64,000 nucleotides of DNA from Camelus ferus (lineage: Eukaryota). The translations under genes were made by a program, and so were the position numbers. The stretch covers positions 33,048,001 through 33,112,000 of the forward strand of contig NC_045696.1 in assembly GCF_009834535.1 (NCBI RefSeq), read 5' to 3'. Each line of letters starts with the position of its first letter. The stretch's first letter is position 1. Below the pieces are notes generated by a model. That model worked only from the letters and a program-made list of their open reading frames with translations. It searched no databases and had not been told where the DNA came from. Of the stretch, positions 1 to 64,000 are shown piece after piece.

Positions 1-1440
<1,440 letters not shown>

Positions 1441-3640
1441 CTGTTTTTTAGATTCTTAGGATGGAAGGTTAGGCTATTAATTTGAAATTACTTTCATTTT
1501 TAATATAAGTATTTAACAGATATCAACTTCCCTCTAAGCACTGCTTTAGCTGCATTCACTATGTTTTGGGATGTTTTGTTTTCATTTCACTCATCCCAAT
1601 GTATTTTTAAAATTTATCTTTTTTTTTTCCTTTTCTAAAATTGAGTTGTTTAATTTATATGCATTTATGAGTTTCGCAAATTTTCTTCTGCATTGGTTTT
1701 AATTGTACTCCACTTGGCCAGAGAAAGTATATTTTGTATACTTTAAATCTTTTTGAATGTATTTAAACCTGTTTTATGGTATAGCAAATGGTATATATTA
1801 GAGAATGTTCCACGTGCACTTGAGAAGAATGTGTCACCTGCTATTGTTGGATAGAATGATTTATAGCTATCTGTTAAGTCTACTTGGTTTATAGTGTTAC
1901 TTAAGTCTTCTATTTTCTTCTTAATCTTCTCTCTTGTTCCATGCATTACTGAAAATTGGATATTAAATTCTCTAACTATTATTATTGAATTGTCTATTTC
2001 TACTTTTACTTCTGTCACTTTTTGCTTTCTGTATTTTGGGGCTCAGTTGTTAAATACATACTGTTTATAATTTTCATGTCTTCCTGATGAGTTGATCCTT
2101 TTTTACCTTAAAATAGCCTTCTTTGTGTCTACCAAAATTGTTTTAGAGTCTATTTTATGTATGATACCATAGCCACTACAGCTGTGTTTTTGGTGCTGTT
2201 TGCATTGTTTAACTTTTTACACTGTTGTACTTTCAGTCTATCTGTATCTAATTTTAAATATGTCTCCTATGATAATATATTGTTAATCACTTTTAAAACT
2301 CACTCTACCAATTTCTACCTTTGAGTTGGAGTGTTTAATCCACTTATATTTAATGTAATTACTGATAAAGTATGATTTATGTCTCCCATTTAATTATTTT
2401 CTTTGGATATGTTCTGTTTACTTTTTGTTCCTCAAGTTTTTTTATTGCTGCCTTCTTTTGTGTTAAATATCTTCTAGTACACCGATTCAATTCTCTTGTT
2501 GCTTCTTTTACTATATATATTTTAGTTATTTTCTTAAAGCCTGCTCTGTGGATTACAGTTGACATTTATTTTAAAAAAAAGCTAACAACTTGATTTTTAA
2601 AAAGTAATATATTGTGGAAACTCTAGAAATCAACTACCACTTCCCTCCGGGATACGTTGTTTTCACTGCTTGATGCTGCTTCTGTTTGTTCAGTGACTTG
2701 CCTGGACTAATTCTCTGAAGTCGGTATTCTGTTTCATGTGAGGCCATTGAAGTCTCTGGTTAGTTCTGTTGTCAGCTAATGATTGGATGGAGATTTCCTT
2801 AGATGTTCTGAACCATTAAATCTCCGAGCCTCTGCCAAGAGTTTCCACGTGTGTCTTGAGGTGTGTGTTTAATGGTTTGACAGGTAGTTTGCAACTTTTC
2901 CTTAGCCTTTACTTGCTTGAGGAGAGCCTTAAGGTCAGTCAGAAGAGAGAGAGTCGGGTCTTCTCATGTCTTCCCTAGGCACGTGCAAAGCACGTCATAA
3001 ATGCATGGCCCACTAGATTCCTGGGAATATGTCAGAGGAATATGACATTTTATTTCTCAGTGTTTTCTTTTTAAGATTTTTTTCAGACTCTTGTTAGTTC
3101 CACCCAGACAGCTTCAGTGTTAAGCAATTAGCCCTGATCATTTACCACAAATGCCTTGGGGATGTGACTGTTCCCACTGAGTAAACTTCTAGAATCAGTT
3201 TAAATTAAGACAAAGTCTGATAATGAAGCTTCCAGCAAGCTGCCAGACAGGTCGAATAGTAACAGTTGGAGATAAGGGTTTGTGGCACTGCAGATCTGTC
3301 CTCACTCCTCCATAGCTTCTAGCACGGTTTTCAGAGCTACCACAGTTGCCAGGCTATCGGTTTTCAAAGCCACTGAAGAATTAGAAAGGGATATGATTAG
3401 GGCAAATTAAAGTGACACAAATCTCACTTTCCTTTCTTAAAGCTGAGATTCAGCTGTTTATTTCTTTCTTCTTTTTAATAAATGCCTTTTTAATAAATGC
3501 CCTAGTTACAAGTCTTTAGTAATTTCCAGAGTTCTAAAACAGTTGCTTTTGACAGTTTTTGTTAGTACTCTTTTGGCTTTTATGGAGAGGCAGATTTTCA
3601 GAGGCCTTTACCCCATCACTCTGGACCATTCTTATGTTTT
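1441..3640 (-). mobile_element. Old LINE-1 fragment(s): ORF2 endonuclease region, inter-ORF and 5' portion
   Basis: Peptide EIDNSIIIVREFN...DLSNTINQVDLTDSYKSFYPTIAGDTFFSSARGTFS...HKTGLNTFKKI (1743-2018) matches the L1 APE endonuclease. The 2600-3640 assignment is by resemblance only. Confidence 0.7.
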
Positions 3641-3729
3641 TGTAGTTTCTGTTTCAAAGTTTGCTAAATTTCTTGACTCAAGAATACAGATTAGTAGCTA
3701 CTAAAATACAAAGTGGAAAAAAATAGTCA

Positions 3730-4490
3730 GAGTTTTAAGATTGACCCTGAGGGTGGAGTGGAGGATATTGTCTGGAAAGGAGGACTGAGAGAGATGTCTG
3801 AGAGCGAAGTTTGTAAATATCTTGACAGATTTTGGTTATGTTGCTGAGTCCAAACTCGTTCTGCTTGCCACACGACAGGGCAGTAAATGGGGAGACGAGG
3901 TGTTGGGGCAAGGAATAACGACTTTATTTGGAAAGCTGGCAGACCAAGAGGATGGCCGACTAACGTCTTGGAGAACCATCCTGCTCTAGTCAGAATACAG
4001 GTTCCTTTTATACAAAAAATAAGGGAGGGGGTCCGGTTGATTGTTGTAATCTTGCTGCAGGCATCCTTTGTTCTTGCAGCTGTTCCCGTGGGCTAGGTCA
4101 TGGTGAGCCTGTAAACCTCTAACAAAATAAAGGTTATTCTCTACTACAGTTACACAGTTTTAGGCTGTGTCAGAAATCAGTGGATCTACATTCAAAATCT
4201 GTGCATTTTATTGTGTGTAAGTTTTATATTAAAAGAAAAATTATAAATAAATATTGAACTCTAGTCATACTTTGTGTTCTAAAGTATCTACAGTAAAACT
4301 AACTGATGTCTACAATCAATTTACTTGAAATGTGTCCAAAATAAGATAGATTCCTGGATAGGTAGAGGAATCGATACGTATGTTTAAAAAGTAAGTTTCA
4401 CGAAAGTTAATGATATACGGGTATTTATTATAAAATCTTTCCAACTTTGCATTAATTTTGAAAAAATGTAGTAAAATGTTAGGGTAAGCA
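3730..4490 (+). mobile_element. L1ME-type 3' UTR remnant interrupted by a solo LTR
   Basis: Typical L1ME 3' motifs (ctgtgcattttattgtgtgtaagttttata; ctgatgtctacaa...aaaatgttaggg). The sequence rejoins as ...ttttgGTTAcacag across the LTR. Confidence 0.65.
3839..4148 (-). mobile_element. ERV1-class solo LTR (short, probably with an internal U3 deletion)
   Basis: TG...CA termini and a perfect 4-bp TSD GTTA (3835-3838 / 4149-4152). Minus-strand TATAAAA at 4012-4006 and AATAAA at 3928-3923. Confidence 0.85.
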
Positions 4491-5549
4491 CTTAAAGTAG
4501 AAGATAGGTAATAGGTTTGAAACATACTTTATCTTTCTAATAGTGTCCCAATATAAATGACTAGTGTTTTTCCAGAGTTAAGAAACTTTGGAAACACAGC
4601 TAGGAATCTAACAGGATTAAAGTCAATCCTTGCCAGAGGGGTATAGCCAAAATCTTCCAGAAATTCAGGAAATGTTAAAAAAAAAAAAAAAAAAAAGTTA
4701 CATCTCCTAAACTGTGAAGAGAGAAATTAGTGTCATTAATAGCTCTATATAGCTGATATTTTAGAGGGTTTTTTTTGTATTAGAATAAAAACATGAAATA
4801 CTACTTTTCATTTTTCGATAGGATTTCTGTAAAAATAAAAGAAGTAGTAGATGAATCAGATTTGAAACTTTACGAGACCAGTGAACACAGTGGCTTAGCT
4901 CAAGGCACTATAAAAATAAAAGTGGTTCCTAGGAATCCTGTGAGGTGAAAATTGTACATGCCAGCATAGAAATGCAATCCTGTCATTGTACCCTGGGACC
5001 ACCTTCTTTTTCCCTGAAACTTTGTGAGGCCACAGTCTAAAATTTAACATAAAGTATAATGTTTTGTCATCCAGACTAGATTGCCTCTCTTCTACAGAGC
5101 TGCTAGGTTGTTATTTAATGTGGTTGCATGATGCAGAGCCTGGCTATATGTGGTAAAAATGTTATCAGCAGTCACCGCCACAGCACAATCTATTACATAA
5201 TTGGAAGCGCGGAGTAGTGCCTTTGGAGTTGAGAGGGAGAAACTGACTAGCTGGCTCATCACGCTGTTTAACAAAGCAGGAGTCAGGACTGTAAGCAGGA
5301 ACAGACTGACATCACAGGTCATCTCGGCTGTGTGGATCTCTACACCTGAGAGAGAGAATGGAGCCCAGATACACAAGGATGTTTGAGTGCTGTTTAATCA
5401 CCCAAGGAGATGTCTGTGCTGTGTTCATATTGCTCTCTTTTATGGACAAATAGGAGTTCTTAGCACAATAAATGTGCTGAATCTCTGGCTTTAGAGGTAA
5501 AAAAAAAAAAAAAAAAGGAACTTCGTGATAACTAGAAAAGACATTTTTA

Positions 5550-5960
5550 ATAACTAGTATCTCATACAGAACCAGGCACACATAGTAGTGATCCTGGCAA
5601 TGTTTGCTGATTAAATAAAGGCATGAATGAATTAATGAATTTTTTCAGCACACCTTTATACAATGAGTACTGTTTGCCCGGATCTGTGCTGGATTGCTTT
5701 CAGTACACAAATGTTTGTGGTGCTAGGTCTCAAGAAACCTACAGAATCTCAGGGAAGATGAATTATTACAAATATTTATATCACAAGGCAGAAAATAATA
5801 AAGAAGATATGTGAGAGATATAATTTGAGAGCTACTGGAACACGAAAGAAGGTAGAATCATCTTGGAAGACTCTCAGTTACAGTTGGAAGGATGCTAAGA
5901 TTTTAATAAAAGTGAAGATGGGAAATTTAGGATATTACAGGTAAATTTACATAGAAGAAT
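5550..5960. mobile_element. L2 3'-end remnants (tail-to-tail)
   Basis: ccaggcacacatagtag...tgtttgctgattaaat...tgaatgaat followed by antisense gagtactgtttgcccggatctgtgctgg. Confidence 0.5.
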
Positions 5961-5989
5961 GGGAATGGAATGGACGTAACAACATATAA

Positions 5990-7180
5990 TTTTCTTTTCT
6001 TAATCAGCTTTATGCAATTTACACATAATATAAAAGTCTATAGTTCAGTGAGGTTTGATACATTTATGTGATCTTATAACCTCAACCACATTTCTATCAC
6101 TTGTAGGCAAGTTTCCTCATGTTACTGCATTAGTATCCTATTGCCATTGAAACAACCACAAAAGTAGCGGCTTGAATCAACACAAATGTAATCTTTTACA
6201 CTTCTGGACATTAGAAGCTCAAAGTGAGTCTTCTGGAAATAAAGTATGGACAGAGTTGGCTCCTTGAGCAGTCTCCAAGGGAAAATCCCTTGCTTTGCTT
6301 GCCTCTTGCAGTTTCTAGAAGCTGTCAGTATTCCTTGGCTTGTGGCCCTATCACTCCAGTCTTCCACTGTCACATCGGTTCTCCTCTTCCTGTCACTACT
6401 CCTGTGCCCATCTTTCTGACTTCACCATCTGCTCATTGTGATTACGAAAAGCCCACCTGGATAACTGAGGATAATATTCCCATTGCAAAGTCCTTAAATT
6501 AATCACATCTTCAAAGCCTTTACCATATGGGGTGAGAGGCATTTACTGAGCTCACCACATGCATTCTGATTTTAGTCTCTTGCCCTAAACCTTTAGCCCT
6601 AGAAATCACTGCTTTTTATCACTATAGTTTTGCCTTTTCTAGAAAGCAATATAAATAGAATCATACAGCATCCAACAGTCTTTTGTTTCTGGCTTCTTTT
6701 ACTTGGCTTGATACTTTTGAGATTCATCCATGTAGTTGAGGTTAACAGAAGATTTTATCTTTTATTATGGAATAGTTATCAATTTGCATGGATATATGAC
6801 AGTTTGTTTATTCATTCACCAGATGATGGTTGTTTAAGTTTTTCCCAGGTTTTGACTATTATGAATAAAACTGCTGTGAATATTTTATTAACAGAATTGT
6901 TTTAAAATGTATTTTCTTTCTCTTGGTCAAAAACGTAGGTGTTTATAGAATGTCTGTCATATAGTAAGAGTATTTTTAACTTCATAAGAAGCCATTAAAC
7001 TCTTCTCCAATGTGGTTGTGCCATTGTGTATTTTCAGCACATGCGATTCACTTAATCCCTATCTTTCCAACAGTTGTTATTATTGTTGATTTGTTTTTAG
7101 CCATTCTGGATGGTATGCAGTGGTATGTCATTGTGTTTTTTATATTCCAGTAATGATTGATCATTTTGTGTGCCTATTTG
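5990..7180 (-). mobile_element. L1ME-type 3' UTR, split by an MLT1 LTR
   Basis: Contains tttgccttttctagaa...ataaatagaatcatacag and attcaccagatgatggttgtttaagttttt...atgaataaaactgctgtgaatatt. Confidence 0.75.
6126..6559 (-). mobile_element. MaLR solo LTR (MLT1C/D-like)
   Basis: tgcattagtatcctattgc...tttctagaagctgtcagtattccttggcttgtggccc...ccttaaattaatcacatct...caccaca; TG...CA ends. Confidence 0.8.
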
Positions 7181-7184
7181 CAAT

Positions 7185-9290
7185 TGAAATATCATGATTT
7201 GACATTTGCATACATTATGAAATAATAACCACAGTAAGTCTAGTAAACATCTGTCCCCATACAGTTAATACACTATTATTGACCATATTCCTTATGCTGT
7301 ATATTACATCCCCTGGCTTACATATCATGTAACTGGAGGTTTGTATCTCTTAATCCCCTTCACCTATTTCACACTCTCCAACCTCTTCCTCTGGCAACCA
7401 CCCATTTTTTCTTTGTATCTGTTTTCATTTTGTTTTGTTTTGTTTTTTTAAGATTCCACATGTGAGATCGTGTGGTATTTGTCTTTGTCTGACTTGTTTC
7501 ACTTAGGATAATACAAACTAAATCCATCCATGTTGCCCCAAATGGCAAGATCTCACCCTTTTTTATGACAGTAATATTCCATTGTATATACACACACACA
7601 CTACACCTTCTTTATCTATTCACCTATCAATGGACACTTAGGTTCCATATATACTGGCTATTGTAAATAATGCTGCAATGAACATTGTGGTGGGTGCATA
7701 TATCTTTTCAAATGGCTGCTTTTGTTATCTTTGGGTAAATACCCAGAAGTTAAATTGCTGGATAATATGGCAGTTCTATTTTTAATTTTTGAGGAACCTC
7801 CATACTGTTTTACATAGTAGTTGCACCAATTTCCATTCCCACCAACAGCCCACAAGGGTTTCCCTTTTCTCTACATCCTTGCCAACATATGTTATTTGTA
7901 ATATCCATTTGATAGCCATTCTGACAGGTGTAAGGGGATATCTCCTTGTGGTTTTGATTTGCATTTCCCTGATGATTAATGATGTTCAGCATCTTTTTAT
8001 ATGTCTGTCATCCATCTGTATGACTTTGGAAAAATGGCTATTCAGGTCCCCTGCCCATTTTTAATCTTTTTTTTTTTTGACGTTGAGTTGTATGAGTACT
8101 TTGTATATTTTGAATAGTAACCTTTTATTGGATGTATTATTTACAAATATCTTCTTCTGTTCAGTAGGATGCCTTTTTATTTTGTTGACAGTTTCCTTTG
8201 TTTTGCAAAGGCTTTTTAGTTTGATGTAGTCTCATTTGCTTATTTTTCCTTTTGTTTCTTTGCCTGAGGATACAGATCCAAAAAAATACTGCTGAGACTG
8301 ATGTCAGTGAGCGTACTGCCTGTGTTTTCTTCCAGCAGTTTTATGGTTTCAAGTCTTACATTTAGGGTTTTGATTTGTTTTGAGTTTATTTTTATATACG
8401 GTGTGTTCAGTTTGATTCTTTTGCATATAGCTGTCTAGTTTTCCCAGCACCATTTATTAAAGAGGATTTTTTTTTTGACTGTTTATTCTTGCCTCTTTTG
8501 TCCTAGATTAATTGGGCATATAAGTATGAGTTTATTTCTGGGCTCTCTTGTTCCATTGATCTGTACCTCTGTGTTTGTGCCAGTACCATACTGTTTTGAT
8601 TACTGTAGCTTTGTTGTACAGTTTGAAAGCAGGAGGCATGATCTCTCCAGCTTTGTTCTTCTCTCTCAAGATTGCTTTTGCTATTTGGAGGCCTTTGTAT
8701 TTCCATACAAATTTTAGATTTATTTGTTTTAGTTCTATGAAAGTTGCCATTGTTATTTTGATAGAGATTGCACTGGATCTTCAATTTGCCTTGGGTCATA
8801 TGCCCATTTTAACAATGTAAATTCCTCTACTCCGTGAGTATGGTATAATCTTCTCATTTGTTTGTGTCATCTTCAATTTCTTTCTTTAGTGTCTTACAGT
8901 TTTCTGAGTACAAGTCTGTTACCTCCTTAGTTACATTTATTCCTAGATATTTTATCACTTTGTTGCACTTGAAATGGGATTGTTTTCTTGATCTGATAGA
9001 TTATTGTTAGTTTATACAAACAACATTCATGCATATTAATTTTACAAGTTTATTGAAAATACTAGTTTTAGTAGCATTTTGGTTGTGTCTTTAGGATTTT
9101 TTATATGTAGTATCACATTACCTGCAAAGAGTGACAGTTTCTCTTCTTTCTGAATTCCTTTTATTTATTTTTTTCTTATATGATGCCTGTGGTTTGGACT
9201 TTCAATAATATGTTGAATAAATGAGGTGAGACTAAGCATTCTTGTCTTGATCCTGATCTTAAAAGAAATGCTTTCAGCTTTATATCATTG
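7185..9290 (-). mobile_element. 5'-truncated LINE-1 (L1MA9-like), ORF2 C-terminus plus 3'UTR
   Basis: Peptides [30 protein letters not shown]...CWWEWKLVQLLCKTVWRFLK and EILPFGATWMDL. Confidence 0.92.
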
Positions 9291-11303
9291 ACTTCATCTT
9301 CTCTCTCTTTTACCAAATTTTTAAATTAATTTCTTCCATCATAATTTTAATTTCTAAAAGTCTTCTCATGAATGCTAATGGCTCTATTGCATACATATAC
9401 TTGTGGTTTAGAGAGTTAATGACATAGTTTTTACTACTCCTCTCTTTCTGCATCATCTTACTCTTCAGTATACATTTTTTTCTTTCGTGCTGATACTTTC
9501 TTCAAAAGTTTGTGAGTCTTGGTCATCTGTCCATAGTTCAGAAAGACACATGATGGTTGACTGGATAATTGGGTAGTTAGTGTAGGTGGGAGGGTTGACT
9601 AAACCTGTGGGTTTTGCTTTAAGGACATCATGCAGAGAGCTGAGTGCAGCTATAGACAGGTGTGGAGATTTCAGCATTACCTTTAGGTTAATACACTCTA
9701 GAACCTTCTGATCCTTTGGCTGGCAGAGAGATACATGCAGATTATGGAAAAACCGTCCTCATAAGGCTTTTAAATAATTCCTTGTTCCCAAACAGTCATG
9801 ATTCTTCTGCAGTTTGCCATTCCAAGCATTACTGAGTCCTAAGTCTAGAGTTGCACTGGGTCAAAGAACTTCTTGATACCCACTTCTGGAAAGGACATTA
9901 GGCTGCAGCTTTTTCTGTCCATCCTATTAATTTCTAGCCCTGCATAGTCAGACTTCTATTGAAATGTCACTTATTCTAGTAATTTTCTAATATTCCTTCC
10001 TTGTTCTCATTATTATTATGGTGTTATTTACTTTGTTTTTATCATTTTATTTTACTCTCAAGATAGGAAATTAATAAGTAATATTGTTTTCAGTACATCT
10101 ATAAATACAGAGTCAATCAATGAGAACAAAAGTTGTTTTGATGGATAAAACAACTAGAAATTACAGGTTATATCTGATAAGTTAAACTCATCTATCAGTA
10201 TGAGAATCTAATTTATATTTTTATCTTACAGTTTCTGGAAATCCCGACTCACATGTTTAAGTTATTGGAAGCACTACATTTTTTACATGGATATTGTCCT
10301 TTTAAGTACATTGAAAATCCATTCACTGAAATTAAAACTTCTGTTCAGAAAATTGAATGAAGGAAGTGGGGAAACTGTTACAAAGTGAATAGCAAGTGGT
10401 AACATTTTCTTAAACTCTGTTCCAAAAATAGAAAAGTTCTGTAACATGAAACGTACATGAGAATTACATATGAGATGATGTCATTATGCTTTCTGTTGTG
10501 TATTCACTGACTCACTTGACCATCATGCTGTGTTGGATAGCTAATGGTTGAGTCCTACTTGCTCCTGCATGTTGAATTGCATGTGGAGCATGTGCTCTTT
10601 TTTATGTGCCCAGTGGTAAAAGTTTTATGAAGCGATATGCAGATATATTAATGAGAAGAAATGACATATTTATAAAATTTCAAGTTTAATACCAGAGATA
10701 TTAAGAAAAAGTTTTATTCTGATACAGACCCTTCAAAGGATAAACCAGACAGATTGAGGTAAATGTATTAGTGGTGTACAATCTGCTAAATTGTGATATT
10801 ATACACAGTTGAGTGTTTAAACATTGGATTTCTCAAATTATAGCTTGCCAGTTACGGTTCTAAAATGGGAACTTTAAAGCCTCTTTAAATTGGAAGCATG
10901 TAGTTCTCCCCCCAGAAAAGAAAAGAACAAAATATACTTGAAGGTAATACATTTGCCAGCCTTAGTGAGTATCTGAACTCTCAATTTCCCATCAGATTAC
11001 CTTAGGTAGTAGTACATATTCAAAAAATTATATAGCAGGTTTTATTTAATATTCCCTAATATTTCAAAGAGGATCATAGCAGGAGGCACACATTAGAATT
11101 TTAAATTTGAGAAGGAAAAGGCTACAAATATTATAAATTATGAATGCTAAATTTTGATGGGATAGAGTCCATGAATACTTTAACATTCTGTAGTAGTTGC
11201 ATACACTAGAAGTCAACTGCAAAGAAGCACAAGCAAAACTGTAGACCTTATTTAAAAATGCCATCTCCACCCCCTCTTGGGGCAGTATATGAAAGCCTGA
11301 CTT

Positions 11304-11865
11304 TGTTTAATTGAAGTATAGTCAGTTTACAATGTTGTGTTAATTTCTGGTGTACAGCATAGTGATTCAGTTACACGTGTACCTGTATATTCCTTTTCAT
11401 ATTCTTTTTCATTATGGGTTATTACAAGCTATTGATACAGTTCCCTGTGCTATACAGCAGGACCTTGTTTGTCTAGTCTGTATCTAGTAGTTTGTATCTG
11501 CTAATCCTAAATTCCTGATTTATCCCTCCTCACTACCCCCCACCCCATAGCCATAAGTTGGTTTTCTATGTCTGTGAGTCTCTCTGTTTTGTAAATAAGT
11601 TAATTTGTGTCCTTTTTTTAAATTAGATTCCACATATAAGTGATATCATATGGTACTTTTCTTTCTCTTTCTGGCTTAGTATGACAGTCCCCGGGTCCAT
11701 CCATGTTGCAGCAAATGGCATTATTTCATTCTCTTTTATGGCTGAGTAGTATTTCATTGCATCTGTCTATCTGTCTGTCTGTCTATGTCACATCTTCTTC
11801 ATCCAGTCAGTCATCTGTCAATGGACATTTAGGTTGTTTCCATGTCTTGGCTATTGTAAATAGCG
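11304..11865 (-). mobile_element. Young lineage-specific L1 3' end (camelid/cetartiodactyl type) with TSD
   Basis: Starts ttaattgaagtatagtcagtttacaatgttgtgttaatttctggtgtacagc. TSD gaaagcctgactt (11291-11303) / gagagcctgactt (11866-11878). Confidence 0.9.
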
Positions 11866-13535
11866 GAGAGCCTGACTTCTGAGGGTCTAATAGAAGCAGG
11901 AACTAGATGAAATCAGGGAGTGATACAGCTCTCAGTTTCCCACTTTTCCAGCTCATATGGTGTCCTGCCTCTGCGTGCCTGTTTCAACTTGTTGGCCCAT
12001 CTTTCCCTGCTTCTCCATGAATATGGTAGAAGATGTTTCCACTGCTCCTCTGCCCCAACATTTCCCCACACCTGCTCCCCTTTGCACAGGCACACCTCAT
12101 TCCTTAGCTGTCATCTGGTATTTAGTCCATCCATATGCAGATAACCTGAGTAGTCTCCTTGCTGTCAGGTGTCCTTTCCTGGTCCCTTCAACTCTGTAGA
12201 GTCCTGGAATATAAAAAGTCTGCTGAGGCACCAAACTGTGGAGTGGTCAGTTGTGGCTGTAAGTGAGCAGTGAGTGGCTGCAGCTCTGAGGGAAAGGGAA
12301 ATGCCACTTATCAGAGAATGTTGTTTCTCCAGCAGAAGTAAGCAGAACAGGGAAGATGATTCTCTATTTATTAACAAGTGAATTAATAACTCTCTACTCT
12401 CCTGTAGGGATTGGGTTAGCACTGCTTGGCTGGCACTTCCCCCAACTTGCTTTCCAAAATACAAACAGGTTATTTTAGGCTTAGAGGCTGTGCAGAAATT
12501 TCTCTATTATCGCCTTGCTCTGCTATTTTGAAGAGATCATCAGAATTTGACTCTGGTTATTTAGAATTTTTGAGTTTTTATATTAAATGAGGTTGAATTC
12601 AGGTTAAAACAAGAATGAATCAGGAGTGAACTATATGCTTTCCTTCTAGTTGGTGGAAATAATTACCAAAGCTGTCTTAGAGGGAGCTTTTGATAATGTT
12701 AGTAACCCTCTTGTAATACAGTTAGTACTCTAGCTAGAAAAAGAAGAGCACAGAAGCAAAATTAACATAATAAATTCTCATCAGTGTGTGGCTTGAGGGT
12801 TTTAAATGGGGCTTAAACAAAATCAGCCTGTAGGTAGTTATAAGATTGGAGAATACAATACCTAACATTGGTGAGCTGTTACAGAAGCAAAGAGCATTTG
12901 GACAACAGAGATGATGGACTCTAGAAATACCATATGAGTAAATTAAAGTGTAAGTCTGGATTTTTATTTTGACTTGGATAGCCTCTATTTTTAAGTAATA
13001 TCCATGGTTTCAGTAAATTATCCATGTATGTGGAGAATATGACAAAAATACCACCTCAATAGAATTTCTAAAAATTAATTTTTAAATAAGCTAATCATAC
13101 ATGGATCAGCTTCCATGGATGCTTACTATCCAGAGACACATTCATATATTACAGTTGGCATTTCAAAAGCTGATCAATACATACTACTTTAATAATCTTC
13201 CTGTGCATAAAGGGACAGGAGGTTGTGAATTTCAATGTTAAAGCTTCTATTATAGAGTTCATGTTAGAATTTTCACTAAGAGACTATTGACTGTTTTCTG
13301 TGTAAAATATTAGGATACCTTATTTTTTAAAAGTAGAAACGTCTGACTGCCAGAGTGTTGTCATCAGAGGCAGGGCTGATGTCGGAGACACCTCTCATGT
13401 GCTTTCCTCAGTGAGGCCCCTGCTTCTTTTAGGGAAATATTTCCCCCTCATTTGAGCCACTAACACTTTTATGTGCTTTTTTTAAAAAACATATTGCAAC
13501 AGGAAATCCTCTTTCATATTGTGCACTGGTGATTT

Positions 13536-13974
13536 TGTCAACTGAAATAAAAACACACAGTGTGAGAGCTGTTTCAGTTTTATTACTGAGGACTGTAGCG
13601 CAGGAGAAGGCGTCCCAGAGTTGGCCCTCCAGGGAGGCGAGGGTGGAGGTCAGCATGTATGTAATTGTGGAGAAGAGGTACATGCGAGCGAGCACACAGC
13701 TTGGTAGAAGGTTGCTACCAGTCGAGAGGCACAGATACCTCAATTCATTATTTTAGTGCTTTTCTAAGTATGGGAAGATGCAAGAAATTGGCTTCATAAA
13801 ATTTCCTGAAAATATCTAACCATCCGAAGGCCCATTCTGCTAGTTTTCCCAGAGCACAGAGTGCCTCATTCCTGATCTCTGCTCCTTCCAGGGTATGTTG
13901 AAAGTCAGCGACTGCAGTGGCCAATAACTTAGTCCTTGTAGAGCCAGATGGCGAGTGACATCCTTCAGTTGGCA
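13536..13974 (-). mobile_element. ERV1 solo LTR, MER41-like (cetartiodactyl type)
   Basis: TG...CA ends and near-TSD attt/gttt. Characteristic block tttagtgcttttctaagtatgggaagatgcaagaa...cctgaaaatatctaac...cccagagcacagagtgcctcattcctgatctc...agttggca. Confidence 0.8.
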
Positions 13975-16126
13975 GTTTGATAACATATTTTCTCCCCTAA
14001 GTGCTGATGTACGTATCTTTGGTACAGTATACGCAGCATACAGTGCCAGGAAGGGGAGTGAATCAGGCTAGGCACACCAGGGGTTTCATGGTTGGGTACG
14101 TGAATGAATGAATGAACATGCATTCCGCCACCAGAAAGAGCAATTCCAATAGGAAACTATCATTACATATGGCAAGTGGAATACAGTTGGATTAACAGAA
14201 AAACTAGAAACATAAGCATTGTGAAATGGCCTTTTTATACTTAACCCTTTTCTACATGACTGCCTTGAATAGAACTCAGTACCACGGAGCCCCATCCAGC
14301 TTCCACTATCGGAGCGGCCCCTGCCGTGATGGCAGCAGCCAACAGACAGCATCTCTGGTTCCTGTAGCACCAGGCTTGAGAGCACCCAATAGCTTTCTCC
14401 TTTCTAAATTTTTTTTCCTTTCCAAGCTTTATAATGTTTGAGACTCAAAGTGATGAAAAGGATAAGATATATCCAGATTGCCTCTATTATGTCTTTGCTC
14501 AGTTCAACTCCTCGTTCATGTACCTCTTTGACAAATGAACCCAGATAACAATCTTACCTTTGTGTGGCTAAGCAGAGGGTACAAGAATATACAGCTGGTC
14601 AGAAGGTGGAGCTGGGATTAGAACTCTTGTCTGGCTTTTAGTCTTTTTATGTCAGTGGTTCTGCAGTTCATGTACCAGCTAGAGCAGCTTCCCTAAGTGG
14701 GGAGACTGGCCGTGGGCAGGGAAGAGCAGGAGGAGACTCCCCTCCCCCTTCCACTGAAACCCATTAAAGTGTCCTTCACTTAATCAGCAAGATTTTGTTG
14801 TCCACGCCTGTGGATTGGAAGAAATCAGATGAGCAACTCATGATAGCATGGTCCATGGACTTTGGAAGTTGGTAAGAGTAACTAATAGAGCAAATGCTAG
14901 GAGACTGGCTGCTTCAAATGGAAGTACGTGATGGTCTCACAGGTAATTAGCAGGGAAACATGTAGTGTAATTTCAGGGACTGCAGTTAAACCAGCCACTA
15001 GAATCCTGAAAGTAGGAGTTTTTCAGGTTTTAGATATGGGTTAGGGGAATAGGAGTAACCAGAAATTCTTGGTCCACGTGCTTAATGTTACTTTTTTGTT
15101 TCAATCAGTCTTCTTAATAAAATAGAGAACATAGCTTATTTATTTCAGACAGTTGTAAGTTTTCTTGAGAGAGGGCTATAACATGGGTAAAACATCACTC
15201 AAACTAATTAATGGGAAAATCCATGGAAGTTTGCAGAAAGTATTGCGCTATGTCATCAAAACAGCTGTTTTGTATTCACTGTGAACTTGGCGAAAGATTC
15301 TGTCCTGGGGGCTATGAAAAGATGACACATAAATTCTCAATGAGCACAAGAGGTGTTTACATTTACTGGGGAGGCTAAGATACGGGTAAAAATACCTGTG
15401 ATGCAAAATATTTAAATTGGTAAATTAAATTACCATTATAGCCAGAGTAAATATTTTTAGTAATAGGAGAGAAAAATTAATTAAATGAAAATTCAGTTGT
15501 TCAAGGTTCAGGAAGCAAAACTGATTATTAAGGCATTTCAGCAACATGATAATTAGTAGGATGATTCAGTTTTGCACTAAGCCCAATTTGACCTTACAGA
15601 AATTGAAATCTCAGTCTCCTAACAAGACAGAAACTATCAGATGAGAAAAGAGCAATTATGAATTGATGCCCAGGCTCTGACAACTATTTACATAAAAGTG
15701 TGTCCTCTAATGCAGTGCAGGAGTATTTTGTCAGACAATAATGCTTGGAGGCATTAAAAAGCACCTGCTACTTTAAAAAGTTTTGCCTTGGCAGACAGGC
15801 ATCAAACTGAAAATTATGGATACAAATTTCCATTGTTTGAAAACATGCTCATTAGGATAGATAAAAACAAGGGCTACTTGTCACTTACTTTCTTTGTTGT
15901 ATAGTCAGTACTGTCTAATATCTGTTTCCTTTACTAAGTGTAAGCACATAGATTGTGCTGGTGAACATTTTTATGTGTGTCTTATTGTTAAAGAATAATC
16001 AAAGAAGACAATTTGGGCAGTACAGACTTTGACCTTTCATGAAATGGACAGTCTTCATTCTGAGAACTGCAGAATCTGGCAGAAGACGGGAAACTTTTAC
16101 AGGATAAAGACTAAAGAACAAGAAAG

Positions 16127-17524
16127 TCAAGGATATACAATAGAGTAAAGACAGGCTCTTCAACAAGTGGTGTTGGGAAAACTGGACAGCCACATGTAAA
16201 TCAGTTAAGTTAGAACACTCCCTCACACCACACAAAAAAATAAACTCCAAATGGCTTAAAGATTTAAATATAAGACAAGACACTATACACCTCCTAGAAG
16301 AAAACATAGGCAAAACATTTTCTGACCTAAATCTTAGCAGTGTTCTCCTTAGGGTAGTCTACCCAGACAAGAGAAATAAAAGCAAAAATGAACAAATGGG
16401 ACCTAATTTAACTAATGAGCTTTTGCACAGCAAAGGAAACCATAAGTGAAACAAAATGACAGCCTATGTAATGGGAGAAAATATTTGCAAAGGATGAGAC
16501 TGACAGGTGCTTAATTTCCAGCATATATAAACAGCTCACATAGCTTAATAACAACAACAACAAAAACAGAAACAATCCAATCCAAAAATGGACAGAAGAC
16601 CTAAAAAGCAATTCTCCACTGAAGACATACAAATAGCCAATAGGCACATGAAAAAATGGTCAGTATTGCTAATGATCAGAGAAATGCAAATCAAAACTAC
16701 CATGAGGTATCACCTCACACCAGTTAGAATGACCATTACTTAAAAGTCCACAAATGATAAATGCTGGAAAGGGTGCAGAGAAAAGGGAACCCTCCTACAC
16801 TGTTGGTGGGAATGTAGTTTGCTGAAACCATTGTGGAAAGCAGGATGGAGTTTCCTCAAAAGACTGAAAACAGACTTACCAGTTGATCCAGCAATCCCGC
16901 TCCTGGGCATATATCCAGAGGGAACTTTAATTCAAAAAGACACCTGCACCCCAATGTTCATAGCAGCACTATTTACAATAGCCAAGACATGGAAACAACC
17001 TAAACATCCATTGACAGATGACTGGATAAAGAAGTTGTGGTATATTTATACAGTGGAATATTGTTCAGCCATAAAAAAGAATAAAAATAATGCCTTTTGA
17101 AGTAAAAGGGATGGACCTAAGTGAAGTAAGCCAGAAAGAAAAAGAAAAATACGATATGCTGTCACTCATATGAGGAACCAAAAAAAAAAAAAAAAAGAGG
17201 GAGAGACACAAATGAACTTATTTACAAAACAGAAACAGATTCACAGACATAGAAAACAATCTTATGGTTACCAGTGGGGAATGGGGGTGGGAAAGGATAA
17301 ATTGGAGTTTGAGATTTGCAGATACTGACTACTATATATAAAATAGATATATAAGAAGTTTCTTCTGTATAGCACAGGGAACTATATTCAATATCTTGTA
17401 ATAACCTATAATGAAAAAATATGAAAACGAATATATTTATGTGTATGTATAACTGAAACATTATGCGATACACCAGAAATTGACACAACATTGTAAACTG
17501 ACCATACTTCAATAAACAAACAAA
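16127..17524 (+). mobile_element. Young 5'-truncated L1 (ORF2 C-terminus plus 3'UTR) with 14-bp TSD
   Basis: Peptide [40 protein letters not shown] and an A-rich tail. TSD aaagaacaagaaag at 16113-16126 and 17525-17538. Confidence 0.95.
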
Positions 17525-17882
17525 AAAGAACAAGAAAGGGGAAAAAAACATCTGATTGGCTAGGGCCACACAGTCAACCTTGTTTGAGGTGAGACGGAAC
17601 AAGCATATAAGTATGGAGCCCAGAGTTGGTTTAGTGTTTAGGGATTAGCTAACTGGATGTACTGTGTTTCTGGTCAAGCAGATCATTTACAGGGACAGGG
17701 AAGTTATCTAGGGTTTGGTTTGCTGAAGAAAGAAAGAAACAAAGACAATTTGCCTAAAAAAGAAATCAAATTCCATAAGCACTAAAAGTAATTTCTTTTT
17801 GTTCTCCCCCTTGAAGAATACCTGGTTTAAACATACTTGTAATCTACAGAATGACTCAATATGCAATTTGGATTTCTACCAC

Positions 17883-18487
17883 CGTAATTAGTGTCTTATG
17901 CTATAAAATAGGTTACTACCAAATCTGTGGCTTATTACAACACAAATTCATTATTTCATGTTTTGTGGATGAGACTGGGTTTCCCAGGGCTGAAGTCAAG
18001 GTTTTGGCTGTACTGTTTCTTGTGGAGGCTCTGGGGATGAATCTGCTTCCAAGATCATTCGGGTTGTTGGCAGAATTAAGTTGCGTGCAGTTTTAGGACT
18101 GGAGCCCCCGTTTCCTTGTTGGCTGTCAAGGCCTTTCTTATTTTCTGGAGGCTGCCCACCTTCCGGGTTCGTGGCCCTCTTCCTCCAATTTCAAGCCAGT
18201 AAAAGAGAGTTGCATCCTTGCCTTTGGATTCACCTCCCTGCTGCCTCTCTCTCCTGCCACATCTCCTGCTTCCAGCTGGGACATTTTTCTGCTTTTAAGA
18301 TTCAGGTGATTAGATTGGGCCCACCTGGACCGTCCGGGTTGCTCCCCCTGCTTTAAAATAAGTCAGTTGATTAGGAACGTGATTCCATCAGCAGTGTCCT
18401 TGCTCAGCAGTACAGCACCTAGATTAGTGTTGGCTTAAATAACCAGGCAGCCTTACAGAAACCTTTTTTGTAATTTTGCCTACCATA
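17883..18487 (-). mobile_element. MaLR solo LTR (MLT1E-like)
   Basis: taccaaatctgtggcttattacaacacaaattcattat...ggctgaagtcaaggtttt...ggaggctctggggatgaatctgcttccaagatcattc...gattagattgggcccacctgga...gcctaccata. Confidence 0.8.
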
Positions 18488-19178
18488 GTCATTACCTTTT
18501 ATCTGGTGATCTTTATAAGTAAATTTGAGATATTATTTAAAGACCAACACTTAATTCCTCATTCAGATACACTTGAAAAACAGACAACTTCAACATAAAC
18601 TGATTATGAATATATTTCTTCCATGAAGAACTAATCATTACTGAAAATTACCATTATTTGAAAATAAAGGCCTTTATAAACAGTGAAATCCCATTTAAGC
18701 CCAGGTGTTTGTAAGAAAATAATACATTTTTATGATTCTACCTTTTGAAAATGGTACTTAGGCAAGAAGGTATAAAGTCCCTGTTTTTTGTTCACCCCAC
18801 TGTCTCGACAAATACATACATCAACTTTAAACTTTGTCCAGTTTGAAGAAGTCACAGAACTTCCCTATGTAACTTTCACTGTATATAGTGATTATTTCAC
18901 CTAAATTCTTCATGCTAAACCTCAGAATGTTAAATGATTCATCCAAAGTCAAATGATTGGTACTTGGAAGCCAGCCCTTTTATTTCCTTGAATATCAAAA
19001 TATTTCTTGATATAGATCAAATGTCATTAAACATAGATAATGTAAGTTTTCCTTTAATATTTACCTGCTTACAGAATTATTGGGTTAGTATTATCTTTCA
19101 AAAGTTTTTTTTTAAGATTTTTAATATTATCTTATTTGCTTTTAGTTACCTCTTTCTCTTGGATAATCAAACTTAGTG

Positions 19179-19245
19179 AATATATATAATATATATATAA
19201 ATATACATATACACATATATTTATATATATATTGTATATATATAT
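19179..19245. repeat. Imperfect (TA)n microsatellite
   Basis: Direct inspection. Confidence 0.85.
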
Positions 19246-19532
19246 GTTTTTCAGTTATCAAGGTTATTAAAATGTTCCTCACTGAACCAGACTAAATCTG
19301 ACAGTAATCAATCAGAACCTCTACAGGTGACCTTGTAACTAGCTATGTAACTTGCTAAATGTTTTACTTCAGCTACTAATAAGTTTAACAAAAAGACCAA
19401 AAAAAGTCGTGTCAATGCAAAGTTTAATCAGATGTTTCTTTTCCTTGAAATTCTAAGTTGTTTTTGTTTTTTGTTTTTTGTTTTTAACTAGAAAGTGGTG
19501 TATGAGCTTTTCTATATGGCTATGTTTCTTTT

Positions 19533-19701
19533 TTTTTTTTTTTTTTTGAGTAAAGGTAGATTTATTCAGAGAGATACATTGAAAGGCACGAGAAAGGCCA
19601 TGAGGTGTGGGGGTTGGGTGCTCAGATTAAAAGTAGGTACACACTCCATAGACAGAGTGTGGGCCGTCTCCGTCTCCAAAGAGGGAGGGAGAGGGGACAG
19701 C
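19533..19701 (-). mobile_element. L1-mobilised short retroposon derived from an ERV1-LTR R-like region (poly(A) plus TSD)
   Basis: 154-nt body (19548-19701). AATAAA (19566-19561) lies 13 nt before the A-tail (T-run 19529-19547). 13-bp TSD ctatgtttctttt (19520-19532 / 19702-19714). The motif acggcccacactctgtctatggagtgtgta...ctctctgaataaatctacc resembles laurasiatherian ERV1 LTR R regions. Confidence 0.8.
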
Positions 19702-19882
19702 CTATGTTTCTTTTATCTGCAGCTTTAAAAAAATTATGTGATGATGATCTTTCCAGTATTTTTAGATACTTTTAGCTCTTATGACACCTAACATTTTAGA
19801 TATTACAGACTTATATAATCAAATCATGTGCAATTTTTGTTTTTCCTTTAAAAATGAAGATTGTTACTTCACATCCTTTTTT

Positions 19883-20290
19883 GTTCACTCATCCATTTAT
19901 CTGGTGTTTATTGGGCAACTATGTTGTGTCGGGGACACACAATAAAAAACATGAAATTCCCACCCTCATAACATTTACATTCTAATGTGGAGATAAATAA
20001 GAAACAGAGGGAAAAAAATCCTTTCTATTTCAGAAAGTTTAAGTGCTGGAACAAAATAAAGCGGTGTAAACAGGGAGAGAACAAAGGCAGGGTGGCAGGT
20101 GTGCTGTTTTACAGAGGAGGTGGGGAGGGGTGGATGGAGCCGGTGCAGACACCTGAGTCCGGGGAAGAGCTGGGGGAGGGGCTTCATGGGTAGAAGGTGA
20201 GCAGGTGCGAGTCCTGAGCCCAGAGTGAGCCTGGAGGCATGAGGGAGCAAGCAGCCGAGTCGGCTGCACAGGGAAGGTGATAGAAAGCTC
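19883..20290 (-). mobile_element. L2 3' portion
   Basis: ttcactcatccatt...tttattgggcaactatgttgtg...ccctcataacatttacattctaatgtggagata. Confidence 0.65.
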
Positions 20291-20299
20291 AGAGAAGAG

Positions 20300-20534
20300 C
20301 AGGCCCAGCCCTCACATTTCAGGATGGGGCTAGAGTCCAAATGAAGGTTCCAGATCACATGCCTAAAATTAAAAAGTTCTAAATCAAGCTGCAGTCACGG
20401 CCTGGCCAGCATCCCTACCTCACGACCTGGAGGTTGAAGGGGGCTTTTCTCTTTGGCCAGGCTTGGGGCCTCTGAGCCTGGTTGAGAGCACTGATGAGTT
20501 GAGGCTGGGCAGAGGGGAACCTGGGGTGGTACTC
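20300..20534. mobile_element. hAT-Tip100 non-autonomous element (MER115/Zaphod-like), internally deleted
   Basis: 5' end gctagagtccaaatgaaggttccagatcacatgcctaaaattaaaaagttctaaatcaagct and 3' end ...ggggtggtactc resemble the recalled consensus. No clean 8-bp TSD. Confidence 0.5.
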
Positions 20535-21217
20535 AGGATGCCTGGATGGTCACTAGACCCAGTTGAATCCAAGCAAGAGCCTGACCTGGTCCATCTCCGC
20601 AGAGAGCCGGAATAGGGTAGGTTTTCCTCGCCATGCCAAATTTTTCTGACTTGGGATTTCTAGGCTGCTTGAAAAGCCTTCCACTTACCTCATCCCAGAG
20701 GAGGCAGCTTGGATGACTTGGGAGACCTTCAGCTTTAAACACAGGTAGGCGGTTTTTTCCTCTATCATGCATCTTCATCTGGCACGTCTTCTGTAATTCT
20801 TGTTTGACAGTTAAACTTTCAAAAACTGTTCTAAAGGGACAAAAAGAAAAAAAAAATCCTTGTGTTTTGATATCTGTGAAAAACATCACTTACTAATATG
20901 CAGGAGGCTCCGAGGGTGGACTGAAGGTGAGGGTTGAGAGATTGTCAGGGCCAAGCCTCCTAGAGGTTTTAAGGCTGTGTTAGAAATTCAGATATTTATC
21001 TTCACGCAGTAGAACATGTTTGGAGGGTTGACTCTAGACTTAGATTGAAAGTCTGTTTGTAGGGTTCCGCCAGTCGAAATGTTTCCTCATTGTGAGTTGG
21101 CAAATTGCATGTTTCTTTTCTTGCAATCTCGACTTCATTCTCAGTGAATTGTGCCATTGTATCTTTGGTGATTATAGGCTGTGAACTCATCCTAGGTGGG
21201 ACTTCATCTGTGGATAT

Positions 21218-21432
21218 ATTTTTTTTCCAAATTTTGGAGCAATATCAAACTTAGAAAAACGTTAGAAATCTGGCCCAAATAAAACTTCTCATTTTTTCCC
21301 CAACTATCTGAGAGTAGATTGTCAAAGTCAAACTCCATTAATTCCAAATACTTTATATTTCCTACAAACAAGAGTATTGTGTGTAACCACAAAATAACCA
21401 TCACATTCAGGAAACTAACATTTATGCAGTAC
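21218..21432 (-). mobile_element. L1MC4-like 3' end
   Basis: T-run followed by ...tatttcctacaaacaagagtatt...aaccacaaaataaccatcacattcaggaaactaacatt. Confidence 0.7.
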
Positions 21433-22023
21433 AGCTGTTGAGACTCCGAAGGCTCCATGGAACTAGACTTTGGAGAGGTTGCAGTTATTTGTAGGGATAA
21501 AGATCATCTATTGACATTGGAGTGAGCGGCTGAAGTAAAGACTATTGAAGGAGAGTAATTAATAGAACTGATAGGCCCCAGTTTGAAAGGTTTATCTGCA
21601 CCTGTGTTGAAATCATTTATGACAGGTAATTCTGGTAGAGCTAAAAGGGGAACCAGAAGAAACAATCTAGGGGTTAGATAGGTAAAAGAAAAATTGTGGA
21701 GTAGTTGGTAACAGAATATGATAACATGGGATTCAGGGTTGAATGTTGTTGTCATTGGAGACGAGAGAATGTTTTAAAAATCTGTGAAGGGTATCATGGA
21801 CAGCTAGATCATCTCCACTCCCAGAGGAACAGAACTGTGCAGAGAAGATACAGCCGCTGCCTGACAGGCCCCCAGGGAAAGGCAGGCCTTCAGGAGAAAG
21901 TGGGGATTATCTTGAACAAGAAGGTGACAAGAATGATTGTGTCCTTGACTTAAATGACTGCAATCTCAAATGTGCTTTGAATATTATATTCAAAACTTTT
22001 TGTATTTTGTATTGAGAGGGTTT

Positions 22024-23246
22024 AAAATTTTTTTTTAACTTTTCAATTTAATTGAAGTCAGCTACAGTGTCTCAATTTCTGGTGTACAGCATAATATCCC
22101 AGTCATACATACATATATGTACATATATTTGTTTTCATGTTCTTTTTCATTAAAGGTTATTACAAGATACTGAATATAGTTACCTGCATTATACAGAACA
22201 AATTTGTTTTTTTAATCTATTTTTATATAGAGTACTTAATATTTGCAAATCTCAAACTCCCAATTTATCCCTTCCCACCCCCGTTTCCCCAGGGACCGTA
22301 AGATTGTTTACTATGTCTGGGAGTCTGTTTCTGTTTTGTAGATGAGTTCATTAATGTCTTTTTTCTTTTTTAAAATGCCACATATGAATAATATCGTATG
22401 GTATTTTTCTTTCTCTTTCTGGCTTACTTCACTTAGAATGATGATCTCCAGATCCATCCATGTTGCTGCAAATGGCATTATTTTATTCTTTTTTTTTTTT
22501 TTTTACAGCTGAGTAGTATTCCATTGAATAAATATACCACAACTTTATCCAGTCATCTGTCAATGGACGTTTAGGTTGTTTCCATGTCTTGGCTGTTGTA
22601 AATAGTGCTGCTGTGAACATTGGGGTGCATGTATTTTTTCAAATTAGAGTTCTCTCTGGGTATACCTAGGAGTGGGATTGCTGGATCATATGGTAAGTCT
22701 GTTTTTAGTCTTTTGAGGAGTCTCCACCCTGTTTTCCATAATGGCTACACCAAACTACATTCCCACCAACAGTGTAGGAGGGTTGCCCTTTCTCCACACC
22801 CTTTCCAGCATTTATCATTTGTGGACTTTTAAATGATAGCCATTCTGACTGAGGTAATACTTCATTGTAGTTTTGATTTGCGTTTCTCTGATAATTAACA
22901 ATATTGAGCATTTTTTATGTGCCTATTAGCCACTTATATATCTTCACTGGAGAGTTGCTTGTTTAGGTCTTCTGTCCATTTTGGGGTTGGGTTGGCTTTT
23001 TTGTTATTAAGTTGTATCAGCTGTTTATATATTCTGGAAATTAAGCTTTTGTCAGACTCATCATTTGCAAATATTTTCTCCCATTCCATAGGTTTTCATT
23101 TTGTTTTGCTTATGGTTTCTTTTGCTGTGCAAAAGCTTATAAGTTTAATTAGGTTTCATTTGTTTGTCTTTGCTTTCAATTTCTATTGTCTGGGTAGACT
23201 GCCCTAGGAGAACATTGCTAAGATTTATGTCAGAGAGTGTTTTGCC
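22024..23246 (-). mobile_element. Young 5'-truncated L1 with TSD, same subfamily as 16127-17524
   Basis: The 3'UTR and ORF2 C-terminus are homologous to the 16-17 kb copy. TSD ttgtattgagagg at 22007-22019 and 23247-23259. Confidence 0.95.
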
Positions 23247-23469
23247 TTGTATTGAGAGGTTTTTACGATATCTAGATTGCCTTGTTTTCAGAAGTTTTCT
23301 GAAGTTGTGGGCAGGGAGGAGAGAGAGAAGAGAGAAAGGGGGAGAAGTGGGGAAAGGAGGGAGGGAGGAGGGTTTCTTTATAGAAATAGTACCAAGGAGT
23401 AGAACTAACTGCATTTTATTCAGAGCCCTAAAATTCACTGTATATTTGGGACATGAAGTTACCCAGGAT

Positions 23470-24115
23470 TTTTTTTTCTTCTCATTTTCCTTTAACTCCA
23501 GACTGTCAATCAAATCCTGTATTTTCCATCTCCAAAAATTACCTGCAGTCAGCTTCTCTCCGGCTCTCACCTGCCTCCACTCTAGTCTAACCAGCAGCAT
23601 CACTTGCATTTGTACTGTTCTCCCTGACTCCAATTTTAACAGCTTCAATTTATTCTCCACATATTAGGCAGCTTCATAAAAACACATCAAATCATGTCAC
23701 TTCTTGGACTTAAACCCTTCAACTGCTTTCCACTCTCCTCAGGATGAATTTAAAACTGTACCAGAGATAGTAACTTATTACGTGAAATGTCTGCCCACTT
23801 TTCCAGCATCATTTCTTGCCGTTTCTCCATAGCGTGTAACAATCCAGCCACATGGACTTCCTGTCAGCTTTTAATCTATTCCAGACTCTTCATAGTACAA
23901 AAATTGTCACACATTTTCCTTTCCTCTCTGCTCCTTCCTCCCTCCAACACACATATACATACCTGACCCCGTTCTATTCATGACTCATTCCTTTGCGTAC
24001 TTCTGGGTCCCTTTTTACATGTTGCATTGTTTGAGGGGTCTTTGTTTACTATTCTTTCAGTCAGTTATTGGGTTATTCTCTACCTCTGCATTCAGTGTGT
24101 TTTCTTCATAACAGA

Positions 24116-24150
<35 letters not shown>

Positions 24151-24290
24151 TTTGTTATGTGATTTATTTATTGTCTATTTCCCAAGAGGAATATGCTAGC
24201 AAAATGCAGAATCCATATGTGTTTCATTAGTTAACAAATGCCTGCTACCTGGTACTTAATACACAGTTACTGAATGATTGAGTGAATTAT
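23470..24290 (+). mobile_element. L2 3' region containing a (CT)n(CA)n microsatellite (~24116-24150)
   Basis: aatcatgtcacttcttggacttaaacccttcaactgctttcc...tgcctgctacctggtacttaata...tgaatgattgagtgaat. Confidence 0.7.
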
Positions 24291-27200
24291 TCAGTCATCT
24301 AGGTAGGAGGACTATTTGATAAGGCTTGATTACTATTATAAATAGAGTAGAAATAGAAATATGTGTTTATTCATTTACTTATTTACTATACTTGTAACAA
24401 TGTTTGTTAAACCCTTCTTGACAATGTGTAAAGCATGTGAATGAGTGAATTTTGAGCCTCCGCCTCTTAGTATCTCACAAAAATTGTTAGGTTCTGAGCC
24501 CAAGAGGTATTAAAATAATTATCAGAAGTAGGTAAGTTTAGATGTCTTGGCTTGGACTTACAGGTTTGAGGTTTGAAGTCTGTGGTCCAGAGATGGATAA
24601 AATGACTGATACTAATCTGTGTAAAGAGAAATGGTGACATCTTATGACAACTGATATTCATTAGCCAGGAGAATCCAACAAAGGGACATGAGTTACGGCA
24701 TTACAGACATACCTAGCTGCATGCATACCTAGTAACAAGGTACGTAAGTCATGATTATTGATTAAAACAACGAAGGTGAGCTCTAGTTAACTAAGAAAAA
24801 AAGAAATGATGGCAGGGTTATTGAATGGCCAGTCTGAATGGTCAGCGATCTGGAGAACGTGGCTTAAGAAACCAGGAAGAATTGAATAAGCCTAAGGCCT
24901 TGAGAACAAGCCAGGGTCACGGAGCAGGATATCAGGTGGTCACCACTGGTGAGCAGCTCCTGCTGCATCACTGTGGGCTTAGCCTCCAGTCCCCTGGAAC
25001 ATCTTTGCCTGGTTCTGTCCAGTTTTGCAAAATCTAGTCCCTCAAGCTGATTCTTTTTTGCAAGACCTGCTTGCTTGCCTTCTGTTTTGGTAAAGGAAAG
25101 GGGCTCTTGACTCTCACCAAAGCAAAAAGATAATGAGTGCTTTCCCCATAAATAGACACTAGCAACCTTCAAATGAGAACTGTTCACTGCATACATTACA
25201 ATATTTCTGCCTTTTTGATCAGTAAAATTGTAAGAACTGGGTAACTTATTTGCATTGGCACTGATTAGTTTCACATGAAATTTGTAGCCAGCATTGACTG
25301 GGCTTGGACACTTACCATTAAGTTCCCAAGACTGCAGCTGTCAAGGTACCAAACCCCAAGGCTTGTATTGATTTCTCCTCCCCATAGGAACGCACAGTGA
25401 AATATCTGCTAATCTTACACTTTACTTTCCTCAATAAATATTCGGAGTAGCTACCACATGCCTAATTAAAAAAATTCCCTAATTGGCGAAGGCCACTGAT
25501 TGATGATCCAGTTTTGTAAAGTACCAGTTGTTCATAGTATAAGAGAGCCGAGCCCTGCAGAAATAATAGCCCAAGTTGGACACATGGGTCTAGCTTTTAT
25601 GATGGTCAAATGGATGAGAAAGATTATAATGGCACCTAAACATCTGCTGAAACTAACTGTATCAATGATCTGTGAACCAAGCCATGCTTTTGTGATGGAC
25701 TGTTACCACTTCAAAGACATAATTATGGCTGATGAGATCAAACATTTACTTTTTTAAAAGAACACCTGAGTATAAAATTATACATTGCCCTATAGCATTT
25801 AGGATCTTATCAAGGAGAACCATCTCGCCTTCAAAAATAAAAATTAAATGGAGCAGATATGACTCAAAACGCACTTACCATGTGATACTTTTCCATAGCA
25901 TGAGAGAAGTTCACGGGATTTGCAGTTTGCAAATATTGCTTCTTAATAAAGCATAACAGTTAGTTGTTTCAGGTCTGAAGGAACCACATAATAGGCATAA
26001 ATCAGATAAATGCTCTTTTACCCTGGAGCCCTCTTCAGGGGATATCTATCGATGGAGATCTGTGACAGTGGACACACTCCAGTAGCTCATGAATCTTATC
26101 TGCTAAATATAGTAGGCAACGGAGTCAAAGATCAATAAAAAGATTAATGGTTTTAATTACCCCTACATAACCAGTTGTGGGTAAAATTTTACTTGCTACT
26201 TTCACTGAGGGTAGCACACCGCAGTCAGCGTTCCAGTGAAGCTAATTTGACTTTCTGCTTGGTAAATTGCTCATTGACAGTCCTGTAATGAGTCTGCTCT
26301 GTGTGTGACTGAATACTGAACAAGCTTCCGCTTTCTAAAATCAGGGGGAAAAGGCCATAAAACTGATGAATGACCTATAAACAATTTCCTTGTGAAAAAT
26401 ACTAGGAAATAAGACAATCTTCAGGGAAAAGTTTCCCTGCTTAAGCCGTATGGAGCAAGCAAAATAGTACCAGATCAGTGTTGTATTTATGGAGCTGCAT
26501 GAGCTATTCTGACACTGACAAACATCTTCTGAAGATGCATGGAGTAACCGACAAATTATTTTCTTTTTGACAAAGGACAGAGACAACTTTAATGTGTGTG
26601 ATTTGATTATGATTATTGATGTTTAGAGAGGAAACTACTTCACAGCCCGTGTATGTATTTGTAAATCCACACACAAGAATAAGTGGGGCTCTGAAAGGTT
26701 TCCAGCAGTTCTTTTTAAATAATGCCCTGGTGAGCCCTGGGCTTTAGTGTCATATTTCTGGGTTTGCACATCTATACAAGGAATCAAGACATTGCGTCGT
26801 AATATCAAAGATCCCTCAAGGAAGAGTGAGCAGAATCACGGGTATAACTTTTTGTTTTTTATTTTAGTTTTAGTTTTGTTGGTTTGAAGAATGGATGTTG
26901 CTTTTTTTTTTTTTTAGAAAAATATTCATCTTGAAACTATTCATTTTACTACATTTGTCTGACTGTGTAATTTGTATTAGCTGTCCTCTTCTCAATTAGC
27001 ATTATTAGAATGTTCTCAATATAACTCTAAATTAGGTGGTGAAAATCAAGTATTAATGAGCTATTGAATACAAATGTTCTGGAATGCCTGTGCTGGGGAT
27101 GTGAGTTCTGAGGGCCACTCAAGCCACAGTAATGAAAGACCAGGGGATTCTATTAAGCCAGTGCATAAGTGTGAGATTTTTTTTATACCATGTTAAAGGA

Positions 27201-27469
27201 AAATAAAGATATTCCATAGAGCAATTCAGTTATTTCCAAACCAGACTATCTTGGTTTATTTGCTCAGTGAACCTGCTGATAGCGTGTGACATGGATGTAA
27301 AACTGGTCCCTCTGAAACTGTTCTTTATTTCTGAGGACAAGAAATAAGTATCTGCAGTAGAGGCATGAAAGTATTCAAAGGGAAAGAATAGCAAACAAAA
27401 ATATTCCATGAAAAAAACATTTAGAGAATATTTGTATAACTACTGTACTACAATTAAATCGTTTAAGGA

Positions 27470-29135
27470 AAAAATTGAGCAGAAAATGTTCATTTGCAGA
27501 GAAAAATGTACACTATTAAACATGTTGTGTATCAGTGAAATCGTTCCAAAATACATAAGTTACATATTGGCAGACTAAAATAGAGAAATAGACATTCATA
27601 GTGGGAGACATTTAGCAACACAACATGAAGTGGAATTAGATTAAAAAAAAAAAAACAGTCCTGGTGATCATATAAAGGAAACTATTAGGAAATACATATT
27701 ATGAACAAATATGGAAGTAAAATCATATACAAGGCCAAAATCTTACGTTCTTAAGGGGAAATAAATTTTAAAATATTAAATAACCCAAATATTCTGAAAA
27801 ACTGTAAAAATTCTAAGTGAACCACTCCAGAAAATAATTTTGAACCATTTATAAAATAACTTTGAAATTAAAAAATTCTCCAAGATGAGTAACAATGAAT
27901 GTGTCTCAATCACAATTTTATGCCAACATTAAAAAAGATAGGAAAAAGTCTGACAATTAATTAGTAAGCTAAGCACTGAATTAAATAGGTTCAAAGTAGT
28001 CATAGAATAACCTTCAGTAATGTCAAAGGTAAGCATGAGTAGAAATGAAAGTAATATATAGTAGAGAAAAACCACAAAGCTAAAAGTTGGTTTTAAGACT
28101 AATTCAACTGAAAAGCTTGAGAATATCTTATAAAAAATAAAACAGATGTTAGAAATAAACAATATTAGAATTGAAAAGTTGACATAAATGTGTACATATA
28201 TGCATACATTCAGCAGAGATTATGTGGTTAGTTTGTTAAAAATTATATTTGAAATTTGAAATTTATATAAGATAGAAGTATTCTTTAAAAAGTGAACCTT
28301 TGCTCAAAAAAATAGAAAATCTCAATAAAAACAACCGTTAAAACTATTCAATTGCAGGTAAAGTATATTTTGACCTCAAAGTGTTTTAAAACAGTACCTG
28401 ACCCAGAGATTTTACAGATGATTTCTACCAAAAATAGGTAGTTACAATTTCAAAGTTAATTTTTTTAATTGGAAGAAAGAAACTTTTCAAATTTTATGTG
28501 TCCCACATAGCCTACATATCAAAACTAACAAAGACAATATGATGCCAGAAAAATACAAGTTATTTCATTGAATACAGATGAAAACACATTTATAACAATA
28601 CAAGGTAAAATAATGTGTATTAAAATAGGGCAGGACCAAGTTGCCTTTATCTTTGCTAGTGCCAGATTGGTTTAAATGTAAGGAAATCTATAGTGTAATT
28701 AGCCACATTAGTCACATTAATACATTAAATTAACAAACAGGGATGATCATTTCACTGGATGTAGTAAAAACATTAAATAAAATTCAGCATCCATCCATAA
28801 TAAAATAAATTCATAGCTAAATCAGAATAGAGGAGACTTCTGTTCTGAAGGTTAAATGCCAAACATACATTAAGCATCATAATGATGAAGGTTAAAAGAG
28901 TTAGTTTTAGATTAGCTAAATAATACCTGCTATCACTCTATGAGTAAGAGAGTAAAAGTTCAATATACACAAGTCAATTATATTCATTTTTATATATCCT
29001 CAGGAAAATGTTAAAAAATGTAAAATTTTAAAATGCCACTTAAAATGATAACTACCTATATAAAATAAGGTATCTAAATTCACCAAAAGATGTATTAAAA
29101 TTGAATTACTATTAAATCTTCTTTGAAAGACATAA
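27470..29135 (+). mobile_element. Highly decayed old L1 (L1ME/L1M5) ORF2
   Basis: A-rich strand with residual motifs cctgacccagagattttacagatgatttctacca and ataaaattcagcatccatccataataaaa. Confidence 0.7.
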
Positions 29136-29139
29136 ATTC

Positions 29140-29645
29140 TGTGCTATCCAGCCTCTGAAAAGGACCCAGTGATCCCTTCCTCTTCATAAATATGTGTCAT
29201 AGTCCATGGCTTCATTTACCAGGGGAAGTCTGTGTGACCAATGTGTATGGTAGAGCTGCTAGTATGTTTCCTCCAAGTTTCGATTATAAGAGACCTTGGC
29301 TTCTGTCTTAGGTAATCTCTTGCTTTCCCTCTTGGATCACTTATCCTGGAGAAAGCAAGCCGAGACATTGTGAGTAGCCCTATGGATACATGAGGGTATA
29401 AAATGTGCAGCCAATAGCCTGTTAAGAACTGAGACCTACCATCAACCATATATGTGATCCTGGAAGCAAACTTTCTAGCCACAGTCAAGCTTTGAAATAG
29501 CTTCTGTTCTGACTAGTAGCTTAACTGCAACCTAGTAAAAAGCTCTGAGTCAGAACCACCAGCTAAGACACTCTTGATTCCTGATCTTCAGAAACTATAT
29601 AAGATAATAAAGATTTGTTGCTATAAGATGCTACATTTTGAGGTG
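29140..29645 (+). mobile_element. MaLR LTR (MLT1F-like)
   Basis: tgtgctatccagcctct...cccagtgatccc...ctgagtcagaaccaccagctaag...attcctgatcttcagaaactatataagataataaagatttgttg. Confidence 0.8.
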
Positions 29646-29649
29646 TGTT

Positions 29650-30469
29650 GACTGGGACTGATCATGCATTTGTAAGCAGCTGATAAGTTGAGTTTCTCAT
29701 TTCCATGTCTGGAAGTAGGCTTGCTATTGATACGCATGATGGAGTTAACTATGCCTCTTATCATTTAGCTGGTTAGCCCTGGTTTGTTCTGGTGGTGGCA
29801 GGCACAAGTTCTCAAAGAGTAGTGCTTGCACGAAGTCTTGCAGACATCAAGACTTATACAAGCGTTTTGTAAGACTGTGCTTTGTGGTTTGTTTGTTTGT
29901 TTTAAACACCAATATATTACAGTTCTCTAGAGAATCAGCACCTATGTATGTGTGTGTGTGTGTGTGTGTGTCTATTGATGGATTGACTGGGAATGGTTCA
30001 TGCAGTGATGGAGGCTGGCAAGTCTACATCTGCAGCGTGGCCAGCAGTCTGGAGACCCAGGGAAAATCTTGTGTTGTAGTTCAGGTTTAAATTCTCCCTT
30101 CTGCAGAATTCTCTCTTGCTCTGGGGAGGTCCATTTTTTGCTCTATTCAGATTTCAACTGCTTGGATAAGGCCCACCCTCCTTATGGAGTACAATCTGTC
30201 TACTCAAAAACCACTTATTTAAATGTTAATCTCATACAAAAACACTCTCACAGAAACAGCCAGGATAATGTCTGACCACCTGTCTGGGCACCATGCCTCA
30301 GCCACGATGACACAGATCATTCACTGTCACAGTCAAACTGGTCAAGAAAACCTGATGTAGTGAAATGCAGATTCTTCCTCTTCATGAGAAGAGTTAAAAA
30401 TCTCATTGCAAAAGCATACACCATACAGGAATGGGAAAATGGCTGTCCAGTTTTTGGACAATATGCCAC
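29650..30469 (-). mobile_element. Older MaLR LTR (MLT1H/J-like), split by an MLT2 LTR
   Basis: The pieces at 29650-29890 and 30332-30469 (...cttcctcttcatgagaagag...caatatgccaca) flank the MLT2 copy. Confidence 0.5.
29913..30331 (-). mobile_element. ERVL solo LTR (MLT2B-like) with internal (TG)n at 29949-29971
   Basis: ttctctagagaatcagcacc...gatggaggctggcaagtc...aaatgttaatctcatacaaaaacactctcacagaaacagccaggataatgtctgacca...ctgggcacc. Confidence 0.85.
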
Positions 30470-30641
30470 AGAATGGCAGATGATTCAGTGTTAGGGTTAT
30501 GTCTGAGGAAGAACAGGAGGGTGAGCAGAGAGGATGGGGCCTGCGGGTACTGGTATCTGGGTGGTAAATATATGAGTGCTTGTTGTATTGTGCTTTAGAC
30601 CTTAAATATTCATAACTATGAATACTCACATGTAAGCATAT

Positions 30642-31425
30642 TGTGATACTGATATTGTGATTTATAAAAAGAAATGTGTATCTGGCACAGAGCTCCTAAA
30701 CCCACTGGAATTTCCTAAGTGATGAGAGATAAAGGCATCTTTTGTTATGTCAGTGAGGTGACTTTGGGAAAGTGCCTAGGTAACCTAAGACTGGAGGTTG
30801 GTTGCCAGGGGAGCGAACCACACCATAAGATGGTGAGAACTTCCAGTCCTCCCTCCCCAACCTTCAGGGAGAGGAGAGGGCCTGGAGGTTGAATCAATTA
30901 CAGGGGCCAGTGATTTAGCGAATTATGCCTATGTAACGAAGCCTCCATAAAAGCATAAAAGAACGGGGTTTGGAGGACTTCTGGGTTGGTGAACACATGA
31001 AGATTTGGGGAGGGCAGGGCACTGGGAGAGGACGTGGAAGCCCCGTGCCCTTTGCTTATACCTCACCCTATTCATCTCTTTCATCTGGCTGTTCTGAGTT
31101 TATACCGTTTTATAATAAGCTGGTACTCTAGTAAGTAAAATGTTTCTCTGAGTTCTGTAAGTACTCTAGCGAAGTAATCAAACCCAGGGAGGGGGGTCTT
31201 TGGACCATCCAACCTATGGCTGGTTGGTCAAAACACAGGGGACAACCTGGGTTGAAACTGGCATCTGCAGTGATGGAAGGGTGGGGACCCTCTTCTAGGG
31301 CTGAACCTTTAACCTGTGGGATCTGATACTGTCTCCAGGTGGATGGTGTCAGAATTGAGTTGAATTGTGGGACAACACCCAGCTAGTGTCCAAAAGTTTC
31401 TTGGTAGTGTGGAGGAAAACGCCCA
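30642..31425 (+). mobile_element. MER21-like solo LTR
   Basis: tgtgata...ctggcacagagctcctaaa...ggaatttcctaagtgatgagag...tatgtaacgaagcctccataaaa...tgtttctctgagttctgt...gtgtcagaattgagttgaattg. Confidence 0.85.
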
Positions 31426-34400
31426 ATATAAAAATTACTGACTAGAATTGTACATCTCTACATATGTGTGAAATTTAAAATCAAAACGTCATGGTCTGAT
31501 TACCCTTTCATAATACTGTAGGAAAGTTTGGATCTTAGATTAGGCTATTTCAGGTATTATGGCTTGTTCAGAGTTTGTATTATGAAGGTAAATCCTGTAT
31601 TTGCAGCATATTTTTGTACATATTAAAGTAGAGTTTCTGTCGCATGCAGAGGCCTTTGTTTTCAAGTCACATTAATGCAGCCTCTGTACTTAGAAATAGC
31701 TAATCTCAATAGAGACAGAACACATGTGTGCACATGGTATTTTGCTGTCCTTTCTTTTTTTTTAAGTTTGTTGCTTTATGAAATATTGAGGATAATTTTT
31801 CACAGAGACACTGCCTCTCCTAATTAGATGACTGGTTCGAAACAGGCACATTTAAAAATAAGAAATAGTGACATATTACTGAGACATTCTTGTTGAAATC
31901 AGGTGCAAGTGTATAAAACCTAGATTGCACGTACGTAGATTATGTGACATTGATATTGGAATACTTAAGACAGAAAGCATTTGGTTCTTTTGAGGTAAAT
32001 TGATGTGAACCAAAATGTGATTAAATGGCCAGAGATGGTGCTTATTTTGTGCTTGCCTTAATAACTAGAGACTGCATGCCATTATGAATGAGACTAACTG
32101 GTGGCAGGATGCTCTGTTTCAACCACTGACTTGCAGGAAGACCTAAGCAAATCACTCAGCTTTCAGGGCCATGATTCCCCCATTTCTGGAATCAAATTTC
32201 TGATCTGATCTTTCTCTCAAAGAGTCTATGGATTATGATTTTTCATTCTTACGAAAAGATTAACTTTTCTACTTTGTGATTAGGTGTCATATCACTCACT
32301 TCTAATCAGAAAATGGTTTTCACTGTAAATAGCAAGGTATTTTACTCCTAATTTTCTAGCATTTAAAACTCAGATGGTACTCAGGGTAGTTGTAGATAAG
32401 TTACCACTCCTGGGGATCTGTCATTGATTTATTTTTCACGCACACTATCTCTTATGAAGCTATGAGAATTTCTGAAATTCTGTGATTCTTTTCAAGTTAT
32501 TTAAAGGTGGATGCAAGTGAAACCAAGGTGTGTACCTTTTTGTGTTTTTCACATCATAGTCGTAATTTCATCGTATACAACTTTGTTGGGTGGATGAAAA
32601 TTGCATACTCATTCTTCCATCCAGTGTATTTGCTGGGCAAACAATTAGAATTCTGTTTTATACTACAGTGTTGTGTTTACAACCTATGTATTCTAAACTT
32701 AGAGAAGTTTTTTTTTTCCCCTTCTGGGGAGGAAATACATCCTTGAAAAAATTTTTTAAATGTGTTCTTAAAAAAAAAAAGTGGAAAGGTAAAGTCAGTA
32801 TTGAAATACTGTGGTCCAAGAGTGATTGCAACATGCTTTGGGATAAAGACAAGAATATAAACAGTTAAATCTGAGCACATAACCTTCCAAAGTATTTGGA
32901 ATGAGAGGTTGTATTATATAATAGGTAAGAACCTGGACACCATAGCCAGAGTGCCATTACAGGGCTTAGAATAGTGCCTTACATATAACAGTCAGCCATG
33001 CATGTGTTTGCCAAATCGATGTCCAAATGGCCTCACTCATTGGCAGAATGAAGCTTTGTGATAATTCTTGCATCTAAAATAAACTCTACTCTGATGTGTA
33101 AAGCAAAAATATTGAAAGATAAACAAGTAAAAGTTTATCAGCCTGTATGAATCATTTGTTTTGACATACTTTGTTTGAATGTATACAGTCAAAACTACTC
33201 TAAGAAATAGCTGCAGAATAAACAGAAATGTACCCATGTGGGTTAATTAAGGTCTGTAACTGCCCTAGTTATGACAGCTGGCATAGTCTGGAACAAGGCT
33301 TTCCTTACCTCATAATGACTGACTTGCACTCAAAGGGAAAGTTTTATGTTCCTTTTTCATTATTTTATACTACCCAGAATAAATACAACTTAATAGACCT
33401 GGCTGTTAAATAAAGCATTTTGATCACAGACCTAGTGACAAAGATGAACGTCTGCTTGAGACACATTTACAGAATAATCACGGGGGTCAGTGACCAGGGC
33501 CAAACAGGGAAGATAGTATCTGACCTCTGCACTCTGCCACTTGTATGACATTAAACAATGGAATAATCATCAAGGAACTAAGCTTTTTAATATTTATTGA
33601 AAATATGCTACATGCTGTGTAGTATTCCAGCATTCTTGAGGGAGATGTTGCCTGTTAATTTGTGTTTAAAGGAGGGCTTCACAGGGGAGGAAAAGGCTGG
33701 AAAGGGCTCTGTGGGGTCTGATCTTCAGCCCCATACACATTGTTAGTTTCAGGTCCCATGATATGTGGATTACATAGCCCTAGAATTTTTGTGGCGGTAC
33801 TATGAGTGTGATTGTATTTACTGTTGTTCTTTTAGTGATATTAATACAAGTATAAAATAATAATTCACCTGAATGATAAATTACTTCAATGAGTAGGATT
33901 CAGGGTGAGAGCAATGAGTATTGAGTTTGTATCTGCTTTGAGCCACAAGCAGAGAATATCAATACGCCTGTGTTCTGAGGAATCTGTCCTCGAAAGTTAA
34001 TAAAAATAACACCAAATAAAAGATGTAGTAATTTAACCCACTGGTTATCCAAAGGCACGTCTGAAAAAAAGACTAGAATTCTCCTACTGTGGTAATAGTC
34101 GTGTTGAGAAGAGTGGAAAATAAATGTGTAAGATGCCTTGAACCCAAAGGGTAATGACTGGTGAAAGAACAAGAATTTCTGTCAGGAACTGATAATTCTG
34201 GACTCGTAATTATCGGTTTGGATGAGGATTTTTTTTTAAAGTTCCTTTAAAATTAGATGAATTTTCAAAATTCTTTTTGGAGAGTTGAATTAAGGGTACA
34301 TATATTTTTTCTTCAGATAATTTTCCTATATTTTCAAATTTTTCTACCACAGCTGTATGACTTTATAAGTAAAATGAGCACCGTTTATAAATTATTTACA

Positions 34401-35310
34401 TTTAATGTATCTGTTAATGCAGCGTAAAATTTTCCCTGTGCCATGAATGCATGTGCAGTATACCCAGATTTTGTATCATAGACCCATAAGAACAACTTTT
34501 TTTAGGAGTCTGTCAGCAAAACTACAACACAAACTTTGGCTTTGCTCTCCTTGTACCTCAGCTAGTTCTTCTGTTAAGCTCAACAGCCTGTGTAACTATA
34601 ACCTAAGGTTTAAATAAATATATTGCTAGGTAAGTGTACCTGGGGTTTGGAGATAGAAATGTATAAAGGATAAAGTAGAAAATGAGGGAGGCAAAGGACT
34701 GTCTTAGCTTGAGTTCCCTGGGGGCAGAGGCTGAAACAAAGATGTGGGTGAAGGAGATTTAAGGAGGAAGGACTCCCAGGAGAAGTGGAGGATTAGTGTA
34801 CCCGCTCTCGATTGAGGAGATATTGGTGGGGCATCAGCATTACTCACTAAGAGACACTTAGTAGTTGGAAAGCCTCACTTTTTGGTTTGTTTTAAAAACA
34901 ACGACAACAACAGGAAAACAGGATTTCATAGAGGAAAGGACATGAACTTTTCACCCACATCTGGATGATGAATTTTAAAACCATCACTAAACTTTGCTGA
35001 ATCTCAGTTTCCTCCAGTATAAAATGTCCTTGTCAGCTAGCTGTATTTCTAAAACATCTTGGAAAGTGCTTGGAGCATCCTAGGTGCTCAGTAAGTGTAA
35101 GTACTTGCCTCGTGACACCAATCACTTGTGTCAACCTTGTTTATTCCTTAAAATTAGCTTGTATTTGCAGGGTGCTTGAGAGTTTGCTAAGCTCTACATG
35201 CATTCTCTTATTTAAACTTTATAAAGATCTTCTGAGGTCAGTAGGTCATGCATCATTATCTTTTACACATCAACAGGTACAGATTCAGAGATGGCATATG
35301 CGAGAGAAAC

Positions 35311-35888
35311 TGTGTTAGTTAACTACTGCTGGGTAACAACTTACTCTTAAGCATAGTAGTTTAAAACACTTCACGTTTATTATCTCACAATTTCTGTGGG
35401 TCAAGAATCAGAGCCCAGCTTTGTTGAGTTCTCTGATTCAGGGTCTTTGATAAACCTGAAATCAAGATGCTGGCCCGGCTCTCTCAGAAGGCTGCAGTCG
35501 CAGTATGGGCAGGGGTCGTGGTTGTCCCAAGGTTTAACACTGGGGCACGATTCACTTCCAAGATCCCTCAGTGGCTGTTGGCAGGATTTTGTTCATTATA
35601 GTCTGGTGGACTGAGGGCCTCAGTTCCTTACTGGATGGGTCTTTCCAACATTACATCTTTCTTCATGAGAGTGAGCAAGCCAAGGACATGGGGAAAGAAA
35701 ATCAGTAAGTACTGGCAAGAAAGAAATGTTCTCTAACATAATCAGTGAAGTGACCTGTCCTTTTTACTGTATTCCTTTCTTAAAAACAAGGAAAGGTCCA
35801 GCCCACACTCAATGAAAGGGGCTTATACAAGGATGTAAATACCAGGAGGTTGGTGTCATCGTGAGGCATGTCAGAGCTGCCTACGACA
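35311..35888 (-). mobile_element. MaLR solo LTR (MLT1F-like) with intact 5-bp TSD
   Basis: TG...CA ends. TSD gaaac at 35306-35310 and 35889-35893. Internal tttattatctcacaatttctgtgggtcaagaatc and ggactgagggcctcagttcctt. Confidence 0.85.
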
Positions 35889-36908
35889 GAAACCGGTTTT
35901 TTTGTTTGTTTTGGTTTACTTTTTGTTGTCTACTGTGTCAGAAATTGGGCTATTCAACGTAATCCACACAACCACCTTGATGGATACTTTTCTCTTTTTT
36001 ACCTTTGGAAAAGGACAGTTTTGATTAACCAATTTTACAGGGTCACATTGCTAGTAAGTAGCACATAGGTGCCCAAATTGTAATGATGCAAATAGACTAC
36101 ATGGTCTGACTTCTATTAGATGTCAAGAACAGTATCTGATCCCTTCCTGTGCCTTGCACAGTGGCTTGTTTTATACAGTTAGCATCCAAAAAATAGTTGT
36201 TGAATGAAGAAAGTGAACGACAGGCTGACCAGAGGAATATTATCCTTTATTTTCTTCATTTATCTTTTTGAAACTCCAGACACAGGCAGAAAGTGGATAA
36301 AGTAAAAACAGTTATGTTTGATGAATAGTATCTTCAGTGTCCCTTCTAATTCTTCAGCATAGGATGGAGATTATTTTTCCCTTGCAAAGGCAAACTGAAC
36401 TGAACTCTGTCCAATGTGTCAATGCTTATGATTGCTTTATTAGGCAAGCTTATGCCACTCATAGCTTATCAGATTTTAAATTACCATATAAATTTCCATA
36501 GTTAGACAATATAGGAGACGTCAGTTTAAAAAGCATCTAATCTTATTTTCAAAGTTAGATAAGAAACAATCAACACTTTAGAATGAAAGCAATACCCCTA
36601 AGCTGGAAAGTGAGAACCTAACAATATTATGGAGACTCATCACCATTAGCTATCACAGTCATGATACTTGCAAAATAGAAACACTGGTTTAATTAATTGT
36701 AACACCTGCAGGGTGAGAGGATCCCGAATCTGCTGCTTGATGGGGAGGTGGGGGCTGGCAGAACACATTCCAGGTTTCACTGAACAAATCTATAAATTAA
36801 CCTAGAATACATGATAAAGGGAATGCAAGTTCCATTCTAATTGTGAATTCCATTCCTATGGCTATTATGCTAACAAGTGAAATTTTTTTCTTTTATTTTT
36901 ACCTATCC

Positions 36909-37007
36909 TTTTTTTTTTAACTGAAGTATATTCAATTTACAATGTTGTGTTACTTTCTGGTGTACAGCATAGTTATTCATTTCCCTATATACGTATTTAC
37001 ATGTAAA
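36909..37007 (-). mobile_element. Extremely 5'-truncated (~100 nt) young L1 3' end
   Basis: T-run plus aactgaagtatattcaatttacaatgttgtgttactttctggtgtacagc. TSD acctatc(c/t)ttt at 36901 and 37008. Confidence 0.8.
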
Positions 37008-37629
37008 ACCTATCTTTTTTGATATAACTTTCACATAATTTCAAGTTCAGTCTTTTCATCAATGTACTCATTTCACCCCAGGTGGCCAGGTAGGATTCTT
37101 CATTAAATCTAAGAAAGCAACAGGGCAAAATCAATTAAATTACAAAGTAAATTTTATGTTCCATTTGGAATTTAGTAGTTGGCTAATTTCAGATTTTGTT
37201 CCGAGGCTTGGTTTTATTTGACTGCACACATGGCTTTCTGTGCTGCTAGATGGTCAGCTATTTGTGAATAGGGGATAAATCACATGTTTATTTTTCTCAA
37301 AGCATATGACATAAAATCTTGTATCTAAGCCAGGAATCACTATATTAAACAAAACATAGCTTGAGATAAATAAAAGGTTGGCATTTTTAAGAAACTTTCA
37401 GCATCCCCATAATGGAGTAAGTGAATCCAGTTGTTAACAAGGGCATAACAAAAGGACTTTGAAAATTCAGGTATTACGATAAGGAAATATATAGGAAAAC
37501 GGTATTGTACAGAATAAAACAATGCTTAAGTAAAAAGGCTGAACTACAAAAAATGTTTTTGCATAAAAAACACATCAGAATTCAGCTAATACTTCGGTGT
37601 TTCTCTGCCAGTTGCAGAATCACTTAATT

Positions 37630-38660
37630 ATTCAGTGATAATGGCTAATGAACATTTAAAAATATTCACCCTCACTAATAATTAAAGAAATGAAAATTAA
37701 GATAATAAAATTTGATATTCACCTATAAAATTAGCACTTTTAACTGCAACAATGCAGTGCTAAAGGATGCCAAGAAGTCACTCACACATGTACATGTGCA
37801 CACACAAACAATAAACATACACACATACTTTCAGCTGAAAATAACTCAAGTGCTCAATAGTACAGGAATGAATTAAGAAAATTATTTCAGCAGCAATAAA
37901 CATGAAATAAACTTTAGGATGCTATTTACGATAGCATACTAAACCAAATAGAACCAAAGTGAATGAAAGATATTCAAGGCAATGAAACAAGATTGAAAGA
38001 AACTAAAGAGGACCTAAATAAATGGAGGAACATATGATGCTCATGGATTGAAATATATTGAGAGATAGAAAGAGATTAAAGGAATGGAGAAAACTTGGTA
38101 AAGATATTATCCTCAAATTGATTGATAGATCCACTAAAATCCCAGTGAAATCCCCACAGATTTGTGTGGGTGTGTATTTGTGTAGAAATTGACAAGCTGA
38201 TTCTAAAATTCATAGGGAAATGCAATTTCCAAAGCATTCTAAAAAAGCACAATGCACAGGACTTGCTCTGTCGTGTATCAAGACTTATTGTAAAGCTAGA
38301 ATGGGTGGTATTAGCGCAAGAATAGACTAATAAGTCAGTGGAAAAGAACAGAGCCCAGAAACAGACCCATGAATATATGTATTTAGGAGAAGGGAAAATA
38401 TATTCTTATAATAAAACACAATCATTGAAATGAAGAGTATTAATTAAATGAGGGAATGCTTATCACGTGTTTGTTGGAAAAAAGCAAGATTAAAAGGTTT
38501 ATCAATATGGTTTTAGCTATTTAAATTGCATGGTTATTGGGACAAAAATATCAATATCAGATACCATTTCTAGATCATAATAGGGGACTTTTTGTCTTCC
38601 TATACCTTCATGAATTTAGCAAATCACAGGTATAACTTTTTATAATTAGAAATAACTTTA
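37630..38660 (+). mobile_element. Old L1 (L1ME-like) fragments
   Basis: aaagaggacctaaataaatggagg...gctcatggattg; gaaattgacaagctgattctaaaattcat; gagcccagaaacagaccca. Confidence 0.7.
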
Positions 38661-40630
38661 ATATCAGAAAATGGAAGTACAAGGTGAGAGAAACTCTTTA
38701 GACAGTGAATAATTATATTAAACAAATTATTCATTTCAAGTTATTAAATTTAGATGTGATCATTCTCATTTTTTCTCTACAATCTTAGAGAGTGTGAGAA
38801 ATTGAAAGCAAATACTCAGGTATTTTAGAGGTGAATTTTGAATATACATGTCAATAATTGTGACTTTGAAGAAAGAAGCTTGGGAAGTACAACGGAAAGC
38901 AAACACTGAAATGCAAGTGACAGAGACTCAGTGACTCTATTTTCACTTTGAATATTTAACAGTGTCAAAATTCAACTTCTACAGCCTCCGAGTCCTGCAG
39001 GAGTCTTTGTTACGAGAGCATAGCTTTTGCAATTTTACAGAATGTTCCCTTAAAAACATTTCTTTTAAGTTAATTTATTCAATAATGTTTACTTTGTTGG
39101 AATTTATATAGTGCTATACTTTATTGAACAGGTCCTCTGAAAGGAAAATATTGAAGTGTTTTTTATTAGATGTAACCTTTAGTTTTCTTTAATGCCTACA
39201 GTTGAACGGAATTCAAGGCAGTATTCCTCTAAATCTGTCAGTTTTATTCATACATCTAAATGCTCTAACCTTGGAAATACGTAGTAAGCACAGGGACATT
39301 GGAAAGGAAATAAGAAAGACAATACTTGAAAATAAAGAAAAGGAAACACAATTTTGCATTTGCAGGTACTTATGTGAGTCCAAGTGTTCTTGAAGGAGAC
39401 ACTTCTCTCACTTACTCTGTCAACACTGCTGAGCGGGGCTGGCCCCAAGCCCTAGTACCACATATGGCGATGTATCCTAAGTTTGCAAAATCAGATTGTT
39501 CTACCACCTTCCTCTGATCAAATAAATTGTGTAGGTCCAGGAATGGAATATTTGGACAAGTAGAGCTACTCTCAGTTGTGTTCTTTTTTCATGAATTTAT
39601 ATGGCACAAGAGAAGAAAAGCTATTTTGTCTTCATACTAAGTCTAGGGCTCCTGATGTTATCTGTGCACCATGTGAGGAATCTCCTTAAGAGTGGACCGC
39701 ACAGAGGACACTATAAATGAAAAAGAGAGAGAGAGAGAATCCTGATGACATAGCTAGAAACCTGTGTCTGGACATTTCTGAATTCTCAGTGGCATGTACC
39801 ACTATATTGACATGAAATGGTTTAAACTGGTCACTTGAAACAAAAAATAGTCCCATATTCAGATCTGTACATTACAGTTGCCGTGTTTCTCAGCCAAATG
39901 TTACCAGGTCACAAGAAGAAAAAGATCTCACCTAGTCTACATCAGAGCTTCTTCCCAGTATTGAAGCCAGCAGATAAAACAGGTTGGAAAATGTGGATTC
40001 ACAGAAATTCCTTATATATGCAAGATGGGAAAGTCAATGGGCAAAATGTATGAGGTACCAAAGTTCATGAGCAGTTAGTCTCATCACAGTGCCTTCTGTT
40101 TACAACCCAAGTCTGAACATGGATCTGTTGTTCACTGCCAACGTCCCTCTCAGGCTACCCCTTAAGGTGGAGTTAGCTAAAACCAGACTACCCCACCTCT
40201 TAATACTATTTACTTCATTTGCTTGTGGCTTTTTGTATTATAATCCTGGTAATACTAGGTAAGGTCTTCATAACCAGGGCAACCCAGAGCAGGGCTTACT
40301 TACACAGTGTTCTTGACAGCTCTCATTCGTGTGTGAAATTCTTCTTTCTTAGCTGGTTATGAAAGCACCTCCTCCTTGTTATTCTGATTGGGACAATTCC
40401 GTTTAGCAGCAAAGGACTCATGACAGCTTATTTCTCTTAGCCTTAGGTCTTTACTTATATATAGCATAGCCATTAAGAGCATGGATGATGGGGCCAAATT
40501 GTGAGGTTAGAAGATTGGCCCCACCAATTACTAGCTGTGTGATCTTGGGGGAAATTACTAAATTATTTTGTACCTCATTTTTTTTCTCATTTCTAAGAAG
40601 TGGAGAGGAAGAGGACCTTAATCATGCTGA

Positions 40631-41380
40631 TTTTTTTTTAATGAACTTAATTTTTTTAGGACAGTTTTAGATTTATAGAAAAATTGAGAACGTAGTACAG
40701 GAGTTCCCATATACTCCATACTTGGTTTCTCCTGTTACTAACCTCTTTTGGTGCATTTGTTAAAATGAATGACCCAATATTGTTATGTTATTCTTAACTA
40801 AAGTCCATACTTTATTTAGATTTCCTTAGTAGGTACCTTATATCTTTTCCAGTTCCAGGATCTCATCCAGGTTACACATTACATTTTAGCTATCATGTCT
40901 CCTTAGACTCTTGACTGTCAGTTTTCTTCTTCATTTTGATGGAGCAAATACTCCATTAATTTTCTTAGGGTGAATGGGATGCAAGTTCTACAGACATTAC
41001 ATCTCTGAAATTGCTTCTATTTTACCTTCCTATTTTATTAACAGTTTGGTCGGGTGTAGAGTTTAAAAGAGTTTAAAAGTTACTTTCTTTGTCAGAATTT
41101 TGAAGGCATATGTCCCATGTGGTTATTTGGATTGCATTGAATCTATAGATCAATTTTGGGGAAATGGACTTGTTAACAACCTTGAATCTTCCAATCCATC
41201 AACATGGTGTATCTCGCATGGATTTCTATCCTCTTTTCTCAGAGCAGTTTAGAGGCCACGTACCTTTTATTAAATTTTATCCTAATTATTTTAGTTTGAG
41301 ATGCTATTGTGAATAGTATTTTTATTAATTTTATTTTCCTAATTTTGTTGCTAGTATTAGATAAATCATACTGACTTTGA
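40631..41380 (-). mobile_element. L1MC/MD 3' end plus other L1 pieces inserted next to a MIR (~40470-40625)
   Basis: cagttttagatttatagaaaaattgag...aactaaagtccatactttatttagatttccttag...ttccaggatctcatccagg. Confidence 0.7.
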
Positions 41381-43048
41381 GGAGGTTAATTAAATTATAC
41401 TTTTATTATTTGTTTAAACTATACTTTTATTATTGTTGTAATAATATTTACTAGTATTGTTATTACCATCTTCATTATTATTACTACATCTTTGGTAGTA
41501 TACATACATTTTACCTCAGAGTTCTTAATATTCTTAATGTAATGCAATAGAATATGTTCTTCAGTTTGAAATTACATGAAGGGCAAGAGAGAGAAAAAAA
41601 TATCTTTAAAACTTCAGTTTATATTAGAGAAACTGTAGCATGTTTTACACTCTAAGGTGAGAGAATTTTCAAATTGGTGAAGAGAATTTTTAATCACATT
41701 GAAAGGATTGTAATTACCCAATTAAAACTAACTCTGCAGCACATTGGTTGGGAAGCTCTTCTTTAAATAAAATTATATTTGATAAGGAGTGGCCTTTATG
41801 TGTGTTTTTGCTGATGAGGAAAACTTGTGATGCCTTATAAATCAAAGATGACAAGGTTTTTTGATCAATTGTATGATAATATAATAATGGATAATTCTTC
41901 ATATGTGAAGATTAACTCTATGAAAACCAAGGCTAACTTCTTAAATAATAACTTAAAATAGTTACATTTGATAAGTCACAAAGTTAGGAATATGATGATC
42001 ATATGAATAAATATAGCCAATTGTTGGATTATATTAGTTTCTAGGAATGTCCATTCCTACTTTGCATTCTGGAAGTGGGAAAACAAAGACAGATCTGGAC
42101 CAAAACTCCGTTTATCACCTGACATTCAAGCCGCATTGTGTTCTGAGTGCCCAGAGATTATCATCACTTCAGACTCAGTATCCAGTAACCCTATTTATTT
42201 TCTCTAATTCAGTTACATGGTAAACGATTTCAGGTCTCTTAAGGAAAGTGTCTGGAAATACATACTTGTAGAACTGTTAGAGTTTTCTCAAGGTCACACA
42301 GTCCCTTTTAAGAAGAGACTCCAGCTGTATAGATTGACTCAGGTCTGGGCATTGGGTGCAAAGCCATGATTACTTATTGTGGTGATTTATGTTAGGCTTT
42401 TATTTATCAGATCTATGATCTTTGTTTTGTTTTGTTTTTGTTTTACTTCTAAATGTAAAGTTGGTCTTTGAGTCTATTGCCTATCTATTACAGTTTTAGG
42501 GCTATCAAAATTAATAAAGCTACTACAGAAAATGTCTGATCGTCACATCATTATGATCACAGTTCAGTCCCTGCTGCCTTACAGGAACCATATGCATCAT
42601 CTCAAGACTCTACTGAAATGAGGGAACCCTTTTAAAGTATGGGTTGCCCCCTGTGATTCCTGCCTGCAGAGTATGTCATTGCAAGGATGAGAAGTTCTAC
42701 AGTGGATGTAATCCATTTATTTCTCAATAACTTGGTGAAGGAGTGATTAAAAACTTAAAACTGTTTATTTAACAATCTTTCAAACATTTACATCACTTGA
42801 AATTATATTTGAACACTATTCATAAATCTCTTTCTGTTAACATACCAAACTCAGTCATTATCCTCTTGGCTCCTAGGAATTTCTGTATGGCATCAGAGGC
42901 CGCAGAGTCCTCTGCAAGTCAATACAGTGTATGTACACCCTTCGCTTTTACGTTTCCATTGAGTTTTTGCAATTATTCAAATTGCCCCTATGGGACATAA
43001 AATGTTTATTAACAGTGAAGTTCTTAGATTTGTGTGTGGTATAAAATA

Positions 43049-43315
43049 CAGGTTCATAACCCCATTTTTATAATTCTAAGAGCAAAAACAAATGATCCTT
43101 TTTTTTTTCTTTTTTTATGTTTGGCAGCAGCCACATTTGGTGGCTAAACTTGACCTAAACTAATATTAGCACTGATAGTCTTATTTAGCCCACTTGGTGT
43201 GAATGTTGAGAAACAAGACATTAAATTACAGAGTGTGGATGGAGATGTTACATAATATATGATATACGCAAAATCCATTGACTCCAAGAGTTTCAGATAA
43301 AGGATTATGGGCCTT
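43049..43315. mobile_element. TcMar-Tigger MITE (MamRep434-like)
   Basis: TA-flanked imperfect TIRs caggttcataacccc... / ...gataaaggattatgggcctt. Internal catttggtggctaaacttgacctaaact...cccacttggtgtgaat. Confidence 0.65.
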
Positions 43316-46300
43316 TATTATGTTTCTCTCTTTCTTGATTTACTTTGATCATTATTTCCCTCTTTTTCATCTAGCCCACAAGGTCATATACTCATTATTA
43401 TCTGCTATGAATTCTTACGATTCATAAGATGATGTTGATCTTATTACTTTTATTGAGTGACTGATTTTTTTATTCTTAATGAGGCAGAATAATAAATTCC
43501 TTTTAAAAATGACTCAACTATATTTCTTTTTGAAAACAATGAATATAATTAATTTGGTGAAATTAAATATCTGTCCTTTCAGAATTTTAATGTTTAAATT
43601 TAAATTTAAAATATAATTTCAATAGTTTGTGTTGTTTAATCTCATACTTTTTTTTTTTAATTTGTATATGATTTGCTTTAAATCATTTGTAAGAGGACAG
43701 ATCATCTCTTTTTCTGTTGTATGTGATTTTTTTTGGAGGTCAATGCTTTGAACTCATAAGCTGTATTGTTTTTAAATAATTTTACATTTTACAGATGTCT
43801 ATTTTCCTACCGAAATGGTCGACAAATATGGCATTAAAAATAATAAGTCAATAATGAGACAATACAGTGAGGACAATTTTATGTATTTTTATAGAACTCA
43901 GTAATTATTTTCTCTAGATTCAAAGTCTTATTTTCATTGGAAATTATATTATTTTTTTACACTGGAGCCAAGCCAACTATGCCAGCATCTTAATAAAAAT
44001 TCTCAATAGTTAGTCCCCATATCTTGTTTCTGAGGCATTTGATTCCCCCTACTAGGTCACAGTTCACAGGCCTTAAATGGAAAAAGAATGGAAAGAAATA
44101 TATCCCCTCTTCTTTGAAAACGCCATCCTTTCTGATTCTTGGGTCTTCCTCAAGACTTTATATTTTGCCCTGAACAACTGCAGTCAGCAGTGTCCCTGCT
44201 GTGGTCATTTCCAGGCTCTGGGATTGTCAGTTCCTCCTGTGGACGGTGCTGGTAATGAGTGTGAATGTCAGCTGGTGCTCTCTGTGTCACCTCCACGCAT
44301 GTCCCTGAGACACTGAAATACACTCTGTCCTTCGCTGTGTCTCCTCACTCTGCTTCTGCTCCTGCCTGCTGTGATGATGGGGAGCCCCTCCTCCTTCGTG
44401 TTACACTTCTCACTCACCTGGGAAATTCTCCTCACACTTGACAAACGCTCATAGAGGCTGCCTGATGTTATCTCTTACATCTCACAGACAAGAAAATGGC
44501 CGAATTGATCCCATAGTGCGACACCTTGAAGTGAAACCTGAGGGAAGTCAGTCTTTGCTCCTCTCTGTCCCATGGCTTCTGCTAGCATAAGGAGTGTGGA
44601 CCTTGAGTCTCAGATCTTCGCACTTTCTTCTCTCTTGGGGGAGCTGGGAGTGAACTGGAAAAAGTAGCTCAGTCTTCTGTATATGTGTGTACTTTGGCAA
44701 CTCCTGCTGGCCCCCACCATCCAATACGTAGTGAATGATGAGGTGATGGACTTCCAGCCCATTCTCATGTTATCTTCCCCACCCCCAAACTTTTCTAATT
44801 AATGTATCTCTCCAAACCCTGCAAATCACTCATTTTTTCCTTGGAGGGGGAATTCCACTTGGTCCAGGGTCTTCAAGTGCATGTTAAAGAGCCTCTTTTG
44901 CTGTGCCCTTCACAGGCCTGTCACCCTGTGCTTTGTTGCAAAGCAGCCATTTTTTTTTCCTAGACACAGCAGTGCTTTAAGGTTTTACAAGACCATTTTG
45001 CTGGCTTCCAATCTCTGACTTAATAACTACTCTCTATGTATGTGTGTGTTCTGTTAGAAACCTACATCAAATAAAAACTTTACTGTTTCAAAAGCTTTAC
45101 TCAAACCAACCTACTTCCTGACTATGATTGTTCTTCATCTTTAAGCATCTGTTACCAACCAAGTCAAGCATGCAGAGAGGCATTGAACACACAGCATGGT
45201 GAGTGTTCATCTGGGTACTCATATGAAAGCTGGACTGCATGGAGTCGAGTGGAGAATGGCCACAGCTCTTGGTGTCCAGCATTCATGAGCATGAGCTGAT
45301 GTGCCTCCGCTGAACTCAATTACATAAGTCTGCAACATTTCACAGTAGCAGAGAGGTGTTAAATATCTTTAATTCCAAGTGGAATGGAGCTATCCTTATA
45401 AAGTGGATGCTGAGCAGGGAGCAATTGGTTTGTTACCTAAATTTCAGAGTCGGGGGCCTCCCTATAAAATACAGTCTATTGACAACACCTAAATACAACC
45501 AGGAAACACGTGAGGTTCGAACACAGGGAATACATTAAGATATTTACATCCCAGATTTCTTCATTTTAAAAGATCTTTGATAGAAAAGAGTTGGAGGTAA
45601 ACGTACTAGACTCTGAACAGGAGAGAGTCCATTAGCACGTTCAAAGGGACATCCGCCCTGATGCAGAGAAGAAAACACAGAATTAAATTTTCTCACTAGG
45701 ATTTTCTGAAGTGTCACCACTCAGTGAGAATACAGCCACAAAGGGAAAATTTACATTTATGTTTTCTCACTAATTCAAGAAGCAAAGACGAGGCAAAAAA
45801 AGAAAAGGATTGTTCCATTTTCTAGTCTCAGTTGACTTTGCTGCTTCTCTGAGAACAGGGTGGGGAAGGCAAGAGGATGTATAATACATCGAATTCTGCT
45901 CTGACAGCTGGGAGACAATACTGCTATGCTAAGAGTTCTGGGGGCAGAATCCCATAATTCAGTGGTTTCATTCTGACGCGTGTTCCACTTCTTTTCCCAC
46001 TGAGCTCATTTACAGTCCCAAGCAGTTTCTCCCTGTCACTTCCCATTTGTGTCGCCGATGTCCGTGTTTTTTCTTTCCTTTAGAGATCATCCCTGTCACA
46101 ACCCATCTTCCTTCTGTCTTGTTGTCGTCTCTCCTTGAGCCTTTCCAGCCCCTTTCTTCTGTCTCCCTCACTTGCCATCACCTAAAGGTTAATGAGGCAG
46201 ACCTTCTCCTGGGTGAAAATGCTCTGCGTGGACTTTCTGAAGCTTGGGAACCATGACCGTCCTTTTCCTGCGTTTTACAGCATACCTCAGTTTCAGGAGG

Positions 46301-47134
46301 TGGGAGCTGTGTAGGTTTTTCCTTAGTGATAAAGTTAGCCTTTGAAAAATCTAAAATATTCAGAGAGCTTTTGTGACTCCCTCCTCTTACTTCTTTTTGC
46401 TGCTTTTCTGTAATGGAATTAGTGCTTGTGTATGCAGCAGAGTTGAGAGGTTGGAAGGATGACCAGAGGCTGGAGATGCTCTGTATCATAGTCACTTAAC
46501 ATGGGTTAAGACATGTTTTAAGAAATAGCCAGTATCATAGATTTTAGCCAACTGTGCACTTCAGTTTGAAATCCGATTTTCCCAAATCCTGACTTGTTCT
46601 CTATCTGCCAGGCTTTTAATGAAACCATTAAACTTGTCCTCTCATGACTGTGGACATAGGATAACAGTTGTTGTCATATACACAATCTCTAGAAGCTTGT
46701 TAAGACTTAGAAAGTAATTTTATTCAAGATCGTTTGCCCCAAATCCAAACTGATCAATTATATTTATGATTGAGTTAGTACATGTATACTTATTTCAAAA
46801 AATAGACATTATAGGTAATTATAAAGAAGAAAGTAAAACTTTTAAAAATTTCCATGATGGGTGTTGTTTCTAGACATATATTTCATCACTAAGTAATGAA
46901 GTGTGTGAATGTGGTATATACACATAAGTAAATAGCATCACAAATGTAATTTAAAAATGTGTCAACATTTTTTAGAGTGCTATATAGAAGTTTATGTACT
47001 ATTATTTCTTCTGTCATTAGTATTAGCATTCCTTGAGTGGTTGTGCTTATATCCAACGTAACATTCAAATCTGAGCTATATATATTATTATTTCATTTAT
47101 ACAAGTAGCCAGATATTTTATTTTAAGAGCTTCT

Positions 47135-47390
47135 GTATGTGTAGATTAAGAGGGTGGGTCTCAGAGCTAGATTTTCTGGGTTCAAATCCTAGCTCCCCCA
47201 CTTATTAGCTGTGTTACCTTTGTCAAGTTGCTCAGTTTCTTTGTGCCTCAGTTTTCTTAGCACCTTAAAATCATGAGGGTAAAAATCATAACTACAACTT
47301 AGCGTTGTTATGAAATTTAAATGTGTTAATATATATTAAAACATTAAGCCTAGTATTTAGCAGAGAGTGGTACATGTTAATTACCACATT
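47135..47390 (+). mobile_element. MIR SINE
   Basis: Core ctgggttcaaatcctagctccccacttattagctgtgttacctttgtcaagttgctcagtttcttgtgcctcagttttc. Confidence 0.85.
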
Positions 47391-48619
47391 TATGATTAGA
47401 GCTTCTCATAGTCAGCCTAGTTAGTATCTCTCACGGTCTCATTTATTTCTTTTAGCTCCTGCATAAAGCTGCATATTTTCTTTTGTTTGATATTTAAAGA
47501 CAAAAGTTACTATTGTTATTTATTATGAATTCAGTGTTAGATATTGAAAGTAATATTAAATTTCTGTCTTAGTCTTTTAATGTAGGACATTTAAATCTTA
47601 CATAATCCTCCCACATATATAGCTTTCTGCCAGCCCCTCACTATCTTCTGATGGTAAAATTTCTAAGATGTTATGCTACAATAATTGTAGTTAGAGTAAT
47701 TAACAAATAGTGATTATGTATTTACCTGCAAAGTAGAGAATCAGGGTGGAATGTTGGGGCACATCCTTAGTTCAGGCATCACCCCTAAAGGTGTTTGTGA
47801 ACAAATTCTATGATATGATTTTTTTTTTAAGTAGATGAAACTTATTTTGGAAGTCTGGGTTAAGGAATGCCATTGGGGCTTCAGAAAAGTTCTGTAATAC
47901 AAAAAGGCTAAGAGGAAAGGAATTTCATTTTCCTATAATAGCTTTTGTTTTTTCGGATCTCTACCCTTGCCTTTTCAAATCTCTTTAAAATAAGCTTGAG
48001 GAAAAAAAAAAGTTAGCGCCAAATGGAAATCAGCTCTTTAATTCTACCTTTTTATAATTCTGAAGCTACAGCTGACCCTCCTCAATATGGCCTTCCTTTT
48101 TAACATTAATTACCTTGTTATCTGAGAGATGCAGCAGCTCTCCCCTGTCTGCTTAGGAAGAGTGCCAGCAGGGCAACGGTTGGAAGTGAATTACCATGAT
48201 TGTTCGGGGCTTTAGAAAGCCCTCTCTGCTGTCTATTCTTCCTAGACTCCTGGTAGAGTCACTTGGGGGTGTTGTCTAATTCGGTGTTCCTGTGTCCACT
48301 GTCCAGCAAATGTATGTTTATACTGTATGTATATAACCAATTATACTGTGGCTAGGGGCAATGTCTCTTCTGGATTCTTCACATGCCTATGATTAGAAAA
48401 CCTGCTGTCGGACTCCTGGGCATGCCCTCACTCAGGAGGTGGGGAGAAAGCTGATTCCATTTGCCGACAGGTTTTGCTCATTCAGATGGTTGGTTCTGAC
48501 CACGAGGGTAGGCAGGCAGCTTGCTTCGCGTTCCCCAACACTATCGTTTTTCTTGCGCTCAGAGAAGAGTAGGGCTTATTAGCAAAAATGTTAAGATTCA
48601 GAACCATAAGAAGGATATT

Positions 48620-48782
48620 GGAGTCAACACACCCAGTCTATTTACTTAGCTTGATTATTTTGACTGCATCCATTTGTCACTTCAGCTTAAAGCCAGTTTG
48701 GCCAATTTGATTCAATTGACTGGCTCTTTCACTGAAGTGACCAGTCAATGCTAACAAATTGGTTGTGTTTGTAGAAACTCAT
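48620..48782. repeat. Imperfect ~160-nt inverted repeat, probably an ancient MITE-like element
   Basis: Nested complementary arms TTGACTG/CAGTCAA, GTCACTTCAG/CTGAAGTGAC, AGCCAGT/ACTGGCT and CAATT/AATTG. Confidence 0.7.
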
Positions 48783-49584
48783 TAGGTTTTTATCTCTTGC
48801 ATTGTGTCTGCCATAGATACGGAATCAAGAATTTGACACAGACTTTGCTTTTAGCTCTTATGGCAAGGCGGGTGGAGAAAGGATCATGGCTGGAATTTTA
48901 TAGATTTGAGATGGGCAAAATAACCATTATTGATTTAGGCTACAAGCTAGCCCCCAGGTATTAATTATTATCAAGTCAATAATGTTTGAGATTACATTGT
49001 GCTTTCTTGAAAGGTTTTCCTTTTTTTTTTTTTTTTAAATAAGCACTTAGTGTTATGCTCCTTGCTCTGAGCACCTGGGTAGTCAATCAATGTGTGACTG
49101 GGAGGAAAGTAATGTCTACCCAAGTGTCATGCAGACTGTTTCTTGGAAGAGAAGAAACCACTTTTTTGCCAAGAGGAGCAGTGCTGACCATCAACATGAT
49201 TCTGGTATTTGAGTTTCATTTATTTCAAACTTCTTGTTTGCCATCCCAAGGGCCACATATCTTAAAGGCTTCAGCATGTCAGCTGGGTAATTGCTGTAAT
49301 AATAATCTGGTATAAAAGTCAGTAGCTTTTTACTATCCAGCAAAATAATTTTCTGGCATTTTTGTGTTGTGTCCAGGCAACAGTTTTAGCTACCAGCTAC
49401 ATTAATCATGGGGAATAATTTATAAGAATAAATTAGAGGATGAATCTTAATACCCTCTTTGTGTGCAATTTCATTTTCATTTTAAGTAAACTATACTTGT
49501 CTCGGTGCTTGTTGCTGGGTAGTATAAGGCGTGCTCTGAGCCCAGGGAATGTGGTCAGCGCCTCTGGAAGAATCCATGGTGCTT

Positions 49585-49930
49585 GTATTAGGAATCTTGG
49601 ACTGCAAACAAGGGAAACTGAAGCTAACTAAGCAAAGGGAGATTTCACACGGTGATTTATGGAGCTCACAGGGATAACTGGATGCTGAGAAAGCAGCGCA
49701 GGAGCCAGGGAAGAACCTGGATTCCAGGTAGCAAGGCACAATGGGTAGTTTCTCTAGGTCACCATTGTGGGAGTGAGTCTGGGACCAGCATCTCCAGTTT
49801 TTTTCCAGTCTTGATTGGCCATATCAGCAGAATGTATCCAGTAGGGAAAAGGTCTTTCCCAGCAGAATATTGGAATGGTTACAAAAAGTACAGGAAATGG
49901 ATCTTGGATAACAAACATAATAAATGTCCT
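49585..49930 (-). mobile_element. Old MaLR LTR remnant (MLT1K/L-like)
   Basis: tgtattaggaatcttggactgcaaacaagggaaactgaagctaactaagcaaaggga...cttgattggcc...aggaaatggatcttgga. Confidence 0.5.
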
Positions 49931-51994
49931 CCCTGTAGGGACATGGGCTAGTCATTTGAAATAAGAATGGAAAGTTTTTGGTGTCATCAGTCTCCAAATG
50001 GAGATTGAGATCTCTGGCATTCTGTCACAGAAAAAACTTTTATTTCTCACAGAAACAAAACAAAACAAGATGAATTGTTCTTTGGTGGGCCATGGTAACT
50101 TTGCTCTCTTCTTTAACAATGAGTTGAGTATTTAAACCAAGAAAAAAAAATATAAATGTAGGAGGAGAGGGATTTTTGTTTGTTTTGCTTATTATCCTAT
50201 TCACTAAATTTAGTGCAGTGCCTGGAACATGTAACCAATTTTTCAGTATCACCTGCAATAAGCAACCCTTTTAAGAATCTCGCTTACTTATTCTTTGATA
50301 TGCCTGACTCCTGAAGAAATTAAAAAGAAACTGCCTTTGTATATACAAAATGGAAGTTTTACTTGGATTTTACCATGGCCAACAATCTTAGTTTCACGAG
50401 AGTAATCCCAATTCTCAGAACGTGCTTTCTTGGAAGTTCAGACTCTACTGAATTGGGGCTGTAAGGTGAGAGCAGGATTATTCTGCCAGCCATCTTGAGG
50501 AGCCTAGGACTATTCAGATGATTGAGTATGTTCATGTTTAGAGAAGCATGCATGGAATATGTGATATTGCCTAATATCAAATGCCTGTGTTACTACATTT
50601 GATAACATCTATCTCTTAAGGTCCTGAACATTCCATCTCATTGAGAAAAAGAGTCAAAGTAGATTCCAGCCCACAGAAGGAACATATGATTAACTGGTAA
50701 CTCTCAGACATCCTTCATAGGTTGCCAAAAAATATGGGTGAATTCCCAATCTTGTATTAACATATATTGACAAGAGGGTGCCGTGAGCATAAAATTTCAT
50801 TGATGTTGGGCAAGGCTGTGGGGGTATGTGTAGGAGACTAATGAGAGATAAAAATGCATCCAGGGATTGCCTTCGGCTGTCAGATGGATGGTGGAGTTAC
50901 TGACTACGTGAGGGACTCCATACGGAAGAGCAGGATTAAGGAAGAAGCTGATGACCACTCAGGGTGACTGAACATTCCTTACCTTTTAGTAACGGTTTAA
51001 AATACCTTGTGCTTGTGTACTGATGCTTTAAGTCTTAAACACTTGTTTCTGCTGGGATTTGTCCTATTTCCTCTTCAGGGTGAGGTGCTGGTAGCGATGC
51101 AGTTCTCACTGAAGCCCCTGTGCTCCCCTGGCGCTGCAGTCTGCCTGCGTCACACCAGGAGATCACAGTGTCCTAGTTTAGAATTCACTGGTTGCATAAT
51201 ACATTTTGGCAGTTCTACATCATAATTTTTTTTATTCAGGTATGGCAGTAGCTCACAAATAAATTCTTGGCATGGGCTGGAAAAGTCTTTTTAATATTCA
51301 AGCCATCCTAATTAGAAAAATACAGAATTGAGGAGAAATACTCTTAACTAGAATCAGAAGCTTCCTTTTCAGATTATGTTCTACATTCAATTTGGTTGTA
51401 AAGACAAGCCCCCTTTTTTTTTTTTTTCTTCTCAGTAGAAATACATTTTTGCTCTAGTTTTTCTTTCTTTTTTCCAAATCTATTGTTGACACCTATAGGG
51501 CATACCTTGTTTCAAAGGACATCAGAGAGAGTTTATTCATTCTTTACTGTGTTCACTAAAAAGAAAAGTTCATTCACAATGAAATCTCAGTGACCTGTTT
51601 GTGTGTGGGTGTGTGTTTCAGGAAGGCCTTCTCTAAAATCACCGCAAATAGGTATTATTCTAATATATTGAGTAGTCATTCTCTTGGCTGTCTGTTGAAC
51701 TAAGAACTTATCTATCTGCTAGTGCTTATTGTTCCTACCTACCCAATACTGAACTTGATACAGTAGAAGAATCAACAAAGACTCCAGACTTAAGTCTGGC
51801 CTTTGAATGGTTCAGAACTCTGTTTGCTAGCTCCTTCAGCCCAATGCCTTCCACTGACAGAAAGTTTTCCTGGTGGTGGCATGGTGCCAAGGTTTGGGTT
51901 TTCTCACCTCTATCCTGAGTAATTTTTATCACAGACAAAATTCACTAGTGAAAACTAAGGGAATATTGGATGAGTCCTTTTAGATTCTTAAAGG

Positions 51995-52136
51995 TAGAGT
52001 GACCACATGATTTCTCTCAGAAACCAGAACTCTTCGAGTAAAGGCAGACAATATTAAAAACTTAAACAAACAAAACAAAACAAAACTAGTTGTAAGCCAG
52101 GATTATCCTAGGCAAACTAGGATGTATGTGGACCTG
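51995..52136. mobile_element. hAT-Blackjack MITE (MER94-like)
   Basis: tagagtgaccacatgattt...ccaggattatcctaggcaaactaggatgtatgtggacct matches the recalled TAGGGTGACC-type termini. Confidence 0.6.
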
Positions 52137-53539
52137 ACATGTAGACAGTATGCATTTGGACCACCTGGCTAGTATTTGTGACAACCTAATACGGATCACT
52201 GTACTTACCATTGTGCTGGTGGTGTTCAGTCTGAAATAAGTGAGTAATAGAGTAAGTTAAATGATAAATATCTAGAAATTATAACAGCTAAGACTTGCCA
52301 AGTGGCAATATAGGGCAAAGTTCCTTTGAATATGCAGTATTTTATTAAACTTGCTAATTTACCCACTCAGATTTCCCATCTGTTTGGATGTCATGGTGTC
52401 ACCCCTACGTAGATGTACACATAGCAGGGAGGACTCCTTATTTTGCAATTTTAGTAACTAATCTTTACCCATATACTCGGGAAATCTTTACTACGGAGAG
52501 AAATACTCTGACGCAAACACCAACTTTCTTACTTGTGATTTTGCTAATTGTGGCCTATTAAAAGCAAGAACGATGACCACTATTAGATATTTTTCCTAAA
52601 CGGCAGTTTATGCTCTGGAGATTATTCACATAATACCCGTTTCTGCCGTCTGAATGGTCTGACTCTGACATAACCACTTCAGTGAAGGTTTTCTAACCTC
52701 TATCAATAAATTTTAGCTATCTTCAGCCAAAATGATGTCATGGCCCTGTTTTCTCATGCAGAGCTGGTGTTTATTTCCCAAGGTGATGTCCTTGGATGAG
52801 CTGAACTTTCTCCCTGAATAGGGAAAAGCCCATCAGAATTCTGCAATCAAATACTGGATCTTTGGCCGGGCACTCAAAAAGTTTACTTTTGCAAAATATA
52901 TAATGCCAACAAAAATTTAATTAAAAGCAAGACCTTTTCTGTGACCTTAATTTTAAACCATAGACAAAAACTAAGAAATTGAATGATAATAAACTTACAA
53001 TATTTGAAAACTTATTCTAGATACATTTTAAAAACCATGAGATTTTAGAAAAATATATTGCCAAAATGTTTCAGTAAACCTTTTTAATTTGAAAAGCCTA
53101 AGGAAGTGAATTTTACTAACTAGGAATTCAGTAATTTAAAATCTGGGCAGTAGGTTCAAGTTTCATACCTTTCGTGAGTTCAAGGAGGCAGATTTGGATG
53201 ACACAGTTTTTGATAAGTGTGCCTATTACCAGCTTTAAAATTACCTATAAAGAACATATTCAACTTTTATCAGTGTAAAATATTTAAATTTAACCCTATG
53301 AATACTCTCAGGGTCCTTTGAACTCAAACTTTTGCGGTTTCTTTTTAAGAAGTTCTATCTACTGTGAGAATTGATGCTACGTGACTTTTATTCTTTTTAA
53401 AAGATCTCTCAATAAATAAAGAGAAAGTTTACATTTTTAATAGCTGGATAAAGTGAGTTTTATTCTATTTCTCCAAGGGTCCCTTGGGGACTTTTATAAA
53501 TGTGATTTATTATGGAAACTTGATGATCTGCTTTTCCCG

Positions 53540-54190
53540 TATATTCTGTGCACAAGCGCCTTTCTGGGATGTACGGGTGGTCTGGAAAGGCACAGAGGGA
53601 CAGCACGAAGATGTTGCCTACTAGCCTCCCTGGTCTCTGGAGAGGGCTGATGTTGGCCCTGAGATTTGTGTTAAATTAGGAGCCTGACCCTCAGGCTGTA
53701 GCTTTTAAACAAACAAGCCTCTTTTCTGGGAAAGACTAGGGGATGGACATTTCTGTCTGCTGCCTCTGCTGCAAGCCCTGGGAGGGTAGCCAGACAAGTC
53801 ATTAAGAACCCTTTAAGAACTGTTCTTTGGTTTCTATGGTCTTGTGGACACACAGCCTATTGGTGTTCAGCGCTAGGTGTTCTGGAGGCAGGTGGGAATC
53901 TTAAAAAGTTTTTAAGTCCAAACTCTTCACTCCTTGAGAACTTGGGAGTTACGAGTTTCTGTCAAATGAATGTTGCCATACTAAGGGTGGGGTTTATGGT
54001 AAGATGTGTCTCTGCCTCTCCTGTCAGTTACAGTATGAGTTTTTTTCTCCTTCACCTAACATGTGGGAATCATTTAACTAGTTTCTGGACTTCATTCAGA
54101 GGGCATTTTTTCATATGTAGCAGTAGATTCAGTATGTCCATGGAAGGAAATGAGTTCAGGAGCCTCTTACATTGCTATTTTGGACTGGAA
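53540..54190 (-). mobile_element. Isolated L1 5'UTR (L1M3/L1MA9-type)
   Basis: The minus strand starts ttccagtccaaaatagcaatgtaagaggctcctgaactc, a decayed form of the L1 5'-end motif CAAGATGGCG...GGCTCCTGAACTC. Confidence 0.65.
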
Positions 54191-57100
54191 ATTGCTAAGT
54201 TACTCTAATTGAGATTAAGGAAATAAAAGAATGGTGGAATCACCTGGTAGGATGATTCAATAGTGAAACAAATAATCAACTTTTAATCATCTGTCAATTT
54301 TCTTGTTACACTGCCTAAAATATTGTATCATTCTTCAAAAAGGTTTATAAGAGACATTGGTGCCACCTTCTTTGTAGCATTTTGTTGAAGTTTTCATCAT
54401 ACAGAATTAAGAACACAGAATTGTTTCAGGTTTTCCATCTGTATTGGCAATGAGTAGAGCATTGACAACAGAAGTTTCAAAATTAATAGGCAAATGAGAA
54501 AATACATGCAGAGTCAGTACCACTCAAGATTCTAATAATGATGGTGAAGTTTATGTCTTTAGATGACCATAAATTACATGAATTTTCTCAAACTCCAGAA
54601 TTAGTAAGCAGTATTGAATAAGTGAACCATCATTTCTAGGGACAAAAAAATGAAATATGATGTTCTCGGGCAGTACTTCATTCAACGGAAGGTATTTCAT
54701 CATGCATGCTTTATGATAAGGATATGAGGAGTGGTTTTTTTTTCTTTAAAAAAAAATGACTATTTTCAGTTTTTATTATGTTTGTTTACCAAAACATACT
54801 TGATACATTTCATAAGCAGACAAAAGCTGAAGGCTGAAATGCATGCAAAGATTATTGGAAGGATATTTATCTAATTGACATGGAAAACAATTTATTGGCT
54901 TTTTAAATAGGGGTGTTCCTAAACCTGAAAATAAAACGTTTACAATTATGAAGCACAGAAGACAACCATTTTCTTTTTTTAAAAAAATAAGAGCAGTGGA
55001 ATATTCAAGGGCATTATGCTTTGGTGATATAAATGCAAGAAGAACAAGATAAGTGCTAAACTAGAACCCATTAGAGATGTGTTTGAAATCTGGAATCAGT
55101 ATTTCCAAGATAAGAATGTTTCAGGTCCATGCTTAAAAGTTGCTGAGCAGTTAAATGAATTCAAAGAATGTCCATTTGGGGTACATGCTTTCAAAAAAAA
55201 AAAGTAAAATTTATGGTGTGTTATGTTTAAAATCTTATTAAAATTTCTAATAAATCTGTTATTCACTGTATCTTAAGTCTTACATCTATAATGTAATTAT
55301 GTATTTATGTATATATACATATACATTATGTAAATATGTATTAAATATATTTATTTAAAAAAAGAAAAACAGCTATTTGGACTCAGAGGATGAGTGATGA
55401 TGACTGATTTTTCAGGTGTACTGCAGTTAATTTAACCAGGCCCATAGTGCTTGAGCATGTATATGTTTGATAAAAATAAACCTCTGTAATTTTTATCTTC
55501 CTGCCTTTTTTCTCCTCTCCCAGATAATAATAAATAGACATGATTATCATATTAAGGAACTGTGGATTGTGTGACGTAGTGTATTTTGAAAGCTTAGCTA
55601 TAACAGTGTGTTCACATTACAGAATTCCTAGCTTGAAGTGTATGGGTAGTTCCTGCTGGTTGAATCAACCAATTAATTACTAGAATATTTAAAGTGTTGA
55701 GTGTGATTGTGGGCGTGGCAGTAAACAGGCCTCAAGTGTTTGGTATTAACACGTATATGTATTGTAAGACTTGAGATATGTGTAAATAGCAATATTTGAG
55801 TTAACAGTCTCCTATACAAACCAAAGCATGATGTACATGATTCAGTCAGTAGCACTCACTCCTGTTACCTTTACAACAGGAATAGTTTTTGAAAGAAGCT
55901 GTTTAGATAAAGGGCCATTAAAACATTTTGCCAGAATTTGCCATGAAATAGCACAAGAAATGATATTTTGTTTTTCACACTATTAATAATGAGCCACGTG
56001 AATAAATCAACCCCTCTGAGCTGCATATTTTTAATTCTGTAAATGGAAGGATGCTAACATGATCTCTAAATGATTCCACCCCAGAAAAATCTCGATACCA
56101 ATATCTTGGATGGCCCTCCGACCACCCAGGGATTCAGTTTGGACCCACAGCTTCTTCTAACCTAGATCTGATTTAAAAGGTACCTAATAATTACAGAAAC
56201 GGCTGGAGCTGATTGGTCTCCAATTTGAGCAGCTTCTTCTCGCGTTCTTGCTCTATTCCCATCCCTTTCATCTTTCTGTATGTGAAATGACTGATTCGTG
56301 TGAGTGTTTTCCCTTAGGCTGTGTAATACAGGAGTAGAGCCGAATCAGGATGGTTCACTATTTTAACTCCAGTGACTAGAACAATTTTCAGGATACAACA
56401 GAAGCATAATAAATACTGATCAAATGGCTACATGAATTAATTAACAAACAAACATAATAACAGAATATTACACCTAAGTTTATCTTGTTTTCTTCTCTTG
56501 TACGAACAGTAGAGAAAAAAAAAAGTTCAAATAAAATTCAGGTAGCACAGTAAAATATCAACTTCTGGGGACTTCTGACAACTTATAAATATTATTCTTT
56601 CCCCCCTGCAAACTAAATCTATTTCTCACTCTTGCTTGCTTGCTTTCATACCCACACACAAACAATCGGATTTTCCTGATTTCCGACTCCAGTAGAATCA
56701 GGTCAGCAGTGAGGACAGAAGCAATAAATCTCTTTATCTCTGTTGACTTTTATGGAACTGACATCTCTTAAAATATTTTTCTTGACTTTGGTGCTTTTCT
56801 ACTGACTGATTAGGCAGTAGGGCACGGCAGTCAATTGAATCTCCTGAAATCTAATATTAAAAGCGGAAACGGAAGGACCTGAGGGGCAGCAGAATAAGTG
56901 AAGAGGACTAAAGGAGGTCCAGTAATTCTTTTCCAAAAAATCGGAAATTGCATTTAAGTGTTAGCCTTTCTGTCTATCCAAGTTACTGTCTTTGTGACTC
57001 TGACATTCTCTGTTTTCTGTCATCAAGACAGCATTCCACGTTTTTATGTTAGTAATAAACTCAGCTGCTGAAAATTGATTGGTGATAAATGTATTACAAA

Positions 57101-60100
57101 GTCAAATGTACATATCTAATGCCAAGTAGGAAGGAAAACATTTCTCCATTGTGATGGAATAGACAGGTTATCTAAGATAATGGAATGTGCAAAACAGAAA
57201 CACAAGCTCTGGGAGATTTTATTTGTGTTTTGGGGTAAAGTTGATTTGGGCATACGAGCATTTGCAGGAATGAATAACGAGTCAAAAATCTGGGCCATTA
57301 AACTACAGAAGAGCATCACAAGTCCTGTCTCCTTCAACTTCTAGTAAGTATGGATATGGATGACACCAAGGTGCAACTGAATAGTATCCAGATGGTTGAA
57401 GACATAATTAAATTTTCAAAAGCCATACGGAGATTTTTGCTAAAGCACGGTGTCACTTAGCCAACTCTATAAACAATTTCCAAAGTAGCTTTATTTAAAT
57501 CCCCAGGTTAATATGAGAAACAAAACCAAAAACACAAACAGAAAAAAAAAAAACAAACAATGAAAATTCATCTAGACTCCTCCCACAAGGAAATGAACAT
57601 CTTCCCTATCTCAAGAGATAGTCAGTATTTGTACAATGACATAAATCCTGCATGATACAAGAAAGTATGATGACTTCATCTGGAGGCAGAGAGCTTCTAA
57701 TTTCCTATCCTTTTCTTGCAGTTCTTTACTCAGGATCTCATAGAGAAGGCTTAAGTGGGAGGCTGTCACAGCGCCTAATAGCTTCTTGTTTATTTGCTCT
57801 ACAAGGCCCAAGAAGGCTTGGAAAAGAGCCATTTAATTTCACTTTTTGTATTTTTTACCGGAATAGCTTTCTATAAAAACATCCAGTAGGTAACATGAAG
57901 AGAGGTGATCAAGAAACATGATTGAGGGATGAAAAAAAAAAATCAGTCTTTTTCATTATATACAGATTTTCAATATTGCAAATTTTCCCAGCTTCAAATT
58001 CAACCTGAAGAACTGGAAAAGTTAAAGCTTTTTGGCTTTTTTTGCTGTTTTTTTTTGTTTTTTTTTTAAACATTCCATATAAATATAGTCAAAACAAAAT
58101 ATAATCTGAAGTCCCTACGTTTGCGTGTCAGGCTGCTTATTCTCAGACAGGTAGTCATTGGAATGGGTTTAGCTGATGGACTGTTTCTTCTCTGAGACCT
58201 TTTAATGGAAGAGAAAAATATTTAAAATTTGGTAATTCCAACACTGAAGAGAATTTGATAATGCAAATTAGGAGTTCTTTCTTTGTTTGAGCCACTTAAC
58301 TCTGGACCAGTTTTGTGATACAGTCCTATGGTTGGTGTAGAAATTTCTTAAAGAAAAAAAAAAATCCATGTAGAAATTCTAGGATGGAAATGGTTCAGCA
58401 AGACATATTTAGGTATATGTTTGTCCTGCTTACTGCTCAGTGATACTTTAGGGTGGAATTTAAATCATCTCAAACCTTCCAGCGTGCACTGGATTCTAAC
58501 TTGTCTCCATATAGACTCAAGTCCCTACTTAGACTAGTAACCTACAGCCAAATTTTTAATCTTATAGACCTTCTTTAGCCAATAGAAGGAGAGATTTGGA
58601 ATAGAGAACTTTCGCCGCCTCTTCCTGTTCTCAAAACCATTAGAATATTCAGAAGTTGAAGCACTAAAACAAAAGTTAAGCAGAGAACTTTGGTTAAAAG
58701 GCTCTGTGGGTGATTGCTGCCTTGTTTTTGTCCAATTTCCTTACTTTCAAGTTGTGATTAAGAAATGAAATTAGAAAAAAGACAGTATACTAGATTCTGA
58801 AGTAGTCATATTTAGTTTCAGGAATCCGGCAGCTGAAGCACAGAAATCATTTGAAATCTACAAAATTATTTGAAAACTAGTTATTTAAAAATGCTTCTTT
58901 TTGCTCAATCTCTACCTTCCACTTTTGTTCTTTTCCTTCCAATTGTTATTACTACCCTAATTATTAAATTACTTGCATGGAATGATTTACAATAAAATAA
59001 GAATAAGTCATGTCAAATGTAGATAACATCGCACGATATGTTCTATCACCACTTTTTGACATTTATTTGTAATATATTCACTTCATAAATTGCAAGATCA
59101 TATAAGAAACAATGGTAGCAGTTGCCAATCTATGAACTCTAATCTTGGGAGAAGGTGTGTACAGTTTAAATGTTAAATATCAGCTGAAGTTACTTGAATT
59201 CACATTATAGATGTTAGTGTTGAGATATGGGTAAGAATTAAATTGGCTTTTCAGGTAGTTTTGAGGATTGGCTCATATAAATATCAAAGCATGTTTGAGA
59301 GACATTAATTCCATGAAAATAGTTTTACAATTACTTTAACTGCTTTTATTAATTCTTGCTTTGAGTAGCAGTAGAATTTGATGAGATTTCATAAGGCTGA
59401 AATGCTCCTTACCATCTGTTTTACAGTACACATCAGCAAAGGGAATATCCAGGTTCCCTTCTTGATAGGTGAACTATATTATACCAGGTTCTTCCCCTAA
59501 CATTGCTCATGACTGTTGTTAATTTTAGCCTGGTGGCAATTAAGAATCCTGGTTTTCTCACCATCTGCAGAAGAGTTATTCATTAGGTAGGACACCATGA
59601 GGAACAGATAAGTGTCCAAGGAAAGATAATTGAAAGTCACTGTAATTCTCCTCAAACACTTTGTCCACCTGTCAGGCTCTTTGGCATAACAAAATCACTT
59701 TTCTGTCAATTTTGAGTTTTTCAATAGCTCAGGAGATTCTGAGAATATCAGTCTCTTGTTGAAAAAAGAAGTCCTGGAACATCAGAGCTTTCTGTTTCTC
59801 AAGGCAAATGATTAGTTTGCTAAATATAAATAAAAATCCAATTTGCCTGACACTTTGGAATATCTTAAAGTAAATATGCAAATTGGAAAATCTCCTTCAC
59901 CAGAGCTGCATTATAAATTAGGGTGAGCTTTAAAAAAAGAAGAAGAAGAAAAAAAGCAGTGAGTTTAAAGCCACTTTAATAAGTTCTTTTTGCTTCTAGT
60001 CCCCCTCCCATCCCTGTCAACTTCTTTGCTTTATTTTCTCCTTTTCAAACTTTCTCCCTTTGAAGTTCACAGCTTTGAAAGGTACTATTTGTTATTTTAT

Positions 60101-60829
60101 GTCTTCTCTTTCTTTTCCTATAGGGTCTTTCTGTTACCTCTTTGTTAGATATTTAGGGGAAGTTGTGTTTGTGGGTGACCTCTGAGTGGTCTTTGGCTTC
60201 GGGATATACTTCTGTTTTCTTAGTCTGCTGACTTGGGAGGCGGGCTTGACAACCTGTTAAGTGAGTATTGATCAACTTTGTGTTGGTTGTCATTTTTGTC
60301 AGTCGCTTTGGATATGTATGCATGTATGTGCGTGCTTTATTCCACTGCATCCTCTTGTAATGATGTATCCATTCTTCAGTTTATAATTAAGTACAAAATC
60401 AAAGCACAGAAACCTTAAAACTTCTATTTTCAAATCACGGCCTAGCATTCGCCTCAAAAATTATGCTATGCCTGTTCTCTCTTCCACCTTCCTCACCTTA
60501 AATGCATTGGATCGTTTACGTGCTGGCCTCATGCATCTGGCATGTTCTCTGTACATTCACAACAGAGGGAGACCCTAGTGTGGGCAGCACACTGTTGGGC
60601 ACTCATGTGTCCCATCAGTCTAGACCTTGTGCTTCACCAGCCACTGATCACATTAGCGTTATAGGACTGGCATTTCATGATGAACCTTGCGGCCAACTGC
60701 ACGTCCAGATATACCCATCCTGTAATTTTCACAATTTTTAAACAAATGTAAGACTTTTTTTGTGATATTCCTGTTCAACTTAATCTTGTTTCCTTGGACT
60801 GAGCAATCTAGCTTAAGATCATTTTGCAT

Positions 60830-61230
60830 CTGATTCTTTCAATTATCATAGCTCTCAACTGTATGCCGTTCAAAATTTAATAAGCATACTCTCTGTGTCC
60901 TATTCTAGACAATAAATTCTTTGTACAGAGAAAGACCAAAGACAGAATCGAACTAGAAGAAAATTCTAGTCAGATTGACATTAATTGATATGTTCTATGT
61001 TACAAATGTATTTCAGATCCTCAAGAGTATTAAGAAAATCATGTCAAATATATCAACAAAATTAAAAATGATTATGTGGTAGTTTCCAAATCAATAATAC
61101 CAGTAAAACTGCTAAAACACAAATGAGCCAATTTTTATGTAACTTTTAATAACTCCTTTCTGATATCCAATTATTTTAATTTTATTTTTTAAATGCCCAT
61201 AAGCTTCTTGTTTAATACTTCTTCCTTTTC
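60830..61230 (-). mobile_element. Ancient CR1/L3 LINE remnant
   Basis: ttaataagcatactctc...atgtcaaat...ttccaaatcaataataccagtaaaactgctaaaacacaaatgag resembles antisense CR1 RT sequence. Very decayed. Confidence 0.4.
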
Positions 61231-61826
61231 CCAGCATTTCATGTAGGCTATTAGTTTAATCACTTCCACATAAGTGATATTTAACACAGTCTATTAAGGC
61301 CTAGTTTTACATGGGAAGAAAGCTCTGATTTTATAATGAAAATCATCTAGGAAAGGGAATACATATTATAATTAGTTTCCCTGAAACGCATCTATTCTGT
61401 TAAGTGAGGATGAACGAACAGAGTTATTAGAATGCAGTGGGTATTTTACAAATTATGGCTTACTTCCCTGAGCACCACCCCAAACCATAGACTGATTAAA
61501 TCAGCCAAATGACTACTATGTATTCTGTGCTGTACAGTAAAGAAAGTGAAGTACAAGTTTGGGTTTTATAAATTCAATACACTTAAGAGATGTGAAATCT
61601 AGAAAGTGAGACAAAAATATCAAATTAGTAATAAAAATGCATATATAAAATAATGTTTTACATTCTTGTTATTCAGTTAGACATAAATGAAAGCTGTAGT
61701 AGATGGGAAAATAACAGATGAGTATACTAATTTAAAAATCACATCTGTGTACTTTATCTCATTTAATCAGAAGGTTATGGGAAAATAAGACATAATTGTC
61801 GTATTAGGCCTAATATGAAAGTCCAG

Positions 61827-62304
61827 TGTTATGAGCTGCCATGATGTCTGGAGGGCCTCAGATGGCCTTTCTGCAAGTTGTCCTCCCCACCAGGCTCCTG
61901 CACAGATATGGTTCTCTAGCCAAATTAACCCTATTATTAAAGGGACCAGACAAATTTCTTGCTTATACCTGAGTAACAGGTTTCAGATCCCTGCCAGCCC
62001 ATGGAATAATTCATACAAGTCAACGGTATCCCTCCTTTGGTGCCAGGGGGCACCTCACCCTCTCGATAACTACAAAATTTAGCTCCCGCAGTCTCTGGTG
62101 GTCCACTGTGTTCTTAAGTGCAACCCCTGTGGGGCGGTGAATGGCATGTAGGGTCTTCTACTCCCCGGGCTATGAGTATTTGTGATTGATAATACTCATA
62201 TTATCTCATTTGTGCAGAGTTGAATGCTGTGTGTTCAGGCATTCCCATAATCTAACGGCAAGAATAATCCCTCACTAATGGGGTGAATAGGAGGTGTTTA
62301 AAAT
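61827..62304 (+). mobile_element. ERVL solo LTR (MER74/LTR53-like)
   Basis: tgttatgagctgcca...ctttctgcaagttgtcctcccc...ccctgccagcccatggaataattca...agtgcaacccctgtg...ccctcactaatggggtgaataggaggtg. Confidence 0.7.
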
Positions 62305-64000
62305 GCTAAACCCCATCTTAAAGAATTAGTCTATGGACAGTGAGGACATTAACCTAAACAGAAGAGGAAAAATAAGAAGGCATTCTGAATTAAAAAAAAA
62401 AAAAATAATGGCCACAGTGCATTTGTGGCACAAGGTGAAGACTGTCTTGGCTAGAGTAGAAGGTACTTTGGTACTTTTGAGTGATCAATGTATTTAAAGA
62501 TCATGGGCCATGAAAATTATTCAAAGGAACTGGATAGGAATTTTTCAAAGGAATTATTCAAAGGAACAGTGTTTGCTGGATTCATGAGTTTGCGAAAGAA
62601 AGTGTCCTGATAAGAGCTGTATTTGAGGAAGATTAGAAATATGGAAGACATAAAATCTCAGGGTTAGTAGAAATTTTAAGGCTTTAAGTCTCCCTTTCAA
62701 GGCTTGGGTCTCCTCTCCCAGGTTCTTGCCACGTGATCATCCAGTAAAGCTTAAGTTTGAATATGTATCCTACCTACCTTCCATGCCATCTTTGGGTACC
62801 TCTACCTTGTAAAAAATTTTAACTTCAATTTGATGCTTGTACATGTTATTCCTATTATAACTATAAGATCCAAAGAAACAAGTTTAATTACCCTTCCATG
62901 GGACAGAAAGAAACTTTTATGTACTGCAACTGGGACCCAAGGAAGCTCACTGTATTATCCACCATAATTGGAGCAGAGAGCTGCAAAGCAGAATTCAAAT
63001 CCAGTTTTTCCAATTAATAGTCTTCCCATTACACTACTGTTGTCATTGACAAAGACAAGGAAGTTATAACATGTATCTATGGGTTATTTTACCTTGAGCA
63101 GTTGAAAAACATGCTCTAATTTTGTGGTGCGAAGCTTAAAATAAAACGACTATGGCTTTTTTATATACATGTACCCAGATTTTTTCCTCATCTTTAAGGA
63201 TACGGACTTTCACATCTTGGAAGTGTATACAATTAAGAAAAGTAATTACTGCTTTTTTTTTTAATTAAATGTAACCAGTTAAAGTTTCTATTATTTTGTT
63301 TTAAAATAATTAACATGGAAGTCCTTTGAAAAGATGAATATTCTTCTCCAAAGGGAATTTTCTGACTCTGTATAGCACCTTTGCATTAGTTAAATTCCCA
63401 GATGGAACATGTGCATTCAAATGCTTTCAAATACTTTAGATCCCCAAACTACGGAAACTGATGCTTCACAATTGCTTTGTAATTACAACTAGCATAATTA
63501 TATAAATAACACAGGTCAAAACTCAGGAGCTGTAGCTTTCTCATATGAGAATGGTTGAGGGCTCTACCTTTTGCACTGTATTTTCTGTTAATGTTATTTT
63601 GGTGTTGATAAACTCAGATATTGTCATAAATTGAGTACCCCTGGCATATGAAAAGGCATCTACTTTTTTTTTTTTAATTGGAAAGATTATAAGTAGAAGC
63701 GTCAAATAGATTTTGGTATGTATGCAAATGTAATTCATCTGTTTTTTTTTTCTGTCTAAACTAGAATCATAAAGTTGAATATCACATTAAGATCTGTATT
63801 AGTTATTCAGGTGATACAATTTCTTTTCTTCTTCCTTTTTTTTTTTTTTTAACACAAAAATGCCCTGGAGCATTAAATCTTTTTTGTATTCATCTGAGTA
63901 ACTAGAAAAAGAACTTTGTAGTGGTTGCTTGAAAATGAAAACTGCTGGGAACTGAGGGGGAGGAGATGTATGCAGTTCTTTGTCCTGAGTCTCAGCTTGT

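What the first reader, a model, noticed from the sequence alone, without database searches (positions are those of the whole stretch)
19520..19714. ERV-LTR R-region RNA retroposed by L1: a candidate SINE-like family without a Pol III head
Seen: a 154-nt minus-strand insert (GCTGTCCCCTCTCCCTCCCTCTTTGGAGACGGAGACGGCCCACACTCTGTCTATGGAGTGTGTACC...CTCTCTGAATAAATCTACCTTTACTC). It has AATAAA 13 nt before a pure A-tail, a perfect 13-bp TSD (ctatgtttctttt) and a TTTT/A L1-endonuclease-type site. There are no TG...CA ends, no short integrase-type TSD, no tRNA A/B boxes and no L1 tail. Established: a long TSD plus poly(A) at TTTT/A is the hallmark of L1 target-primed reverse transcription. Inference: the body looks like the stretch of an ERV1 LTR between transcription start and poly(A) site. 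A solo LTR may therefore be making a tiny Pol II RNA that is polyadenylated at its own signal and hijacks L1. If this is high-copy with uniform 5' ends, it is a lineage-specific LTR-derived non-autonomous retroposon that repeat annotators would label as an 'LTR fragment'. The clean tail and TSD suggest it is young and possibly polymorphic.
Basis: partly seen in the sequence, partly recalled or inferred. Interest (0 to 1): 0.75.

Follow-up and report, generated by a model that had tools for sequence, protein, structure and literature searches.

The report
L1-copied fragment of abundant LTR-like repeat
This is a real 154-base insertion made when the LINE-1 machinery copied a short polyadenylated piece of a very common, probably retroviral-LTR repeat; the process is already described (tarsier TINEs), and whether such copies form their own family in this mammal is still open.

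Summary
In detail: a 154-nt minus-strand body, AATAAA 13 nt before an A-tail, an exact 13-bp target-site duplication and a TTTT/A site. It is an L1 target-primed retrocopy. Laying public contigs on it showed that the body is part of a very abundant repeat: 1,851 and 3,026 contigs in DNA-type runs of two organisms, with summed depth thousands of times the flank (a rough signal, not a copy number). That excludes a single-gene 3'UTR. The 5' junction is present in both organisms, which weakens 'polymorphic'. The decisive question, how many relatives are tailed and share this 5' end, did not complete. The tool masked the tail side, no host genome or repeat library was available, and most relatives seem to run on upstream into further repeat, as full LTRs would. 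LTR identity rests on anatomy and recall. The proposed concept is in print: tarsier TINEs (about 30,000 LTR-derived, Pol II-made, L1-mobilised copies, PMC5059674). Best reading: a TINE-type retrocopy of an LTR R-region RNA (0.45). Close rival: a 5'-truncated copy of a longer LTR-ended RNA, as with HERV-W (0.35). It is not a SINE by definition. At best a new lineage example of a known kind.

The parts
19702..19714 (-). 5' copy of the 13-bp target-site duplication (starts with the A4 of the L1 endonuclease site on the element's strand)
19548..19701 (-). 154-nt body: piece of an abundant interspersed repeat, probably the cap-site-to-poly(A) stretch (R region) of an ERV1-type LTR
   Evidence: bounds; 1,851 and 3,026 related contigs in two DNA-type runs; LTR identity inferred
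19666..19677 (-). 6-bp tandem duplication near the 5' end, private to this copy or nearly so
   Evidence: two identical hexamers; relatives leave the alignment at 19670-19672; this locus's own contigs stop at 19643, exactly 30 nt below 19673
19561..19566 (-). AATAAA polyadenylation signal, 13 nt before the tail; last body base plus first tail base give a CA cleavage site
19533..19547 (-). pure poly(A) tail, 15 nt outside the TSD (19 with the TSD's A4)
19520..19532 (-). 3' copy of the 13-bp target-site duplication

Best explanation
A TINE-type retrocopy. One copy of an abundant LTR family, probably a solo ERV1-type LTR, was transcribed by Pol II from its own promoter in the germ line. The RNA was cleaved and polyadenylated at the LTR's own AATAAA about 150 nt later. 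L1 ORF2p nicked TTTT/A in an AT-rich site, primed on the A-tail and copied the whole short RNA, leaving a 13-bp TSD. The copy lacks the upstream promoter, so it is a dead end. SHOWN: the insertion hallmarks; membership of a very abundant repeat; presence in two organisms. INFERRED from established L1 biology: trans-mobilisation by L1. INFERRED only: LTR origin, the 5' end being the cap site, a solo-LTR source. OPEN: whether tailed copies number one, tens or thousands.
For: TSD, tail and target site. AATAAA 13 nt before a CA cleavage site, the spacing of a normal Pol II 3' end rather than an L1 tail (established knowledge). No TATA inside the body, as expected downstream of a promoter. Depth across the body is thousands of times the flank and drops to about flank level at the 5' junction. 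Relatives appear to continue upstream in repeated sequence (median loose ends 58-71 letters in X1 and 51-65 in X10, at 19670-19672), as a longer parent element would. A 5' hairpin opens at nucleotide 1 (whole-body z -2.82, 3 of 200 shuffles as stable). The same mechanism is described for TINEs.
Against: One copy cannot distinguish a cap site from a truncation point, and 5' truncation is the usual L1 outcome (established knowledge). The parent LTR was never seen: no host genome and 0 hits in 7 of 7 collection scans. The tail side 19454-19556 was skipped by the tool, so no other tailed copy was seen. The 5' hairpin overlaps the private 6-bp duplication, so it may not exist in the source. No short RNA was shown: all runs laid were contigs.
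Confidence: 0.45

Rival explanations
1. A 5'-truncated L1 retrocopy of a longer RNA that ends at this LTR family's poly(A) site: a proviral genomic or env RNA (HERV-W-type processed pseudogene) or a host transcript terminated by an LTR. The 154 nt are simply where reverse transcription stopped.
For: All hallmarks fit equally. HERV-W processed pseudogenes end at R with poly(A), TT/AAAA and 5-15 bp TSDs, and more than half lack the 5' LTR (PMC5016936 passages). The 5' end lies next to a pyrimidine-rich tract, and relatives continue beyond it.
Against: No internal or U3 sequence is retained. The start at a G, the absence of TATA in the body and the R-like length fit a cap-site start (inference). 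HERV-W-type copies in the revised set are mostly 1-7.5 kb.
Confidence: 0.35
2. The abundant family is itself a non-LTR, L1-dependent element (an SVA-like composite or other non-autonomous retroposon ending in this sequence). Most relatives would then be tailed, and this is a truncated 3' end.
For: Very high abundance with length variants and tandem-unit joints (contigs going back 41-56 bases). The tail side of relatives was not seen.
Against: Depth peaks mid-body, not at the 3' end (partly an edge effect of masking). The camelid repeat surveys whose passages I read list almost only MIRs as SINEs and no such family, though the host lineage is only my inference.
Confidence: 0.13
3. A truncated processed pseudogene of a single-copy cellular 3'UTR.
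For: Poly(A) signal, tail and TSD are what any mRNA retrocopy shows.
Against: 1,851 and 3,026 distinct contigs with many variants lie on the body; a single-copy UTR would give a handful.
Confidence: 0.03
4. A deleted remnant of a solo LTR next to a chance T-run, or an assembly artefact.
For: The region is T-rich and the relatives are abundant.
Against: Exact 13-bp TSD directly bounding body and tail, against 3 of 49,044 background. The 5' junction is reproduced with 0 differences over 297 bases in runs X1 and X10.
Confidence: 0.02

Closest known systems
Tarsier TINE1/2 and TINE3 (Schmitz et al. 2016, PMC5059674; main-text passages and supplementary file 1 part 1 read; the consensus figure itself is an image and was not seen)
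   Same: Short, A-tailed, L1-mobilised copies of an RNA started at an LTR's TATA-driven Pol II promoter and cut at the LTR's own poly(A) signal; no Pol III head; earlier listed only as SINE-like repeats.
   Different: TINEs are shown to be families (29,041 and 1,668 copies, 26,938 TINE1/2 full length) with named parents (LTR77_TS; a MER83B-like LTR). Here one tailed copy is shown, the parent is unnamed and the lineage is different. Homology to TINE parents was not tested; an independent origin is assumed.
HERV-W processed pseudogenes (Grandi et al. 2016, PMC5016936; passages read)
   Same: ERV RNA retroposed by L1, ending at R with poly(A), a TT/AAAA site and a 5-15 bp TSD.
   Different: Those copies are collinear with proviral mRNA (R-U5...U3-R) and mostly 1-7.5 kb; this insert is 154 nt with no recognisable internal part.
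SINEs as defined by SINEBase (PMC3531059; passages read), including camelid vic-1
   Same: Short, non-autonomous, LINE-dependent, A-tailed.
   Different: SINEs need a tRNA, 5S or 7SL-derived head and Pol III transcription; none was detected here.
SVA / SINE-R (recalled, not read)
   Same: An ERV LTR supplies the poly(A) signal of an L1-mobilised element.
   Different: SVA is a composite with hexamer, Alu-like and VNTR parts and carries env-U3-R; none of that lies inside this TSD.

Membership tests
L1 target-primed insertion | variable-length TSD (about 5-20 bp) | tested here: met
   13 bp exact
L1 target-primed insertion | 3' poly(A) tail | tested here: met
   15 A outside the TSD
L1 target-primed insertion | TTTT/AA-type endonuclease site | tested here: met
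   TTTT/AT, one base off consensus
TINE-type LTR retrosequence | body derived from an LTR | not testable with these tools
   No repeat library or host genome; 7 collection scans empty. The body is multi-copy and relatives run on upstream. Likeness to cetartiodactyl ERV1 LTRs is recalled only.
TINE-type LTR retrosequence | 3' end at the element's own poly(A) signal | tested here: met
   AATAAA 13 nt before the tail. Relatives align through the signal with no variant listed at 3% or more in 19557-19588.
TINE-type LTR retrosequence | 5' end at the LTR transcription start, downstream of TATA | not testable with these tools
   Parent sequence not available; no TATA in the body is compatible but not proof
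TINE-type LTR retrosequence | many tailed, mostly full-length copies | tested here: inconclusive
   Abundance shown, but the tail side was skipped by the tool, and loose-end lengths lean towards longer parents
TINE1/2/3 proper | homology to LTR77_TS or MER83B-like LTR; tarsier-specific | not tested
   Consensus figure not held as text
SINE (SINEBase definition) | head similar to tRNA, 5S or 7SL RNA / Pol III promoter | tested here: not met
   0 Rfam hits, 0 ARAGORN genes, no A or B box by pattern
SINE (SINEBase definition) | at least 100 copies of the short element | tested here: inconclusive
   one search does not separate tailed copies from parents
HERV-W-type processed pseudogene | collinear with proviral mRNA (R-U5...internal...U3-R) | tested here: not met
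   Only 154 nt between the TSD copies; an extreme 5' truncation is not excluded
solo LTR | TG...CA ends with a 4-6 bp TSD | tested here: not met
   ends GCTG...ACTC, 13-bp TSD

The most novel reading that the evidence does not exclude
This lineage (probably camelids, reported as nearly free of young SINEs) carries an undescribed family of hundreds to thousands of about 150-nt, A-tailed, 5'-uniform retroposons made from one or a few solo-LTR masters: an independent origin of the tarsier TINE strategy, hidden in annotations as 'LTR fragments'. The short form seen here, which lacks a stretch that longer relatives carry before the poly(A) block yet is itself abundant, could be that family's diagnostic subtype.
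Probability: 0.25. Interest if true: 0.55.

Novelty: new member of a known kind. Interest (0 to 1): 0.3.

Why it matters
As a single insertion it is ordinary: one more L1-made retrocopy. If a genome-wide count shows many tailed copies with one 5' end, it would be an independent case of the TINE route, in which a dead LTR becomes a Pol II master gene for a SINE-like repeat. In my last TINE search (2016 onward) only the tarsier paper came up. It would show that the route recurs in mammals, correct repeat annotation and dating in this lineage (copies miscounted as solo-LTR fragments), and give clean presence/absence markers in a group with few young SINEs. The test is a simple genome search.

Tried and rejected
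Host genome not held. Exact-motif scans found 0 loci in viral contigs, metagenome contigs (17, 22) and genome contigs (53, 58); these are mostly microbial collections, so the blanks say nothing about the mammal. Sequence look-up among earlier findings: 0 windows; word and place look-ups empty. Motif searches of paper text gave 0 papers and 2 unrelated papers (listing only). An internal tandem duplication inside this copy's body was tested and is not significant (683 of 1,000 shuffles score as high), although joints in relatives suggest repeated units there. No empty-site joint appeared in 4 of 4 runs, but the left flank had no cover, so this is uninformative. RNA run X15 holds 574 family contigs and also flank contigs, so it cannot show a short RNA; X19 holds 2. 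A crude exon scan gave 8 candidates, none convincing, so host-gene context is unknown. Passages of camelid papers name no such element. Supplements of PMC8605555, which may hold camelid repeat libraries, were not readable and could already list this family; those of PMC6675863 were listed but not read.

Full report
Observation. The 13-mer at 19520-19532 recurs exactly at 19702-19714, cannot be extended, and occurs nowhere else in the window. Between the copies lie 15 T (19 with the TSD's own four) and a 154-nt body, 19548-19701. On the minus strand the body has AATAAA at position 136, with 13 nt between it and the tail. The last base and first tail base give a CA cleavage site. The target reads TTTT/AT on the nicked strand. 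Only 3 of 49,044 13-mers in the window recur at 100-400 nt, this one included, and only 1 of 14 long A/T runs has such a partner. The body is 51% GC in flanks of 25-30%. It has no TG...CA ends, no A box, B box or TATA by simple patterns, no Rfam match and no tRNA. It has no relative in the window, including the window's L1 3' ends. By established L1 biology this is a target-primed retrocopy of a Pol II-type polyadenylated RNA.

Host. No whole genome is held. The window is mammalian non-coding DNA with L1 pieces; self-comparison showed only L1-like repeated blocks and no repeated short SINE-like element. I take it to be camelid from recall of the L1 3' ends and from the lack of young SINEs. This is not tested, and the run labels are coded. 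Camelid surveys report MIRs as nearly all SINEs (PMC8605555 passages; PMC6675863 passages); SINEBase also lists the tRNA-type vic-1.

Abundance. Of 24 runs listed, 14 hold 0.98-0.99 of the words of 18800-20400, under two organism labels, A and B; 6 of the 14 are flagged as possible sources. I laid 4 of the 24 on 19340-19939 at 80% likeness: X1 (A), X10 (B) and RNA runs X15 and X19, none flagged. Contigs laid were 1,851 of 5,840,716, 3,026 of 10,085,075, 574 of 3,238,187 and 2 of 5,825,885. Summed depth relative to the single-copy right flank was about 2,800 (X1) and 5,900 (X10) over the poly(A)-signal bin and about 9,600 and 18,000 at the mid-body peak. The tool states that this is no copy number. 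Overlap of short contigs alone could inflate it 1.4- to 4-fold, so I claim only an order of thousands for the family. This rules out a single-copy 3'UTR.

This copy against its relatives. One base (19589) differs from about 99% of the family depth in X1, X10 and X15. The other listed sites are family variants at up to about 60%. The 6-bp tandem duplication at 19666-19677 is private or nearly so: relatives leave the alignment at 19670-19672, and this locus's own contigs stop at 19643, 30 nt below 19673. Relatives come in length variants. Some carry extra sequence at 19583 (24, 23 and 11 contigs), some at 19628 (62, 53 and 23), and some show joints going back 41-56 bases, which suggests tandem units. 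Others align gap-free over 19557-19657, so the short form here is a shared subtype. Only the best-supported rows were shown: 219 loose-end rows and 5,497 pieces were hidden.

The family question. The tool skipped 19454-19556 as repeat, so neither the tail side of relatives nor the left flank was seen, and no second tailed copy was observed. On the 5' side, depth falls to 29 and 48 times flank in 19680-19699, but the private duplication breaks alignments there, so this does not map 5' ends. The loose ends at 19670-19672 (195 contigs in X1, 222 in X10) have median lengths of 58-71 and 51-65 letters. This copy's own junction contigs run 2,475 and 986 nt into unique flank. My inference is that most of those relatives continue upstream into further repeated sequence, as full LTRs would into U3, rather than ending at a uniform 5' junction. 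This supports a longer parent and leans against tailed copies being the bulk of the family. It is weak (average contigs are short, and agreement among loose ends is only 0.49-0.61) and does not exclude a tailed subset.

Age. Contigs spanning the 5' junction match 19643-19939 with 0 differences in both X1 and X10. The insertion is therefore shared by both organism labels. The perfect TSD and pure tail say it is not ancient, but 'polymorphic' has no support. The runs were chosen for holding the sequence, so polymorphism was not tested.

Expression. X15 holds family contigs and flank contigs alike; contigs cannot show ends, strand or level. No short RNA is shown. The body folds somewhat better than shuffles (z -2.82; 3 of 200), with hairpins at 1-38 and 40-61; the first overlaps the private duplication.

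Mechanism. Most likely (0.45): an LTR copy was transcribed from its own promoter and cut at its own AATAAA, and L1 copied the whole short RNA. Close rival (0.35): 5' truncation of a longer LTR-ended RNA. Less likely: the 3' end of a composite non-LTR parasite (0.13), a cellular UTR (0.03), an artefact (0.02). The L1 insertion step is near certain under the first four. LTR origin was not testable: 7 of 7 collection scans were empty, and my sense of likeness to cetartiodactyl ERV1 LTRs is recall.

Comparison with what is known. Schmitz et al. 2016 (PMC5059674; passages and supplementary file 1 part 1) describe 29,041 TINE1/2 and 1,668 TINE3 copies in tarsier. They derive from LTRs with a working Pol II promoter and internal poly(A) signal and are mobilised by L1. 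A reviewer comment in PMC3183009 (passage) already describes TINE1 as polyadenylation at a solitary LTR. HERV-W processed pseudogenes give the long-RNA version (PMC5016936 passages). The insert works like a TINE but is not filed as one: parent, cap site and copy number are untested. It fails the SINE head test (definition from PMC3531059 passages). I found no camelid example in print in searches (listings) or in the passages read. That library lacks most subscription papers and Repbase reports, and the supplements of PMC8605555 were unreadable, so prior annotation is quite possible.

Verdict. A real insertion of a known kind. Interest 0.3. The bold reading, an independent TINE-like family in a SINE-poor lineage, remains open at about 0.25 and would merit 0.55; one genome search settles it.

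Noticed in passing
window 13536-13974: About 440-bp element bounded by TG...CA with a near-perfect 10-bp terminal inverted repeat: looks like an older solo LTR (read by eye); no similarity to the insert.
   Followed up: no
window about 3839-4150: Stretch starting with TG that resembles a cetartiodactyl ERV LTR in minus orientation (recalled likeness); a different family from the insert.
   Followed up: no
window 16308-17487 and 22068-23247: Two L1-like 3' ends in opposite orientation, 81% identical over 1.2 kb, on either side of the insert; further related pieces at 7412-8504, 11302-11863 and 36909-36982.
   Followed up: partly
window 19577-19670 (relatives): The parent family has several length variants and joints that skip 48-67 or go back 41-56 bases, suggesting a variable tandem-unit region just upstream of its poly(A) signal.
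   Followed up: partly
window 19637, 19660, 19665: Variant shares in RNA run X15 differ from the DNA runs (0.20 vs 0.09-0.12; 0.28 vs 0.42-0.46; 0.13 vs 0.25), hinting that a subset of family copies is over-represented in that library; contig depths, one run, weak.
   Followed up: no
window 1-530: GC- and CpG-rich stretch running directly into old L1-like sequence.
   Followed up: no
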